This document shows positions 1 through 64,000 of a DNA stretch of 64,000 nucleotides, one piece after another (position 1 is the first letter of the stretch; every line of letters begins with the position of its first letter). The stretch lies in the IMG/VR virus record IMGVR_UViG_3300027977_000027, positions 9,021 through 73,020 of that record; one strand, 5' to 3'. Position numbers and translations under genes: made by a program. This DNA comes from a virus. The notes beneath the pieces were generated by a model that was not told the DNA's origin, searched no databases, and saw only the letters and a program-made list of their open reading frames with translations.

Positions 1-2
1 GT

Positions 3-980
3 GAAAAGAAAAGATGGGCTGCTGCCGTAAGACAATACATGGGTCTTTCTCCAAAAGAATACCGTAAGTTGTTGGTTGAAAACTCTAACACCGTTGAGCA
101 ATTGATGTGTGCTAATGAGTGGTCAGCTATTCAATACTCTAAGTTGCCTTCTAAGGCTATGAGCGACTTGATGAAAGCGTTCACAAAACATGACAAAGAA
201 AGATTTGCTGCTTACTTAGAAAGAGTAAACAAAGGGGAAGCCAAGATTAATGCTGGTGCTGTATATCCATACGACATTGTGAAAAACTTAAGATTTGGTG
301 ACAAGTCTGGGGCTAACGCACAATGGAATGCTCTTCCTAATTACCTTGAAGGTAGCAAGGAAAGATTTCTACCAGTAGTTGACGTGTCTGGTTCCATGTC
401 ATGCCCAGCTGGTAACAACCCTAACGTTACTTGTATGGATGTTGCAATCTCTTTGGGATTGTATATTTCAGAAAGAAACGTTGGTCCCTTCAAGGATGCG
501 TTTGTTACCTTCTCAAGCGACCCTAAATTGCAAGTACTTAGCGGTAATTTGCAAGAGAGATTTAACCAACTTGCTAGAGCTGACTGGGGCATGTCAACCA
601 ATGTTGAATCGGTATTCCGTTTGATACTTGACAAAGCGAAAGCTTCTAATGTATCAGAAGAAGAAATGCCAACCATGATTCTGATTATGTCAGACATGGA
701 GTTCAACGCTGGAACTCGTGGTAACTGGAGCCTTAGCGCTCAGCAAATGTTCGAAAGAATGTACGCTGAAGCTGGCTACAAAATGCCTAAAGTTGTTTAC
801 TGGAACATTCACTCTAAAAGTGATAACTTCCCAGTACACTTTGACAAGAGTGGCAGTGCGCTTGTGTCTGGTTTCAGCCCAGCGTTGTTAACCAACTTGT
901 TGGGTGGTAAAGATTTGACACCAGTATCTATGATGCTGGATGTTATCAACTCAGCACGTTACTCTGCGGTAACAGTCTAA
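3..980 (+). CDS. DUF2828-type TROVE/Ro60-related vWA protein (5' end outside the window)
   Basis: Frame is open from position 3 (EKKRWAAAVRQYM...); MIDAS-like VVDVSGSM, ILIMSDMEF and C-terminal SGFSP motifs. Confidence 0.75.
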   Translation, partial: EKKRWAAAVRQYMGLSPKEYRKLLVENSNTVEQLMCANEWSAIQYSKLPSKAMSDLMKAFTKHDKERFAAYLERVNKGEAKINAGAVYPYDIVKNLRFGDKSGANAQWNALPNYLEGSKERFLPVVDVSGSMSCPAGNNPNVTCMDVAISLGLYISERNVGPFKDAFVTFSSDPKLQVLSGNLQERFNQLARADWGMSTNVESVFRLILDKAKASNVSEEEMPTMILIMSDMEFNAGTRGNWSLSAQQMFERMYAEAGYKMPKVVYWNIHSKSDNFPVHFDKSGSALVSGFSPALLTNLLGGKDLTPVSMMLDVINSARYSAVTV

Positions 981-984
981 TTTC

Positions 985-1023
985 AAAGGGGTTTGAGTCG
1001 CATAGCGTCTCAGCCCCTTTTTT
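985..1023 (+). terminator. Intrinsic terminator
   Basis: aaaggggtttgag...ctcagccccttt hairpin followed by a T run. Confidence 0.7.
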
Positions 1024-1035
1024 GTGTTCATAATA

Positions 1036-1164
1036 AAGGTGTATTCTGCAAAAAGAAAACCACAATTATTAATGTTCAACTATCAATGTAGGAGCCGCTT
1101 CCTCTATTTTTTTTAAGCGGTAAAACTTCAAAACAGGGTTAGAAGTAAAAGCCCCAACACTTTG
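1036..1164 (+). ncRNA. Candidate Y-RNA-like ncRNA, copy 1
   Basis: Terminal stem aaggtgt/acacttt, TTCTGCAA after the 5' strand, internal ccgctt/aagcgg hairpin; lies directly after the Ro-like gene. Confidence 0.5.
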
Positions 1165-1180
1165 ATTGAGCACAAAAAGG

Positions 1181-1202
1181 AAGCCCCAGAAATGGGGTTT
1201 TC
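1181..1202 (+). terminator. Intrinsic terminator
   Basis: aagcccca-gaaa-tggggtttt. Confidence 0.7.
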
Positions 1203-1248
1203 TTATTTTTACTATTTACACTTATTTTTAAAATACTTAAATTTGGGT

Positions 1249-1503
1249 ATGAAAAAAATAGTAATAAAAGAAATCGACAGACTTAATAGCACTGTCCACA
1301 AACCAAAATCAATATCTGAGTATTTAATCTATGTTATGTTAGATGATGTAAAGTTAAAAGCGTATACTGAGATAGGTGAAGCTGCTAAAAAAGAAAGAGT
1401 AAACGAACTGTTGCTTACTCATTTTATAACAGAACAAAATAACAAAATAAATACTCAAGACATGATACAAGAAATGTCTTTGGAAGAAATTAAAAAAATG
1501 TAA
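1249..1503 (+). CDS. Hypothetical protein
   Basis: ORF; ATG at 1249 preferred because the upstream part overlaps a terminator. Confidence 0.55.
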   Translation: MKKIVIKEIDRLNSTVHKPKSISEYLIYVMLDDVKLKAYTEIGEAAKKERVNELLLTHFITEQNNKINTQDMIQEMSLEEIKKM

Positions 1504-1505
1504 TT

Positions 1506-1550
1506 ATGGAAAACAATTATCCTTTGGTTCTAGTGTTTTATTTACTCTAA
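1506..1550 (+). pseudogene. Orphan 5' fragment of the 2740..3105 gene
   Basis: MENNYPLVLVFYLL* versus MENCKFPLVIVFYLD at 2740. Confidence 0.7.
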
Positions 1551-2327
1551 TTTGTTACGTTTAATATCCCTATTTATTTTGCTACACAATGGTTGTAAAT
1601 TAGTATAATGATTTAATCTAATGACATCTTCTTCAGTGATTGCTGTTGAAGTTGGAATTATGTGGTCAATATCCCAACCATAATTAAATTCACCATTATA
1701 TTTACCATGATTATCCCAGTTCATCCATGGCTCAAAGTTTGATTCCAAATGAGTTTTTAATACTTCAAACGAACAACCTAAAATATCTATCGTTTTACAT
1801 TCTTTAACGAAACCATTTCGCTTAATCATAGACCTAAAAGCATTTCTAATATTGACTTTTAGTTTAAATAGTGGGTCTGAAGAATATTTTTTAGTAAACC
1901 AAGTGTTAATTTTTTCTCTATTTTCTTGTCTATATTTATTTGCATAATCTAATGTGTATTTTTTATTTTCCGCCCTCCATTTTTTCTGTTGCTCACTAAT
2001 TAACTCTTTATTTTCTTCTCTGTATTTCTTTAATCTTTCTTTTTCTTTAGCTAAAAACTCATCATTATTTCTATAGTTTTTACTATAAGTTTTTCTATAC
2101 TCAATATTATTTTCTAACCAAATTTTATGTTTTTTATTTATCTCTTCTTTGTTTAAAAAATAATATTTTTTATTGTAGTTTCTTTTTTGTTCTATATTTT
2201 CTAAATAGTTTTCTTTAACACATAATTTACAATAGTTTTTATAACCATCTTTCTGTGCCTTATTTCTACCAAATTCTGTCAATGGTTTAGTAAGTTTACA
2301 TCTACTACAACGCTTATTTTCCATCAT
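1542..2327 (-). CDS. HNH homing endonuclease
   Basis: N-terminal CxxC..CxxC; C-terminal WDIDHIIP...NHYTNLQPLCSKIN. Confidence 0.85.
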   Translation of the reverse strand: MMENKRCSRCKLTKPLTEFGRNKAQKDGYKNYCKLCVKENYLENIEQKRNYNKKYYFLNKEEINKKHKIWLENNIEYRKTYSKNYRNNDEFLAKEKERLKKYREENKELISEQQKKWRAENKKYTLDYANKYRQENREKINTWFTKKYSSDPLFKLKVNIRNAFRSMIKRNGFVKECKTIDILGCSFEVLKTHLESNFEPWMNWDNHGKYNGEFNYGWDIDHIIPTSTAITEEDVIRLNHYTNLQPLCSKINRDIKRNKLE

Positions 2328-2475
2328 TTAAAGAATTAAAACGCTGCTCCAACAACCAGTTGATTAATTTGGATTTATTAACATCTTCTATAACCATCTT
2401 ATCGTAATTTTCGATGGATATGGTAACACTGAGTTTACCTTTCTTTTCTTCTAGTGATTTTGATTTTCTTCCCAT
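2314..2475 (-). CDS. Small ribbon-helix-helix-like protein (53 aa, not in ORF track)
   Basis: MGRKSKSLEEKKGKLSVTISIENYDKMVIEDVNKSKLINWLLEQRF; overlaps the HNH start. Confidence 0.65.
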   Translation of the reverse strand: MGRKSKSLEEKKGKLSVTISIENYDKMVIEDVNKSKLINWLLEQRFNSLNDGK

Positions 2476-2532
2476 ATTAGTATGTATTTATACTAATAAA
2501 TATCTGTAAATAATAAAAAAGTAATAATTTTA

Positions 2533-2658
2533 TTACTTTTTTGAAAAATATTTTGTTAGCAATAAATCAATTAGTTTAGATTTATTGAAATTACCGTCAT
2601 CCAGTTTTTTGATTATTTCTGGTGATAAAGCGATTGTGATAATTTTATATTCTTTCAT
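2533..2658 (-). CDS. Small ribbon-helix-helix-like protein (41 aa, not in ORF track)
   Basis: MKEYKIITIALSPEIIKKLDDGNFNKSKLIDLLLTKYFSKK; shares NKSKLIxxLL with its neighbour. Confidence 0.6.
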   Translation of the reverse strand: MKEYKIITIALSPEIIKKLDDGNFNKSKLIDLLLTKYFSKK

Positions 2659-2739
2659 AGTTATAAATATAGATTAAAAATAAATACAAGTCAATACTTG
2701 ACTTTATAAAGGAGTTTTAGTATTATTGTGGTAAAAAAT

Positions 2740-3105
2740 ATGGAAAACTGTAAATTCCCTCTCGTTATTGTCTTTTACCTAGACAGCGAACTTATGAAAA
2801 ACCCACAAATCATAAAACCTTTTGCTGAATCTATTGATAAGATGTTAGCTTTTAAAAAAGCTAATGCGTTGGCTTTCTTTTTACCAACAAATGGTGAAGA
2901 ACGTGTTGAATGTATCAATCCAGTTACGGTTAAAGAAGAAGATATGGAAAAAGTAAATAAATTGATTCAAGACATCAAACAAAATTTCTCTATAGGTGTT
3001 GAAATGGATTTACCAGTTGATGAAGTTGTTGTTGAAGATGAAACCGAAGGAGGTAAACCATGTGATTGTGGAAGTAACCCAGATGGAAAATGTAAATGTG
3101 ATTAA
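2740..3105 (+). CDS. Hypothetical protein with Cys-rich C-terminus
   Basis: ORF ending CDCGSNPDGKCKCD. Confidence 0.7.
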   Translation: MENCKFPLVIVFYLDSELMKNPQIIKPFAESIDKMLAFKKANALAFFLPTNGEERVECINPVTVKEEDMEKVNKLIQDIKQNFSIGVEMDLPVDEVVVEDETEGGKPCDCGSNPDGKCKCD

Positions 3106-3106
3106 T

Positions 3107-3295
3107 ATGAACCATCAAGAAAAAGCAATTTTATATGATAATTGCATTCGTGAAAGCGATAGACTTCAGAGAGAAAACTCTAAATTAAAATCAGAATATG
3201 TCGCTAATATACCGCCACATATAGAGAAACAAATAAAAAACAATGATGCTAGAATTGCCGTACTTGTTGCTAGACTAGAAAGTCTTTTTAAGTAA
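3107..3295 (+). CDS. Hypothetical coiled-coil protein
   Basis: ATG directly after the previous stop codon. Confidence 0.6.
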   Translation: MNHQEKAILYDNCIRESDRLQRENSKLKSEYVANIPPHIEKQIKNNDARIAVLVARLESLFK

Positions 3296-3298
3296 ACA

Positions 3299-3976
3299 AT
3301 GGATAAATCTAATATTTTAGCTTTCTTAAATAGACATTACAGAATCGAAAACGATTCTTTTTTTGATATTACGTTAGATAAAAAAGTTTATGGTTCTGAC
3401 ATATTGGAACATTTGAATGTGGTGTTTTCAATAGACGAAAACATAAACAAAGAATTAATAAAGGAATGGGCGTTAAAAACAATAACATTAGAAACCTTTC
3501 AAGAAAATTGGGAATTCAATAGACCTATTCCAGAGGTTGGTAGATATGAATTAAAAAGAATGAATAGATTTATAATAACATTTCCAGAACACTTCAACAT
3601 ACCACAATGGGTTGCTCTTGAAACATCTAGACCATCAGCTAGATTAATAACGAAAGATATTTTAGGTTTTAAATTGTTTAAGAAATTTGTTTGGGATGAT
3701 ATGATTATAAAAATGAGAGACCCAATTGGCCCATCAACATCACAATCTCTTATGGATTTAATTCATAAAAGTTTATATGAAAAAAAACAAATAATCAAAG
3801 ATAAATTTGATTTAAAATTAGAAATGCTTGACCCAGTAGGTCATGTTGTTGAAAAGTGGGCTCTTTCTAATTGTGAATTTAAATCTATCCATTTTGGTGA
3901 ACTATCTTACCAAATAGACGACCCAGTTGTTTGCTCTTTAGTAATTAAATTAGGTGATGTAGTACTTGAATATTAA
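3299..3976 (+). CDS. Protein with C-terminal T4 gp19-like tail-tube domain
   Basis: NRFIITFP...RPS...RDPIGPSTSQ...LEMLDPVGHVVEKW...FGELSY resembles myovirus tube proteins. Confidence 0.6.
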   Translation: MDKSNILAFLNRHYRIENDSFFDITLDKKVYGSDILEHLNVVFSIDENINKELIKEWALKTITLETFQENWEFNRPIPEVGRYELKRMNRFIITFPEHFNIPQWVALETSRPSARLITKDILGFKLFKKFVWDDMIIKMRDPIGPSTSQSLMDLIHKSLYEKKQIIKDKFDLKLEMLDPVGHVVEKWALSNCEFKSIHFGELSYQIDDPVVCSLVIKLGDVVLEY

Positions 3977-4629
3977 GGTCTAGTGCTACGTCTTCTTATT
4001 TTGGTATAAGGCCAATTTGTCTTATTGTGTATCAAGTCGTACATTCTACCTATATTAGCTTTACTGGCGGTACCCATAAACATAAGGCTTTTTATCTTTT
4101 GTTTTTTCGCTATTTTTGCTAATGTATGATGTAGCCTTTGAGCGTCTTCCATATTTTTACATAAAACCATATCAAATTGGTCTTCATTGTATATGATTAA
4201 TTTATTGTATACAACAATAATTTGCTTTACCATTTTTTTAGCGTGGGCCCCAGCAACCAACCTCTTAACAACTTCTTTTATTGTTGGTCTTTCTTTTTTT
4301 GGGTTAAAACCGTATATCCAAAATGTTTCCTCTATTTGATATTCATCTGAATGTAGGATGGTCCAATCACCCAAAGGTGGTTCTATATATGTTCTTCCAA
4401 AGTCATCCCTAAGAGTTCTAAATGTGTCTGTTTCTTCAGTTGGTTTTGTTACACATATTTGATACTTAACTGGTTTTATACCTTTTGTATTAATAAACTT
4501 TTGTGGAAACATCACTATATTTTCACCTTTTATTCTATGAAAATTAATGAATGCGGTTTCCCTAGTTCTACATCTATGTAGAGTTTTCTTGTAAATACCG
4601 TTTGCTATTAAAACTACTCTATATTCCAC
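3973..4629 (-). CDS. Hypothetical protein
   Basis: 218 aa ORF. Confidence 0.7.
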
Positions 4630-4686
4630 GATTTATTTGGATTGTTAAATAAATTTACGTATCTTTACAAAAAAATAAATACCAAT

Positions 4687-5667
4687 ATGTTTAGAAAAGA
4701 CTATTACGAAATACTTGGCGTAACAAAAGAAGCTTCAGCTGAAGAAATAAAGAAAGCTTATAGGGATTTGGCAAAGAAATGGCACCCTGACAAAAACCAT
4801 AACAATGCAGAAGCTGAAGAAAAGTTTAAAGAAATATCTGAAGCGTATGAAACATTATCAGATACGGTTAAAAAACACAAATACGATAATAATGACCGTT
4901 TTTCTGGTTTTAATTTTGATTTCTCAAGCATGGGTCGTCAAAGACCTATGAGAGTTGGGGAAAATATTAAGTTAAATTTAAAACTTACATTGGAAGAAAT
5001 ATTTTCTGGTGTTAAAAAATCATACAAATATAAAAGAAAAGATAGTTGTTCCTCATGCGATGGTCATGGCGGTAGTGATTCTCAAACTTGTCCAAGCTGT
5101 AACGGCACTGGAGCCGTTGTTCAAATATTTAACACACCTATAGGTCAAATTAGACAAGCCATGGAGTGTCCAACTTGCAATGGCTCTGGTCAAACGTATA
5201 AGGATAAATGTAACGTATGTAATGGTGAAAGTGTAAAATTGGTTGAAGAAACGATTGAGCTAGAGATACCATATGGCGTTGCTGATGGGGCTACATTTGT
5301 CATGGGTGGCAAAGGTAATGCAATTAAAAGTGGTAGACACGGTGATTTATATTTTGTGGTAAATGAGTTGCCACACCATAGGTTTGTTAGAGATGGAAAC
5401 AATTTAAAAATTAATTTAAAGCTATCGTACCCACAACTAGTATTGGGTGATAAGGTTGCAGTTGAAACAATTGATGGTAACAAAATTAGAGTTAATATAC
5501 CAGAGTACAGCCAATTAGATTCTAATTTAAAAGTTGTTGGTAAAGGAATGACTGAATTTAGAAGTGGTAATCGTGGTGATATGATAATAAATTTAGGGAT
5601 AACAATACCTAAGAAGATTGATGATGAGACTAAAGAACTCTTGGAAAAATTAAAGACTAAAATTTAA
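4687..5667 (+). CDS. dnaJ: DnaJ chaperone
   Basis: J domain with HPD, four CxxCxGxG-type repeats, C-terminal substrate-binding domain. Confidence 0.95.
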
Positions 5668-5742
5668 TATGCTACTTGCATGTCTCAAAATTATGCAGTA
5701 GATTTGCAACAAGAATAACAAAAAAAATTAAAAACAAAATTT

Positions 5743-6177
5743 ATGGCTAAGTACGAAGAACCTTTTGAGGACACACAATCACTATTTAACGAAGTTATTG
5801 AAACAACTGGGTTAAACAACTACATGAACATTAATGTTCTTGCTGATAACAAAGCAAAAGACATTTTTAAAGTTAACAAATCTAATGAACTTCTTAAGTA
5901 CAGAACTGGTGACGATGTTAACATTATTTTAAATGAAAGTATTTTTGACAAATTAACTAACGAACAGAAACGAATCGTTGTTGAGGAAGCGATTGCTTAT
6001 ATCTCTTTTGATAGTGAAAAGGATAAAGTAATCATCACCAAACCAGACTTTATAGCTCACAGCGGTATTTTGCGTAAACACACCTTCAACACTGTTGAGG
6101 TTGTAAGAGAATCTGTTAAAACTCTTTATCAAGCTCAAGAACAAGAAGAAGAAGAAAACGTACAAACAACAAATTAA
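5743..6177 (+). CDS. Hypothetical phage protein (possible metallopeptidase-like fold)
   Basis: ORF with IILNE..FD.L...Q...KPDF pattern; no HExxH. Confidence 0.45.
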   Translation: MAKYEEPFEDTQSLFNEVIETTGLNNYMNINVLADNKAKDIFKVNKSNELLKYRTGDDVNIILNESIFDKLTNEQKRIVVEEAIAYISFDSEKDKVIITKPDFIAHSGILRKHTFNTVEVVRESVKTLYQAQEQEEEENVQTTN

Positions 6178-6178
6178 A

Positions 6179-6436
6179 ATGACTGTAGAAGAAATACAAG
6201 AAATAAATCCAGAAGCATTAATTTGTGATGGATTTGATGAAGCAATAATAGGCATGGCTGAGAGAATTAATCTCGGCCCTGTCGTTGCTTACAGTTTTGA
6301 AAAAATACTAGACATACTAATCAATAGAGATGGAATGACATATGAAGAAGCTATTGAATATTATGAATATAATATTGTTGGTGCTTGGATGGGTGAATTC
6401 ACACCTGTATTTATAACAAATTATCAAAATTATTAA
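6179..6436 (+). CDS. Conserved hypothetical phage protein
   Basis: DGFDEAIIG...EEAIEYYEYNIVGAW.G..TP. Confidence 0.7.
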   Translation: MTVEEIQEINPEALICDGFDEAIIGMAERINLGPVVAYSFEKILDILINRDGMTYEEAIEYYEYNIVGAWMGEFTPVFITNYQNY

Positions 6437-6673
6437 ATGAAAGGATTATTATTTAACATGTTGAGGACTCAATTAGAATCTCAACGAAGCAAAGCTTTGC
6501 TAACACTACATTTACTAGCCAATCATTCAGTTGGAATTGGTGACCATTCAACTGGGGATTATTATAAAAATGCTGATGAAGCATTAACCATGTTGGCTGA
6601 AGCTAATGATAAACTTGAAACACTAGCTAAGTATGTAGAATCAGAAAGTGCAAAGTATTCAACAGAATGTTAA
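6437..6673 (+). CDS. Hypothetical phage protein
   Basis: VGIGDH motif; packed against neighbours. Confidence 0.65.
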   Translation: MKGLLFNMLRTQLESQRSKALLTLHLLANHSVGIGDHSTGDYYKNADEALTMLAEANDKLETLAKYVESESAKYSTEC

Positions 6674-6704
6674 CTAACTAAAGAACAATAAAAATATAAT
6701 ACAA

Positions 6705-7400
6705 ATGAATATCGCAAACGAGTTTAAAGATTATGCTATAAAGCATATGGGTGTTTCATCGCTGAATTTTTACCATTGGGAACAGCTTCAAGAAAAGCTG
6801 TATGGTTCCAGTGCTTCGCTGACACCATATATTTTGGAAGAAAGAGAAATGCGTGTAACACAGATGGATATTTTTTCCAGAATGATGATTGACCGCATTA
6901 TATGGTTAGCTGGACCAGTTAATGATAGAATGAGTACCGTTGTTCAAGCACAACTTATGTTTTTGGATAACTTAGAAACAAAAGATATTACTTTGCATGT
7001 TGATAGTCCAGGTGGTTCTGTAAAGTCTGGCTTGTCTATCGTAGATGTTATGGATTATGTTGCGTCTGATATTGTAACTATAAACACTGGTATGGCTGCA
7101 AGCATGGGTAGTGTTTTGCTAGGTTCTGGAACCAAAGGAAAGCGCTATAGCTTACGTTTCAGTAGAGTTATGTTACATCAAGTATCTGGAGGTGCTGAAG
7201 GGAACATTCAAGATATTCGTATTAGTTTAGCTGAAGCTGAAAAATACAATGAACTTCTTTTTGGTCTTCTTGGTAAATATACAGATAAAGACCCAAAACA
7301 AGTTATGGATGACGCTAGCCGTGATAAATGGCTAAATTCAGATGAAGCTCTTGCTTATGGAATAATAGACAATGTTATAACGAATAAAAAGAAAAAATAA
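6705..7400 (+). CDS. clpP: Clp protease proteolytic subunit
   Basis: DIFSRM..DRII, SPGGSV, AASMGS (catalytic Ser), MLHQ, YGIID. Confidence 0.95.
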   Translation: MNIANEFKDYAIKHMGVSSLNFYHWEQLQEKLYGSSASLTPYILEEREMRVTQMDIFSRMMIDRIIWLAGPVNDRMSTVVQAQLMFLDNLETKDITLHVDSPGGSVKSGLSIVDVMDYVASDIVTINTGMAASMGSVLLGSGTKGKRYSLRFSRVMLHQVSGGAEGNIQDIRISLAEAEKYNELLFGLLGKYTDKDPKQVMDDASRDKWLNSDEALAYGIIDNVITNKKKK

Positions 7401-7513
7401 TTTCTAAACGTACTTGCATTTTTAAAAATGATTTAGTACCTTTGCAATAGAGATAGAGATATGTGGTCTTTTTTAATAGGCCACATATTTATATCATACG
7501 TTCTTTAACTTAT

Positions 7514-7870
7514 GGGGATATAAAGGTATTGACTGAATATAGTCGTAATTGGTAAGCATGTAGTGCTAGATGGAAGCACTTTAATCTCGCTATTAACACT
7601 TTTAGATGGCAACGATTTTGTTGTATCCGAAAATTTCCTTACCGAAGCTGCTTGCAGTTTCGCTGGAGAGCTTGCTGTAGCCTAATATAGCTGATAGTGA
7701 TAATTCACTTCATCGTGGTATGTTCCACGGCATGATGGTAGACCATTAGGGTCTCTTGATTTCCTTCACAAATAATCAAGATATTTTGTTTCGTTAGAAA
7801 ATGAGACTAAACATGTAGAAAGTCTTTCAAGAGTATTCAACACATGGGTTCGATTCCCATTATCTCCACC
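7514..7870 (+). ncRNA. ssrA: tmRNA
   Basis: 5' GGGGATA...GGTATTGAC; 3' GGTTCGATTCCC-ATTATCTCCACC with G3:U70; tag frame 7608..7685 GNDFVVSENFLTEAACSFAGELAVA*. Confidence 0.9.
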
Positions 7871-7917
7871 GTTGACTTTTTTGTACCTTGCCGTATATTT
7901 ATAATAAAAATAGATAT

Positions 7918-8745
7918 ATGGCAAGAAAAGAAAAAACGATACATTACTTATATAAAACAACTTGTTTAATAACTGGTAGGTGGTATGTAGGGATGCACAG
8001 TACATGTAACATGGATGATGGTTATATGGGTAGTGGAAAACGATTACGACATAGTATACGTAAGTATGGTGTTGATAATCATGTTAAAGAAATATTAGAG
8101 TTCTTTGATAATAGAGAAGACTTAGCAAAACGTGAAACAGAAGTTGTTAATTACAAGTTGATTAAAGAAGAGTTTTGTATGAATTTAACAACTGGTGGTT
8201 TAGGTGCTGGTTTTATGGATGAAGAACATATGTTAAAATGTTCTAAAGCTGGTAATAAAGCTTTTAAAGAAAAATTATTAAATGATGAAGTTTTTCGAGA
8301 TAAGTTTATAAAAACAAAAAGCGATTTTTCAAAAAAAGCTATGATTGATGGAAGACTTAAATCAATTAATAAATCTTATGATTGGACTGGTAAAAAACAT
8401 TCAGACCAAACTAAGCAAAGAATCTCTGAATTAAAAATAGGGACTGGAACTGGTGAAACAAATAGTCAATACGGTACATGTTGGATTACAAAAGATGGTG
8501 TAAATAAAAAAATAAAAAAAGAAGATATTGAGACCTATCTAAACGAAGGGTGGGTTAAAGGAAGATACGCTAATATAAAAGGTGAGTTAGTTAAAAATAG
8601 TAAATTATCAAATGATGATGTTATTAAAATAAAAGAAATGTTAGATAAGAAAGAATTATCACAAAGTAAAATTAGTAAAATTTTTAACGTTCACCAAGAA
8701 ACTATAAGTAAAATTAAAAGATGTTTAATATATAAAGATATTTAA
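7918..8745 (+). CDS. GIY-YIG (Seg-like) homing endonuclease with NUMOD3 and HTH
   Basis: YLYKTT...WYVGMH...YMGSG; GKKHSDQTKQRIS; C-terminal HTH. Confidence 0.85.
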   Translation: MARKEKTIHYLYKTTCLITGRWYVGMHSTCNMDDGYMGSGKRLRHSIRKYGVDNHVKEILEFFDNREDLAKRETEVVNYKLIKEEFCMNLTTGGLGAGFMDEEHMLKCSKAGNKAFKEKLLNDEVFRDKFIKTKSDFSKKAMIDGRLKSINKSYDWTGKKHSDQTKQRISELKIGTGTGETNSQYGTCWITKDGVNKKIKKEDIETYLNEGWVKGRYANIKGELVKNSKLSNDDVIKIKEMLDKKELSQSKISKIFNVHQETISKIKRCLIYKDI

Positions 8746-8874
8746 TATTCTATAAACGATTCATTTATTAAACAAATATCACCAGATTTACATCCGATAC
8801 TTTATGCCACTGGGTGTAAAATAAAAACCCCCAGTAAATCGCTTTATTGGGGGTAATTTTGGTGTCCTTAACAC

Positions 8875-8973
8875 TTATTTACTAGGTGTTGGAGGAGTAG
8901 TTGTGGTTGTTGTTGTTGTTGTTTGGGTTGGGTTCGGCTTACCACATCCGCATCCGTTACTAACTGAGTTCAT
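8875..8973 (-). CDS. 32-aa GCGCG / Thr-rich peptide
   Basis: MNSVSNGCGCGKPNPTQTTTTTTTTTPPTPSK; upstream TATTTATA motif and downstream hairpin. Confidence 0.45.
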   Translation of the reverse strand: MNSVSNGCGCGKPNPTQTTTTTTTTTPPTPSK

Positions 8974-9049
8974 GTTCTTTGAATTTTATTGTGTGTTATT
9001 GTTGTATATAAATACTTGACTTAATAAAAATAAGACCTTATATTTTATT

Positions 9050-9265
9050 ATGTTTAAAACAAAGTATACGGTATCATTATTAGATAGTAAATGGAGTGTT
9101 GTTAAAAATAATGTGAAACTTTATGCACTACCAAGAAAAGATGAATATATTTTCTTTGATGGGTTGTATTATGAGGTTTTAAATGTTGTTCATTCTGTTG
9201 ATAATAAACATATAATTTATGTCATTATCAATGAAGTGCCTTACCAACATAAAACAAAAAATTAA
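9050..9265 (+). CDS. Hypothetical protein
   Basis: 71 aa ORF. Confidence 0.6.
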   Translation: MFKTKYTVSLLDSKWSVVKNNVKLYALPRKDEYIFFDGLYYEVLNVVHSVDNKHIIYVIINEVPYQHKTKN

Positions 9266-9357
9266 AATTTTTTTTTGATTTTACTTGACAACTGATGATT
9301 TTTTTCGTACCTTTGCATATATATTACTAAAGCGTTCATTAACATAAATTATCCAAA

Positions 9358-9593
9358 AAGATGGGTTCTGCAAACGAACTTAAAACTACAAATTGAGCAC
9401 AAAAAGTATGTAGGTCTTTTTAAAGTTCAGCTACTACAATAGGCTTGGCAACAGGACTAGTTTGTAGGAGTAACTTTAAGCTAAAACTACCATGGCGTAA
9501 GTCCATGTAAAAAAATACTTCATGACGGAGGTCATGTCAAAAAACTGCCAGGTAAACGGGAGTCCTGTAAAATAAATACGAACAGCCATCTTG
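9358..9593 (+). ncRNA. Candidate Y-RNA-like ncRNA, copy 2 (long)
   Basis: Terminal stem aagatgg/ccatctt with TTCTGCAA; inner helix acaggact(9451)/agtcctgt(9561); hairpins catgg/ccatg and catgac/gtcatg. Confidence 0.55.
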
Positions 9594-9601
9594 GGATAAA
9601 T

Positions 9602-9671
9602 AGAGGAATCGTCTAAGGAAAGACACCACCCGAATGGGGTGTTGATATGAGTGCAAGGCTCATTTCCCCTA
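9602..9671 (+). ncRNA. tRNA-like cloverleaf with non-canonical loops
   Basis: Acceptor agaggaa/ttcccct, D stem gtct/agac, T stem atgag/ctcat with loop TGCAAGG, anticodon loop CGAATGG. Confidence 0.55.
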
Positions 9672-9730
9672 CTAAAAAGAATCGAAACGTAATCCTTGAA
9701 ACACAAGTTGTTTCTTTTCTTAACTTATAT

Positions 9731-9805
9731 TGCGGGGTAGAGCAGTGGTAGCTCGCTAGGCTCATAACCTAGAGGTAGGTGGTTCGATTCCATCCCCCGC
9801 TACCA
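9731..9805 (+). tRNA. tRNA-Met(CAT), initiator-like
   Basis: Cloverleaf, loop CTCATAA, 1:72 mismatch, encoded CCA. Confidence 0.92.
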
Positions 9806-9809
9806 AAAA

Positions 9810-9867
9810 AGAATGGATTCAGCAATTTAAAAAAATTTTTTATGGAAAAAAAAACAAAACCATTCTG
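9810..9867 (+). ncRNA. Candidate Y-RNA-like ncRNA, copy 3 (minimal)
   Basis: Terminal stem agaatgg/ccattct with TTCAGCAA and an A/T-rich loop. Confidence 0.5.
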
Positions 9868-9877
9868 TAACTAACAC

Positions 9878-9907
9878 AAACCCCACTTATGTGGGGTTTT
9901 CTTTTTT
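9878..9907 (+). terminator. Intrinsic terminator closing the ncRNA operon
   Basis: aaaccccac-ttat-gtggggtttt. Confidence 0.8.
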
Positions 9908-10034
9908 ATACAAATTTTAAATTAATTTTTTTTAATGTTTTTATTAATTTTACTATACAATGGTTGTAAGTTAAAAATAAGTTCGTGCCAATAGTTGTTT
10001 ATTTCTGATTTTATTAGTATTTTTGTATAAAAAC

Positions 10035-10658
10035 ATGAGAAAAAAAATAATTGGTTTATCTGGAAAAATAGGTAGTGGAAAAGATACCTTTGCTGAATTA
10101 TTATCTAAACAATTACAAGATAAAGTTGAAAGACATGCTTTGGCTGACAAGTTAAGATTGATAACTGAGATTGTTAGTGGTGTTAGAATGACAACAACAC
10201 ATGAAGTGAATAAACCGTTTTGTAATGAAATACGTAACTACACACAAGACCAAAAAAACATAGTTATTAAACAATTTAATAAGACTATTGGGGAAACATT
10301 ACAACTAGTCGGTACCGAATTATTTAGAGATAATTACGATACTGATATTTGGGTTAAATCTTTATTCAATCATGAGTTAGAAAAAAAATTAAGTGATGGT
10401 AAAATAATTGTTATTCCAGATGTAAGATTTATAAATGAGGCTGATTATATAAGTAAAGAAGGTGGGTATTTAATCAGGTTAGAAGGTGACCCAATGGATG
10501 TTAGAAAAAATAGTTTACGTGATTTAAACCACGTTTCTGAAACAAATTTAGATATATATACAAATTTTGACAAAATCATTTACAATGATAAAAAAGATAT
10601 TAATCATTTAAAAAATATTGTTAATGATTTAATAATTGAATTATCGTTAAATATTTAA
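10035..10658 (+). CDS. Deoxynucleoside monophosphate kinase
   Basis: GLSGKIGSGKDT P-loop, LQLVGTE, IPDVRF.NE, H.SE. Confidence 0.85.
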   Translation: MRKKIIGLSGKIGSGKDTFAELLSKQLQDKVERHALADKLRLITEIVSGVRMTTTHEVNKPFCNEIRNYTQDQKNIVIKQFNKTIGETLQLVGTELFRDNYDTDIWVKSLFNHELEKKLSDGKIIVIPDVRFINEADYISKEGGYLIRLEGDPMDVRKNSLRDLNHVSETNLDIYTNFDKIIYNDKKDINHLKNIVNDLIIELSLNI

Positions 10659-10702
10659 AAATTAAAATATTTTTAATACCTTTGTAAAAATATTTATTGA
10701 TT

Positions 10703-11281
10703 ATGAAAGATAATATCAAACAAATTCTTAGAGAAGGACTTATTCGTGAAGAACGTATCAAGTTTGATTTACGCATACCTAGTGATATACAAGAAATAAA
10801 AGACGTGTTTAAAAAGAACGGATTTAAATTGTATGTTGTTGGTGGTGCTGTACGTGATGCACTTTTAAATAAGACACCCAAAGACTTTGATTTGGCTACT
10901 GATGCAGTTCCAGATAAGGTTGAAGAAATAATGGCCAAGGCTGGATTCAAAACCCTTCCAACAGGCAAGGCGTTTGGGGTTATAAACGTATTTACCAGTG
11001 AAGGTGAATACGAAATTGCAACTTTTAGGTCTGATGAAACTTCTGGTAGAAATCCAGAAGTTAAATTAGGAGCAACAATAGAATCGGATGCTGCTAGAAG
11101 AGATTTACGAATTAATGCATTATATTATGATTTAGATACTAATGAAATAATTGATTTAGTTGGTGGGCTTGATGATTTAAAGAATGGTGAAATTAATATG
11201 GTTGGAAACGCACAAAAACGTTTTGAAGAAGACCCACTTAGAATTTTACGTTTTTTTAGGTTTTTTTCTAGATTTAACTAA
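10703..11281 (+). CDS. cca: CCA-adding / poly(A) polymerase family nucleotidyltransferase, N-terminal fragment
   Basis: VGGAVRD, DFDLAT, EIATFR, DAARRDLRINAL, RFEEDPLRILR; stops right after this motif. Confidence 0.9.
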   Translation: MKDNIKQILREGLIREERIKFDLRIPSDIQEIKDVFKKNGFKLYVVGGAVRDALLNKTPKDFDLATDAVPDKVEEIMAKAGFKTLPTGKAFGVINVFTSEGEYEIATFRSDETSGRNPEVKLGATIESDAARRDLRINALYYDLDTNEIIDLVGGLDDLKNGEINMVGNAQKRFEEDPLRILRFFRFFSRFN

Positions 11282-11330
11282 CTGAAGATACGTTTAGGGT
11301 TTTTCGTTATATTTATAGTAAAAGAATATT

Positions 11331-12200
11331 ATGCAAAAACTATGGAAAAAAGAAGAAATTGATTTATTGGTAAGATTATATGAAATTGATGGTTTATCTG
11401 TTACTGAATTATTTCCACTTTTCAACGAAAAATATAATAGGCCAATTATTGGTTTACAAGTTAAAATTGGTAGACTCAAACTAAGACATAGTAAAGAACA
11501 AATTAAAGCTATAAAGTCAAGATTAAATAGTGGTGAATTAAATGGTATGTTTGGTAAGAAATCACCTATGAAAGGGTTAACTTCAGAAACATCGGAAATA
11601 GTTAGAATTAAATCAGATAAAACATCTAAAACCAGAAAAGAAATGTTTAAAAATGGTGAGCTACAACCATTAACTGGTTCAACAAACCCTATGTATGGTT
11701 CTATATCTTGGAACAATGGTTTAAATAAATACATGGATAAACGTATATTTAATTATGGTGAAAAGATATCTAAAATTAAAAAAAAAGAGTGGGAAAATAA
11801 AACTGAGAATGAAAAAAGGGAAACAATACTTAGGTTAAATAACGCTATGATTCAAACAAAAAAACCGACTAAAATTGAAGATAAAATAGAAAACTTTTTA
11901 AAAGAAAATGAGGTAAAATATATTAAGAATAAACGTTACGATTTATTTATATTTGATTTCTACTTATTAGAATTTAATTTTGTGATTGAATGTGATGGTG
12001 ATTATTGGCACGCAAACCCTTTATTTTATAATGGTAAAAAATTAACTGATGCACAAATAAAAAATATAGAAAGAGATAAAAGAAAAAATTTGTTATTAGA
12101 ATCAAACTTAATTGATTTTGTTAGGTTTTGGGAGTTTGATATTAAAAATAATTTTGAAATAATAAAAAAAACAATATGGGAGAAATTACAAAAGAAATAG
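11331..12200 (+). CDS. Vsr-like/DUF559 endonuclease splitting the cca gene
   Basis: NGMFGK and NPMYG repeats; FDFY...IECDGDYWHANP...VRFWE. Confidence 0.8.
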   Translation: MQKLWKKEEIDLLVRLYEIDGLSVTELFPLFNEKYNRPIIGLQVKIGRLKLRHSKEQIKAIKSRLNSGELNGMFGKKSPMKGLTSETSEIVRIKSDKTSKTRKEMFKNGELQPLTGSTNPMYGSISWNNGLNKYMDKRIFNYGEKISKIKKKEWENKTENEKRETILRLNNAMIQTKKPTKIEDKIENFLKENEVKYIKNKRYDLFIFDFYLLEFNFVIECDGDYWHANPLFYNGKKLTDAQIKNIERDKRKNLLLESNLIDFVRFWEFDIKNNFEIIKKTIWEKLQKK

Positions 12201-12778
12201 ATATTGCTTTGAAAAACACTGTTCATTTATTAAGTGGTATATCTAGTGAACGTATCCGTGATGAATTTATTAAAGGTATTGTTTCAGCAAAGTCACAAAA
12301 AGACTTTTTGGGGATGTTGGATAAGTACAAGTTATTTGATTGGATATTCAAAGGTTTGGATGTGGATATGGGATTTGTTAACAGACTTGGTGGTTATAAT
12401 CATGATGATTATATTGTATTGTTAGCAAGACTTCTTAAGAAAAACAACTTAGATTTATTGAAGAAAAAATTGAATGAATTAAAATATTCAGTTGAAGAAG
12501 TAAAAACCATAACTTTCCTTATTGCTATGTTAAAGCTAGATGTTGATACTGCTGTAACACTTAAAAGAGCTGAAAAAAATTCTGGTGTAACTCCAGACCA
12601 AATTAGGGATTTTTGTGGTAAGGAAAATGTAAGTAGTCAATTACTAGATGCTTTTGAGGAATTTAGACTAACAGTTAGTGGTCCAGAAGTTATGGATGAC
12701 TTGGGGTTAAAACCAGGACCAGAACTTGGAAAAGCAATTCAAAAGATTGAAACGGATAATTTCAAAAAACTTTTATAG
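12176..12778 (+). CDS. cca: CCA-adding enzyme, C-terminal fragment
   Basis: ISSERIRDEF.K and C-terminal G.EVM..LGLKPGPELG motifs. Confidence 0.85.
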   Translation: MGEITKEIDIALKNTVHLLSGISSERIRDEFIKGIVSAKSQKDFLGMLDKYKLFDWIFKGLDVDMGFVNRLGGYNHDDYIVLLARLLKKNNLDLLKKKLNELKYSVEEVKTITFLIAMLKLDVDTAVTLKRAEKNSGVTPDQIRDFCGKENVSSQLLDAFEEFRLTVSGPEVMDDLGLKPGPELGKAIQKIETDNFKKLL

Positions 12779-12826
12779 TGTTTATTTTTTAATAAACCAA
12801 GATATTTATATCTATAAACAAATACT

Positions 12827-13444
12827 ATGAAAAAAAGAGAAATTATAACTGAGACCAAAAGAAAATCTTTATTAGCAGATAGAGAAAAAGCCATCGTTGA
12901 GTCATTTGCAAAAACTTTTAACAAAATAAAAAGATTGGACGAAGCTTATGGAATGTCCTTTGAGGATGCCAAAGCCGAAGCAAAAAGAATTTCTGATGAA
13001 GAAGGTGGTGTAGCTCAACACGTAAATCAAGTTGGCGAAGATAAATTTATTGTTTCTGATTTTTTTGACGCTGACACAACAGTGGCTAGCTTTGGAATTG
13101 GAATTGATGAAGCCGAATATTATGACGGTGACGATTATGAACAAGCTTCTAGAAGCATTGAATATGGTATTGACCCATATGCTGAAAGACCATCATTGTT
13201 TGATGGTGTAGATAGAATATCGGTTGCTAGACCAGAATACAATGGCGCAGTAATGAATAGCATATACGGTATATATATCATTTACAAAGATGGTAAACAA
13301 GAAAAAATACATTCAGTAGAAGAGTTTAATGATAAATTTGGTACTGATATACCATTAACAAAAGACCCAAGAGAAGTTGTTTCTTACATTGAAACAAATT
13401 ACCCAGAAGTTACTGTTTATTTGGATGAATTTGATGTATCATAA
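12827..13444 (+). CDS. Hypothetical acidic protein, possibly virion-associated
   Basis: 205 aa ORF preceded by ATATTTATA. Confidence 0.65.
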   Translation: MKKREIITETKRKSLLADREKAIVESFAKTFNKIKRLDEAYGMSFEDAKAEAKRISDEEGGVAQHVNQVGEDKFIVSDFFDADTTVASFGIGIDEAEYYDGDDYEQASRSIEYGIDPYAERPSLFDGVDRISVARPEYNGAVMNSIYGIYIIYKDGKQEKIHSVEEFNDKFGTDIPLTKDPREVVSYIETNYPEVTVYLDEFDVS

Positions 13445-13458
13445 TTTTTTTCAAAAAG

Positions 13459-13553
13459 ACTTGCTTTTTTAAAAAAAGTTTAGTACCTTTGCATAACTTT
13501 TATAAACAAAGACATATTTAATAGAAACAGGGGGAACCCAAAAAAGAAAAACA
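13459..13553 (+). promoter_or_regulatory. Bacteroidota-type promoter and conserved 5' UTR of tRNA array 1
   Basis: acttgc...TACCTTTG; about 75 nt nearly identical to 33148..33224. Confidence 0.75.
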
Positions 13554-13655
13554 ATGAGAAACATTAACATACATATTAATTCGATTAGCATGTGGAGACG
13601 CAATAGTAATCCACTTGAATCGGCTATGTCTGTAAGTTTCTTTAGTGACTTTTAA
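13554..13655 (+). CDS. Putative attenuator leader peptide 1 (33 aa)
   Basis: MRNINIHINSISMWRRNSNPLESAMSVSFFSDF*; codons match the downstream anticodons. Confidence 0.75.
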   Translation: MRNINIHINSISMWRRNSNPLESAMSVSFFSDF

Positions 13656-13680
13656 AAATCACAAACAAACAATAAAGAAG

Positions 13681-13722
13681 AACCCGATTCAGAATAAAAT
13701 CTAAATCGGGTTTTTTGTTTTT
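13681..13722 (+). terminator. Attenuator terminator upstream of tRNA array 1
   Basis: aacccgatt...aatcgggtt with T run; 5' arm also complementary to tgaatcgg at 13616-13623. Confidence 0.8.
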
Positions 13723-13749
13723 TGGTTCATTGACATATTGGTTAAATAC

Positions 13750-13820
13750 ACAGGACACAGGCTTGGTGTCGGTGGGCTCCCCAAAAGCTTCACGAGTTGC
13801 TTCGATTGCAACGTCCTGTG
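13750..13820 (+). tRNA. tRNA-Trp(CCA), atypical
   Basis: Acceptor acaggac/gtcctgt, loop CCCCAAA (C33), weak D arm. Confidence 0.6.
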
Positions 13821-13825
13821 CACAT

Positions 13826-13908
13826 ACACTAGCTCATGGGCGTGACCAACAGACTCCAAATCTGTTCTTAGGATTAAATGGTTGTAGATTCGACTTCTAC
13901 CTAGTGTG
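13826..13908 (+). tRNA. tRNA-Trp(CCA) with long variable region
   Basis: Acceptor acactag/ctagtgt, acaga-CTCCAAA-tctgt, T arm gtaga-TTCGACT-tctac. Confidence 0.75.
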
Positions 13909-13913
13909 CATAT

Positions 13914-14000
13914 GGAAGGTGCCTCGCATGGAGCGAAACTAGTCTTGAAAACTAGGGTGGCGGTGATGAGCCGTCAGGGGGTCGGGTCCTCCACCTTCCT
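13914..14000 (+). tRNA. tRNA-Ser(TGA), divergent T loop
   Basis: ggaaggt/accttcc, ctagt-CTTGAAA-actag, long variable arm. Confidence 0.8.
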
Positions 14001-14007
14001 CTTACAT

Positions 14008-14080
14008 GGTGTTAGTAGCTCAGAGGCAGAGCGCTGGTTTGTGAAGCCAGAGGTCGGGATTTCGAAATTCCTCTAACACC
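14008..14080 (+). tRNA. tRNA-His(GTG)
   Basis: G-1, loop TTGTGAA, C73. Confidence 0.9.
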
Positions 14081-14205
14081 CTCTTAAAATTTAACCGTCA
14101 CCAAACAATGGTTTGGACTCCATGAGTGGGATGCCAGTGAATATGATAATAAACTGGGGCGGTTTAGGGATTGGGAAAATTAAAATAACATTGCGCCATA
14201 CCGAG

Positions 14206-14271
14206 CGAACCTGATAAATTCGATATTCGTAGCTGGTGTTGAAAACGTGAGTTCGAGTCTCACCGTGCCTA
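14206..14271 (+). pseudogene. tRNA-Ile(GAT)-like 3' two-thirds; no 5' acceptor strand found
   Basis: cgaac-CTGATAA-attcg, variable-arm hairpin, canonical T arm gtgag-TTCGAGT-ctcac. Confidence 0.55.
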
Positions 14272-14279
14272 CTAAACAT

Positions 14280-14361
14280 TCATAGGTAGCCTAGAGGCCA
14301 GGCAGCAGACTGTTAATCTGCGGAAGCAATTCCTACGTGGGTTCGATTCCCACCCTGTGAG
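14280..14361 (+). tRNA. tRNA-Asn(GTT) with long variable arm
   Basis: gcaga-CTGTTAA-tctgc, variable arm ggaa-gcaa-ttcc, G73. Confidence 0.85.
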
Positions 14362-14371
14362 CAAATAATAT

Positions 14372-14458
14372 GGTGTGGTGGCAGAGAGGTCGATTTCGAT
14401 AGACTCATATTCTCTTTCCTTACCAAAGGACACACAGATTCGAATCCTGTCCACGTTA
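14372..14458 (+). tRNA. tRNA with CAT anticodon (Met or Ile2), long variable arm, degenerate
   Basis: Loop CTCATAT, variable arm tcctt/aagga, several G:U pairs and mismatches. Confidence 0.6.
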
Positions 14459-14464
14459 TAACAT

Positions 14465-14537
14465 GGTTCCATAGTGTAACGGAAACACACTTCGCTACGA
14501 ACGAAGAGATTTGGGGGTTCGAATCCCTCTGGAACTA
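14465..14537 (+). tRNA. tRNA-Arg(ACG)
   Basis: cttcg-CTACGAA-cgaag cloverleaf. Confidence 0.92.
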
Positions 14538-14545
14538 CAAAATAT

Positions 14546-14617
14546 GGTCTCGGAGCATGATGGATATGCGACATCGTTCTAAGGTGTTCTATGTGGGTTC
14601 GACTCCCATCGAGACTA
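14546..14617 (+). tRNA. tRNA-Arg(TCT)
   Basis: acatc-GTTCTAA-ggtgt; acceptor ggtctcg/cgagact. Confidence 0.8.
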
Positions 14618-14621
14618 CAAT

Positions 14622-14710
14622 GGAGAATTAACTGGGCAGGGTCCCAGACTTATTTGCTAAATAATGTGTGCGTTTAAAAAACGCATGGTTTTCAATTAAC
14701 CAGTTCTCCG
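14622..14710 (+). tRNA. tRNA-Ser(GCT)
   Basis: Loop TTGCTAA, variable arm tgcgttt/aaacgca, G73. Confidence 0.8.
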
Positions 14711-14779
14711 CTTTAAATAACCAATATGTTTTAATTTTTTATAAACATCTTTATATTTATGTATAAAAAGATAAAAGAA

Positions 14780-15166
14780 ATGTTTATACCAAACCACCTA
14801 CATTTGATAGTTAAGGGTAACTTTAAAAACCCACCAACAGAAGTTGATGTTTTAAATAAATGGTTTATCAATTTAGTTGAAAAAGTTAGAATGGTTGTAG
14901 TAGCTGGACCTACTTCAGTTTATGTACATGAAGAAGGCAATGAAGGCTTAACAGGAACCGTAACATTAGCAACTTCTCATGGAAGTTTTCATTGTTGGGA
15001 CAATACAAATCCACCAATGTTTCAATTTGATTTATATTCATGTTCTTGTTTTACTGCTGAAGAGGTTTTAGCGCACTTGGATGAATTTGGTTTAATCAAA
15101 TACGAATATATTTTAATAGATAGAAACGGAGACAAAATGGTTATCATTGAAGATGGCTCAAAATGA
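14780..15166 (+). CDS. speD: S-adenosylmethionine decarboxylase proenzyme
   Basis: GLTGTVTLATSH (self-cleavage Ser), H.W, FDLYSC. Confidence 0.8.
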   Translation: MFIPNHLHLIVKGNFKNPPTEVDVLNKWFINLVEKVRMVVVAGPTSVYVHEEGNEGLTGTVTLATSHGSFHCWDNTNPPMFQFDLYSCSCFTAEEVLAHLDEFGLIKYEYILIDRNGDKMVIIEDGSK

Positions 15167-15476
15167 CGACAAAGTAGATTTTTTCCAATTTAGTTTTTGG
15201 CTTTTAAAAGATGTTTTTTGGCTTTTAAAATGGAAAATATTAGCCATGTCGATGGCTATTCCAACAGTAATCTTAACAATCTATTTGTTGGTTAAAACAA
15301 AAAGATTAATATCTACAAATACCATATTTTCATCATGGGTAATGACAAATGTTTTTTGGATGTTACATGAATTATATGGTACACCATTAGGCTTAGCCAA
15401 GATATTTATAGTAACAGGAATAACAACACTGGTTTTATATGTAATCAAAAACTATAAAACCCTATTAAAAAAATAG
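15153..15476 (+). CDS. Small multi-pass membrane protein
   Basis: Three to four hydrophobic segments; directly upstream of the endolysin. Confidence 0.6.
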   Translation: MAQNDDKVDFFQFSFWLLKDVFWLLKWKILAMSMAIPTVILTIYLLVKTKRLISTNTIFSSWVMTNVFWMLHELYGTPLGLAKIFIVTGITTLVLYVIKNYKTLLKK

Positions 15477-15478
15477 TT

Positions 15479-15994
15479 ATGGATAACATTACGCTTCAAA
15501 GGATTCAGGTTTTACACCCTAAAGTTAGAACTGAAGTTGAAAACATTTACAAAAATCAAATAGTACCAGCTTTAACTGGAAGAGCAATATGCAGATTTGC
15601 ATACACTCTTAGAACATTTGCTGAACAAGATGCTTTATATGCTCAAGGCAGAACAAGATTATTTGATGCCAATGGAAATAGATTAGGTGTGGTTACAAAA
15701 GCCAAAGGTGGTCAGTCTATTCATAATTTCGGTTTGGCTTTGGATATCGTTTTAATTAAAGATAATAAAACCGCTAGTTGGGAAGACAATGTTGATTTTG
15801 ATAAAGATGGAAAAGCCGACTGGATGGAAGTGGTTGATATATTGAAAGCCAATGGTTGGTCATGGGGTGGTGATTGGAAATCATTTAAAGATAAACCACA
15901 TTTTGAAAAAACATTTGGTTATACTTGGCAACAATTATTGGCAAAACACAACGCTCGTGATTTCATTGCTGGCACCAACTATGTGAATATTTGA
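15479..15994 (+). CDS. M15 family L-Ala-D-Glu peptidase (endolysin)
   Basis: RTFAEQDALYAQGRT, SIHNFGLALD, WGGDW...DKPHFE. Confidence 0.9.
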   Translation: MDNITLQRIQVLHPKVRTEVENIYKNQIVPALTGRAICRFAYTLRTFAEQDALYAQGRTRLFDANGNRLGVVTKAKGGQSIHNFGLALDIVLIKDNKTASWEDNVDFDKDGKADWMEVVDILKANGWSWGGDWKSFKDKPHFEKTFGYTWQQLLAKHNARDFIAGTNYVNI

Positions 15995-15995
15995 T

Positions 15996-16571
15996 ATGAA
16001 ACAGTTAATTAAAAAATTATTAAGAGAATCTTTAAATGAAATTGTTTCTGGTGGAGAATACATTGTGTACCATGGAACAAATTCTGACATCCAAAAATTC
16101 TCTGATGAGTTTGTTGGTAAAGAAGAAGCCACAGACCAAGAGGGACCAGGAATATATTTTACCACTTTAAAAGAAGAATCTGAAATGTATGGTAAAAATC
16201 TTTATAGTGTTAAACTAACACCAAGAAAATTAATGGATATGACACCCATTAATAAAAATAAATGGCGTTCTTTTACAACAAAAATGTTACAGTCTGCACC
16301 AGATTGGGAAGATACAGCGCAAAATTTTAATCAGAATCCTAGAAAAGGTCTTATTTTAGCTGTTGAAAGTATGATGGATTACAACGACACAGAAAAAGAC
16401 CTTGCACAACAAATTTGGTATGACTTTTATCGCTATACACCAGTCGATTTTGTTAGAAACATGGTAGATATGGGTATTGATGGAATAATAGTGCCTAGAG
16501 AAAAGAGTAACCATATAATTGTGTACAACCCAAACATTATAGATGTTTTAGAGGTGGAAAACAAAGATTAA
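15996..16571 (+). CDS. ADP-ribosyltransferase-fold protein
   Basis: VYHGT...GPGIYFT...YG...GIDGII pattern. Confidence 0.55.
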   Translation: MKQLIKKLLRESLNEIVSGGEYIVYHGTNSDIQKFSDEFVGKEEATDQEGPGIYFTTLKEESEMYGKNLYSVKLTPRKLMDMTPINKNKWRSFTTKMLQSAPDWEDTAQNFNQNPRKGLILAVESMMDYNDTEKDLAQQIWYDFYRYTPVDFVRNMVDMGIDGIIVPREKSNHIIVYNPNIIDVLEVENKD

Positions 16572-16625
16572 AAAAATTCAGTTATTTATTTGGAAAGATA
16601 AAATATTTTTTGTACCTTTGCACTT

Positions 16626-17555
16626 ATGAAAGAAAGAATTAAAGAAATATTGCGTGAAAGTGTTGATAAAAACATACTTGGTGTTACGATTACAAGACCT
16701 AACCAAGAATTAATTGTGATGAGGGGCGTATCTGGTGCTGGAAAGAGTACCAAAGCTAAATCTTTGGTTGGTCAAGGTAAAATCCATTCAACTGATGACG
16801 TTATTGAAGCTGGCGGTGATTACCGTGAATTTTTTGCTAAGATGATTGCGTCTGGAGATTTTAGCCCACTCAGCAAGGTACATTCTCAAAACTTAAAAGA
16901 CGCTATTGAGTCAATGAAAGCTGGTATCACACCAGTTATTATTGATAACACCAATATAAAACAAAATGAGCCAAAAGCTTATGTTAAAGCCGCTTTGGAA
17001 TTAGGGTTTGCTGACAATAATATAAAATTCGTAGATGTTGGTACTGCTGGTATTGAAGCTGCACAATTAGCCGCAAGAAACACACATGGTGTACCATTGG
17101 AGAAGATTGAGGCTATGATAGCAAGTCATACAGCGCAGGGCCCATTAACATTAAAAAGTGTGTTAGATTCAAAAGATATGTACAAATCATCAAACGTTTT
17201 ATACTCGGCTGTTGTTTTAGACAAAGCTTCACATAATAAATTGCTTGACAAATTTGCATTAGAAATGCCAGAAGGTTGGAAAACGTATGCCCATCATATG
17301 ACAATAACCATGGGTGAATTGAAGGATAAAACTGACATTGGTAAAGAAGTTATCCTTAAAGTAACAAAGGTTGGATTGTCTGATATGGCTATGGCTGTTC
17401 AAGTTGAAGGTTATCAGTCAAAAAATGCTATTCCTCACGTTACTTTAGCGGTAAACCCAGATGGTGGTAAGCCAGTTATGTCCAATGATATTACTACTTG
17501 GCAAGATATCAAACCATTTTTTATCACAGGGTTTGTAACAGAAGTTAAAAAATAG
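16626..17555 (+). CDS. Polynucleotide kinase-like P-loop fused to 2H cyclic phosphodiesterase
   Basis: MRGVSGAGKST, IIDNTN, RNTHGVP; two HxT motifs (HMTI, HVTL). Confidence 0.85.
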   Translation: MKERIKEILRESVDKNILGVTITRPNQELIVMRGVSGAGKSTKAKSLVGQGKIHSTDDVIEAGGDYREFFAKMIASGDFSPLSKVHSQNLKDAIESMKAGITPVIIDNTNIKQNEPKAYVKAALELGFADNNIKFVDVGTAGIEAAQLAARNTHGVPLEKIEAMIASHTAQGPLTLKSVLDSKDMYKSSNVLYSAVVLDKASHNKLLDKFALEMPEGWKTYAHHMTITMGELKDKTDIGKEVILKVTKVGLSDMAMAVQVEGYQSKNAIPHVTLAVNPDGGKPVMSNDITTWQDIKPFFITGFVTEVKK

Positions 17556-17601
17556 TTTGCGTAAACTTGGTTATTCAAAATTAATTTAGTACCTTTGCTT
17601 T

Positions 17602-17910
17602 ATGGGTAAAAAAAATGAAAAAATAGACAGACGCATGGAGCTTAGTTCTAAGTTTTTAGAAATGGGTTGTTCACTAATTAAAGAAGGTGATGAATTAAAT
17701 GATTATTCGATAACACAATCTGGTAACGTCATGATTTTGTTAGCGGGTATTATTTTGGAAGAAAAAGATAGTTTTGAATTTGCGAATTTGTGTAGTATGT
17801 TTTCGGCAAAAAAACTAATGGAAAGCATGGGTGGTTTTGGGTCAGATATTAGCAATAAAGAAATGATTAGGAAAATACTAGGGTTGGATGGTGAAGACCT
17901 AGGAATTTAA
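17602..17910 (+). CDS. Hypothetical protein
   Basis: ORF after a TACCTTTG promoter. Confidence 0.65.
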   Translation: MGKKNEKIDRRMELSSKFLEMGCSLIKEGDELNDYSITQSGNVMILLAGIILEEKDSFEFANLCSMFSAKKLMESMGGFGSDISNKEMIRKILGLDGEDLGI

Positions 17911-17926
17911 ACCTACTTGAAAGTAT

Positions 17927-18000
17927 GGTCCCGTAGCTTAGTTGGATAGAGCAACAGATTTCTAATCTGTGGGTCAGGGGCCCGAATCCCTTCAGGTTAC
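17927..18000 (+). pseudogene. tRNA-Arg(TCT) pseudogene
   Basis: Intact D and anticodon arms; T loop CCCGAAT and three acceptor-stem mismatches. Confidence 0.7.
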
Positions 18001-18068
18001 AATTTTTTTTATAAAGTATTTGGAATTGTCAAAAATTTTTTATACCTTTGCGTACTAAATAAAAGGTT

Positions 18069-19193
18069 ATGTTAGCAATACAAAAATTTATTATTGAAAA
18101 TGGTTTAGCAAAAGCCATAACTGAGTTCAACCTTAAATCTAGGGTTTATGAACATAAGATTCTTTTAAAATACGACCAATTATCAGCGCCATCATTGATG
18201 GCATTACCAGAGGTTCAAGAATGTCGTGGTCTTATCTTAGAAAGAAACTCTTGGAAAGTTATGTCGTTAGCATTTACCAAGTTCTTCAATTCCGAAGAAG
18301 GCAACGCACATAAAGTTGATTGGAACACTGCACATGTCTTAGAAAAACTTGATGGTACATGTATTCAAGTCTATTATGACTGGAACAACATGACTTGGTA
18401 TGCTGGAACAACAGGAACTGCCGATGGTGAAGGTGAGGTTAACAATAAAACTGGCACAACGTTTAACCAATTATTTTGGAAAACTATTAAAGAAAAATAT
18501 AATTTAGAAGCGTCAAAATTTAACGCTGGTTACACTTATGTATTTGAATTAACAACACCTTATAATATCGTGGTTAAACCTCATGGTGAATCATCAGCCA
18601 CATTATTGACTGTTAGGAATCTAGAAACTTTGGAAGAAGTTTCATTTGAAGAACTAACAACAATAGCTGAAGAATTGGGAGTACCACGTGTTAAATCTTA
18701 CGATTTAAACGCTAAGAATGTTGGTGCTTTGATAAAAACGTTCGTTGGTATGGTATGGCATGACGAAGGTTATGTTGTGGTTGATGCTAACCATAACCGA
18801 GTAAAGATAAAGAACCCAGCTTATGTACATGCACATCACCTTAAAGGTAAGATGGGTAACCATCATATAATGGGGATAATCAAGACCAACGAAATTGAAG
18901 AATTTGCTTCTACATTCCCAGAAAGAAAGAATGAATTGTATAAGTTAAAAACAAACTATGATGCGTTAATCACAAAGCTAAACTTTGTTTGGGATGAACT
19001 TAAAACTTTGCGCCCAAAGAATATAACACCAGAAGAAAAGAAAAAATATGCGCAAGCAGTATTTGAAGTTTGTGATAAAAGAGAAGTTAAAAACTTCACT
19101 GGTTTGTTTTTTGGGTTAAACGATGGAAAAGTATCTTCTGTTGAAGACTTCATGTTAAAATATGATGATAAAGCCTTGTACAAAATCCTCTAA
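18069..19193 (+). CDS. RNA ligase, T4 Rnl1 family
   Basis: ECRGLIL, AFTKFFN, EKLDGT, FEL, EGYVV, RVKIK. Confidence 0.88.
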   Translation: MLAIQKFIIENGLAKAITEFNLKSRVYEHKILLKYDQLSAPSLMALPEVQECRGLILERNSWKVMSLAFTKFFNSEEGNAHKVDWNTAHVLEKLDGTCIQVYYDWNNMTWYAGTTGTADGEGEVNNKTGTTFNQLFWKTIKEKYNLEASKFNAGYTYVFELTTPYNIVVKPHGESSATLLTVRNLETLEEVSFEELTTIAEELGVPRVKSYDLNAKNVGALIKTFVGMVWHDEGYVVVDANHNRVKIKNPAYVHAHHLKGKMGNHHIMGIIKTNEIEEFASTFPERKNELYKLKTNYDALITKLNFVWDELKTLRPKNITPEEKKKYAQAVFEVCDKREVKNFTGLFFGLNDGKVSSVEDFMLKYDDKALYKIL

Positions 19194-19247
19194 GCTTTCT
19201 TAGAGGGTTCTTGCTTCTTTAAAATTAATTTGGTAAATTTGTAAATT

Positions 19248-19574
19248 ATGAATATAAATGAAATCCTTAGAGCCAATGGTTTGTTTATGGGTAGGATGAT
19301 GTCCTTCTCAAAGAGTGATTACAGGGACAGAAACCCTAACAGCGTTTGCTACTTTAATGCAAACATCGTAACTGCCAAAGAAGGTAAGATTTGGTATGGT
19401 GATTTAGACTTAACCAAAGATGGTGAAACTATTAAAGCTATTGCTGAAGAATATGGTGTCACATTGTATGTTTTGCGTGAAATGGATGCTCGATTTGAAT
19501 ATGAAAGTGAAGATGGGGTAAAATTAATCCAAAAAGCTGTATGGGACACAACACAAGAAATTCCGTTTATATGA
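19248..19574 (+). CDS. Hypothetical protein
   Basis: 108 aa ORF. Confidence 0.7.
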   Translation: MNINEILRANGLFMGRMMSFSKSDYRDRNPNSVCYFNANIVTAKEGKIWYGDLDLTKDGETIKAIAEEYGVTLYVLREMDARFEYESEDGVKLIQKAVWDTTQEIPFI

Positions 19575-19957
19575 CAAAAGAAGAGTTTAATAAGTATTTA
19601 GAATCTATAGGTGGGTTGGAAAGGTCATGGAGGCCAGAAAGGGGGAAGATATTAACTAGTGATTTCTTTGACATAGAAGAAGGTTGGTATGATTTGGTTA
19701 AATGTTTAATTGATGAACTTATTGCAATAGGTTGGGACAGACAAGTTAATCAAGTAAAAGAGAAATTTGGGGGTTTAAGATTTTATGTCGAAAATTTGTC
19801 AGATGAAGGTTATAAAGTGATAGATAAATATGAAAATTTATCATATAAAACATGTGAGATATGCGGTAAAGAAGGTGTTTTAAGAAAAGGTTCTTGGTTA
19901 AAAACACTTTGTGATGAACATGCAAATGGTAGCGAACCTTTTAAATTTCCAAAATAA
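19571..19957 (+). CDS. Conserved phage protein
   Basis: QVKEKFGGLRFY...CEICG...W..TLC motif. Confidence 0.75.
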   Translation: MTKEEFNKYLESIGGLERSWRPERGKILTSDFFDIEEGWYDLVKCLIDELIAIGWDRQVNQVKEKFGGLRFYVENLSDEGYKVIDKYENLSYKTCEICGKEGVLRKGSWLKTLCDEHANGSEPFKFPK

Positions 19958-20009
19958 ATTTGGTATTATCAATTTAATTCATTACCTTTGTATGACTAAA
20001 TAAAAATAC

Positions 20010-21419
20010 ATGACAATTAAAGAAATCTTCGATGAAATTGCTGCTGAATCAAGCACCAACCAAAAAATGGAAATCCTTAAAAAATATAAGGATAATGAAT
20101 TGCTTAAACGTGTGCTTTATTTGGCCAATTCAAAGCGAGTTAAATTCTTCATCAAACAAATCCCAGCGTACACTCACAATACAATTGGTTGGACTCTAGA
20201 AGAAGCGTTGAATATGCTTATGACTATAGCTAATCGTGAGTTTACAGGTCAAAATGCTATAGATAAATTAACTATTTGGTTAGAGAATGTATCAACTGAT
20301 GATGCATATATCATTGAGCGTATCATTGAAAAAGATTGCAAAATTGGTATGGGAACAACCTTCATGAACAAGGTATTCAAAGACCTTATCGAAGACACAC
20401 CATACATGGGTGCAATATCGTTTGATGAGAAAAAAGCTCGTTCTATCTTTGATAATGGTGGTCGTGGTATATCTCAAATAAAAATGGATGGTCGTTATTG
20501 TAACGCTATCATTCGTTCTGGTGAAGTTGAATTGGAGAGTCGTAGTGGTGAAGCGACAATAGTAACTGGTGCCAAATTCTTGAGTGAATTAGCATCATTT
20601 CAAGATTGTGTGTTGAATGGAGAATTGACAATGGATGGCGTACCACGTTACGAATCTAATGGTATTATTGCTTCAGTTATTGACATACAAAGCAAACGTG
20701 GTGAACGCACAGAAAAAGAAACAGCTAAGAAGCTTGAAGCTTTTGAAAAGAAACATGGTAGCTTTGAAAAAGCTTTGAACTCTATTCGTTATACTGTATG
20801 GGATGTTATTAGTATTGATGAATATTTTAACAAACTTTCAAAAATACCTTATTTGGTACGTTTGGCTAAAGTTGAGCGTTTGATTTCCGAGTCTAACACC
20901 ACTATGGTTAAGATGATTGAAAGTCGTATTGTACATTCATACAAAGAAGCTATGGACCACTTTCAAGAAGTCCTTGCAACTGAAGTTGATGGTGTCCCAC
21001 AAGAAGGGACGATTCTTAAATCTGATGCTGGGACTTGGAAAGATGGCAAACCAAACTGGCAAATCAAACTAAAAATCGAGATGAATGTTGATTTAAAGAT
21101 AGTTGGGTTTAATTATGGAACCAAAGGTACTAAAAATGAAAATGTTATTTCGTCTTTAGTATGTGAATCCTCTGACGGAAAATTGGTTACTCAACCACAA
21201 GGTTTGAAAGAATCTTATATGAAACACATAACTGAAAATCAAGATAAACTTTTAGGGTCTATAATTGAAGTTAAGTGTTCTGGTCTTTCTAATGACGTAA
21301 CAGGTGCATATTCACTTATGTACCCAGCATTTAAAAGTTTTAGAGACGATAAAAATGTTGCCGATTCATTAGATGATATTATTGCTAATGAGAAAATGAT
21401 AAAGGGTGTTACTGTTTAA
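20010..21419 (+). CDS. ATP-dependent DNA ligase
   Basis: KMDGRY, LNGEL, VWD, EGTILK, IKLK, OB fold. Confidence 0.92.
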   Translation: MTIKEIFDEIAAESSTNQKMEILKKYKDNELLKRVLYLANSKRVKFFIKQIPAYTHNTIGWTLEEALNMLMTIANREFTGQNAIDKLTIWLENVSTDDAYIIERIIEKDCKIGMGTTFMNKVFKDLIEDTPYMGAISFDEKKARSIFDNGGRGISQIKMDGRYCNAIIRSGEVELESRSGEATIVTGAKFLSELASFQDCVLNGELTMDGVPRYESNGIIASVIDIQSKRGERTEKETAKKLEAFEKKHGSFEKALNSIRYTVWDVISIDEYFNKLSKIPYLVRLAKVERLISESNTTMVKMIESRIVHSYKEAMDHFQEVLATEVDGVPQEGTILKSDAGTWKDGKPNWQIKLKIEMNVDLKIVGFNYGTKGTKNENVISSLVCESSDGKLVTQPQGLKESYMKHITENQDKLLGSIIEVKCSGLSNDVTGAYSLMYPAFKSFRDDKNVADSLDDIIANEKMIKGVTV

Positions 21420-22176
21420 TGGCAAACCATTTAACATAATCTTTATATTGATTTAACACCTCTTTTTTTATAGTTTTACCAGTATAAATTGGTTTACCAT
21501 TATTGTAGTATGATTTTCGTAATGCTTTAGTTGGTAAACCATTTTCTTTACATATAGTTTCAAAATCACCATTACAAATAAATTTTAGGTTGTTATTTGA
21601 ATCGTAAATGTTTATTTTTATAGCAGCTGGGTTTTTATCTTTAACCATTTTACCTTTCATTCTATTAGACATTTTTATTTTCTCTTCATCAGAACGTTTA
21701 AGACCAGTGATAGCCTTAATAACATTTAATCTATGTGTTTCTGATTTTTTAATACCAGACATTTTTTTAGATTGTTTTTCTTTAGATTCATGAGTGCGTT
21801 TAGTACCTAATTTAGCTTGTCTCATTCGTTCTTTTGCTATTTCTGAAAAATAGTAATCTTCACGACCGCCACCACCTTTTGTCATATTATAGCCATTTAC
21901 ATAAGAATCAAACTTATTAATATATTTTATTTCTAATTCATTGGCTTGTTTAATATTTGTAATACCAGTTTCTAATATCTCCCAAGTAAAATTATCAATT
22001 GTGTATTTCCTAATAGCTTGATGAAACTTAAATTTACTTTCTATTTGGCTTTCATATATGTGTTCATATTTGCGGACGTTAAAATCACGGCTGGTAAGAC
22101 CAATATAAGTTTTATTGTTAATTTTATTGGTAATTTTATAAATGATATATGTTTTATTTTTCACGTTTAAGTTCAT
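21409..22176 (-). CDS. GIY-YIG homing endonuclease with NUMOD3 repeats
   Basis: IIYKITNKINNKTYIGLT...GYNMTKGG. Confidence 0.9.
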   Translation of the reverse strand: MNLNVKNKTYIIYKITNKINNKTYIGLTSRDFNVRKYEHIYESQIESKFKFHQAIRKYTIDNFTWEILETGITNIKQANELEIKYINKFDSYVNGYNMTKGGGGREDYYFSEIAKERMRQAKLGTKRTHESKEKQSKKMSGIKKSETHRLNVIKAITGLKRSDEEKIKMSNRMKGKMVKDKNPAAIKINIYDSNNNLKFICNGDFETICKENGLPTKALRKSYYNNGKPIYTGKTIKKEVLNQYKDYVKWFAIKQ

Positions 22177-22306
22177 TTTCTATTAGTATTTTAATCAATT
22201 TGTTCATTGAATAACCGTGTCTATCACAATGTGATTTAAACATGTTTTTAAGTTCTTGTGACATTCTGATTGGCCAGATAACATCTTTTTGTTTTTCTTT
22301 CTGCAT
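22154..22306 (-). CDS. Arc-like ribbon-helix-helix protein (50 aa, not in ORF track)
   Basis: MQKEKQKDVIWPIRMSQELKNMFKSHCDRHGYSMNKLIKILIENELKREK; overlaps the GIY-YIG start. Confidence 0.7.
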   Translation of the reverse strand: MQKEKQKDVIWPIRMSQELKNMFKSHCDRHGYSMNKLIKILIENELKREK

Positions 22307-22522
22307 AGTGTATTTCATTTGTTATACATATAAATATACCAATAAATTAGAAAAGTTAAATATTTTGTAAAATAAATTTGCAAGATTCAAAAACATTTTG
22401 TACCTTTGTATTAAAATAAACCAGTAACCCGAAAATAGTATTATAGAGTAGGGGTTTTAATTATAAATAATATGAGTTTAGTTAATTCAATGATTAATCA
22501 AATTAGACGTTAAAAAAGCATT

Positions 22523-22987
22523 ATGAAAAAACATATTTCATTCCCATCTATTGAGCAATTTAGAAATGTTGTTGGCACCGTAAATCGCCAATACAATTTT
22601 GTTGGTTTGGATGAAAATGGTGAAGCTATTTATGATTCTTCACTACCTAAACCAGTTCTAACATTTAAAGGTACCGTCAAAATTCACGGTTGTTTTGACA
22701 AGGATAGTTTAGTTATGTTAGCTAATGGCGAAGAAATACCAATATCTGAAATTAATGTTGGTGACCAAGTTTTATCTTATGATATTGAAAATGGTAAGTT
22801 TATAGAAAAAGAAGTTTTACATACTGAAAATAAAGAGTCTGATAAAAAATGGTTAAAATTAATTTTTGATAATGATTCTTTTATTGAATGTACTGAAGAC
22901 CATAAATTTTATACAATCAATAGAGGCTGGGTTGAAGCTAAAAATTTAACAGAAAATGATATTTTTTTGGAATCAATGATGATTTAG
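22523..22987 (+). CDS. Rnl2-family RNA ligase N-extein fused to split intein N half
   Basis: ...TVKIHG then CFDKDSLV (block A) and IECTEDHKF (block B TxxH). Confidence 0.9.
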   Translation: MKKHISFPSIEQFRNVVGTVNRQYNFVGLDENGEAIYDSSLPKPVLTFKGTVKIHGCFDKDSLVMLANGEEIPISEINVGDQVLSYDIENGKFIEKEVLHTENKESDKKWLKLIFDNDSFIECTEDHKFYTINRGWVEAKNLTENDIFLESMMI

Positions 22988-23047
22988 CATTAGTTTCGTG
23001 AATACCTACATATTTATATTAAATAATAAAATATAAATAAAGGTAAA

Positions 23048-23884
23048 ATGATTCTAAAGACTTGGTGTAAATTAGTTAATGGTCGGTTTGGTTATGTTAA
23101 GAAAATATCTATGAAAACTGAACCTATAAACGAGGTTTGTTGTGATATATGTTGTAAAATATTTGAAGAAAGAGTTAAAGACACGTTAGAAAATGAAAAT
23201 AAATGGGGTAAACAACTTTGTGGTCGGTGTCGTAAAATTGAAAATGGGAAAAATTTTGGTAAAATTGGTGGTAAAATTTTAAAATCTTTTACTAAAGAAG
23301 AAAAAAGTAAAATATCTAGTGATGCTGGTAAAATTTCACATAAGAAAAATCCAAATAATAAAGGTAAATTTAGTACTGAAAGGTGGAATAATATGAGTGA
23401 ACTCCAACAAAAACAGCAAGTAACTAAAGCTAATAAAGCATTACATGATAAACTTAATAGTGATGAAAATTTAAAACGTGAACATTTTTTAAAGGTTTTT
23501 AAAAATAGTAAAATAGGTTTTACAAGTAAAGGTCATAACGAATTACATTTATTTTTAAAGGAGTTTGGTTTTAAGCAACATGAACAAATTTTAAATATGG
23601 AAGTTGATGAATGTAATTTAAACTTAAAAATAATTATAGAATTTAATGGTGATATGTACCATTGTAATCCTAGGAAATGGAAACCTAACGATTATAATAA
23701 AGTAATTAAAATGACGGCTAGTGAAAAATGGGGAAAAGATAGAAACAGGTATTATAAATTAAAATCATTAGGTTATATTACATTTGTCGTTTGGGAAGAA
23801 GATTGGGGTTTAAATCGTGAAAAAACTAAAGAAAAAATACTTAAATTTATAAATAAAAGAAAATATGAAATTAAAAAAAATTGA
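23048..23884 (+). CDS. Free-standing Vsr-like endonuclease between the intein halves
   Basis: CxxC pairs; IIEFNGDMYHCNP...GY...VVWE. Confidence 0.8.
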   Translation: MILKTWCKLVNGRFGYVKKISMKTEPINEVCCDICCKIFEERVKDTLENENKWGKQLCGRCRKIENGKNFGKIGGKILKSFTKEEKSKISSDAGKISHKKNPNNKGKFSTERWNNMSELQQKQQVTKANKALHDKLNSDENLKREHFLKVFKNSKIGFTSKGHNELHLFLKEFGFKQHEQILNMEVDECNLNLKIIIEFNGDMYHCNPRKWKPNDYNKVIKMTASEKWGKDRNRYYKLKSLGYITFVVWEEDWGLNREKTKEKILKFINKRKYEIKKN

Positions 23885-24860
23885 AAAAATTGAAAATAAA
23901 AAATCATATGATATATCTGTTAAAGATACTAATTGTTTTTTTGTTAATGGTATATTGGTCCACAACTCCAACGCTGGAGTTTGTTTTAACAAGTCAGATG
24001 GTATTTGGGTTCAATCACGTGAAAACATTATCACACCATTATCAGATAATGCTGGATTTGCTTTCTTTGTTGAAACAAATAAAACTGCTTTTTTGGAAAT
24101 TTTAAATCAAATTGCTGAAAAATTTGAAATTAATTTAGATGAAAACACTATTTCGCTTTATGGTGAATGGGCTGGTTCGTCAATTCAAAAAGGTGTTGCT
24201 ATCACAAACATCCCAAAATCATTTTTTATTTTTGGTATTAAAATAACACCACATGTTGAAACAGATGAAGAAAGAAAAGAAAAACCAGCATATTGGGTAG
24301 ACTACACCACTTTTAAAAATGTTGAAGCGAAAATTTTCAATGTAAACGATTTTAAAACATTTGAAATCGAGATTGATTTTAAACATCCAGAATTGGTTCA
24401 AAATAAAATAGTAGAAATGACATTATCGGTTGAAGAAGAATGTCCTATTGCTAAAGAATTTGGTTTTTCTGGTGTTGGTGAGGGTATTGTCTTTACTTAT
24501 GTAAATGATAAAGGTCAAAGAGTTTCTTTCAAGTCTAAAGGTGAAAAACATGCAACTGGTTCTAAAGTAAAAACAGTAAAACCAGTTGATGATGTTAGGA
24601 TTGCAAAACTTCAAGAATTAGCTGATAAAGTAACACCAGAATGGAGATTGGACCAAATGTTAACTAATACATTTAATCTTATTAACGGTGGTGAATTAGA
24701 TATTAAACGTTTAGGTGAATATATTAAAAATGTTTCGTTTGATGTTCTTAAAGAAGACGCTGATATTATTTCGGACGCTGGTTTTGAATTCAAAGATATT
24801 GTTAAGTATGTGTCAGAAATAGCTAAAAAATATTTTTTAGTTAAATATAATAATATTTAA
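23865..24860 (+). CDS. Split intein C half fused to Rnl2-family RNA ligase C-extein
   Basis: YDISVKDTNCFFVNGILVHN then SNAG...QSR...LYGEW...GEGIV...FKSK. Confidence 0.9.
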   Translation: MKLKKIEKIENKKSYDISVKDTNCFFVNGILVHNSNAGVCFNKSDGIWVQSRENIITPLSDNAGFAFFVETNKTAFLEILNQIAEKFEINLDENTISLYGEWAGSSIQKGVAITNIPKSFFIFGIKITPHVETDEERKEKPAYWVDYTTFKNVEAKIFNVNDFKTFEIEIDFKHPELVQNKIVEMTLSVEEECPIAKEFGFSGVGEGIVFTYVNDKGQRVSFKSKGEKHATGSKVKTVKPVDDVRIAKLQELADKVTPEWRLDQMLTNTFNLINGGELDIKRLGEYIKNVSFDVLKEDADIISDAGFEFKDIVKYVSEIAKKYFLVKYNNI

Positions 24861-24865
24861 TAGTT

Positions 24866-25069
24866 ATGATTAAGAACAGAGTATATAAATTAAAAAAAAC
24901 GGTTGAGGTGGCGAGAGGATTGACTCTTCAAGCTGGTCAAGAAATTGAGATTGTGATGAATGTTGTTTATATGGGTGGTTTTATGCTACCTCCAGAAATG
25001 CAACCATTATTTTTAGAATGGATAAAAAATAACCCAGCGTTATTTGAAGACGACACACGTAATTGGTAA
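24866..25069 (+). CDS. Hypothetical protein
   Basis: 67 aa ORF. Confidence 0.6.
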   Translation: MIKNRVYKLKKTVEVARGLTLQAGQEIEIVMNVVYMGGFMLPPEMQPLFLEWIKNNPALFEDDTRNW

Positions 25070-25530
25070 TGGAACTAGTAACAACAAATATTTGCACCGC
25101 TAATCAGTTGGGTGTTCATTCAAATATGTTTGGTGGGGAAATGATGTCTATAATTGATTTGGCATCAGCAGCATACGCTGCCCAAATATGTGATTCGCCA
25201 AGAATGGTCACGGTAAAAATTGACGAATTAGTGTTTAAAAATCCTGTAAAAGTTGGTAATATTATTAAATGTTATGCAACGGTAAAAGAGTTTGGTAATA
25301 CATCAATAACTCTTTATGTTGAAGTGCGTAAACACAATGTTTATACTGGAAAACAAGATGTTGTTGTGCATACAAATATTAAATTTGTTCATATAGACGA
25401 AGAAGGCAACCCAATACCTATTTCACAAAGAGTAAAAAATAGGTACGCTGACAGAATGGAGAAGTACGGAAAAGGTCTTTTAAGTTTTGAAGAATTACAA
25501 ACTGAAAAACAAAACAATGGCAAAACATAA
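25069..25530 (+). CDS. Hotdog-fold acyl-CoA thioesterase
   Basis: MFGG.MMS.ID..., VTV.ID...FKNPVKVG, FVHIDEEGNP. Confidence 0.85.
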   Translation: MELVTTNICTANQLGVHSNMFGGEMMSIIDLASAAYAAQICDSPRMVTVKIDELVFKNPVKVGNIIKCYATVKEFGNTSITLYVEVRKHNVYTGKQDVVVHTNIKFVHIDEEGNPIPISQRVKNRYADRMEKYGKGLLSFEELQTEKQNNGKT

Positions 25531-25948
25531 ATGTGAATGTGGGAAAATGGCCGTGTGGGTCTATTTACCAGGATATTCAAACGATTCAAACCCTTACTCT
25601 TGTGATGATTGTGTGATACACCCAGATAATAAAATTGGTTGTTCTTGTAATTGGAATTATGGGTTAGAGCAAGAAGGGTTACCAACTGATAAACCAGAGG
25701 GTATTGAAAATAAAGATTGGAGATGGATTGAATATGAAGGTGATGAATATATAGGGCCGATTACAAAAGAAGATGGGTATTGGGTATACTTAGATGAACG
25801 TGGTAGACCACAGCCATGTGTAGAATATCATTACAGTGAAGACGGGTTTAAAAAAGAGACTTTCATTGATAAAATGATATTTGAAATTAGACATTATTGG
25901 TGTCTGTTAAAATACAAAGCTAGAAAATTTTTTAGAAAGATTTGGTAG
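25517..25948 (+). CDS. Cys-rich hypothetical protein
   Basis: CECG...CDDC...GCSC. Confidence 0.65.
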   Translation: MAKHKCECGKMAVWVYLPGYSNDSNPYSCDDCVIHPDNKIGCSCNWNYGLEQEGLPTDKPEGIENKDWRWIEYEGDEYIGPITKEDGYWVYLDERGRPQPCVEYHYSEDGFKKETFIDKMIFEIRHYWCLLKYKARKFFRKIW

Positions 25949-25976
25949 TTTTGATTTTTTTTAGTACCTTTGTCAA

Positions 25977-26705
25977 ATGAATACTAATATTTTAAAAACA
26001 GGTTATGAATGGTGTTTAGAAGCTAACATCAGACTTCTTAAATTATCAGATTGGGATACAGATAGCAATGATTACCCATTTTACGAAGAAGCTTATTATG
26101 AAGAAAAAATAGACGCTGAAACCTTCAAGTCTAGAATAAGCAATTGCACGGTTAAACCTAACTCACAACCTAGAAAAACAGAGATGTTCTTAGAATATCG
26201 TATGTATGGCTTGGTAAATTATCAATTAACTGGTACTATACATGCTGGAATACAATACGGTCATGCTGTTGTTGAATATGGTCAAAATGTAAAAGGCGCT
26301 GGTAAAATAGAAAAAATTTACGATAAGTGGGCCAATAAAGATAAAACATTTATTATTCTAAATGGTGGGACGACCAACAATAGTGAAACATATGTTGGTA
26401 CGTTAAATAAACATCTAAAAGCTTTTTATGATACTGGTGTGCTTGTTTCTGCTTTTTATGAACCAGACTTAGGCAATCAATTGACTGCATTTGTATTTTT
26501 GGTTGATGAACGAGTTTTTAATAGAACTTTGTACCCAGATTTTGTTCCTGAGACTTTACCATATAGTAGAAAAAAACCTAGTGAAAAACAATTATTAGAA
26601 TTAGAAGAAAGAAATGCTAATAACTACAAACATTGGGTGGAAAAGATAGGTGGGGAAAAGAACGTTTTCTTGAGAGAATATTTAAAACCTTTGAGGTTGG
26701 CTTAA
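25977..26705 (+). CDS. Peptidyl-tRNA hydrolase 2-like protein
   Basis: GIQYGHAVVE...W...KTFIIL...FYEPDLGNQLTA. Confidence 0.6.
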   Translation: MNTNILKTGYEWCLEANIRLLKLSDWDTDSNDYPFYEEAYYEEKIDAETFKSRISNCTVKPNSQPRKTEMFLEYRMYGLVNYQLTGTIHAGIQYGHAVVEYGQNVKGAGKIEKIYDKWANKDKTFIILNGGTTNNSETYVGTLNKHLKAFYDTGVLVSAFYEPDLGNQLTAFVFLVDERVFNRTLYPDFVPETLPYSRKKPSEKQLLELEERNANNYKHWVEKIGGEKNVFLREYLKPLRLA

Positions 26706-27226
26706 TGCAAGACAGAATTACTATAGATGGTAAAATAAAGTTCGAACCAATAGATAGAACCAATAAGCACCGTGAACAAGCTTCGTGGAAAAGAATTGCT
26801 ATGGTTATATTTGATGGTGATGTTACAGACTATTATACTTGGTTTATAAAGAAACGTTATAGTTTAGAATTAAACAAACCTTTGAGAGGCGCACACATAT
26901 CCTTTATTAACGATAGCATACGTGACTTGTCACAAAATGGTAAAAAACATATTACTGAAGTTGATGCTTTATGGAACTCATCAAAAACAAAGTGGGATAA
27001 TCAAACGGTCTCGATAACTTTGTTACTAACACCATCTTTTAAAAAAGAATATTGGTGGTTAAATTTGGATGAAGAAAGCACCAGAAATTTATTAGGGATT
27101 AGAGCTGAATTAGGTTTGGGTAAACCATTTTTTGATTTGCACATGACAATTGGTTATGCAAATGAAAAGAATTCTTTTCACAACGAATATATCAAAAATG
27201 GAATTATTAATGGTTTTATTTGGTAA
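26705..27226 (+). CDS. 2H phosphoesterase family protein
   Basis: AHISF and LHMTIG motifs. Confidence 0.7.
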   Translation: MQDRITIDGKIKFEPIDRTNKHREQASWKRIAMVIFDGDVTDYYTWFIKKRYSLELNKPLRGAHISFINDSIRDLSQNGKKHITEVDALWNSSKTKWDNQTVSITLLLTPSFKKEYWWLNLDEESTRNLLGIRAELGLGKPFFDLHMTIGYANEKNSFHNEYIKNGIINGFIW

Positions 27227-27254
27227 TTAGAAAAATTTTTAGTAGATTTGTATT

Positions 27255-27494
27255 ATGAAAAAATCAGAAATTTTAAAAAGACTAAGTAACGATGAAAAAA
27301 ATAAATTATCTAAATTAGGTAATCGAATCATTGATGAATTTGATTCGCCACATAGTTTTATAAATAATGAAGAATCTAAAATTGCGTCACATATTTTTGT
27401 GATGTCAAAGTGGATAAATGAATTTGAGAGTCTTGGTTTAGATTGGGAGATAAATGTATCTGATGGTTTACCATTTATATGCATGGTTGATTAG
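27255..27494 (+). CDS. Hypothetical protein
   Basis: 79 aa ORF. Confidence 0.55.
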   Translation: MKKSEILKRLSNDEKNKLSKLGNRIIDEFDSPHSFINNEESKIASHIFVMSKWINEFESLGLDWEINVSDGLPFICMVD

Positions 27495-27515
27495 TAAAAA
27501 TTGTTGGTTGAGTAA

Positions 27516-27802
27516 ATCGCAAAAGGTAAAAAAGTAAATTTTGAATTCATAGTTAAACGTAAATAAAATGGGATGGTTTGCCAGTACCAATAATTCTAGG
27601 ATTAACCCCAAAAATATCAAAACAATATTGGTGGTTAACTTTGTCTGAAGAATCAAAAAATGATTTACAAGGTATCAGAGCTGAATTAGGATTAGGTAAA
27701 CCATTTTTTGACTTACATATGACAATTGGCTATGCAAATGAAAAAAATATTCTTCATTCAAAATATATAGAACATTTATTTAAAATTAATTTTTTAACAT
27801 GA
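27516..27802 (+). pseudogene. Chimeric relic: 3' end of a 28911-like gene joined to the 3' half of a 2H gene copy
   Basis: IAKGKKVNFEFIVKRK* then KWDG...WWLTL...GIRAELGLGKPFFDLHMTIGYANEKN. Confidence 0.7.
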
Positions 27803-28857
27803 CAACAACAACAATCCTTTCAATTTTTGGTATCGTAGCTTCAAGTATAATATCAATTTGGGCTATATTAAAATTTATCGTATCTCAAAATTATAGATTA
27901 GATGATAATGTTAGTAAAATTCTAATTAAAAAATTTCAAAATGAAGCTACTTTTAAGTTTGAACTAAATAATGAGTTTAGTGTAAATAAAAAATATCCAT
28001 CGATTTATGAAATTTTTTGTTATATTGATGGTTGTTTTTTTTTATTTAAAAGAAATGAAAGGTTATTAAATGCTGGATGGCAAAGCAAAGATACTGTTTC
28101 TGAAATATATTTCTTTAGATGGCAAAAAGATAAAGTTATAAATTACATCAAAACTATTTCTAGTGTAAAAGATAGTATAAATGTAATGCTATTAGGACCT
28201 CATGGTTCAGATAAATTAGGTGAATTACAAATATCTGAACCAACAATATCCATAGACAAAGATTTATATGAAGATATTGAAGCTGACATAAAAGATATGT
28301 TAGAAAATAAAAAATCAAAAACTGGATGTTTATTATATGGAAAACCTGGTACGGGAAAAACAAGGTTGGTAAAATATTTATCGCAAAAATATCTATTACC
28401 AATATATACAGTATATTTAAACCCAGATTTTAGCAATTTGGACGTATTAATGATGTTTAGTTCTATACCAGAAAAATGTATTGTTCTATTTGAAGATTTT
28501 GACAATTATTTTAATAAAAGAGATTGTACATTAAAGAATGAAAACATAAAGTTTACTTTTGATGCTATCATAAATGCTTTAGATGGAATATATAATGACT
28601 ACAACCAAGTTGTTTTTATAATGACAGCTAATGATATTGACAAAATAGATGACTCAATAAAACTACGTTCATCTAGATTCAAATTTGTAAGAGAAATCAC
28701 GTCACCATCATATGAAACTAGGTTAAAAATATTAGGAGATAAAACACTTGCTGAAAAAACAGAAGGTATGACAATAGACAAAATCTATTTTGTGGAATCT
28801 CTTATTGGTAAATATACTGACGACCAAATCATTGAAAAAGCAAATTTAAACGTTTAA
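27799..28857 (+). CDS. Membrane-anchored AAA+ ATPase (BCS1-like)
   Basis: N-terminal TM helix, GKPGTGKT, LFEDFD, NALDG, MTAN. Confidence 0.85.
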   Translation: MTTTTILSIFGIVASSIISIWAILKFIVSQNYRLDDNVSKILIKKFQNEATFKFELNNEFSVNKKYPSIYEIFCYIDGCFFLFKRNERLLNAGWQSKDTVSEIYFFRWQKDKVINYIKTISSVKDSINVMLLGPHGSDKLGELQISEPTISIDKDLYEDIEADIKDMLENKKSKTGCLLYGKPGTGKTRLVKYLSQKYLLPIYTVYLNPDFSNLDVLMMFSSIPEKCIVLFEDFDNYFNKRDCTLKNENIKFTFDAIINALDGIYNDYNQVVFIMTANDIDKIDDSIKLRSSRFKFVREITSPSYETRLKILGDKTLAEKTEGMTIDKIYFVESLIGKYTDDQIIEKANLNV

Positions 28858-28910
28858 ATTTGGAATAATCAATTTAATTATGTACCTTTGTATTCACAAA
28901 ATAAAATAAT

Positions 28911-29306
28911 ATGTTTTTTACACGTAAACACCTTTTAGAATACGGTTATAAAGTAATGGGGTTCGACTTTGGTAGAAATGATACATGTAATAACTATGTA
29001 AAATATTTTCCCGAACATAACTCAATGGTTGTATTTTCAACAGTATTCAATAATAGCGTATTGGTATACCGATTGACCAAACAACAATACGATGATTTCC
29101 AAGAAGGAAAATTTGCCTTGTCACACGATGGTAAAGGTTGGGGAAACACAGCATCTGGTTATCCAATAAAAAATTATGGTTTAACAATTGTATTTGCTGG
29201 CGGTGAAATAAGCAGAAGAAAATACTTGAAAGAAATGCTAGATGTGGCAGAAGAAATGGCACAAGGCAAAGAAATAGAATTTGAATTCGTAATTAAAAGA
29301 AAATAA
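28911..29306 (+). CDS. Hypothetical protein
   Basis: ORF after a promoter. Confidence 0.7.
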   Translation: MFFTRKHLLEYGYKVMGFDFGRNDTCNNYVKYFPEHNSMVVFSTVFNNSVLVYRLTKQQYDDFQEGKFALSHDGKGWGNTASGYPIKNYGLTIVFAGGEISRRKYLKEMLDVAEEMAQGKEIEFEFVIKRK

Positions 29307-29307
29307 A

Positions 29308-30324
29308 ATGGGTGGAAGGGCGCTTAAAAATACAATTACTCGTAGATACGAGATAGCAGAATTTGACAGTATCAGTATTGAACTTATGGACATATTAAGG
29401 CCAGACTTTAAACGTGTGGTCATGCCTCTATTCTATAAAAACAAACCATCATTTGGTGATGCCGACATCATCCTATCAATGGAAGGTTTTAATGATAACA
29501 TGCGTGATTATATCACTGATAAATTCAATCCAAATGAAATATTTCATAATGGGAACTGCTGGTCATTTGATTACAAAGAACTTCAAGTAGACCTCATTAC
29601 AGTTTCAGCTGAAGACTTTGACACCAATGAAATGTATCTGTCATATAATGACCTTGGTAACTTTATAGGTCGTATAGCACAGGGATTTGGATTGAAGTAC
29701 GGACAAGAAGGACTATGGTATGAACATTACTTTAAAGGTATGAACATCGCTCGTATTCCAATATCAAAGAACTATCAAGATATATTTAAATTTCTAGGTC
29801 TTTCTTATGAAAGGTATCTTGAAGGTTTTGATGAACTGGAGGACATCTTTGAATATATTGCAACTTGTCGTTTTTTCAACTGGAAGATGTTTCAACTGAA
29901 CCAGTTGAATAAAATCAATCGTGATAGAAATGTAAAACGAAAATCATACATGACATTCCTTGAGTGGATGGATGCAAATGTTGCTGATGAGAATCACGAA
30001 TACCAGTTTGATAAAACTCAAGAAGAATATAATAAAATGATTGCTGAAGCATTTCCATATGCCAATCTAGAATTAGAAATTCGTAAAGTTGAATATGAGT
30101 ACTGCAAATCTTTTTATATCAAAGCTAAATTTAATGGTGGTGATGTAATGCGTAAGTATGGTCTAGAAGGAAAAGAATTGGGTGATGCTATGTCTGGTTT
30201 CAAAATATTCATCACTAATTTAATTGGTGCTGAAACATATGAAGATTATATCATAAACAGTTCAGTTGAAAGCATATACGAAGATTTTGAATCATATAAG
30301 ATTATTATTAAACATATTAAATGA
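29308..30324 (+). CDS. Pol-beta-like nucleotidyltransferase
   Basis: K.SFGDADI...QVDLI. Confidence 0.65.
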   Translation: MGGRALKNTITRRYEIAEFDSISIELMDILRPDFKRVVMPLFYKNKPSFGDADIILSMEGFNDNMRDYITDKFNPNEIFHNGNCWSFDYKELQVDLITVSAEDFDTNEMYLSYNDLGNFIGRIAQGFGLKYGQEGLWYEHYFKGMNIARIPISKNYQDIFKFLGLSYERYLEGFDELEDIFEYIATCRFFNWKMFQLNQLNKINRDRNVKRKSYMTFLEWMDANVADENHEYQFDKTQEEYNKMIAEAFPYANLELEIRKVEYEYCKSFYIKAKFNGGDVMRKYGLEGKELGDAMSGFKIFITNLIGAETYEDYIINSSVESIYEDFESYKIIIKHIK

Positions 30325-30842
30325 AAAAAATTAACAGCACTAACATTGATGAGGCCCCAACTGGCAGCATTAGAACAAATTCTGGAACATTTGTTAATGT
30401 TTTTGACACCAACCCAGATTCAATTAAAATTGAAGATATTGCTCATGCCTTATCTCGCTTACCAAGATTTGGTGGTCATCTAAACAGACATTATTCTGTT
30501 GCTCAACATAGCGTATTATGTGCTGAAATGGCCAAAACCAAAAAGGACAAAAAAGCTGCGTTATTGCATGATGGAAGTGAAGCGTATCTGTTGGATATGC
30601 CGTCACCAATCAAAGTAAGAATGGGTGAATATAAGCAATATGAAGATAAGCTTATGGGAATTATCTTTAAAAAGTATGATTTGGAATGGCCATTGAGTAA
30701 TAACATAAAGAAAATAGATAGAAAGATGTTATTGATTGAGTGGGCTAACTTAGCAGTAATTGACAACAAAGAATTCAAATGTTGGACTCCCAATAAAGCT
30801 AAAAAAGAGTTCATGAAACTATACAAACAGTTGTTCAAGTAA
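30321..30842 (+). CDS. HD-domain 5'-deoxynucleotidase-like protein
   Basis: DIAHALS..PRFGGH...YSVAQHS...LLHDGSEAY..D. Confidence 0.85.
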   Translation: MKKINSTNIDEAPTGSIRTNSGTFVNVFDTNPDSIKIEDIAHALSRLPRFGGHLNRHYSVAQHSVLCAEMAKTKKDKKAALLHDGSEAYLLDMPSPIKVRMGEYKQYEDKLMGIIFKKYDLEWPLSNNIKKIDRKMLLIEWANLAVIDNKEFKCWTPNKAKKEFMKLYKQLFK

Positions 30843-31169
30843 TTATTTAAAAAAAGGGTTGTTTTCTTTCATAAAGGTAATTATTTCATCTGCTTTTTTA
30901 CATTCTGCAATGAAGTTGGTAACTTGGTCGTCAGTCAATGTAAACCATTCGTTATCAGCTTCAGTTTTTTGTGGATGAAAATTACCATGTAACCATTTTT
31001 CTAATTTTATATAGTTATTGGTTTCATAAGTTTTTAATAAACTAATTACGTTAGAATTCCCAGTTTGCAACTCTTTACACCTAATATCAACATTTCTTTT
31101 GGTGATACCAATTTTATGACGTTCATTTCCGTCTTTGTCAACTTCCAATAAAAGGTATAAATAACCCAT
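30843..31169 (-). CDS. T5orf172 / GIY-YIG-like protein
   Basis: YLYL...KIGIT...R..ELQTGN...EWF. Confidence 0.8.
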   Translation of the reverse strand: MGYLYLLLEVDKDGNERHKIGITKRNVDIRCKELQTGNSNVISLLKTYETNNYIKLEKWLHGNFHPQKTEADNEWFTLTDDQVTNFIAECKKADEIITFMKENNPFFK

Positions 31170-31206
31170 AGAATAACATTAATTAAATAAGATAGATAAG
31201 TAAATA

Positions 31207-31950
31207 TTAAAGCTCACTAATTGCTTTATTGATTAAACGTATTAATAAGATGCTTTTGTAAGTTAAAAACACATCAACGTGGTCATTAAACTTTGCTATT
31301 ACATTTATAGGTTTGTTGTCAATTCTAATCACCTCATCTTCATGATATGCTCTAGATAGAATTTTAAAATACTTAGATTTAAAAATGAATTCGTTTGGGT
31401 TTGTCGTATATTCTAAAACAAAAGCCATTCTTAAATCTTTCGCAATAATTTCTTTTAATAGTTCTTTTCTTGCTTCTGGTGTTTGATAATCATTAAAATT
31501 AATACTACTTGCTACTTCATTTAAAATATCATGATTACCAAATATTGAAGCGGAATCAAAATTTGTTGACCAACTTTGAACTTTGTTTCTAGCTTTATAA
31601 ACATAAGGAAATGGTTTCTGAAGACTTATTGGTTGTTTTGACCTTATGAAATACTCAGCTGGTAATGTTAAACCACGGTATACCTTTGTTTTTTCTGGTA
31701 TAAGCACTTCAGGATATTGTTGCATACAACCTTTAAGATTCTTAACCACTTTTATAAAATCTGACTCAGTTGCTTCACCGTACTTGTTATCAGTAAAATC
31801 TTTTATATCATCAACATATTTGTTTTCGATTCCAGTGTTTCTTTCTTTTCCACCTAATTCATCAGCAAAAAGTTCGTTACCAAACTTTTTAACACACGCT
31901 TCAATTTCAATCTCATTTATAAGGTTATTATATACTTCTAGGATTTTCAT
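31207..31950 (-). CDS. Possible R-S-E type ADP-ribosyltransferase
   Basis: VYRGL...SWST...EDEV. Confidence 0.5.
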   Translation of the reverse strand: MKILEVYNNLINEIEIEACVKKFGNELFADELGGKERNTGIENKYVDDIKDFTDNKYGEATESDFIKVVKNLKGCMQQYPEVLIPEKTKVYRGLTLPAEYFIRSKQPISLQKPFPYVYKARNKVQSWSTNFDSASIFGNHDILNEVASSINFNDYQTPEARKELLKEIIAKDLRMAFVLEYTTNPNEFIFKSKYFKILSRAYHEDEVIRIDNKPINVIAKFNDHVDVFLTYKSILLIRLINKAISEL

Positions 31951-32030
31951 TATATATAAATATTAATTTTTTGTAAAAAACTTGATAAATTCACAAATGT
32001 TCTTTATATTTATAAATATTTATTAAAAAC

Positions 32031-32507
32031 ATGGGAAGACCATTTAACAAAAAAGCATACGATTCTTTTGATTTAAAAAATAAAAAGGAATTGGTTAATA
32101 TGATGTTAGCTAAAGGATACTCTTTGGTTGGAGCTATAGAGACTGAACATTTTAAAAAATATGATATTAAGTTTACAAAAGATGGGGGTGAGATTTCATT
32201 TGAAAATGAAACTAGAATGAATTTCGTAACCATTAGAGATGTATATTCAACCATTCATATTCCAATAAGGAAAAAAAATACACAAGCCGATTATTATATT
32301 GTTTGGAAACCAGAACTTGATGAATTTTTTATGATTGATAAAAAAACCATAGAAAAATACAAGAAAAAAGTCGTTACAATATCGTGTAATGAATCACATG
32401 TGGATGATAGTTATATTGATTCTTTTATAGATATACCAAAAATAGAAGCTGTTTTATATTATAAAAAAGGTAGTAAATGGAAAATAAAAAACAAACCCCA
32501 ACAATAG
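32031..32507 (+). CDS. Hypothetical protein (possible PD-(D/E)XK fold)
   Basis: YDI...FENETR. Confidence 0.45.
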   Translation: MGRPFNKKAYDSFDLKNKKELVNMMLAKGYSLVGAIETEHFKKYDIKFTKDGGEISFENETRMNFVTIRDVYSTIHIPIRKKNTQADYYIVWKPELDEFFMIDKKTIEKYKKKVVTISCNESHVDDSYIDSFIDIPKIEAVLYYKKGSKWKIKNKPQQ

Positions 32508-32812
32508 TGGTTAACTTAAACAAAGAACCTTATGATGTTTACATAGGTAGAGGTTCAAAATGGGGAAACCCATATACAACCATAAAAGATAAAGAAACTT
32601 TAGCTTGTGAAATAGTCGATTCTTCTGAAGAAGCTATTTCAAAATATAAAGAACACATCCTATCAACACCAGAACTATATGATTCACTTCATGAATTGGA
32701 AGGGAAAACACTTGGGTGTTTTTGCAAACCAAAACCATGTCATGGGGATGTGTTATTGGAATTAATCAGTCAAAAAAACTTAAAAAATTTTTTTGTTAAA
32801 AACGTTAAATAA
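32477..32812 (+). CDS. DUF4326 family protein
   Basis: YDVYIGRGSKWGNP...LGCFCKPKPCHGDVL. Confidence 0.85.
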   Translation: MENKKQTPTIVVNLNKEPYDVYIGRGSKWGNPYTTIKDKETLACEIVDSSEEAISKYKEHILSTPELYDSLHELEGKTLGCFCKPKPCHGDVLLELISQKNLKNFFVKNVK

Positions 32813-32876
32813 CTTGCAACTATAATATCTTTTATGTACATTTGCATTATTAATAACAATTCATAAAAAAAAAATT

Positions 32877-33101
32877 ATGAGTAATACTAGAACAGAACAA
32901 AGCGTTAAAAATGGTATCAAAATTTTGAAAATCGCTATCAGACGCAACATTTCACTTTCAGAAGCATCACGCCAAGCCAATTATGGCCGTAACTATGTTT
33001 CTGATATCAAACTTCGTTTGAGAGAAAATTATCGCAGCAAAAACGTAACGAAAGAGACTTATGCTCAGTTCAATGCGTTGATGAAAGAATACGCTGGGTA
33101 A
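32877..33101 (+). CDS. Small basic HTH-like protein
   Basis: ISLSEASRQANYGRNYVSDIK. Confidence 0.55.
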   Translation: MSNTRTEQSVKNGIKILKIAIRRNISLSEASRQANYGRNYVSDIKLRLRENYRSKNVTKETYAQFNALMKEYAG

Positions 33102-33123
33102 TTAAAAAAAAAGTTTGAAAAAA

Positions 33124-33218
33124 ACTTGACAATATCAAAAAAAGTTTGTACCTTTGCATAACTTTTAAAAACAAAGACATATTTAATTAAAACGGGGAAA
33201 CCCAAAAACAAAAAAAAA
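33124..33218 (+). promoter_or_regulatory. Promoter and conserved 5' UTR of tRNA array 2
   Basis: TACCTTTGCATAACTTTT...ACAAAGACATATTTAAT...GGGGAAACCC; homologous to 13484..13560. Confidence 0.75.
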
Positions 33219-33311
33219 ATGAGAACTTTTGCTAACATATTCGATTTTGCGTTTGAATTCGCAGCCGAGGCCGATAAAAGCCTAGGGGTCAAGTATATTG
33301 TCAAAAGTTAA
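33219..33311 (+). CDS. Putative attenuator leader peptide 2 (30 aa)
   Basis: MRTFANIFDFAFEFAAEADKSLGVKYIVKS*. Confidence 0.75.
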   Translation: MRTFANIFDFAFEFAAEADKSLGVKYIVKS

Positions 33312-33335
33312 CATAAAAGTTAAGTGTGTGATAAG

Positions 33336-33370
33336 AAGCCTGACCATAAAAAGTCAGGCTTTTTTGTTTT
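33336..33370 (+). terminator. Attenuator terminator upstream of tRNA array 2
   Basis: aagcctgac-cataaaaa-gtcaggctt with T run. Confidence 0.8.
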
Positions 33371-33379
33371 AAAACATAT

Positions 33380-33452
33380 GGGACGGTAGCTCAGTTGGTA
33401 GAGCAGTGGCCTGAAGAGCCACGTGTCGCTGGTTCGATTCCAGCCCGTCCCA
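33380..33452 (+). tRNA. tRNA-Phe(GAA)
   Basis: gtggc-CTGAAGA-gccac cloverleaf. Confidence 0.95.
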
Positions 33453-33457
33453 CGCAT

Positions 33458-33529
33458 GGCACCATCGAATAGTGGTTAGTTCGTCTGGTTTTCAACCAGA
33501 AAACAGGGGTTCAATTCCCCTTGGTGCTA
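33458..33529 (+). tRNA. tRNA-Glu(TTC)
   Basis: tctgg-TTTTCAA-ccaga. Confidence 0.92.
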
Positions 33530-33577
33530 CAAAATGTTACGGTAGACTAGCCTCTAGTCAACGTTGGGTCCTTATAT

Positions 33578-33654
33578 GGAATATTAGTAGAGTTGGTTAC
33601 AATATCGCACTGTCACTGCGAAGGTCACGGGTTCGAATCCCGTATATTCCGCCA
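33578..33654 (+). tRNA. tRNA-Asp(GTC)
   Basis: tcgca-CTGTCAC-tgcga, G73, encoded CCA. Confidence 0.93.
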
Positions 33655-33746
33655 AAAATGGTAATCGTTATTTTTGTGGTGGCCACCACGAATAATGAAA
33701 ATCCATACTAAGTAACGAATGATGGCCATCAATAGTTATTTAGTTA

Positions 33747-33817
33747 GAGGATGTAGTTTAATTGGTAAAACTCTGGCGTGGAGCCAGAAGTTGTGGGTTC
33801 GAACCCCATCATCTTCC
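33747..33817 (+). tRNA. tRNA-like gene with shortened anticodon loop (His-like, or Pro TGG)
   Basis: gaggatg/catcttc, ctggc-GTGGA-gccag, C73. Confidence 0.6.
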
Positions 33818-33823
33818 AAATAT

Positions 33824-33896
33824 GGGGTGCCATGTACCAAGGCTGGCGAGAGACCTTTGCAAGGTTTCTGGTAGGATTCGATTTCCTAGCGCTCCA
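33824..33896 (+). tRNA. tRNA-Ala(TGC)
   Basis: agacc-TTTGCAA-ggttt, G3:U70, A73; atypical D arm. Confidence 0.8.
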
Positions 33897-33897
33897 C

Positions 33898-33921
33898 AAA
33901 GCTCCGAAAGGGGCTTTTTTT
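33898..33921 (+). terminator. Terminator of tRNA array 2
   Basis: aaagctcc-gaaa-ggggcttttttt. Confidence 0.8.
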
Positions 33922-33956
33922 ATTTGTTTGGATATTTATGAAAAAGCAACTTTAAG

Positions 33957-36260
33957 ATGAAAATTTCAAATATATTTAAAGAAATCATTAATGAAGATTT
34001 CAAGTCGCAGACAGCTAATTTTATTAAACAAGGTTTCGATGCTAATATTGTTAAAACATATATTGATAAGTTTAAGTATATTAGAGATAACAAGTTCAAA
34101 GAAATGTTTGATGATAAGTTAGACATTCCAGTGCCACCTCAAAAACGTAACGATATTGATGCTTATAAAGATTTCCATGATTTGGAAAGGTTGGTTGATT
34201 ATGTTGGTGGTAGAAGACAAGGTGTTTCAACACTAGGTAAGAAAGAAGATATAGAATTGGACGCAAAACCAGTATATGAAGATGACAATTTTATTGTTTA
34301 CTATGCCGATACTCCAAGAGCTTGTATAAAGTATAAGGGTAGTTTTCCTTATTCATGGTGTGTAGCTAGAAGTGATTCTTCTAATATGTTTTACACATAT
34401 CGTTTTAAACCTTATGAGCCAGCTTTTTATTTTGTTAAAAACAAAAAATTGACCGAAAAAGAATTTGGTGTTTGGAATATGACTAAGAATGTTTTTAAAG
34501 GACAGTTTAAATATCCATATCACTTTTTTGTTATTCAAGTACCAAAAAACATAGACATTGAAAGTGATGAAAATGAACAATATATTGTTACTTCAGCAAA
34601 TAATGATGGTGACAAACAGATGAGTTGGAAAGATATATTAAAACTAAGTCCGAATATTGCACAAATAAAAGAAGTACTTAAACCAAAACCTTTTACAGAT
34701 GAAGAAAGGGAAAAGAATAATAGATTTAAGAATGGTATAAATGACCAAGAATTTGCTAAACTAAGTTATGAAGATAAAAGAAGTTATTTGGACATTTATC
34801 CAACAATATCTAGACCAATTACAACAAAACAATTGATTGAACTTCCAGATGATTTATTAAACCTTTATGTTTCTTTTGGTATAGGTTTAAATGACGAACA
34901 ATTCGCACACATAAAACCAAAAAAAGATGTTTTAAAAAGATACACGCAAATAAGTAAAAGAAAGTTAGAAGAGTATTTAAAAAATTCTACATATGACCGT
35001 AGAAGATTAAGAATGGCATACACTGAACTTATTGTTTTGTCTGATGAAGAAATTAAGAGTTATTTAGAAACATTAGATAAAAAAGAGTTAAATAGATTTA
35101 TTAAAGACAATGGTGAAGATAAAATAGAAATGTTGGAGAAACATGTTTCAGATAAATTTACCAGTGAATTTAAAGATTTAAAAACTATTGTTTTAAAAGC
35201 TAAAGACGATGACGAGGAAGCCTTGAATAAATTATATTCAATGGTACCAGAAAATGTTGATATAACTTTTTCTAACTCTGGTAATTTTATAATCATAGAC
35301 ACCAGCAATTACGGAAGCATATTACAAAAAAGAATGAGTAGTAACGTTTATGAATTATTAGAAAGAGTTGAAGAAGATAGACAATGGGGTGGTAGTTATT
35401 ACGATGATTATTTTTATGATGACCCAGAAAGGTTGGATGAAGAATATAAACATTATCTTACAGAATTTATAAATAACAATAAAGATTTAAAACAAGAATT
35501 CGATTCATTTGGTTTAGAGTTTAATTTTGAAACTGTTGATGATTTATTAGAAACTTACAAAGAAAAAGATGGTATCAGAGAAACGATTAGTAGTGAATAT
35601 ACTTACGCTAAAGAAAAATCCGAACAAAAAGCTTGGGATAAAGTAAAAAATGAGATTAAATCTATTGTTTATTTGTATGATGATGCTTTATACATGAAAG
35701 TTGGTCCGTTCATAATGAATTTGCTTTCTTATAAATTATTTACAACAGATGCTGAACAGTTTATAGATAATTTAGGTGATTTTATTGATAATATGTTAAA
35801 TGATAATGATTTACCTGATAATATGGATACAGTTTGGGAGGAAGTTAATGAAGCTGGTTGGAATTTTATGGATGTTGATAATGATGAAATATATAGGACA
35901 ATAAAGAGTAATATTTCAGATGCTATAGATAAGTTTTCTAACGATGAAGGTGCTCAGGATGATACTGAAGAACAACCAAATACGGTAAAATTAAAATCAG
36001 AAATTATTACCCTTTTAAAGAATACTTTAAAAGGTTTGGGTCAAAGTCCAGATGCAAAGACGATAGAAAATGATATTGCAAGGATAGATATTGACCGCCA
36101 AAGATTTAAGTTAGATGGTAAGGTTTACATAAAAATATATGATAAACAGCAAAAAAAAGAACATGAAGGTTATGTGTTTATCAATGATTTACCATCATAT
36201 TTTAGAAACTACAAACTTTTTGAACAAGTTAGTAGAATTAAAAATTTAATGAGGTATTAA
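33957..36260 (+). CDS. Large acidic hypothetical protein, probably virion-associated
   Basis: 767 aa; WCVA...FYTYR motif; upstream ATATTTAT. Confidence 0.75.
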   Translation: MKISNIFKEIINEDFKSQTANFIKQGFDANIVKTYIDKFKYIRDNKFKEMFDDKLDIPVPPQKRNDIDAYKDFHDLERLVDYVGGRRQGVSTLGKKEDIELDAKPVYEDDNFIVYYADTPRACIKYKGSFPYSWCVARSDSSNMFYTYRFKPYEPAFYFVKNKKLTEKEFGVWNMTKNVFKGQFKYPYHFFVIQVPKNIDIESDENEQYIVTSANNDGDKQMSWKDILKLSPNIAQIKEVLKPKPFTDEEREKNNRFKNGINDQEFAKLSYEDKRSYLDIYPTISRPITTKQLIELPDDLLNLYVSFGIGLNDEQFAHIKPKKDVLKRYTQISKRKLEEYLKNSTYDRRRLRMAYTELIVLSDEEIKSYLETLDKKELNRFIKDNGEDKIEMLEKHVSDKFTSEFKDLKTIVLKAKDDDEEALNKLYSMVPENVDITFSNSGNFIIIDTSNYGSILQKRMSSNVYELLERVEEDRQWGGSYYDDYFYDDPERLDEEYKHYLTEFINNNKDLKQEFDSFGLEFNFETVDDLLETYKEKDGIRETISSEYTYAKEKSEQKAWDKVKNEIKSIVYLYDDALYMKVGPFIMNLLSYKLFTTDAEQFIDNLGDFIDNMLNDNDLPDNMDTVWEEVNEAGWNFMDVDNDEIYRTIKSNISDAIDKFSNDEGAQDDTEEQPNTVKLKSEIITLLKNTLKGLGQSPDAKTIENDIARIDIDRQRFKLDGKVYIKIYDKQQKKEHEGYVFINDLPSYFRNYKLFEQVSRIKNLMRY

Positions 36261-36590
36261 TTGTAAAAACCAATTTTTTTTAGTAGTTTTATTTTATGAA
36301 AAAGAAAATATTACAGTACTTTGCTAATCTCATACTAGATTTAGCTAAAAAAGTTATGGATGATAATGAATCTAAAGCTTTTCAGAATATTTATAATTTT
36401 GGTATTTGGTATGATACCATGTGTGTCTATTATTTTGATGTTGAATTACAATAATTTTTTAAAAACACTTGCATGGTATGAATTTATTTAGTACCTTTGC
36501 GTTATCGAAATAAGTTGTTTGACCAAACAATGAGTAGGGTGGTGGATTGGAGAGGCGTTTCTCTAGGTACGCACTAAGGTAAAAGCATAT

Positions 36591-36714
36591 TGGGAGGTGG
36601 CCAAATTGGTAAAGGCAGCGGTAATGCAAAAAGTTTAATCTGTATAAGATTAAGTTCAGCAAAAAAAAAGCTAATGGAAACCGCCATTTGTAGGTTCGAG
36701 TCCTACTCTCCCAA
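36591..36714 (+). ncRNA. tRNA-like RNA with 57 nt in place of the anticodon loop
   Basis: Acceptor tgggagg/tctccca, D arm gcc/ggc, stem gcggt/accgc, T arm gtagg-TTCGAGT-cctac. Confidence 0.7.
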
Positions 36715-36903
36715 CAAAAAAGGACATACTTGTGTAACACTAGGTTGGCTCCCTTTCCCACATTTGGGATATAACCAAAAAGAGCTATGGCTGACCATGG
36801 GCAACCGATGAATTTAAAATGATTCATATACAGGGGGTGAGATAGTGTGAACGATTTCTAGGGTCTAGGTAAAATCCCCACAAGTCCCTGTTCTTATTAA
36901 AAT

Positions 36904-37146
36904 ATGAAAAACTTTATAGAATTTTATTTTTACGGTGAAATGCTTGAAAAAACTTATTGGGAGGTACAATTGTTAGCACCCATAAGGTCTTTTAAAGATG
37001 GTATAACCTTTTTTAAATTTGATATAAATTTGGATAGATATAAAAGCGAACACACCCCAGCTTTTCAAATTGAATTCACTTTATTTAACCTATACAACCA
37101 TCTGTTGATATATCAAAACAATTTTGAAGATGAACTTGACGATTAA
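36904..37146 (+). CDS. Hypothetical protein
   Basis: 80 aa ORF. Confidence 0.6.
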   Translation: MKNFIEFYFYGEMLEKTYWEVQLLAPIRSFKDGITFFKFDINLDRYKSEHTPAFQIEFTLFNLYNHLLIYQNNFEDELDD

Positions 37147-37238
37147 GTCTTTTATTAGTATATTTGTATAACGAATATATTTATAAAGGCCGTGGTCCTT
37201 ACACCAACAAATAACGATTAAATTTAAAAAAACATAGA

Positions 37239-37400
37239 ATGAAAAAAATGTTTATAGGTTTGAGTCTAGTGGTTCTTTTAGCTTCTTGTGGTAGCAATAG
37301 CACTAATGTCGAAGTTCCAGCTCCAGCTTCAGATTCAACAGCAACTAGTGTTTATACTGGTGTAGCACCATCTGTTGATACAACAAAAGTTGTAAAATAG
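37239..37400 (+). CDS. Small lipoprotein (53 aa, not in ORF track)
   Basis: MKKMFIGLSLVVLLASC lipobox followed by a Ser/Thr-rich tail. Confidence 0.7.
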   Translation: MKKMFIGLSLVVLLASCGSNSTNVEVPAPASDSTATSVYTGVAPSVDTTKVVK

Positions 37401-37546
37401 TTTTCAATTAACGAGATGTTGATTCGTCTCGTTTATTCTAGGTAAAACCATAAGAACATTGTTATATGATAACTATGTTGTGACTAAATGTAAAATAATG
37501 GACAGTGGTGAATGTAATAAACAGGAAAATACTGGGGACAGTATGT

Positions 37547-38464
37547 CTAGCGTAAAATAACACCTAATAGTTCATCAATCTTATTTAATTCATTAAATTT
37601 AACCCTAATTAAGTTAGGGTTTTCTTTTTGGTCACAATACAATGTTTTAATTTTATCTCGTTTCTTTATTAATGCCAAATTATTGTTCTTATTATTAAAA
37701 ACACTAACCTCTTTAAAATGTTGTTCTCCATCATATTCTATACATACATTATATTCTGGTAAATAAAAATCAAACGGTAATGGTCGAATATCACGACAGT
37801 CTGAGAATTTATGTTGTCTATTGTAGTGAATCTTATGTGTATCCAACCATTTAGCTATTTCACGTTCACCCTTAGATTCACGACATATTGGACAACCATT
37901 TTTATTTGATATATGGTCATTTGGTGTCTGCTCAAACTCACCATGTTCTGGACATATAATGGTAACTTTTTTATTTATTTTTTCATAAACTACCTTAGAG
38001 TAATCATAAAAATTACCATGTACCTCAATTGATTTTTTTATGAAATATTCATTATTTTTAGTTCTATTATTAGACCTAGTTAGTAACCCACATGCTTGAC
38101 ATCCATAACCAAATAAATGATTGGATACCGTTTGCTCAAACTCACCGTGTTCTGGACAACCTATTTTTATTTTCTCACTAGTTTTGTCAAACGTGACTTT
38201 AGAGTAGTCATACTTGTTATTATGTTTTTTATTTGCTTTTAATAGGAATGCTGCTAAATTTATTTTTACACCACCGTTACATTTAGGGCAACCGTGATTT
38301 CTAACATGACTATCTGGTGTCTGCTCAAACTCACCATGCTCTGGACATATTATGGTAACTTTAACGTGTGGTCCTAGATAGACTACTTTAGAATAATCGT
38401 ATTTAGTACCATGACTTTTTATTGCTCTAGCGATAAAATTCTTTTGTTTAGTTTCTTGATTCAT
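37547..38464 (-). CDS. Endonuclease with three Zn-ribbon repeats (DUF723-like) and Vsr-like C-terminus
   Basis: 3x YDYSKV...CPEHGEFEQT...GC..C; PFDFYLP...IEYDGEQHF. Confidence 0.85.
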   Translation of the reverse strand: MNQETKQKNFIARAIKSHGTKYDYSKVVYLGPHVKVTIICPEHGEFEQTPDSHVRNHGCPKCNGGVKINLAAFLLKANKKHNNKYDYSKVTFDKTSEKIKIGCPEHGEFEQTVSNHLFGYGCQACGLLTRSNNRTKNNEYFIKKSIEVHGNFYDYSKVVYEKINKKVTIICPEHGEFEQTPNDHISNKNGCPICRESKGEREIAKWLDTHKIHYNRQHKFSDCRDIRPLPFDFYLPEYNVCIEYDGEQHFKEVSVFNNKNNNLALIKKRDKIKTLYCDQKENPNLIRVKFNELNKIDELLGVILR

Positions 38465-38930
38465 ATATTATAAATATCTGTCATTTTATTAAAAAACATT
38501 TTTTTAACAAAATACTTTCGAATTTTTAAAAACACTTGCATAATAGAAAAAAAATTTGTACCTTTGTGTGTAATTTAAGAATAGAAAAATTTATGGATGT
38601 GATTGAATATATTGTAACTGATATTTTTGAAGGAAAATATAATAACGTTTATGATTTGGAAAACAAATTTTATGATGACATTAAACTTCGTCTAAGAAAT
38701 GAGTCTGAAAAAAATATTTTTTTTTAGAAAGATTAAGAACTTCTATTATTTCAGAAGGTGAAAATTATATAAGAAAATGCAATTGTGGTAAGGCCAGCTG
38801 TGGGTATGTATCTATGAAAAATAGTTCAATAAAAATTATAGATGCTTTAATTATGGAATTAAAAGAATAGTCGGTGATATTGAAAGAAGAGGTAAATTTA
38901 TTTACATAACAGGAACAAAAGAATAAAAAC

Positions 38931-39257
38931 ATGACAGAAATTAAATTTAATTTAACGCTTAATTTTAACCCAGATGCATCTGGGTCACCTAGACCAACAA
39001 TAATTAACTTACCAGAAAACACTGATGGTGGTTTGACATATATCTTTGATGAAGTAATCATACCACACTCAAAAGAGTATTTAAAAGAAATAGAAAAAAA
39101 TGATTTTACTGATTTTTATTACTACATACTAGAAAATATTACATTTAGGGATAGTAACGGTAAATTTCAACATTTTAAAGGTATTGATTACGAAGCTATT
39201 ATTGAATCAACAGAGGAAAAGACCGTATACAAAAATTTTAAAATTATTTATGAATAA
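38931..39257 (+). CDS. Hypothetical protein
   Basis: 108 aa ORF. Confidence 0.6.
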   Translation: MTEIKFNLTLNFNPDASGSPRPTIINLPENTDGGLTYIFDEVIIPHSKEYLKEIEKNDFTDFYYYILENITFRDSNGKFQHFKGIDYEAIIESTEEKTVYKNFKIIYE

Positions 39258-39307
39258 GTAATATTTACTTATAAATAAAAGTGTATTATAATTAATTATG
39301 GATAAAG

Positions 39308-39742
39308 GTGAGAGTACCAACAAGGAAGAAGATAGGTACCATTTGTTTGGCCGTGGCCAGTTTCCTAAACCCTTTTGGGTTCGATATTTTAGTTTACAAA
39401 TTAATGTCATTAACCAACGACTATTGGACCACAATGCATATATTATATGTATCTGCGGCCCTATTCTTTGGGGTCTCTTATATTTCATTTAAGTTAGGTA
39501 AAAAAATACTGGCAAATGTTACCATGACTATGGCTTTATTTTTAAATCCTTTTGGTTACGATTTGATAGTTTTCTTTATAAATGAAATGACTCATAGTTA
39601 TTGGGTTACCATGTCTGTTATGTATTTAATGTCTGGGTTGTTTTTTTCTGGTTTTATGTTTTTTTACAATATAAACCTAATAAACGTTTTAAAAAACAAT
39701 ATTTATCAATATATAAAAAAAAAATTAATCAAAAATGGATAA
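39308..39742 (+). CDS. Four-TM membrane protein with internal duplication
   Basis: FLNPFGFD...YWTTM and FLNPFGYD...YWVTM. Confidence 0.7.
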   Translation: MRVPTRKKIGTICLAVASFLNPFGFDILVYKLMSLTNDYWTTMHILYVSAALFFGVSYISFKLGKKILANVTMTMALFLNPFGYDLIVFFINEMTHSYWVTMSVMYLMSGLFFSGFMFFYNINLINVLKNNIYQYIKKKLIKNG

Positions 39743-40214
39743 AACATTTGATGACTTGTTCAATGAGTTCTTAAAAAGAAACAAAGAAACAATGGGTGGC
39801 GACCCTATGAGTGCTTTTAAAAATGAAGCAAAAAAGTTAATTGACATGATTAAGAATTTTGAGAGCGTTGATGATGTAGGTGATGAATTAGAGAAAAAAA
39901 TGGATGTAACATTAGGTAAACCAGATAGAATAGAAACATACTTAGATGGTATTTTCTTCTTTGAAAAAAGAATCTGGTACACACCAAATGGTGAGATAGT
40001 AAAGATAACTGCATCTGATAACCCAAATAAAATCAAACCCCAAGAAACTGAAAAAAGTCTGGAAGAACAATTAAAATATGCTATTTCAGAAGAAAATTAT
40101 GAAAAAGCCGCTGAAATAAGAGACAAAATAAAAATGCTTGAAGCCAAGCCAGACAAGGCTTCTGGACAAAAAATCAAAAAAAGTAAAAAAAAATCTAAAG
40201 CCAAACATGTCTAA
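39735..40214 (+). CDS. UVR (UvrB/UvrC motif) domain protein
   Basis: LKYAISEENYEKAAEIRDKIK. Confidence 0.75.
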   Translation: MDKTFDDLFNEFLKRNKETMGGDPMSAFKNEAKKLIDMIKNFESVDDVGDELEKKMDVTLGKPDRIETYLDGIFFFEKRIWYTPNGEIVKITASDNPNKIKPQETEKSLEEQLKYAISEENYEKAAEIRDKIKMLEAKPDKASGQKIKKSKKKSKAKHV

Positions 40215-40353
40215 AAAATATATCAAAAAGTTTAATAATTTGGCTGAACTTGAACCAAAAGTCAGTCACATGGTATATTCCAAAGTTGATGGGTCAAAAA
40301 ATAAATATCGTTTTGACTAAACGCTAAACGTTGAATATTTATAGTAAAAAAAC

Positions 40354-41478
40354 ATGAAACAGTTTATCAAAAAAATATTAACAGAAAATCTTAACACTAT
40401 ATATGAGATTGACCTTCAAGGGGCGTTTAAAGATGTATCTTTTAAACAGTTAACTGTTGATGAAGCCAGAGAATATTTGGAGAGAGTAATCGCAAATTGC
40501 GAGAAAAAACCAGCTGAAAGAGAAAAACTAGCGACAAATAAACCTTATATACATGGAAAAACAATTCCAAAAGGTGTTGAAGGAGAAATAGATATGGATG
40601 CGTTCATTAAGAATATAACTTCTATGCCAAAAGAAATTTTGAGCGTAAACGCTAAAATGGAAAAATCGACTGCTGATAATTCTCTTACTGTTAATATTGG
40701 TATACCAGCTTTAAGAGGTTTGGTTTATGATTTGGAAGCTGGTGTTTTTTATATCGTTAATACGTGTCCAGGGGCTGGAGCCTGTGCTTTATTTTGTTAT
40801 GCAAGACAAGGTAGTTACGTAATGTTTCCAGGGGTTTTTGTTAAACAAACCAGAATCTTAAATTTGCTTCTTAATTTCCCAGAGAGATTTGAGAAATTAC
40901 TATTAAGAGAATTAGAAGCTGTTGCGTTGAAGAATCCAGACAAATCAATAAAGATGAGGTGGAATGATGCTGGTGATTTTTTCAGCCAAGAATATTTTAA
41001 CATAGCTTATAGAATAACCAAACAATTAAAAACTGATGGTTATGATGTAACTTCATATGCATATAGCAAGATGGCCAATGTAGCCAACTTAGAAGACGAA
41101 GATTTTGTTGTCAATGTATCTGGAGATATCAATGTAAAACAGTCTACGCAGATAAAAGACATTGAAAGCAAAAAGAATCAAGTTACGGTACCTAAAGTTT
41201 TATTTGATGATTTATTGGTAAAAGACAAAAAAGAATATGCGGTAGATGAAAAAGGCAAAGTTATATTTAAACAAGGAAAAGATGGTGTTGATACTTTGAA
41301 GAAAAGAATTTCTTTAAAATATGACGTTCCAGATGAAACACTTTTGACTTATGATGAAATGTTGAAGACACCAAAAGGTGAAAAGAACCAGTATAACGTA
41401 GTGATAATGCCAAAAGGTGATGGGGATGTAGCGGCACAAAGAACAGATGTAAAAACCAGTTTCTTATTAATCCACTAA
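40354..41478 (+). CDS. Phage gp88-like protein
   Basis: TCPGAGACALFCYA, RWNDAGDF, YAYSK. Confidence 0.7.
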   Translation: MKQFIKKILTENLNTIYEIDLQGAFKDVSFKQLTVDEAREYLERVIANCEKKPAEREKLATNKPYIHGKTIPKGVEGEIDMDAFIKNITSMPKEILSVNAKMEKSTADNSLTVNIGIPALRGLVYDLEAGVFYIVNTCPGAGACALFCYARQGSYVMFPGVFVKQTRILNLLLNFPERFEKLLLRELEAVALKNPDKSIKMRWNDAGDFFSQEYFNIAYRITKQLKTDGYDVTSYAYSKMANVANLEDEDFVVNVSGDINVKQSTQIKDIESKKNQVTVPKVLFDDLLVKDKKEYAVDEKGKVIFKQGKDGVDTLKKRISLKYDVPDETLLTYDEMLKTPKGEKNQYNVVIMPKGDGDVAAQRTDVKTSFLLIH

Positions 41479-41545
41479 TGATAACGATAGCTTTAATCAC
41501 ATTACTAATTAAAATATTGAAAAAGCGTAGTATCTCTTGTGTACG

Positions 41546-41680
41546 TTATCTACCTTGACCTCTGTACTTTTTTGGTTTTTCGGCTTTAGGTCCGAATTTT
41601 TTTTTAGCTTTACCTTTGCATTTCTTTTTACCAAATGTGATAACTGATGAAACAGACGATTTTAAATCTTTTTTTGCCAT
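41546..41680 (-). CDS. 44-aa very basic peptide
   Basis: MAKKDLKSSVSSVITFGKKKCKGKAKKKFGPKAEKPKKYRGQGR. Confidence 0.65.
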   Translation of the reverse strand: MAKKDLKSSVSSVITFGKKKCKGKAKKKFGPKAEKPKKYRGQGR

Positions 41681-41745
41681 TTTGTGTTTTTATTAATAAA
41701 TAGTTGCTTTTTTAAAAAAATTATAGTACCTTTGGGAAAACCAAT

Positions 41746-41997
41746 ATGAAAAATTTAATTATTATAGACATCGACACTGAAAGAGAACAGGTGGTCAAAA
41801 TAAACAAACCAACTGATTTTGTAATGCCCACCACACCAGATGAGGCTAAAAAGATGATAACTGATGATATATCTTGCACACTTGAGGCGTTGTGTACGTT
41901 GATTTATGTTTGTGAACAAAACAATTACGGAAACAAAAAAGACTTGGTTAACACATGTATAAAATATTTAAATGACTTGTCAAACCAAAATAAATAA
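41746..41997 (+). CDS. Hypothetical protein
   Basis: ORF after a promoter. Confidence 0.6.
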   Translation: MKNLIIIDIDTEREQVVKINKPTDFVMPTTPDEAKKMITDDISCTLEALCTLIYVCEQNNYGNKKDLVNTCIKYLNDLSNQNK

Positions 41998-42566
41998 ATC
42001 AAATAATTTGCTAAATCGATATTAATTTTGTACCTTTGCTTGAAACAAAAAAAAATATGGTTGAAAAATGCGTTGCAGTTATAGATTCTTGTTCAACACA
42101 AGAGCAGTTGAAAAGTGCTGTAAACTATGTGTGGTTGGCTTATAACTATATAAAGGATAGTTGTATTCATGATGAGTTAATTAAATTGATAAAATTAAAA
42201 GAGAGAGTGTTAAATTATGAGCAAATTAAGAAAGGAAATAATAGGTGATGAGCTTTATCTTTTTAACGAAAAAAACGAATTAATATTTAAACGTTGGTTA
42301 AAGTGGGGATATTCTAAAGTGTTTGATGTTATGACATATGGTAAAAACGATACCTATGTTTCTGTTACTGATAACGGTTTAAAATACAAAGATAAACAAG
42401 TTATCAATAGTCGTAGCGACATCAAATAATCTTGTTATTAACAAGGACAAAAAGTTTCTTAAATACTTGTTAGTTTTAAAATAATTTAGTACCTTTGTGA
42501 TTCAATCAATGAGTAGCAAAAGAAAAAAATATCATATCATTATTATTTGGTAATTAAAAAATTAAT

Positions 42567-42998
42567 ATGACATTAAAAGAAAAAATTAACAATGATTTCA
42601 TGGAAGCTTACAAAGCTAAAGACATGGAACGGAAAAATTTTTTGGGTCTTATAAAAGGCACGATTCAAACGCAAGAAGGTAAGATGGTGGAATCGACAGA
42701 TGAAAACGTTTTAAAGGTTCTAAAAGCTTTAGAAAAAGGTTTGGTTGACACATTAGAAGCTAAAGAAAAATTAGGTCAAGATTTAACCAAAGTTAAAAAA
42801 GAACTATCTTATTTAACACCATATCTACCAGTTCTAATGAGCGAAGAAGAAATTAATTCTATAGTGAGTGAATTGATGACTAGAAATAACGTTAATAAAA
42901 ACCAAGGCTTCCTAATGGGGTTGTTTAACAAAGAACAAAAAGGAAAAGCTTTTGACAATAAAACGGTGAGTAAAATTATATCTGAAAAATTAGTTTAA
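42567..42998 (+). CDS. GatB/YqeY domain protein
   Basis: LKEKINND...A.KAKD...E...L..YLP..MSEEEI. Confidence 0.8.
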   Translation: MTLKEKINNDFMEAYKAKDMERKNFLGLIKGTIQTQEGKMVESTDENVLKVLKALEKGLVDTLEAKEKLGQDLTKVKKELSYLTPYLPVLMSEEEINSIVSELMTRNNVNKNQGFLMGLFNKEQKGKAFDNKTVSKIISEKLV

Positions 42999-43076
42999 TG
43001 AGTTTAACGTTAATATTTTCTATATTTTTCATGCATTGATTTTTAACTTTTTATTTGCTAACTTAATTAATAATAT

Positions 43077-43661
43077 ATGACAACAGAACAAATCCATGCG
43101 AGCTTGGACAATATGCTTGGCAATCCAAAATCTAAAAACTTTTTAAACCACTTGGTTAGGTCTTATGTACCTGTGAGCAATGTTGATAAAGTTTGGAAAA
43201 AACCAGAGGGTGATTTTAAATGTTCAATAACAAAAGAGCCGTTGATTTCTGCACAAGAAATTATGGATGGTATCCAAACTGAAGAGTTCAAAACAGATTT
43301 CATGAATAATGTTAAATCTATATTTGACGAAAACTATTATAAGACATCACCATTTGCCAAACTTATAGGTGATAAAAAGTTAGGTGTCACTGGAAAGGAT
43401 ACGACAACATTTATGTCATATTCTGTGTATCAAGAATTTTTTAATTGGGTGATTACCAAGTCACTTAAGGGTGATAAACATATCAATTGGTTATTGGGTT
43501 CAATAAAACGTGAGACTTTTGTTGAACGTGCCTCAGAGATAGAGGATAAAGAAGTGAAAGAAAAAGCGCAAAAACTGAAAAAAAATAGTGGTAGTGCAAC
43601 CTATACAATAGGAGATGCTAGCGATGTTCTATTAAAATTAAAAGAAAAATTTAATAAATAA
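43077..43661 (+). CDS. Hypothetical protein
   Basis: 194 aa ORF. Confidence 0.7.
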   Translation: MTTEQIHASLDNMLGNPKSKNFLNHLVRSYVPVSNVDKVWKKPEGDFKCSITKEPLISAQEIMDGIQTEEFKTDFMNNVKSIFDENYYKTSPFAKLIGDKKLGVTGKDTTTFMSYSVYQEFFNWVITKSLKGDKHINWLLGSIKRETFVERASEIEDKEVKEKAQKLKKNSGSATYTIGDASDVLLKLKEKFNK

Positions 43662-43666
43662 GCAAA

Positions 43667-44968
43667 ATGGGTAGAGGAAAAACAATTAAGTCAGAAATAA
43701 TCACTAAAATACTTGAAGATTTAGAAGATGAAGCTATTCAACCGATTGATATTGAAATTGATGATTTTGGTATCATAGTACGAGAACCAGAAATAGAAGA
43801 AGACGAGGATTATTTGTCAAATTCGTTGACTGATGACATTACCTTCATTGAGTTTGCAATAGTAAATGCATTTTTGCATTCTTCATATAAGAACAAACAA
43901 AAAAGTATTGAAATTACGTCATATGGGAATGTTGATAATGTTGGTAGAGTTAGTTTTGGTGGTATATATGAAGTTACTGGTTCTTATTGGTATGCTGCTA
44001 AATTAAAAAATGATGAGGATGAGTACATCATTCAAACTAGAATGTTCCAAGACAACAGAAATGATGTCTGCACTCAATTGACTATTAGTAGCAAAAAGGG
44101 TAATACACATAGTAACTTTGAAAAATTATTTAAAGATATTATTTCACTGGCGTTTAACAATTCCGAGTACAAAGGTAAGTGTATAAAAGTTAAACTTAGA
44201 GAAGGTCGTTTTACAAGTATTGAAATCATCAATATTGAAGAATCAAAAAATGAACTAATACTAAATGATGTTCAGAAAAAATTTATTGAACATTTTATAA
44301 CACGTGTGTCTAAAGGTGGTTATGCACGTTACTTGTTGAATGGTGAACCAGGAACTGGTAAAACTGAAAGTATACGTGAAATTGCGAGAAGACTTATTCC
44401 ACAAGTTACTTTTATTATACCAGAGTTTGTCGATACTAACGACCTTACTCTTATCTTGGAAGCTTGTGAAATTTTTGAAAACGGAGTTATCATAATGGAT
44501 GATATAGATTTATATCTGGGTTCACGTGACAATGGGAGTTACACTCGCTTATTAGGTCAATTCTTATCATTCTTTGATGGTGTCAAGAAAAGAAAAATAA
44601 GTTTGTTGGCTTCAACAAATGATAAGGGATTGGTTGATAAAGCAGCTGAAAGGCCAGGTCGCTTTAATTTCACTTTGGACTATAGTTTCTTAAACGAAGA
44701 ACAAATTGTTAAAGTTTGTGATATCCACTTATCGGAAAAATGGAGAATAAAAGAAGTTTATGATGCATTAACTGGTACAATAAATGGTAAAAAAGTAAAT
44801 ATAACTGGTGCCTTCATCGCTAACTTGGCCGATAACTTGAAAGAAATGTCTGATGGTGATGATAACTGGGGTATTGATGATACAGTTTCTTTAATAAAAG
44901 AATCGTACAAGGGATTCTACGCCAGTCAATTAGAAAAAGAAAAACAAACCTTGGGGTTCAAAGTATAA
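43667..44968 (+). CDS. AAA+ ATPase
   Basis: GEPGTGKT, IMDDID, ASTN, RPGRF. Confidence 0.88.
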   Translation: MGRGKTIKSEIITKILEDLEDEAIQPIDIEIDDFGIIVREPEIEEDEDYLSNSLTDDITFIEFAIVNAFLHSSYKNKQKSIEITSYGNVDNVGRVSFGGIYEVTGSYWYAAKLKNDEDEYIIQTRMFQDNRNDVCTQLTISSKKGNTHSNFEKLFKDIISLAFNNSEYKGKCIKVKLREGRFTSIEIINIEESKNELILNDVQKKFIEHFITRVSKGGYARYLLNGEPGTGKTESIREIARRLIPQVTFIIPEFVDTNDLTLILEACEIFENGVIIMDDIDLYLGSRDNGSYTRLLGQFLSFFDGVKKRKISLLASTNDKGLVDKAAERPGRFNFTLDYSFLNEEQIVKVCDIHLSEKWRIKEVYDALTGTINGKKVNITGAFIANLADNLKEMSDGDDNWGIDDTVSLIKESYKGFYASQLEKEKQTLGFKV

Positions 44969-44979
44969 AATACTAATGT

Positions 44980-45321
44980 ATGAATGTAGCGGTTATTGGT
45001 AGCCGAAGTTTTAAAAACTTCGAATTGTTAAAGAATACATTATCCAAAATTGAGATTAGTTTGATTATTTCTGGTGGTGCTGATGGTGCTGACTCTATGG
45101 CAGCGCTTTATGCAAAAGAACATTCCATACCAACAAAAATATTTTTACCTGATTGGAAAAAATATGGTAAATCAGCTGGCATGATAAGGAACACAGATAT
45201 AATAAATGAGTCTGATATTGTTGTTGCTTTTTGGGACAATCAGTCAAGAGGAACGTTTGACGGTATAGAAAAAGCGAAAAAATTAAACAAAAAATTAATT
45301 TTGATAACCTTTGAAAATTGA
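44980..45321 (+). CDS. SLOG family (DUF2493/YspA-like) protein
   Basis: VIGSRSF...ISGGADGAD...AGMIRN...AFWD..SRGT. Confidence 0.85.
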   Translation: MNVAVIGSRSFKNFELLKNTLSKIEISLIISGGADGADSMAALYAKEHSIPTKIFLPDWKKYGKSAGMIRNTDIINESDIVVAFWDNQSRGTFDGIEKAKKLNKKLILITFEN

Positions 45322-45554
45322 AATAAAAACAGTATATTTGCAATTATAAATTATAAGTATGAGTAAACAAACGATTAGTGTTGGCGTAGCCAATGAAAAA
45401 GAAAAGAACATTGAAGTTGAAGAACTAAAAACATGGACACCTAAAAACATCAGTTATTTTAGTGACACCGTGTACTTTAAACATGATGGCACTTATTTTT
45501 CCATGAAAAGATTAGATTACGACAAAATATTTAACCAAAAAATGGATAAGTGAT

Positions 45555-45860
45555 ATGAAAAAACTAAATTTATTTTTAATTTTTGGTATGTTGGTTGTTT
45601 TATCAATGTCTGGCTGTGCAGATGCTATTAATGTTAAAGATTGTATTGAACCATCTGAACATGTTTATGGTTTTTGGGGTGGTACATGGCATGGGGTCAT
45701 TAGTGGGTTTTCATTCATTGGTAGTTTGTTTAGTGATGATATTGCTGTATATGCTATTAACAATAACGGTAGCTGGTATAACTTTGGTTTTGTGGGTGGT
45801 TTGTTTCTTATTTTAAGAATATTTGCACAGATAATAAAAAGCTTAAGTAAAATAAAATAA
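45555..45860 (+). CDS. Membrane lipoprotein-like protein
   Basis: MSGC lipobox-like; GFWGGTWHG...NNGSWYNFGF. Confidence 0.7.
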   Translation: MKKLNLFLIFGMLVVLSMSGCADAINVKDCIEPSEHVYGFWGGTWHGVISGFSFIGSLFSDDIAVYAINNNGSWYNFGFVGGLFLILRIFAQIIKSLSKIK

Positions 45861-45867
45861 TATTAAT

Positions 45868-46227
45868 ATGAGTGTAATTAAGTTTGATTTAAAAAAAGAG
45901 CATGTGCTTTTACTAAAAAATTTACGTTGGAGCGTAAATCATCAAGGCATAATTAGTGGTGTTGCCGATGAGGGTGATGAAACTGCGCCACCATTTGGTG
46001 AATATAATATTCACGATGCTATCAATTTAATATTGAATGGTAAACCTAAAGATATTGATTTGTTGACACACGATTCTTTTTTTACATATAAGGATGAAGA
46101 AATTGCTGAATGGGATAAGTTATATTCAGAACTACCAACGGCTTTAGAAATAATTTTATTCAATGGTAATTTTGAGTTAGGTACATATAAAACAAAATTC
46201 CATCTTCGTGATTGGAAAAAACTATAA
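45868..46227 (+). CDS. Hypothetical protein
   Basis: 119 aa ORF. Confidence 0.65.
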   Translation: MSVIKFDLKKEHVLLLKNLRWSVNHQGIISGVADEGDETAPPFGEYNIHDAINLILNGKPKDIDLLTHDSFFTYKDEEIAEWDKLYSELPTALEIILFNGNFELGTYKTKFHLRDWKKL

Positions 46228-46521
46228 AAAAAAACTTTTATGAGTGAAAATAAAAAATCATATGCTATCGTAAAAACTTTCAATCTAGTTGATAAATTAG
46301 ATACTGTTTTGCTGGTTGATATACATTCTGAAATTTGGGAATTTGATAATTTTGATGAAGCACAAGCGATAGCTGACATATTAACAAAAAACTCTGATTA
46401 TGGTTGTGTTTATTTTGTAAGGTCTATAAATAATATTGAACAATAAAATATACCGTTTAGATTTGCTATATATAATTTTTTAGTATATTTGCAAAATAAC
46501 ATTTTATAAATAAAATTATTG

Positions 46522-48102
46522 ATGAAATTTAAAGAATTAACTAATGAAACAATTGATAAAGCTAGATTGATTTATCTAGACAAATCATTATCGTGGGATA
46601 ACAGAATGAAATTATTGATGGATTTGTTTGACCGCTCTGAGCGAACTGTCCGTAAATGGTGTAGTGAAAAACTTTCATTCAAAGAAAAAGTTGATGTTGA
46701 ACCAGAACAATATGTTAAAGCACAACAAAGACAATTCAACCCAAATAAATCTAGATTTATTATAACATGGGCTCAAAATGATACGCATATTCATAAAGGG
46801 TTTTTAAAGAACATAGAAGCGTATGCTAATGAGATTGATGCTGATATTCATATAATACTTGGTCGATACAAGAATCCGACATCTGTTTTTACTGACAAAG
46901 ACCATGAGACATGGGACCCAGATGTTATAAAATATTCTGATGCCAACAGACACAACATTCACAAATATGTGTCAATAATGTCCGATATTAAAATTCAACC
47001 AACTGCAACCAACCCAATGAGTGGTATGCAAGGCATGAGTGGTGTTAACTCTTCTATTTTTGGTTCACCAAAGGTTCAGTTAGAAATGATACCAGTTCTT
47101 GATGAGAGTAAGCCAAAAATGATGCTAACAACTGGCGCTGTTACTCTTAAAAACTATACTGACTCAAAAGCTGGCAAGAAAGGTGAATTTCACCACACAT
47201 TTGGTTTTGTTATCGTTGAGATAAAAGATAAAGATGTTTTCTTTGTCAGACAAGTAACCGCTGATGACAAAACTGGTTCTTTTAGTGATTTGTATTACAG
47301 AGTTGAAAATGGTTCCGTTAACAGAAATGAATCAATTGAAGCGTTGATTCTAGGAGATGTTCATTTCGGTCATCATGACCAAGAAGTGATGAATAAAACA
47401 TTTGAGCTAACCAGTGTTTTATCACCAAAACATGTTGTGTTGCATGACGTATTTGATGGCGATTCAATCTCGCACCACCAATTAAAAGACCCATTCGTTC
47501 AATACGGTAAAGAGGTAAACGGCACAAACGATTTAAACAAGGAAATTGGTGTGTTGCTAGAATGTTTAAAACCATTCGAGAATTTTGAGAATGTGGTTAT
47601 AGTGAGAAGCAACCATGATGACTTTTTAGATAGATGGTTAAAAAATGAGGATTGGAAGAAACAACCTACTTTTAAAAACTCTAGATTGTATATGCAATTA
47701 TCCGATATATTGTTGGAACAATACGCTAACAATCATCAAAACGTTAAAGGTGTGATACCAGCTTTAATAAATAAAACATATCCTAATTTTATAACATTGG
47801 ATAGACGTTCATCTTATAAAGTTAAAGGTGGGTGGGAATTAGGTCAGCATGGTGATATTGGTTCTAATGGTAGTAGAGGTTCTTTGCTTCAATTCAGAAG
47901 ATTAAACACAAAAATAGTTGTTGGCCACTATCACACTCCAGGTCGTAAAGATGGAGCGATTGCTGTTGGTACATCCACTAGTCTACGTGTAGGTTATAAT
48001 TTAGGCCCAAGCACTTGGTTACAATCACATGTTATAATCCACAATGATGGTAGAGCTCAACATGTTAATTTTATAAATGGAGAATATACAACTTTTAAAT
48101 AA
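46522..48102 (+). CDS. Metallophosphoesterase-fold protein with N-terminal HTH
   Basis: GDVH, HDVFD, SNHDD, QHGD, GHYH. Confidence 0.75.
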   Translation: MKFKELTNETIDKARLIYLDKSLSWDNRMKLLMDLFDRSERTVRKWCSEKLSFKEKVDVEPEQYVKAQQRQFNPNKSRFIITWAQNDTHIHKGFLKNIEAYANEIDADIHIILGRYKNPTSVFTDKDHETWDPDVIKYSDANRHNIHKYVSIMSDIKIQPTATNPMSGMQGMSGVNSSIFGSPKVQLEMIPVLDESKPKMMLTTGAVTLKNYTDSKAGKKGEFHHTFGFVIVEIKDKDVFFVRQVTADDKTGSFSDLYYRVENGSVNRNESIEALILGDVHFGHHDQEVMNKTFELTSVLSPKHVVLHDVFDGDSISHHQLKDPFVQYGKEVNGTNDLNKEIGVLLECLKPFENFENVVIVRSNHDDFLDRWLKNEDWKKQPTFKNSRLYMQLSDILLEQYANNHQNVKGVIPALINKTYPNFITLDRRSSYKVKGGWELGQHGDIGSNGSRGSLLQFRRLNTKIVVGHYHTPGRKDGAIAVGTSTSLRVGYNLGPSTWLQSHVIIHNDGRAQHVNFINGEYTTFK

Positions 48103-48103
48103 T

Positions 48104-48130
48104 ATGTTTATTTGTGTAGATTTTGACGGA
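48104..48130 (+). pseudogene. Orphan 5' fragment of the HAD gene
   Basis: MFICVDFDG; 16 of 17 nt identical to 48863-48879. Confidence 0.7.
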
Positions 48131-48177
48131 AAGCGGATTTTTTATAAAAATGATGATATTTATAATAAAATATCATT

Positions 48178-48846
48178 ATGGAAACAAAATCAGGGGTCTA
48201 TTGTATAGAAAACAAAATCAACGGAAAAAAGTATATTGGCTCATCTCAAGATGTTTATAAAAGAAGAAATAGACATTTTAGTGAGTTAAAAAACAGAAAA
48301 CACAAAAACATTAAACTTCAAAACTCATATAATAAACATGGTAAAGGTGCCTTTCAATTTTATGTTTTAGAATTTGTTGAAGTAAAAGATTTATTAATAG
48401 ACCGAGAACAATATTATATCAATAAAGAAAAACCTCGATATAATATTAATATGATAGCTAACTCATCTTTAGGTGTTAAACGTAGTGAAGAGACTAAAGA
48501 AAAAATTAGACAAGCAAATTTAGGTTTAAAACATCCAGAATGGCGTAATGAAATAAAAAGCGAAGCACAAGGTGGTGATAATCATTGGACTAAGAAAAAA
48601 GAATTTAGTGATGACGCTAAGAAAAAAATGAGTGAAACACATAAAAAATTGTTTGAGAATGGATATAAAAACCCAGTTGGTAAAGAGGTTATAGAACTTG
48701 ATAATGAAGGTAATGAAATAAATAGATGGCCAAGCTTAATACAAGCTGGTAAATATTATAAAGTTGATGCTATGACAATTTTTAATATTATTAAAGGTAA
48801 AAAAAGTCGTAAGTTAAAAGAAAAAATTTTTAAACATGTCGAATAA
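48178..48846 (+). CDS. GIY-YIG homing endonuclease (I-TevI-like)
   Basis: SGVYCIENKINGKKYIGSS...REQYYI...YNI; NUMOD3. Confidence 0.9.
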   Translation: METKSGVYCIENKINGKKYIGSSQDVYKRRNRHFSELKNRKHKNIKLQNSYNKHGKGAFQFYVLEFVEVKDLLIDREQYYINKEKPRYNINMIANSSLGVKRSEETKEKIRQANLGLKHPEWRNEIKSEAQGGDNHWTKKKEFSDDAKKKMSETHKKLFENGYKNPVGKEVIELDNEGNEINRWPSLIQAGKYYKVDAMTIFNIIKGKKSRKLKEKIFKHVE

Positions 48847-49282
48847 AAATAGTATTGTTGTGTGTGTGGATTTTGACGGCACGTGTGTTACGCACGATTA
48901 CCCAAATGTTGGTCATGATATAGGTGCAGCACCTATATTAAGGAGATTGGTTGCCGAAGGACATCAATTAATACTTTGGACAATGAGATGTGATAGTGGT
49001 GTGGAGTCTGGTAAATTTAAAAGTGGTTTAACAGATGCGGTTAATTGGTTTAAAGAAAATAATATTCCACTTTATGGCATACAAAGAAACCCAACCCAAG
49101 ATAATTGGACAAAATCACCTAAAGCCTATGCTCAATTATATATTGATGATGCTGCTCTAGGGGCACCGCTTAAGTATGACAACAGCATTTCAGATAGACC
49201 TTTTATAGATTGGGTAATTGTTGAAAAATTAATGTTAAGAATGGGGTTTTTAACATATGAAAATAATCAACCCCAAAATTAA
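48836..49282 (+). CDS. HAD-superfamily phosphatase
   Basis: VDFDGT, LILWTMR, K.YA..YIDD. Confidence 0.85.
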   Translation: MSNKNSIVVCVDFDGTCVTHDYPNVGHDIGAAPILRRLVAEGHQLILWTMRCDSGVESGKFKSGLTDAVNWFKENNIPLYGIQRNPTQDNWTKSPKAYAQLYIDDAALGAPLKYDNSISDRPFIDWVIVEKLMLRMGFLTYENNQPQN

Positions 49283-49511
49283 AACACTCAGTTAATTTAG
49301 ATATTTATAATAAAAAATTATGGAAGTCACAAAAAAAATAGACTTTGGTGAATATTTGATTATTGCGGTGTATGATGATGTCAGTGGGTCTTTAGAGATT
49401 AGTGTTTTAGATGAATTAGAAGAATTGATAGAAAGCATTCAAGTCACAAACGATGACGAAGACAATTCTGAAGAAAACGATACTTTTACCAAACCTAGTT
49501 TAAATTAATTT

Positions 49512-49900
49512 ATGGATAAACAAATAGAGGTAAAAAATCATGGTGGGATGGTAAAAAACATTCTGAGGAAACTAAACAAAAGATAAGTAAGTCAAATAAA
49601 GGTAAAACTTTATCTGACGAAACTAAAAGAAAAATGTCTGAATCTCATAAAAATAATGAATCATGGTGGAAAGGTAAGGTCCGTTCTAACAATACAAAAT
49701 CAAAAATCAGTAATTCATTAAAAAAAGTAATTTATCAAATTATTGATGGTGAGGTTTTTAATAGTTGGAAATCTAGCGAAGAAGCGTTAAATGAATTAAA
49801 AATATCTAGTAAAACAATTGGTAATTATTGTAGACAAAAAGACCATACAAAAAATAAATTAGGTTTGATTTATAAAATAGATTATGAAAAAACAAAATAG
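49512..49900 (+). pseudogene. Truncated NUMOD3 homing endonuclease remnant
   Basis: GKKHSEETKQKISKSNKGKTLSDETKRKMSESHK in frame upstream of 49634; no catalytic domain. Confidence 0.65.
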
Positions 49901-50393
49901 GAAAGAAAAATTAAATAAAGAAATTAAAATTCAAAAAATAAGATTAGTTGGGGCTTTTAATGGTGAAATAGTTACTTTAAAAGATGCTTTAATTAAGTCA
50001 GAAGAAATGGGTTTGGATTTAGTTTTGATTTCTGAAAATAATGATATAGGCGTTTGTAAAATAATGAGCTATGAAAAGTTCTTATATGAGCAAATGAAGA
50101 AGGAAAAAGAAAAACAAAAATTCTTGGATGTAAAAGAAATAAAAGTAGGACCAAACACCTCTGAAAACGACTTAGATTACAGAGTAAAACATATGTGTGA
50201 ATTCTTACAAAAAGGCCATAAAGTAAAAATAACCATGCAGTTTAAAGGTCGTGAAATGGCTTTTGTTAGCAAAGGAGAACAACTTATGTTAAACCTTATT
50301 TTAAAACTTACAGATTTTGGTACAGCTGAAGCTATGCCAAAACTTGAAGGTAAAAAAATGTTCGTTAATATCAAACCAAAAATCAAAAACTAA
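49884..50393 (+). CDS. infC: Translation initiation factor IF-3
   Basis: IRLV...GLDLVLIS...VCKIM.Y.KF.YE...KEIK...GHKVK....FKGRE. Confidence 0.92.
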   Translation: MKKQNRKEKLNKEIKIQKIRLVGAFNGEIVTLKDALIKSEEMGLDLVLISENNDIGVCKIMSYEKFLYEQMKKEKEKQKFLDVKEIKVGPNTSENDLDYRVKHMCEFLQKGHKVKITMQFKGREMAFVSKGEQLMLNLILKLTDFGTAEAMPKLEGKKMFVNIKPKIKN

Positions 50394-50431
50394 TTTGGAA
50401 TTATGAAAAGAAAATTGTACCTTTGTATAAT

Positions 50432-50770
50432 ATGAAATTTAACATTCTTGCTAATAAACATGAAAAATTAAAAAATACGCTTAAAGATAAACTTTTACAC
50501 AGAGTTGTCGGTGACAGTGAGATTGATAAAATAATAGATTTGTTTGAACAATATGAAAGTGAAAACTTACAGACTATTGAAAAATTAACTAGGAATAAAA
50601 CGGTAGTAGTCAGAAAAATAAGTGGTGCATTAAAACAAACAATAAATGTTCATGGGCCGATAACAAAAGTGTTGATTGGTTCTGCGACAAAAAGAATATA
50701 TGGTGCTTTGCTTGAACCAAAAGTTAAGTTAGGTTTTTGGCAAAGTATTTTAAAATGGTTTAAATTATGA
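50432..50770 (+). CDS. Hypothetical protein
   Basis: ORF after a promoter. Confidence 0.6.
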   Translation: MKFNILANKHEKLKNTLKDKLLHRVVGDSEIDKIIDLFEQYESENLQTIEKLTRNKTVVVRKISGALKQTINVHGPITKVLIGSATKRIYGALLEPKVKLGFWQSILKWFKL

Positions 50771-51288
50771 AAAACGTTACAAAACTATCTGTCTTCGATT
50801 TTGATGGTACTTTGATAGACACACCACTACCAGACTCTGGAAGAAAACTATACCAAGAGAAAACTGGTAAACCTTGGCCTTATCAAGGTTGGTGGGGTAG
50901 AGAAGAGTCTTTGGATTCATCAATATTTGATATGAAACCAATTGCTAGTGTTATGGCTGATTACAAAGCTGAGAAAGCTAAAGAAAATACAGCTGTTATC
51001 ATGTTAACTGGTAGAATTTCAAGATTGGCCAATAAAGTTGAATCGATTTTGAGTGAAAAAGGTTATTCATTTGATGGTTACTATTACAACAGAGGTGGTA
51101 GCACAGACGTTGAAAAGATAAAGACGTTGAATGAGATTTTAGAAAAATACCCGTTTATAAAAATTGTGGAACAATGGGATGACCGTTTAGAACACATCCC
51201 AACATTCGAACGATGGGGAAAAACAAAAGTAGAAGAAGGGCGTTTAAAAGACTTTCAAGTAAATGTAGTGTTGTCAAATCATCACTAA
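50767..51288 (+). CDS. HAD phosphatase, Swiss-Army-Knife RNA-repair-like
   Basis: FDFDGTL..TP...WW...MLTGR...K...WDDR..H. Confidence 0.8.
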   Translation: MKNVTKLSVFDFDGTLIDTPLPDSGRKLYQEKTGKPWPYQGWWGREESLDSSIFDMKPIASVMADYKAEKAKENTAVIMLTGRISRLANKVESILSEKGYSFDGYYYNRGGSTDVEKIKTLNEILEKYPFIKIVEQWDDRLEHIPTFERWGKTKVEEGRLKDFQVNVVLSNHH

Positions 51289-51356
51289 TCAGAAACCCAC
51301 AAAAATTTGTGGGTTTTTTGTTGTATAATAACATAAAAAATAGTATATTTGTGAAA

Positions 51357-53279
51357 ATGATAAAATTAAACAATATTATAGAAGGACGCATGAGCATGAA
51401 TGCTAGTGGTTCTGCGTACCTAGTAAACAATGACTTACCAAAAGACATATACATTAGCAAGAATAATACAAATAAAGCATTACACTTAGACACCGTAAAG
51501 GTTAAAATAATTCAAGGCACTGGCCGTTCAATTGAAGGTGAAGTAATAGAGATAATAGAACGTTTTAGGACGGAGTTTGTAGGAACAATTCAAATATCTC
51601 CACGCTATGCTTTTTTCATCCCAGATAGCAATAAACTACCAATAGATTTTTTTATTCCGATATCAAAATCAATGGGGGTAAAAGATGGGCAAAAAGTTGT
51701 TGCCAGACTGGTAGAATGGAAAGATGATGCCAAGAACCCTAATGGTGAAATCATTCGTGTTATAGGTGACGCTGGTGAGCATGAAACAGAGATTCACTCA
51801 ATCCTTGAAGAGTATGGGTTACCATATGATTTTGATTCTGATGTAATCGCTGAATCAGAAGCCATCCCAGAAATTATTCCGCAATCAGAAATTGATAAGC
51901 GTAGAGATATGCGTAATGTTCTTACCTTTACCATTGACCCAGCCGATGCCAAAGACTTTGATGATGCCTTGAGTGTTGAATGGGTAAATGGAGAATTATA
52001 TGTTGGTGTTCATATCGCTGATGTAAGCCATTATTTGCGTCCTGACACTGAATTAGACAAAGAAGCGTATAATAGGGGTACCAGCGTTTATCTTGTGGAT
52101 AGATGCGTTCCTATGCTTCCAGAGAGGCTTTCTAATGGCTTATGTAGTCTTAGACCACACGAAGATAAGCTTTGCTTCTCAGCGGTGTTTAAATTGGACC
52201 ATAATGGTCATGTATTGGAAGAATGGTATGGAAGAACTGTAATTAATTCAAATCACCGATTTACTTATGAGGAAGCACAAGAGGTTATAGAACTTGAAAA
52301 GCTACCAGAACCTAATAATGGTCCTTTTAGTGAGTTATTCAACGCTATCATTCATTTGGATAAGATAGCCAAGAAGATGCGTAAAACACGTTTATCGAAG
52401 GGTAGTATATCTTTTGATAAACAAGAGGTTCGTTTCAAATTGGATTCCAATAATAAACCAACCGATATTATATTCAAAGTTGGTAAGGATTCAAATAAAT
52501 TGATTGAGGAATATATGTTGTTGGCAAACAGACACGTTGCTCAATTCCTTAATTCCAAAGCCATAGCAAGTGTTAACCGTGCACATGATAAACCTAACGA
52601 AGAAAAATTAAACAACTTAAAAGAGTTTATCAAGCAATTTGGTTATGATATCAAAACACAAGACCCAGTTGAAATCACAAAAACTCTTAATAAATTGTTT
52701 GAGGATGTGAAAGGCAAACCAGAAGAAAACATGATTGACAATCTTGTTGTTCGTACCATGCAAAAAGCAGATTACAGAACCAAGAACATTGGTCATTATG
52801 GTTTAGGATTCAAAGACTACACACATTTCACCAGTCCAATAAGACGTTATCCAGACGTAATGGTTCACAGATTATTGGCTAGAGTATTGGAAGGAAAGGC
52901 AGCGCCTAAACTGGAGAAGCTTGAAGCCAAGTGTGTTTATTTATCAGAAAGAGAAAAGAAAGCACAAAAAGCCGAACGTGATTCTATAAAGTACATGCAA
53001 TGCATTTACATGTCAAAAAATGTTGGTAAAATATATAAAGGAATCGTAACATCAGTTGCTGAATATGGTTTGTTTGTTGAAATACAAGAGAACAAATGTG
53101 AGGGGTTGATTAGATTGTCAGATATTGGTGGAGATACTTATGTTGCAGATGTTAATAACTATTGTGTTAAAGGATTTAATACAGGTCAAACAATAAAACT
53201 TGGGGACGAAGTAATGATTGTTGTTAAGTCAGTAGACGTTGAAAAGAAAAATATAAATCTAACATTATTAAGACTATGA
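51357..53279 (+). CDS. rnr: Ribonuclease R
   Basis: FTIDPADAKDFDDA, VHIADV, HFTSPIRRYPD, C-terminal S1 domain. Confidence 0.95.
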   Translation: MIKLNNIIEGRMSMNASGSAYLVNNDLPKDIYISKNNTNKALHLDTVKVKIIQGTGRSIEGEVIEIIERFRTEFVGTIQISPRYAFFIPDSNKLPIDFFIPISKSMGVKDGQKVVARLVEWKDDAKNPNGEIIRVIGDAGEHETEIHSILEEYGLPYDFDSDVIAESEAIPEIIPQSEIDKRRDMRNVLTFTIDPADAKDFDDALSVEWVNGELYVGVHIADVSHYLRPDTELDKEAYNRGTSVYLVDRCVPMLPERLSNGLCSLRPHEDKLCFSAVFKLDHNGHVLEEWYGRTVINSNHRFTYEEAQEVIELEKLPEPNNGPFSELFNAIIHLDKIAKKMRKTRLSKGSISFDKQEVRFKLDSNNKPTDIIFKVGKDSNKLIEEYMLLANRHVAQFLNSKAIASVNRAHDKPNEEKLNNLKEFIKQFGYDIKTQDPVEITKTLNKLFEDVKGKPEENMIDNLVVRTMQKADYRTKNIGHYGLGFKDYTHFTSPIRRYPDVMVHRLLARVLEGKAAPKLEKLEAKCVYLSEREKKAQKAERDSIKYMQCIYMSKNVGKIYKGIVTSVAEYGLFVEIQENKCEGLIRLSDIGGDTYVADVNNYCVKGFNTGQTIKLGDEVMIVVKSVDVEKKNINLTLLRL

Positions 53280-54074
53280 CAGACGAGTATTTGGTAAAAT
53301 CTTTCTTGGATAAAAATTATTTTTTAAAAGCTTCATATGTAAATTATTATGTTGTTGAAAAACAAACAGAGAAACAATTTAGTGAAAAGTTTTTCGATGA
53401 TGAAATATCTAGTATCTTTGGTCATATAAGCGGATTAAAAATCTATTTTGAAGAATGGTTTTATAATAAAAAAGCTGAATTATTAAAAGAAATTTATGAT
53501 GAGTTTGGTTCTTTAGAATTTAATAAAAAGAGTATCGAACTGATGACTTTTTTATGTGAATTAGAGGTGTCCAAAAAATATGATAAACCATTCACTGTAC
53601 AGACTTTTGAAGATTACTATTTTAACTATGTTTTAAAAGATAAAGTTAAAACGTTCATAGATGAAACTTATGAGGAAAAAAAAAACGAGTAGTTCTGATT
53701 TAATTAGATTGTCTTCAGTTATGTTTAGCGGAGAAACACCAAGTATAATTGAAAAGGGTGAGGCGATAATTAATGAGTGGTATTTTGACAATGTGTTTTC
53801 AAAAAAAATAGATTCGTTCTTCAAAGAAGCTAAGCTAATTTTAGGACCATACAATTGGATAGTAATACATCCATATTATGGAAAAATAAATACATATAAA
53901 TTAAGTAAAAATTTTCCAGAAGAAACTCCTTATCAAACATCTGTTTTAAATAAACAGTATGATGATTGGTATAACGAAAAAATTTTGGAAGTGTCTGAGA
54001 AAATGATGAAAGAATTCTAATCAGAAACTTGTTTATATCGATTTATTTTTGTACCTTTGCTCAAAACATTTAAC

Positions 54075-54497
54075 ATGACAGAAGAAAATAATTACCCAGT
54101 TGAAGAATTTCAAAACCTGCTTTCAACATTTATTAGAAGGAACATAAAAGGTTATCATTTCATTGCCGATGCAATTGACAACGCTGAAGCAACTGAACGT
54201 TCAATCTTATCTGAATTAAAATGGAATGCTGATGATTTGCATGAAGCCTTGGGTGGCGATGCGCCTAACGTTTCAGATTTAGAAGACGAAGTTTCAGAAC
54301 TAGAATATGAGATACGTAATTTAGAGGAAGAAAATGACAGACTAGAACAAGAGTTGAAAGGAGCAAAACTAACTTTTGGTGGGACTTTAAATGACGAATA
54401 CAAAATTCAATTCTTTACTGAACACCATGAAAAATACACACCGTGGGAAATTGAAGAACTTTTAATAAATGGTAGAGAATTACTTAAGAGAAAATGA
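54075..54497 (+). CDS. Hypothetical coiled-coil protein
   Basis: Acidic heptad repeats. Confidence 0.6.
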   Translation: MTEENNYPVEEFQNLLSTFIRRNIKGYHFIADAIDNAEATERSILSELKWNADDLHEALGGDAPNVSDLEDEVSELEYEIRNLEEENDRLEQELKGAKLTFGGTLNDEYKIQFFTEHHEKYTPWEIEELLINGRELLKRK

Positions 54498-55150
54498 AAA
54501 TAATCTGTATATCCGATACCCACACAAAGCACAATCAAATACCTAGTCAGTATATTGATAACGCAGATGGAAGCATTGACATGATTATACATGCTGGTGA
54601 TGTTTCTAGTCGTGGATATAAAACTGAAGTTATAAATTTTTTGAATTGGTATAATGATTTAAATTTTAAATACAAAATACTAATTGCTGGAAATCATGAC
54701 TTTTATTTCGAAGAAGCTAAACCAGAAGAGATAAAAGAAACGTTATTGGAATTTCCGAATATTATTTATCTTAATGATAGTGGTGTTGAGATAGAAGGTT
54801 TTAAAATTTGGGGTAGTCCAGTTCAACCATGGTTTTACAATTGGGCTTTTAACAGGACTTCATCAATGATTAATGAACACTGGGAAAAGATACCCATAGA
54901 TACCAACATACTTATTACACACGGACCTATGAGAGGCTATCTAGACTTAACAGATAGAGGTGAACCAGTTGGTTGTCCTCTTCTAAGAAATAAAATATCT
55001 GATTTGAAAAACTTGAAACTTCATGTTTGTGGTCACATTCACGAGGCTTACGGTAGAGTTGATGTGCCAGATGGCCCAACATTGGTTAATGCTAGCCTTT
55101 TGGATTTGAGATATATTATGAACCACACACCAATAATTGTTGAACTTTAA
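54494..55150 (+). CDS. Metallophosphoesterase
   Basis: SDTH, HAGD, AGNHD, THGP, GHIHE. Confidence 0.9.
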   Translation: MKIICISDTHTKHNQIPSQYIDNADGSIDMIIHAGDVSSRGYKTEVINFLNWYNDLNFKYKILIAGNHDFYFEEAKPEEIKETLLEFPNIIYLNDSGVEIEGFKIWGSPVQPWFYNWAFNRTSSMINEHWEKIPIDTNILITHGPMRGYLDLTDRGEPVGCPLLRNKISDLKNLKLHVCGHIHEAYGRVDVPDGPTLVNASLLDLRYIMNHTPIIVEL

Positions 55151-55335
55151 AAAAAAATACAAATGAATTTATATAACTACATTTTCTGGTATAATGAATA
55201 TGAGGCTCTTTGGTATGCTGTACCTAGAGACAGTCAAATCTTGTTCTTCAGTGGAAGAAAAAAAGAATTAAAAAACATATTGTCTGATAAAGACGTAAAT
55301 GTTTTGATTATAAAAATTAATAGATTAATTAAAAA

Positions 55336-56064
55336 ATGAGCAGAATAATAGCTGTTGGTGACACGCATGGTCGCTCAACTTGGAAAAGAATTCTAGAAAA
55401 AGAAACTGAATTTGACAAGTTTATTTTTATTGGTGATTATTTTGATTCACATAATAAAGGTTATAGTGGTAATAAGCAAATAGTAAACTTTAATGAGATT
55501 GTTGAATTTAAAAAAACAAATCCAGATAAAGTAATTTTATTGTTTGGAAATCATGATTATCATTACATAAAAGGTATTGGTGAAACATACTCTGGTTATC
55601 AAGGTAGCTATGCTTTGGATATTGGAGAAGTCGTTGAGAAAGCAATTAACGATGGTTTGGTTCAAATGTGTTATCTACATGATAATTTCTTTTTTAGTCA
55701 CGCTGGGTTGACCAAAACTTGGGTTAAAACTGTTTTGGCGCCAAATAACATAAACCCACTGGTTAATGACATTATGGTTAATTTAATAAATGAATTTTTA
55801 AAATATCAACCTAGAGTATTTGGTTTTACCATGGGTAATAATTTTAGTCAAACTGGTGATGATATAACACAAGGTCCAATATGGGTAAGACCACAGTCTT
55901 TGGTTAAAGATATGGTTGAAAACATAACGTGCATAGTGGGTCACACTCAAGTTAGAGAACTAACTTACTTACCAGAAAATAAGTTGATTTTAATTGATTG
56001 TTTAAGTAGTGTGGATGAATATCTTATAATTGAAGATGGTCAAACAAAAATCGGGAGACTTTAA
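55336..56064 (+). CDS. Metallophosphoesterase
   Basis: GDTHG, GDYFD, GNHD, SHAG, VGHT. Confidence 0.9.
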   Translation: MSRIIAVGDTHGRSTWKRILEKETEFDKFIFIGDYFDSHNKGYSGNKQIVNFNEIVEFKKTNPDKVILLFGNHDYHYIKGIGETYSGYQGSYALDIGEVVEKAINDGLVQMCYLHDNFFFSHAGLTKTWVKTVLAPNNINPLVNDIMVNLINEFLKYQPRVFGFTMGNNFSQTGDDITQGPIWVRPQSLVKDMVENITCIVGHTQVRELTYLPENKLILIDCLSSVDEYLIIEDGQTKIGRL

Positions 56065-56326
56065 ATATGATAAAAGAAAAAACAGTAACAATTTTTTTAG
56101 TATTATTTTTTTTATTCATTTTTTTGGCGGTTTTTTTTTACAAACCTTATATCGGCCAATACTATGTTGAAAAAGTTAGGGTTGATTCTATATCGTATAG
56201 AAATAGATACGAATTTTTGCCTGATAAAATGTGGTTCTATTATACTAAATATGGTACGATATATGGCTCAACCAAAAAGTATAATGTTGGGGATTCAATT
56301 GAGGTTAGATACTTAAAGATAAAAAA

Positions 56327-56833
56327 ATGACACATAAAGAATTTAGTGAAGGTAAAATAACAGAAAAACAAATGGCTAAGTTATTTCTCAAAGTAACTGA
56401 GTCATCCAAGGAACAGGATATAAAAGAACACTGGGATTTAGAAGTTTTATATAAAGATGCCCTCAAAAAAATAGATGTAAAAGGGTTAAAAAAACAAAAC
56501 AGATACGACCCTTTTCCTAATGAAAATTTTCATTGGGTTGAATTAGAAAACGTTTTGGGTGGTAAAAATTCTGGATGGGTATACGGTAAAGCAGATTATA
56601 TTGCGTTCGAGACAAATGACTATTGGATTATGGTTGATAGATTGGTTTTGGTAAATTTTATTGAAAAAAAAGTAGTCGGAAAAATAATTGAAAAAACTAA
56701 AGACCCATATACATTATACCAGCGCAGTGGTAGAAAAGATGTTGTCGTAAAGGTAAAAACAATTGATTTGATTCGCATATGTGATGACATATTAAATAAA
56801 CCAGAGAATGAGCAAGCTAATAATCAACAATAA
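56327..56833 (+). CDS. PD-(D/E)XK-like protein
   Basis: EHWD...IDVK...WVEL.N. Confidence 0.55.
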   Translation: MTHKEFSEGKITEKQMAKLFLKVTESSKEQDIKEHWDLEVLYKDALKKIDVKGLKKQNRYDPFPNENFHWVELENVLGGKNSGWVYGKADYIAFETNDYWIMVDRLVLVNFIEKKVVGKIIEKTKDPYTLYQRSGRKDVVVKVKTIDLIRICDDILNKPENEQANNQQ

Positions 56834-57251
56834 GAAAGCGTACTACGAATATAACATTTTAGAAAAAGTTGTCGCTGGTATTCAACTAAAAGGTTCTGAA
56901 GTTAAGTCAGTTAAAATGAGTAACGTAACCATAAATGAAGCTTATTGTTTTATTCAAAATAACGAAATATTTATAAAAAACATGTACATATCTGAACATA
57001 AGCAAGGTGGTGTGCATAATAATCACGAACCGTTGCGTGATAGAAAACTTTTATTAAAAAAGAAAGAAATATTGTCTTTATCTGAAAAAGTAAAACAAAA
57101 GGGTTTGACTATTATACCTTTGGAAGTTATATTGTCCAAAACTGGTTTTGTTAAAATTGAAATCGGTTTGGCAAAGGGTAAAAACCTGTATGACAAATCT
57201 AAAACAATTAAACTTCGTGATTTGGATAGAGAGTTGGAAAAAAATTATTAA
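56808..57251 (+). CDS. smpB: SsrA-binding protein
   Basis: NKKAYYEY...AGIQLKGSEVKS...R.RKLLLKKKEI...LAKGK..YDK. Confidence 0.95.
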   Translation: MSKLIINNKKAYYEYNILEKVVAGIQLKGSEVKSVKMSNVTINEAYCFIQNNEIFIKNMYISEHKQGGVHNNHEPLRDRKLLLKKKEILSLSEKVKQKGLTIIPLEVILSKTGFVKIEIGLAKGKNLYDKSKTIKLRDLDRELEKNY

Positions 57252-57322
57252 TTTTTCTTACAAAATACAAAAAAATTTAGTACCTTTGCATTTCATCTTT
57301 ATTCTAATCGTAAAACTAATAA

Positions 57323-58219
57323 ATGAAAAATCTAGTAATTAACAACAGAGTTACCAATCGTGAAAACGTTTCCTTCAACCAATATCTTAAGGATATTGCC
57401 TCAATTGATGTGCTTACTCCTGAACAAGAGACTCTTTTAGCAGAGAAAGCTAGCAAAGGAGATAAAAAAGCTATTGATGAATTGGTGAGTAGAAATCTTA
57501 GGTTTGTTGTTAGTGTTGCGAAACAATACGCCACACCACAAAATCCTCTAGAAGATTTGGTTAATGAAGGCAACATAGGCCTTATCATAGCTGCTGAAAA
57601 ATTTAACCCAAGTATGGGCTTTAAATTCATTTCTTATGCTGTGTGGTGGGTTCGTAAAATAATAATGGAACACCTTTCCAAACATGGTCGTCTGGTTAGG
57701 TTACCATCCAATAAGATAAATAGCTTATCTAAATTAGATAAGGAAATATCTATTTTGGAACAAAAATTTGGGCGCACTGTAACAGTACAAGAAGCTATTG
57801 ATATGATGGGTGATGCTGAAAAATTTGATACAACTTCTTTCAAAAAGAAAGTAGAAGAATATAAATTTTTGGATATTTTATCATCTTATCATATGGACTC
57901 ATTAGACCGTGATATTAGCGGTGATGATGGTAATGGCACCATATTATCGGACACGATTTCTGATGAAAGTATCTTTAAGTCCGCTGACCATGACATTAAC
58001 CATGCCGATATTAAAAATGAGTTGAATAAGGTATTAGACACTCTTAAACCTAGAGATAAGCGTGTTATGGTAGCTTTGTTCGGTCTAGATGGTGATTTCC
58101 CAAGAACGCTAAAAGATGTTGGTGAAGAAATGGGTGTAACACGTGAAATGGTTAGGCAGATAAAAGAAAAATGTTTAGGTAAAATTCGTGTGCAAATGGA
58201 AAACTATGAAATAATTTAA
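57323..58219 (+). CDS. Sigma70-family (RpoD-like) sigma factor
   Basis: NLRFVVSVAKQY, DLVNEGNIGL, FKFISYAVWW, region 4 HTH. Confidence 0.92.
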   Translation: MKNLVINNRVTNRENVSFNQYLKDIASIDVLTPEQETLLAEKASKGDKKAIDELVSRNLRFVVSVAKQYATPQNPLEDLVNEGNIGLIIAAEKFNPSMGFKFISYAVWWVRKIIMEHLSKHGRLVRLPSNKINSLSKLDKEISILEQKFGRTVTVQEAIDMMGDAEKFDTTSFKKKVEEYKFLDILSSYHMDSLDRDISGDDGNGTILSDTISDESIFKSADHDINHADIKNELNKVLDTLKPRDKRVMVALFGLDGDFPRTLKDVGEEMGVTREMVRQIKEKCLGKIRVQMENYEII

Positions 58220-58627
58220 TTATGGATGACTTGATTTTCAAGTATTTAAATAAAAACTACAGGTTTACATTAAATACGTATGAAGATTTTTTGGTTAAAA
58301 ACAAAAGAACAAGTGAAGAAGAAAAATTATCAGAGGTTATTTCATCACTTTCGGTTATCTTTAATGAGGAAGAAAATGAAATTATGAGGATATTTGATAG
58401 ATGGGCTAATTTCCAAAATGCCATGTTATATAATATAATAACGGAAATAAGAGAGGAAGGATTAAAAGGTGGTAGTGAAATAAACCTAACCGTTGATGAA
58501 ATAGTTGAGATTATCTCATATCTACCATATGATGAAAATCAAGGATAGTTTAAGTACACATTTGAGTACATAAACAATTTTAGATGTTTTATACCTTTCC
58601 AGATATTTATTATTAAGAGTAAAAACT

Positions 58628-58969
58628 ATGGAAAAGACTAAAATAAAAGAATTATTGAGAGAAACCTTTGTCGCACCTATTGTAGAAAAGGAAGAAAAAG
58701 AGGAGAACGACAAAAAAAATAAAAATACTGAAAAAGATTATGGTGAAGTAACCAGAAAATTAGATGGTACCATGCTTAAAGCCAGTCAAGTTATGGCGGC
58801 AGCAGGTCTTGGTAATCCAAAAAACGCCACTGACAGGTCTCTTTTCAGCAAAAAGGTAAGACGTGAAAAGAACGATGAAGGCGGTTTGTACCAGTTCAAT
58901 GATGAGGAATTGGCCAAGATTATGAAAATCATAAACAACCCAGCCGCTTACCTAAACGTAAAAGCATAA
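58628..58969 (+). CDS. Hypothetical protein with IKELLRE N-terminus
   Basis: Upstream ATATTTAT motif; downstream terminator. Confidence 0.65.
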   Translation: MEKTKIKELLRETFVAPIVEKEEKEENDKKNKNTEKDYGEVTRKLDGTMLKASQVMAAAGLGNPKNATDRSLFSKKVRREKNDEGGLYQFNDEELAKIMKIINNPAAYLNVKA

Positions 58970-59157
58970 CATCAAACCCCAGATTAGCTGGGGTTTTTCA
59001 TTTTATATATGTGTTACACTTGGTTATGTCATAAGACACGCTTTTAGTTTAACACAAAGGTATAAAATATTTTCTAGAAAAAAAAATATTTTTTTGACAA
59101 AAAGATTTGGTAGTTCCAAAAAATTTTACTACCTTTGCCCTATCTAAACCAATTAAT

Positions 59158-59745
59158 ATGGCAACAGAAATACAAAAACTTTACGAATTAGAATACAATG
59201 AGGTTGTAGCTATCTCTGTAATTGAATCAGATGAAGATTTGCGTTTAATATTCTCTGATGAAGTAAAATTACCTTTTAATATGGTAAGAACTTTATCTCT
59301 AGATAACAGACTTAGCGAAGAAACTAAAAGTTTGATAAAACAGCTATTTGATAAAATAATATTGACAAAGGAACCTCTTTGTGAAAAATATAAAAGGTTA
59401 TCCAACCAAAATGGTATCCAAGTAACACAAGTTGAAGAACCAAAAGAAGCGGTTGTTGAAGTTAAAAAAGATACCCCAAAAAAGACCAAACTATTACCAA
59501 GACGATATGGTAAAGCACAAATAAACAAAGACATTCAAAATCAAAGTGGTAAAGCAACTAACGCCCAATTAACAGCTTTGGCAGTAAATGATTTGAAGAA
59601 TTTGTATGTTAATCTTAGCAACAGAATGGTACACGATATGTTAAGTGGTGCACCTATATTGACTGATGTAGAATATAGAGAAATTAGGTCGACTATTACC
59701 ATATTGAAAAATAAAATGAAACCAATTTTAAAAAAGACAAAATAA
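59158..59745 (+). CDS. Hypothetical protein
   Basis: ORF after a promoter. Confidence 0.65.
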   Translation: MATEIQKLYELEYNEVVAISVIESDEDLRLIFSDEVKLPFNMVRTLSLDNRLSEETKSLIKQLFDKIILTKEPLCEKYKRLSNQNGIQVTQVEEPKEAVVEVKKDTPKKTKLLPRRYGKAQINKDIQNQSGKATNAQLTALAVNDLKNLYVNLSNRMVHDMLSGAPILTDVEYREIRSTITILKNKMKPILKKTK

Positions 59746-59796
59746 TTTTTGGAGATATCAAATTAATTATGTACCTTTGTATTAAATTTAAACAAA

Positions 59797-60093
59797 ATGA
59801 CAAAAACTAAAAAAACAAAATCGTCTGTTGAGACAACTGGAAACAAAGAACTGGATAAAATGTTAGCTGTTATGGCTGAAGCAAAAAAATCTGGTAAAAA
59901 GAATGTTGTTGTGTTTACAACAGCTAGAAAACACCACAAAAAAGAAATGGCCAGTGAAATAGGCTTTTCAGCTAGTGACCTTAAACCAAAATTCTACGAA
60001 GCGTATAAATACTTTTTGTGCAAACATGATGCGACTACACGTCTTTTAAACCCAGAAGAATTAGCTGTTGAGTGGATTGTAAACCTTAAGTAA
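59797..60093 (+). CDS. Hypothetical protein
   Basis: ORF after a promoter. Confidence 0.65.
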   Translation: MTKTKKTKSSVETTGNKELDKMLAVMAEAKKSGKKNVVVFTTARKHHKKEMASEIGFSASDLKPKFYEAYKYFLCKHDATTRLLNPEELAVEWIVNLK

Positions 60094-60109
60094 TCAAACC
60101 TAATCTATA

Positions 60110-60484
60110 ATGGCTAGTATCAAAGTTCGTTTTAATCTTGGAAGAGGAGTTAACTACATGAAGTGGAAAGTAATTTTCCCCGATGGTAATACTGAGTATT
60201 ATTCACCAACTGATGTTCAATTGGTTTTAAATAAGTGTCAAGTTAAAAATAACAAGTCAGCAGCCAAAAAGATTTTTGAAGGTGGTACAAAGATTGTTTG
60301 TGCATGGATATTGTGTGAAGATATGGCAATAAAAACACATGGTTTTAATCAATCTGATGCAAAAGGACAAAGATTACGTTATAATCCACGTATTGAACCT
60401 AATTGGGTCGCTAATGGAATGAATGTGGATAGTATGAAATTCAATAGAATTGAAAGTGTTGATTATGGTTTGTATATTATGTAA
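60110..60484 (+). CDS. Hypothetical phage protein
   Basis: VRFNL...W...YNP pattern. Confidence 0.65.
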   Translation: MASIKVRFNLGRGVNYMKWKVIFPDGNTEYYSPTDVQLVLNKCQVKNNKSAAKKIFEGGTKIVCAWILCEDMAIKTHGFNQSDAKGQRLRYNPRIEPNWVANGMNVDSMKFNRIESVDYGLYIM

Positions 60485-60500
60485 TAAAAACTAAAAAAAA

Positions 60501-60974
60501 ATGAAATTTTATAACACACGAAAGACATCAAGTGGTCAGTATTGGACAACTGAGTTCTCAGCCAATGAGATGACCAACATAAATGTTGTAACACTTGTTA
60601 TTGTATGTGCTATACTGGCTCCTTTGGCCGCTATTGCATCAGCGATACTAGTTCTTGTAACAATTCACGACTTGGAAGATGAAGGCATTGTCCCAAGTAT
60701 ATTTGGGGCGCTCATAAGCATTATATTCTTGTTGGATATATATTATCACTTTATTATAAGGGTTGTGCTTTACATAATGTTTGGTGAAGAATGGATACAA
60801 ACGTTTTTCCATTTGAACGTTGCTTATCTTGCTATCCATGCCTTTTTGATTTTATTTGGTCATTACACATATAGAAGCACACGTGACAAATATACTTTGT
60901 TCTATATATGTGCTGCGATTGGAGTTATTGCATATTTTGTATCTAGTGCGATGATAACAATTAGACCTTACTAA
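60501..60974 (+). CDS. Membrane protein
   Basis: About four hydrophobic segments. Confidence 0.65.
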   Translation: MKFYNTRKTSSGQYWTTEFSANEMTNINVVTLVIVCAILAPLAAIASAILVLVTIHDLEDEGIVPSIFGALISIIFLLDIYYHFIIRVVLYIMFGEEWIQTFFHLNVAYLAIHAFLILFGHYTYRSTRDKYTLFYICAAIGVIAYFVSSAMITIRPY

Positions 60975-60998
60975 TTATTTGATTGATAAAGAGTCGAT

Positions 60999-61346
60999 AT
61001 GAAAAGATTAAGATTTTACAAAGAATGTGATAACAGATGGTATATTGATTTACCTGAATGGACTGGAAGCAAAGCCGAACTTGAAATGGTTGCTGGTGCA
61101 GATAGTATGCTCGAATATGTGGCAGAAGGTGAAGGGCAAGTTTGGTTAATATTATCAGTAGATGAATTTGAAAATGCTGATAAGTTGGAATATATAAGAC
61201 TTGCTACGGAAATTGAAAATGGAGCGTTTTACAAACTTGATAAATACAGAGGAGTTGAAGTAGGGGCTGAAATGTGGCTTTGTGATGTAACAAAGTTTGT
61301 ATTTGGTGACTTTCCGAAGACGATATTTTTATCAACCACAATTTGA
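60999..61346 (+). CDS. Hypothetical protein (DUF6717-like)
   Basis: WYIDLP...LEMVAGAD...WLCDVT.FVFG.FP. Confidence 0.65.
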   Translation: MKRLRFYKECDNRWYIDLPEWTGSKAELEMVAGADSMLEYVAEGEGQVWLILSVDEFENADKLEYIRLATEIENGAFYKLDKYRGVEVGAEMWLCDVTKFVFGDFPKTIFLSTTI

Positions 61347-61884
61347 AGCTAATGTACAATGATAAATCAAATAAATATCACGATTGGATGTACATCTAGT
61401 TTTTTTATTTGGAAATGTCAAAACTTATTCGTACCTTTGTAAAAAAATAAATTATGGAATTTATTAAACATATATTCGGTTTCTGTGGTGAAACCCATCC
61501 ATCATTAATTAATTTGTTAATTTTTGGTGGACTACCTTTTGTATCATTTTTTTATTTTTTAAAAAACAATATTATAAATTTGTTTTTTAAATTAAAAACG
61601 GTTATATTTGAATTAATCAAATAATTTCACTATGAAAAAAAAATTGTTTTTGTTGGGATTAATGACCTACACTACAGGAATTTCAATTTTGGTAATTTAC
61701 TTTTTAATGACAAATTGCACAAGACCTGTCTGTAATGATATAAATGCTGTAGGTTGTATTTGTAAAAATCAAAAAACAATATTTCTTCCTGGAGTACCAA
61801 GACAAACTTCATTAGAACCTTATTGTATTGATTCTTGTAAAAATGAAGGTGGATTTTTAAATTATATTTGTACAAAATAAACAA

Positions 61885-62412
61885 ATGAGTTACATTGTAG
61901 TAGATGTGGAAGCCGATGGAGCAATACCACACAAGTATTCGATGGTTTGTTTCGGTGCCGTAATAGTTGAACCGACACTTACCAAAACATTTTATGGAAA
62001 AACAAAACCAATTTCAAATGAATGGGTTGCTGATGCTTTAGCTGTATCAGGTTTTAGCCGTGAAGAACACGAAAAGTTTGACGACCCTAAAAAGGTTATG
62101 GAAAACTTTGCCGAATGGATTGCTAAAAATTCAAACGGTAAACCAATTTTTATAAGTGATAACCCTGCTTTTGATTGGCAATGGATTAATTACTATTTCC
62201 ATAGCTATTTAGGGAAAAACCCATTTGGTTTTTCTGCGAGGCGTATAGGTGATTTGTATTGCGGAATGAAAATGGATACTGGATTAAATTCAGAGTGGAA
62301 AAGATTGTACCGAAAAACAACACACGACCACAACCCTGTTAATGATGCAAAAGGTAACGCAGAAGCATTATTAGCAATGAAGAAAATGGGTTTGAAATTA
62401 CCAACGTATTAA
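61885..62412 (+). CDS. DEDDh 3'-5' exonuclease-like protein
   Basis: VDVEADG, FDW, H.P..DA. Confidence 0.85.
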   Translation: MSYIVVDVEADGAIPHKYSMVCFGAVIVEPTLTKTFYGKTKPISNEWVADALAVSGFSREEHEKFDDPKKVMENFAEWIAKNSNGKPIFISDNPAFDWQWINYYFHSYLGKNPFGFSARRIGDLYCGMKMDTGLNSEWKRLYRKTTHDHNPVNDAKGNAEALLAMKKMGLKLPTY

Positions 62413-62481
62413 AAGAGCGTGGGCAGATTGTTTCTTTTTCGTTCTCATAAAAGTTCAATCGAAGCACGTCTACCCACTTTC

Positions 62482-62573
62482 ATATAACGGTTGCGTATAT
62501 GAGAGGTACGCCACCTAAAAACTAAAATAAATGTGAACCCGCTTATTGGCGTATCTCATATACGTTGTTAGGC
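62482..62573 (+). repeat. attC-like site 1
   Basis: ATATAAC...cgtatatgaga/tctcatatacg inverted repeat...GTTAGGC. Confidence 0.7.
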
Positions 62574-62588
62574 ACAGTACGGTAAATT

Positions 62589-62792
62589 ATGAAAATATCT
62601 GAATTAATTGCAAAACTTAAAGACATCAAAAACAAAGAGGGTGATTTGAATGTATGTGTTTCAGAATCACACGAATATTGGGGTAGCGTAGAGTCGCATC
62701 TTAGTGAGTATAACATGTATGTTAGTGAACACGCACAACCCGATGGCCCAAAATCAGGTAAGTCTGAAAAGTCTGTTGTTTTTCAGTACTAG
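62589..62792 (+). CDS. Cassette gene, hypothetical
   Basis: Single ORF between attC-like sites. Confidence 0.65.
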   Translation: MKISELIAKLKDIKNKEGDLNVCVSESHEYWGSVESHLSEYNMYVSEHAQPDGPKSGKSEKSVVFQY

Positions 62793-62803
62793 TGTAGTAT
62801 TGT

Positions 62804-62920
62804 ACATAACGTTTCTCAGCTTTTCGAACACAAAACTTCATTAGAATTACAAATTTTAAAATTTAGATAAAAATGTCAATAGAAGAACAAAACGGCAATT
62901 TTGCCAAACCCGTGTTAGCG
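62804..62920 (+). repeat. attC-like site 2 (degenerate)
   Basis: ACATAAC...GTTAGCG; weak internal symmetry. Confidence 0.55.
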
Positions 62921-63466
62921 GTTCGTTTTATTTCGGAGAACATAATCGTAGACAGATTTCCTGTTTCAAAAGAGATAAAAGAGGGTGGCAAACATAATGA
63001 ATGCCAAGTAATAATTAATGTATCAGATGAATTTTACTTGGGTAATTCAGAAGAAATAATGAAAGAAGGAAAACTTAACTACTATTTCCCAATGGGTGAA
63101 AGTGGTGACTTGATGGGTTTAAATTCAATGTTTGGAGTATTACAAGTATTGCACCAAATCTATACTTGGAATCCTGAATGGAAAGTATTACTTCATTGTC
63201 AAGCAGGTAAAAATAGAAGTCCAACGATAAAAGCCTGTTTCTACTATATGATGTTAGGTGAGCATGAGCCTGATGTACTTGACAATAATAATGAAGTAAA
63301 ATATCGTAATAGACTTTTAGTAAACTGTGAAAGAAACCATTTACCACCATTAAAACAGACTGAATTGTTTTTGTCAAAATGCAAAGAAGCGTTTGATAAC
63401 CCCGAAAAGTTTTTCGGTGGGATGTTTGACTGGGTAATGTCGGAGTCTGGATGCTCTTTAAAATGA
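62873..63466 (+). CDS. Cassette gene, dual-specificity/PTP-like phosphatase
   Basis: HCQAGKNRS (CX5R). Confidence 0.75.
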   Translation: MSIEEQNGNFAKPVLAVRFISENIIVDRFPVSKEIKEGGKHNECQVIINVSDEFYLGNSEEIMKEGKLNYYFPMGESGDLMGLNSMFGVLQVLHQIYTWNPEWKVLLHCQAGKNRSPTIKACFYYMMLGEHEPDVLDNNNEVKYRNRLLVNCERNHLPPLKQTELFLSKCKEAFDNPEKFFGGMFDWVMSESGCSLK

Positions 63467-63467
63467 C

Positions 63468-63561
63468 CGATAACGGTTGGGTGTATGAGAAGGTTTGCTT
63501 GTAGAATCTTTCAAATTAGCACAACTGTTAATAGCAAACTTTCTTATACACCTTGTTAGCA
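63468..63561 (+). repeat. attC-like site 3
   Basis: CGATAAC...ggtgtatgagaaggtttgct/agcaaacttttcttatacacc...GTTAGCA. Confidence 0.7.
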
Positions 63562-63630
63562 CCAGTACGGTTTATTTAAGGTAAACTTGATTAATTGAAT
63601 AATTATTAGTATATTTGTAAAAAAATGATT

Positions 63631-63879
63631 ATGGAAAAATATATAAACAAAATGATTGAAGATGGGTTTAAATTAGCCCAAAAACACGAACAAATTAGAG
63701 AAGAAATGTTTGATGATGGTTATTTACCACAAGAAATGAAAGAAGAATTGGTTAAACTAAAACAAGATTTTGAAGAACAACGTTTAAAGGATGAAAAATA
63801 TATAGAGGATAATAAACATAGAAAAATTGTCGGGTATAATCCAGAAAACTTTATGCCTATCTTCGAAGACGAAAAGTAG
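63631..63879 (+). CDS. Cassette gene, hypothetical
   Basis: Single ORF between attC-like sites. Confidence 0.6.
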   Translation: MEKYINKMIEDGFKLAQKHEQIREEMFDDGYLPQEMKEELVKLKQDFEEQRLKDEKYIEDNKHRKIVGYNPENFMPIFEDEK

Positions 63880-63885
63880 TATTGG

Positions 63886-63939
63886 TGCTAACGTCTAATG
63901 ATAAACAATCGTTTTAATGTTGTTTATCATTTGTTAGGT
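63886..63939 (+). repeat. attC-like site 4
   Basis: TGCTAAC...aatgataaacaa/ttgtttatcatt...GTTAGGT. Confidence 0.7.
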
Positions 63940-64000
63940 TTTGTTAAATTATTGTTTTACAAATTAAAAATAAAAAATATGGAAGATATAAATTGGAATA

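Follow-up and report, generated by a model that had tools for sequence, protein, structure and literature searches.

Organization of the array in the window

The window analysed here, a stretch of 64,000 nucleotides (positions 9,021 to 73,020 of the IMG/VR record IMGVR_UViG_3300027977_000027), belongs to a lake-water phage fragment, a 73-kb record that is 21% complete. The carrier is a large uncultivated freshwater phage, probably of Bacteroidota. Between 62485 and 64000, four sites bounded by TAAC and GTTA are arranged with single ORFs between them (Table 1). All four TAAC...GTTAG boundaries given in a preliminary description of this DNA were found again, and each pair of sites encloses one ORF on the plus strand, as had been described. 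No further sites of this family occur elsewhere in the 73-kb record, and a search of the whole window with Rfam at the gathering score returned only 11 tRNAs and a tmRNA.

Table 1. Features of the cassette array and of the decayed units preceding it (positions in the window)
Feature	Position	Strand	Description
Decayed half-site	61378..61447	+	5' arm like that of a core, TCAC replacing TAAC; promoter-like loop next; 3' arm missing
56-aa ORF	61454-61624		directly after the decayed half-site
Former cassette	61842..62484	+	175-aa DEDD-type exonuclease ORF 61885-62412; right-flank-like start 61842-61857; left flank 62469-62484; no folded site in front
S1	62485..62570	+	folded core type B, 86 nt
Cassette 1 body	62571..62806	+	right flank GGCACAGTACGG; 67-aa ORF 62589-62792; left flank ending GTAGTATTGTACA
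S2	62807..62917	+	decayed core type D, 111 nt
Cassette 2	S2, ORF 62873..63466, left flank to 63470	+	197-aa ORF, dual-specificity-phosphatase-like
S3	63471..63558	+	folded core type A, 88 nt; commonest type
Cassette 3 body	63559..63888	+	right flank GCACCAGTACGG; TAnnTTTG motif 63610; 84-aa ORF 63625-63879; left flank GTAGTATTGGTGC
S4	63889..63936	+	short folded core type C, 48 nt
Cassette 4 start	63937..64000	+	ATG 63979; truncated by contig end

Three of the four sites fold into imperfect hairpins on the plus strand: S1 at -16.2 kcal/mol (z -2.8; 1/200 shuffles as good), S3 at -20.5 kcal/mol (z -5.2; 0/200) and S4 at -11.4 kcal/mol (z -6.3; 0/200). Scored with the covariance model R1, S1 and S3 reach 64.2 and 105.8 bits on the plus strand versus 21.5 and 39.0 bits on the minus strand, and S4 reaches 18.5 bits. 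S2, shorter than the 119-120 nt of intact copies, forms no hairpin (z +1.0; 173/200 shuffles fold as well) because its 5' arm is shortened and mutated. Thus, the reading of all four sites as imperfect palindromes holds for S1, S3 and S4, whereas S2 is not a palindrome. Apart from S2, the sites display an attC-like architecture, with inverted core ends (TAAC/GTTA) and an imperfect hairpin that has a covarying stem of 19 bp and unpaired bases in the form of a 3-nt bulge. Cores near-identical to S3 are present in 72 viral loci, and the 48-nt core type of S4 is found again in the arrays of the related contigs G001, G002, G003 and G005.

The 67-aa ORF of cassette 1 has no family match, and the 197-aa ORF of cassette 2 matches the Pfam families DSPc (23.7 bits) and PTP-SAK (21.2 bits) weakly, both scores being under the curated cut-offs. 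Three cassettes of G002 hold paralogues of the 84-aa ORF of cassette 3 (61, 55 and 40% identity), while the locus L060 has the core, 5' leader and left flank of this cassette in common with the window and carries a different ORF.

The array is partly decayed, as S2 is unable to fold and an exonuclease unit lies without its site, and worn-out units extend back to about 61378. At 92% identity, the segment 61375-61447 matches L005:1720-1791, where this sequence serves as the loop of an intact TAAC...GTTA core, and the loop of the half-site also occurs between core arms in other public runs (loose ends at 61401 and 61448). The exonuclease ORF matches the Rv2179c-like exoribonuclease family of Pfam (35.4 bits). 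The right-flank-like start of its unit pairs with the left flank at 11/16 at offset 0, as compared with 5-7 at neighbouring offsets. A homologue 80% identical forms a complete cassette between two cores in L108. Among 56 exonuclease loci, L108 is the only one with a full cassette, L111 and L134 have a same-strand upstream site, and in 50 the fetched flanks contain no site. The final 80 nt of the unit (62411-62490) are 92.5% identical to a cassette tail in L057, where the ORF is unrelated.

Paired cassette ends and the site family in related phages

The recognition of cassette-type units with mutually pairing ends, comparable to those of integron cassettes, was confirmed by scoring ungapped stretches of 16 nt for Watson-Crick and G.T pairs, site detection having made no use of the flanks. 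Over 239 cassettes from about 100 related loci, the two ends of a cassette pair at a mean of 11.4/16, and 38% reach 13. Both controls, 327 pairs of flanks of the same hairpin and 5000 random pairs, have a mean of 8.0/16, with 2% reaching 13. In the window, own-end scores are 11/16 for cassette 1, 9/16 for cassette 2 (an indel lowers the score) and 14/16 for cassette 3, and the flanks of the same hairpin score 8, 6, 5 and 9 of 16. The complementarity of each cassette start to its own end, initially described for the three cassettes of the window, is therefore verified across the family; within the window it is significant for cassette 3 alone, and not individually for cassettes 1 and 2. In a circularised cassette, the right and left flanks would pair and lengthen the hairpin, so that a start would be complementary to the end of its own cassette instead of to the flank beyond the adjacent hairpin.

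A 20-nt core pattern has matches in 72 viral loci, yielding 73 distinct cores, although these and the derived counts do not represent independent events because the loci were gathered with a single pattern and many are related. The consensus hairpin of the 73 cores includes 24 pairs. Compensatory changes occur at eight of them, and four positions are occupied by fixed G.T pairs (in 68-73 of the 73 cores). On the mRNA-sense strand, such wobbles would suit an RNA role equally. The folded site is laid out as TAACG, a 3-nt bulge, a long stem with the fixed G.T wobbles, a variable loop and TGTTA. Each mobile unit consists, in order, of the folded site, a right flank, usually one small ORF and a left flank complementary to the right one. 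One-strand clusters of such sites are found in five phage records that are 98-100% complete and 310-465 kb long.

The 273 cassettes collected have a median length of 335 nt, and 263 of them have their longest ORF on the array strand. Their cargo is diverse, 236 distinct ORFs falling into 208 clusters, and the Pfam matches among 150 cassette ORFs include methylases, an RNA ligase, RNA-repair-type phosphatase and HAD domains, and an ADP-ribosyltransferase. The possibility that cassettes generally carry their own promoter was abandoned. Indeed, cassette starts show no enrichment of TAnnTTTG, which we take to be a promoter motif and which is present in the first 110 nt of 38/233 cassettes versus 26 and 25 in controls.

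As to cassette order, whose comparison among relatives had been suggested, the same cassettes were found beside different neighbours, with breakpoints at the sites. The phosphatase cassette is 84% identical in L244/G007, where its neighbours are different; the window and L244 have the type D core, the ORF and the left flank in common, and similarity stops exactly at TAACG on both sides. This pattern suggests that the phage acquires or shuffles accessory genes by recombination at the sites, as was first supposed. Among 41 pairs of cassette homologues at the nucleotide level, 29 have the same neighbours on both sides and four have both different. As a test of which core travels, these four gave mixed signals, and the approach was set aside in favour of a flank-class statistic and the L244 comparison.

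Contigs from four public metagenome runs (freshwater, soil and unlabelled) were compared with 60000-64000. A 12,350-nt contig matches the window to 63474 and diverges beyond. Joints at 63474>63889, 63558>63889 and 62917>63881 were considered ambiguous and not counted as excision junctions because their short sides measure 24-28 nt and the intervening letters are not known; circles or clear excision junctions were not seen among these contigs.

A Xer-like recombinase and an attI-like site at the end of related arrays

The preliminary description placed no integrase in the window and expected the array to run past 64000, two points that proved right. Neither a recombinase nor an attI-like site is found within the 73-kb record, whose contig terminates inside the array. 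The last 112 nt of the window (63889-64000) are 100% identical to G006:1-112, although 48 of these 112 bases are repeated core. Downstream of this overlap, G006 carries the array onward with four more sites, an attI-like site and then a recombinase gene at 4964-5758, about 5 kb on. The contig ends inside a repeated core, and so assemblies of such phages break here.

A tyrosine recombinase, to be looked for elsewhere according to the same description, adjoins the arrays of related contigs. In 15 distinct contigs a homologue directly follows the last site, in G001 as a 113-aa remnant only, and one additional contig has the gene on the opposite strand. Among five complete relatives, two are devoid of an intact recombinase, including G001. 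In relatives, the array ends as left flank|TAAC followed by the attI-like site, a conserved non-hairpin sequence (TAAC-TAT.ATATAT) located 40-50 nt ahead of the recombinase start in 14/14 related loci.

The enzyme is a Xer-like tyrosine recombinase of 268 aa (Xer/IntI superfamily), labelled XerD in public data, and all 13 aligned sequences share the residues R, K, H, R, H and Y. Integrons are the textbook gene-capture device of bacteria, and a special insert is considered necessary for the integron integrase to act on folded single-stranded sites. This IntI-specific insert is missing from the relatives' enzyme, in which 33 residues stand against 81 IntI residues of VchIntIA (2a3v), that is, about 48 fewer. 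The integron integrase model of NCBIfam (TIGR02249) gives 156.7 bits in two stretches versus a cut-off of 265. A classical integron integrase, implied at first as the partner of these sites, is therefore not supported.

Taken with the structure of the sites, this neighbourhood makes it likely that the recombinase-distal portion of an integron-like phage cassette array lies at 62485-64000 and that its cassettes are moved by the Xer-like enzyme. Alternatively, the hairpins may be RNA or regulatory DNA, such as terminators, processing sites or promoter carriers, the genes being swapped by homologous recombination between the repeats. A comparable process has been proposed for the PeSL motifs of T4-type phages, promoter-terminator motifs that reportedly act via homologous recombination with no recombinase. 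Such motifs likewise lie between small accessory genes of large phages and are tied to gene gain, loss and replacement. The better fold on the mRNA-sense strand, the fixed G.U-compatible wobbles and the promoter-like sequence, or start codon and leader peptide, of some loops would all be in line with this explanation, and cores near-identical between phages would permit homologous exchange. However, homologous exchange does not predict own-end pairing with random flanks across the hairpin, and it leaves unexplained the conserved non-hairpin TAAC site and the recombinase at the array end. Moreover, the same cassette can be flanked by different core types with breaks at TAACG, and the PeSL combination of a promoter and a stem-loop at each module border is not observed, given the frequency of TAnnTTTG at cassette starts. 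The own-end pairing, the TAAC breakpoints and the neighbouring recombinase point instead to site-specific exchange, and the RNA or regulatory explanation appears improbable.

A third explanation regards the cores as miniature transposable elements, or the cassettes as small transposons with terminal inverted repeats, served by a transposase located elsewhere. It would agree with highly conserved cores between variable flanks and with the inverted terminal repeats of at least 16 nt on cassettes, but the sites, separated by one ORF each, are confined to same-strand arrays, there is no sign of target-site duplications, and the constant neighbour is a tyrosine recombinase and not a transposase. 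This explanation is thus very hard to credit. Both MITE and homing readings were rejected in the absence of dispersed copies.

Polarity, crossover and relation to known systems

Which of its neighbours a core travels with was deduced from flank classes. Pairs with the same right and different left flanks have a mean core identity of 0.74, with 31% at 0.9 or above (n=359), whereas pairs with the same left and different right flanks have a core identity of 0.55, with 4% at this level (n=184), close to those in which both flanks differ (0.56 and 3%). The linkage of a core to its downstream cassette is statistical, with a median identity of 0.85, and two of four pairs checked by hand pointed the other way. 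From these sequence comparisons, the polarity is mirrored relative to the integron, the folded site moving with the downstream ORF. The phosphatase ORF illustrates this arrangement. Its start codon and first 15 codons lie in S2, and its N-terminus had accordingly been assigned to a neighbouring site. As S2 travels with the downstream ORF, this N-terminus is encoded by the site of its own cassette. Other phages show the same arrangement, L244 and L248-L257 having intact type D cores in which an identical loop and 3' arm code for the leader peptide.

Crossover at G/TT, as in attC sites, had been put forward in the preliminary description. The flank-class statistic, the comparison of the window with L244 and the array end do not support it, as the edge that fits is TAAC and not GTTA; the crossover would thus be located at TAA|C on the coding strand, which is the better-folding one. 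In the proposed mechanism, the relatives' recombinase would catalyze a single-strand exchange at TAA|C on the hairpin-folded coding strand, acting as IntI does on the bottom strand of attC. New circles would be inserted beside the recombinase gene and old ones excised.

The array resembles integrons, especially sedentary chromosomal ones with near-identical attC repeats, in several respects. In both, cassettes that mostly hold a single ORF form one-strand arrays, the sites are folded imperfect palindromes with AAC...GTT ends, and the first bases of a cassette pair with its last. A tyrosine recombinase of the Xer/IntI superfamily with a non-hairpin primary site beside its gene (here in relatives), a very diverse cargo mostly of unknown function and older units that seem decayed at the far end are also common to both. 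Nevertheless, the phage array is not a classical integron. Besides the shorter enzyme described above, the phage site leads its ORF and its crossover fits TAA|C on the coding strand, whereas the integron attC follows the ORF, crosses over at G|TT of R' and has the ORF on the non-folding top strand. Flank pairing extends over at least 16 nt versus 7 in integrons. In place of the usual extrahelical bases, the phage sites show fixed G.T wobbles together with a bulge of 3 nt in the 5' arm. Finally, some phage sites encode a start codon and leader peptide, and the carrier is a large phage of the lytic type.

Clusters of attC in phages are already known, the main text of Qi, Rajabal, Ghaly, Tetu and Gillings (Front Microbiol 2023, PMC9892861) reporting 17 phage CALINs. 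These are attC-like clusters without an integrase in virulent phages, with DNA methylases among their cargo, as here; they differ in being interpreted there as parts of bacterial integrons in phages and in having been assayed with IntI1. According to the same text, IntI1 recombined an attC of the Polaribacter phage P12002L. This phage has two sites of the present family flanking a methylase gene, one of which may be the attC tested. In that main text, "Xer" occurs 0 times, "tyrosine recombinase" is used for IntI only, and a phage recombinase, an attI-like site or a reversed polarity is not mentioned.

The cassettes of the window could accordingly be ordinary bacterial cassettes (CALIN) derived from a host integron and moved, if at all, by the host IntI at G|TT of attC. 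Their R boxes have the integron form (..TAAC / GTTAG..), the findings on the Polaribacter phage agree with such an origin, and the record without a recombinase fits, as it stands, the definition of a CALIN (at least two attC-type sites with no integrase nearby), but its contig ends inside the array and the overlapping contig reaches the recombinase. Three further points stand against a host integron, namely the recombinase and attI-like site of the relatives, the low score of their enzyme and its lack of the insert, and the site preceding its ORF rather than following it. Moreover, the type A/B core pattern was found in only 20 records among 185,579 species genomes, all of them MAGs or uncultured contigs of scattered taxa, three being chance matches within coding sequence. 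A host integron as the source is therefore unlikely, and the integron-like phage array is preferred.

Other Xer-dependent elements are also comparable to the phage array. The attP of the CTX phage is used by XerCD as a folded single strand, and pdif modules form another such group. Like the array, these elements rely on a Xer-type recombinase that acts either on a folded single strand or on repeated sites bounding small gene modules. They differ from it in that here many hairpin types occur in arrays, at the end of which lies a recombinase gene of their own. In the openly searchable literature, no description was found of a phage Xer-like recombinase associated with arrays of hairpin-site cassettes, an attI-like site and this polarity.

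We consider it somewhat more credible than not that large phages of Bacteroidota, together with some of their hosts, possess a gene-capture system of their own, which would be either a sister of the integron or its forerunner, based on a plain Xer-like recombinase devoid of the IntI-specific domain and on folded single-stranded sites of the coding strand, placed ahead of genes and able to donate promoters, start codons and leader peptides. It looks like a widespread second version of the integron, with a simpler enzyme, a mirrored polarity and large phages of the virulent type as carriers. If so, hairpin-site cassettes can be captured with no need for the IntI insert, and viruses stock counter-defence and other accessory genes by this route. 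An active system would account for the turnover of small accessory genes in these phages, offer a test case for the evolution of IntI from Xer, and provide a compact recombinase-and-site pair for experiments.

The distribution of the enzyme and that of the sites were also surveyed. No match to the type A core was obtained by blastn against 50,697 phage records, and none of these core types could be traced to a cultured carrier. In a tblastn search of the same records, the recombinase reaches at most 37% identity, with integrases of Cellulophaga and Polaribacter phages. The same site logic adjoins homologous recombinases in Flavobacterium isolates, and in metagenomes the recombinase forms at least 120 clusters at an identity of at least 79%.

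The cassette array and its probable continuation

The end of the window carries four sites, S1 to S4, bounded by TAAC and GTTAG, with a single plus-strand ORF between each pair, in line with the preliminary description, whereas one of its four imperfect palindromes, S2, forms no hairpin (z +1.0 against shuffles). S1, S3 and S4 fold far above shuffled controls, and in all three the plus strand is the more stable (-16.2 versus -15.1, -20.5 versus -16.6 and -11.4 versus -8.8 kcal/mol, respectively). S2 is a 111-nt copy of the type D core (core, the folded site from TAAC to GTTA), with a shortened and mutated 5' arm; intact type D cores measure 119-120 nt, with arms CGGGCTTGGCGAAGTTGCCG and CGGCAATTTTGCCAAACCCG. 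Cassettes 1 and 2 probably can no longer separate. The complementarity claimed between the start and the end of each cassette amounts to 11, 9 and 14 of 16 positions in cassettes 1 to 3, but, judged singly, only cassette 3 stands out; the flanks of one same hairpin pair at 8, 6, 5 and 9 of 16 positions in S1 to S4. The cassette case depends on the whole site family rather than on the window alone.

The array runs past position 64000, as had been supposed. Indeed, the first 112 nt of a related 97-kb contig, G006, are 100% identical to the end of the window, and four further sites, an attI-like site and a recombinase gene follow downstream. The repeated 48-nt core is probably where both contigs broke off, and it is likely, though only that because the overlap is short, that they form a single array. 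The IMG/VR virus record (73,020 nt, rated 21% complete), whose final 64 kb form the window, ends at window position 64000. Its low completeness, the AT-richness of the window (GC about 30%) and the presence of a tmRNA and 11 tRNAs are consistent with the window being part of a very large phage genome. The stretch occurs in public runs from lake and freshwater metagenomes. By sequence appearance alone, a 298-aa ORF resembles a sigma-70-family factor. A promoter-like motif (TTTGG..N..GTACCTTTGTA or TATATTTGTAAAAAAA) is repeated upstream of several window genes, and in other phages some cores carry its sequence as their loop.

Coordinates of the features in the window and in related loci
Feature	Position	Remark
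S1	62485-62570	
S2	62807-62917	type D
S3	63471-63558	
S4	63889-63936	48-nt core
Type D leader peptide	62873-62917	also in L248-L257
Overlap with G006	63889-64000	G006 1-112
Half of a promoter-bearing core	61378-61447	
Promoter-like motif copies	57256-57288, 59105-59137, 59748-59791, 61407-61451, 63598-63626	
Sigma-70-like ORF	57323-58219	
Mosaic patch	63233-63367	
tmRNA	7514-7871	full-length, 76.5 bits
tRNA genes (11)	9731-36714	several grouped at 14009-14617 and 33380-33817
G006 recombinase	G006 4964-5758	
Split recombinase	L102 7328-8733	G003:C1, about 13.3-14.7 kb
Recombinase remnant	L106 3099-3437	G001
SIR2-family gene	L101 2329-3024	G005; Pfam SIR2 117.7 bits
Desulfitobacterium hairpins	L181 7726-12156	

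The site family and the proposed side of crossover

A 20-nt pattern common to S1 and S3 matched 72 viral contig stretches and 20 genome records, every one a MAG or an uncultured contig, from scattered phyla; three of the latter matches are due to chance and lie within coding sequence. All 73 distinct cores fit a single hairpin, in which the pairing of TAACG with TGTTA is followed by a 3-nt bulge (GTT) in the 5' arm, then by a 19-bp stem and a variable loop. Compensatory changes between core types occur at 8 of 24 pairs, and G.T pairs are fixed at four positions of the plus strand in 68-73 of the 73 cores. A scan by structure only (TAAC, GTTA and a 12-bp stem) yielded 488 sites in 900,979 nt versus 53 in shuffled sequence. 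Most commonly, four bases stand behind TAAC and one ahead of GTTA, and sites fall into length classes of 48, 79, 87-89 and 113-129 nt. Same-strand arrays are found in five records of 310-465 kb (98-100% complete).

Flanks were not used in site detection. Across 239 distinct cassettes, pairing between the two ends (16 nt each side) averages 9.6 Watson-Crick positions, or 11.4 with G.T, and 38% score at least 13 with G.T, versus a random-like mean of 8.0 and 2% for flanks on either side of the same hairpin (n=327). Since many loci are related, the counts do not represent independent events. A T.G wobble is present in the flank consensus, ATTG-nnn-A/TAAC ... GTTA/T-nnn-CAGT, as well.

Site pairs with the same right but different left flanks (n=359) have a mean core identity of 0.74 (at least 0.9 in 31%), versus 0.55 (4%) for the same left but different right flanks (n=184) and a background of 0.56 (3%). 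Cassette 2 and its counterpart in a related phage locus (L244/G007) are similar over the type D core from its TAACG, the phosphatase-like ORF and the left flank AAAATGACCG, and diverge upstream of the first TAACG and beyond the next one. These identities and breakpoints argue for a mobile unit made of site, right flank, ORF and left flank, and for a crossover at or within TAACG, the left edge of the site, rather than at the G/TT of attC as first proposed. The few nucleotide homologues checked by hand give mixed signals on the crossover side. On the coding strand, this places TAA/C at the hairpin's 5' foot, the same geometry as in the bottom strand of integron attC sites. The reactive strand would be the coding strand, which fits its better fold.

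An Xer-like recombinase beside the arrays

The tyrosine recombinase that the preliminary description advised seeking elsewhere is found in related phage contigs, just past the last site. A PF00589 match occurs in three of the five complete records, always directly beyond that site, and tblastn with the 268-aa G005 protein located same-strand homologues immediately behind it in 15 distinct contigs (the G001 remnant included), while one more contig has the gene on the opposite strand. The protein combines Phage_int_SAM_4 and Phage_integrase domains, and the 13 aligned sequences all share the catalytic residues R, K, H, R, H and Y. It reaches no curated NCBIfam cut-off (XerA, 178.8 versus 220; integron integrase, 156.7 versus 265), and among solved structures Pyrococcus XerA is its best match. 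Close relatives, forming at least 120 clusters at 79% identity or more, are labelled XerD in public sources and integron integrase in none. In 14/14 loci, the array closes with the last left flank, then TAAC and a non-hairpin sequence of the TAT.ATATAT type, which lies 40-50 nt upstream of the recombinase start and is taken as a putative attI-like site.

The array is real, its units are cassette-like, and it appears to work in the manner of an integron, with recombination of the sites by the Xer-like enzyme inferred from anatomy and comparison. It lacks two defining features of an integron. The enzyme aligns with VchIntIA in two pieces, with 33 residues opposite 81, and thus has no IntI-specific insert; moreover, the site family of the window departs from the polarity of a site after its ORF with G/TT crossover. 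The main text of Qi et al. 2023 (PMC9892861) reports 17 phage CALINs and the recombination of phage attC sites by IntI1, and contains no mention of an Xer or phage recombinase. In Polaribacter phage P12002L, included in that study, two sites of the window's family flank a methylase gene. The literature searched yielded no account of such a recombinase, attI-like site or polarity.

In the 465-kb phage G003, the recombinase gene is split into residues 9-169 and 237-268, about 830 nt apart, which could reflect an insertion, an intron or a broken gene. The complete 362-kb G001 keeps only the first 113 residues beside its array, behind an attI-like TAAC-TACTATATAT site. In G005, a SIR2-family NAD-dependent deacylase gene lies directly behind the recombinase, outside the array.

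Homologous recombinases (40-48% identity) are widespread in Bacteroidota genomes. At least one site lies within 6 kb of the gene in 19 of 80 retained host loci, including Flavobacterium terrisoli, F. limicola, F. cheonanense and one Desulfitobacterium chromosome; there, the two ends of a cassette pair at up to 15/16 positions, and array and recombinase are convergent. As Desulfitobacterium sp. Sab5, a Firmicute, carries five TAACG...TGTTA hairpins of 69-73 nt (end pairing up to 15/16) adjoining a 43% identical recombinase, the family extends beyond Bacteroidota.

Cargo, shuffling and decay

Median cassette length is 335 nt (n=273); the longest ORF is on the array strand in 263 cassettes and begins within the site in 89. 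The 236 distinct ORFs form 208 clusters, and Pfam matches are scarce among 150 representatives (17 families of 1-2 members each), including DNA methylase, RNA ligase, HAD and phosphatase domains of RNA-repair proteins, ADP-ribosyltransferase, GNAT, PTH2 and YopX. A role in counter-defence is a guess.

Comparison of cassette order among relatives, proposed earlier as a check, places cassette 2 between different neighbours in L244. The 15-residue leader encoded by the S2 loop and 3' arm fronts different ORFs in ten other contigs, and in two of the four full-length phosphatase homologues similarity starts only at residue 16 or 31, so that their N-termini differ. Type D cores supply a start codon plus a conserved leader peptide of about 15 residues with the ending ..NGNFAKPVL, and the downstream ORF fused to it varies between phages. 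Cassette 3 shares its core, 5' leader and left flank with the final cassette of L060, the ORFs being unrelated, and its own ORF has three paralogous cassettes in G002. The exonuclease gene upstream of S1 is a complete cassette in L108; in the window, the unit is devoid of a site, its start and end still pair at 11/16 positions, and its last 80 nt match a cassette tail in L057 with an unrelated ORF. Half of a promoter-bearing core also persists in the window. The array thus has an old, worn appearance at its far end and an intact one on the recombinase side, as expected if the attI-like site is the point of entry for new cassettes.

A 12,350-nt contig from another study tracks the window as far as the TAAC of S3 (63474) and diverges from there on. 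In contigs of three other runs, 126 nt of different sequence stand in place of 135 nt within the phosphatase-like gene, forming a mosaic patch inside a cassette ORF, and the same divergent patch is present in L244.
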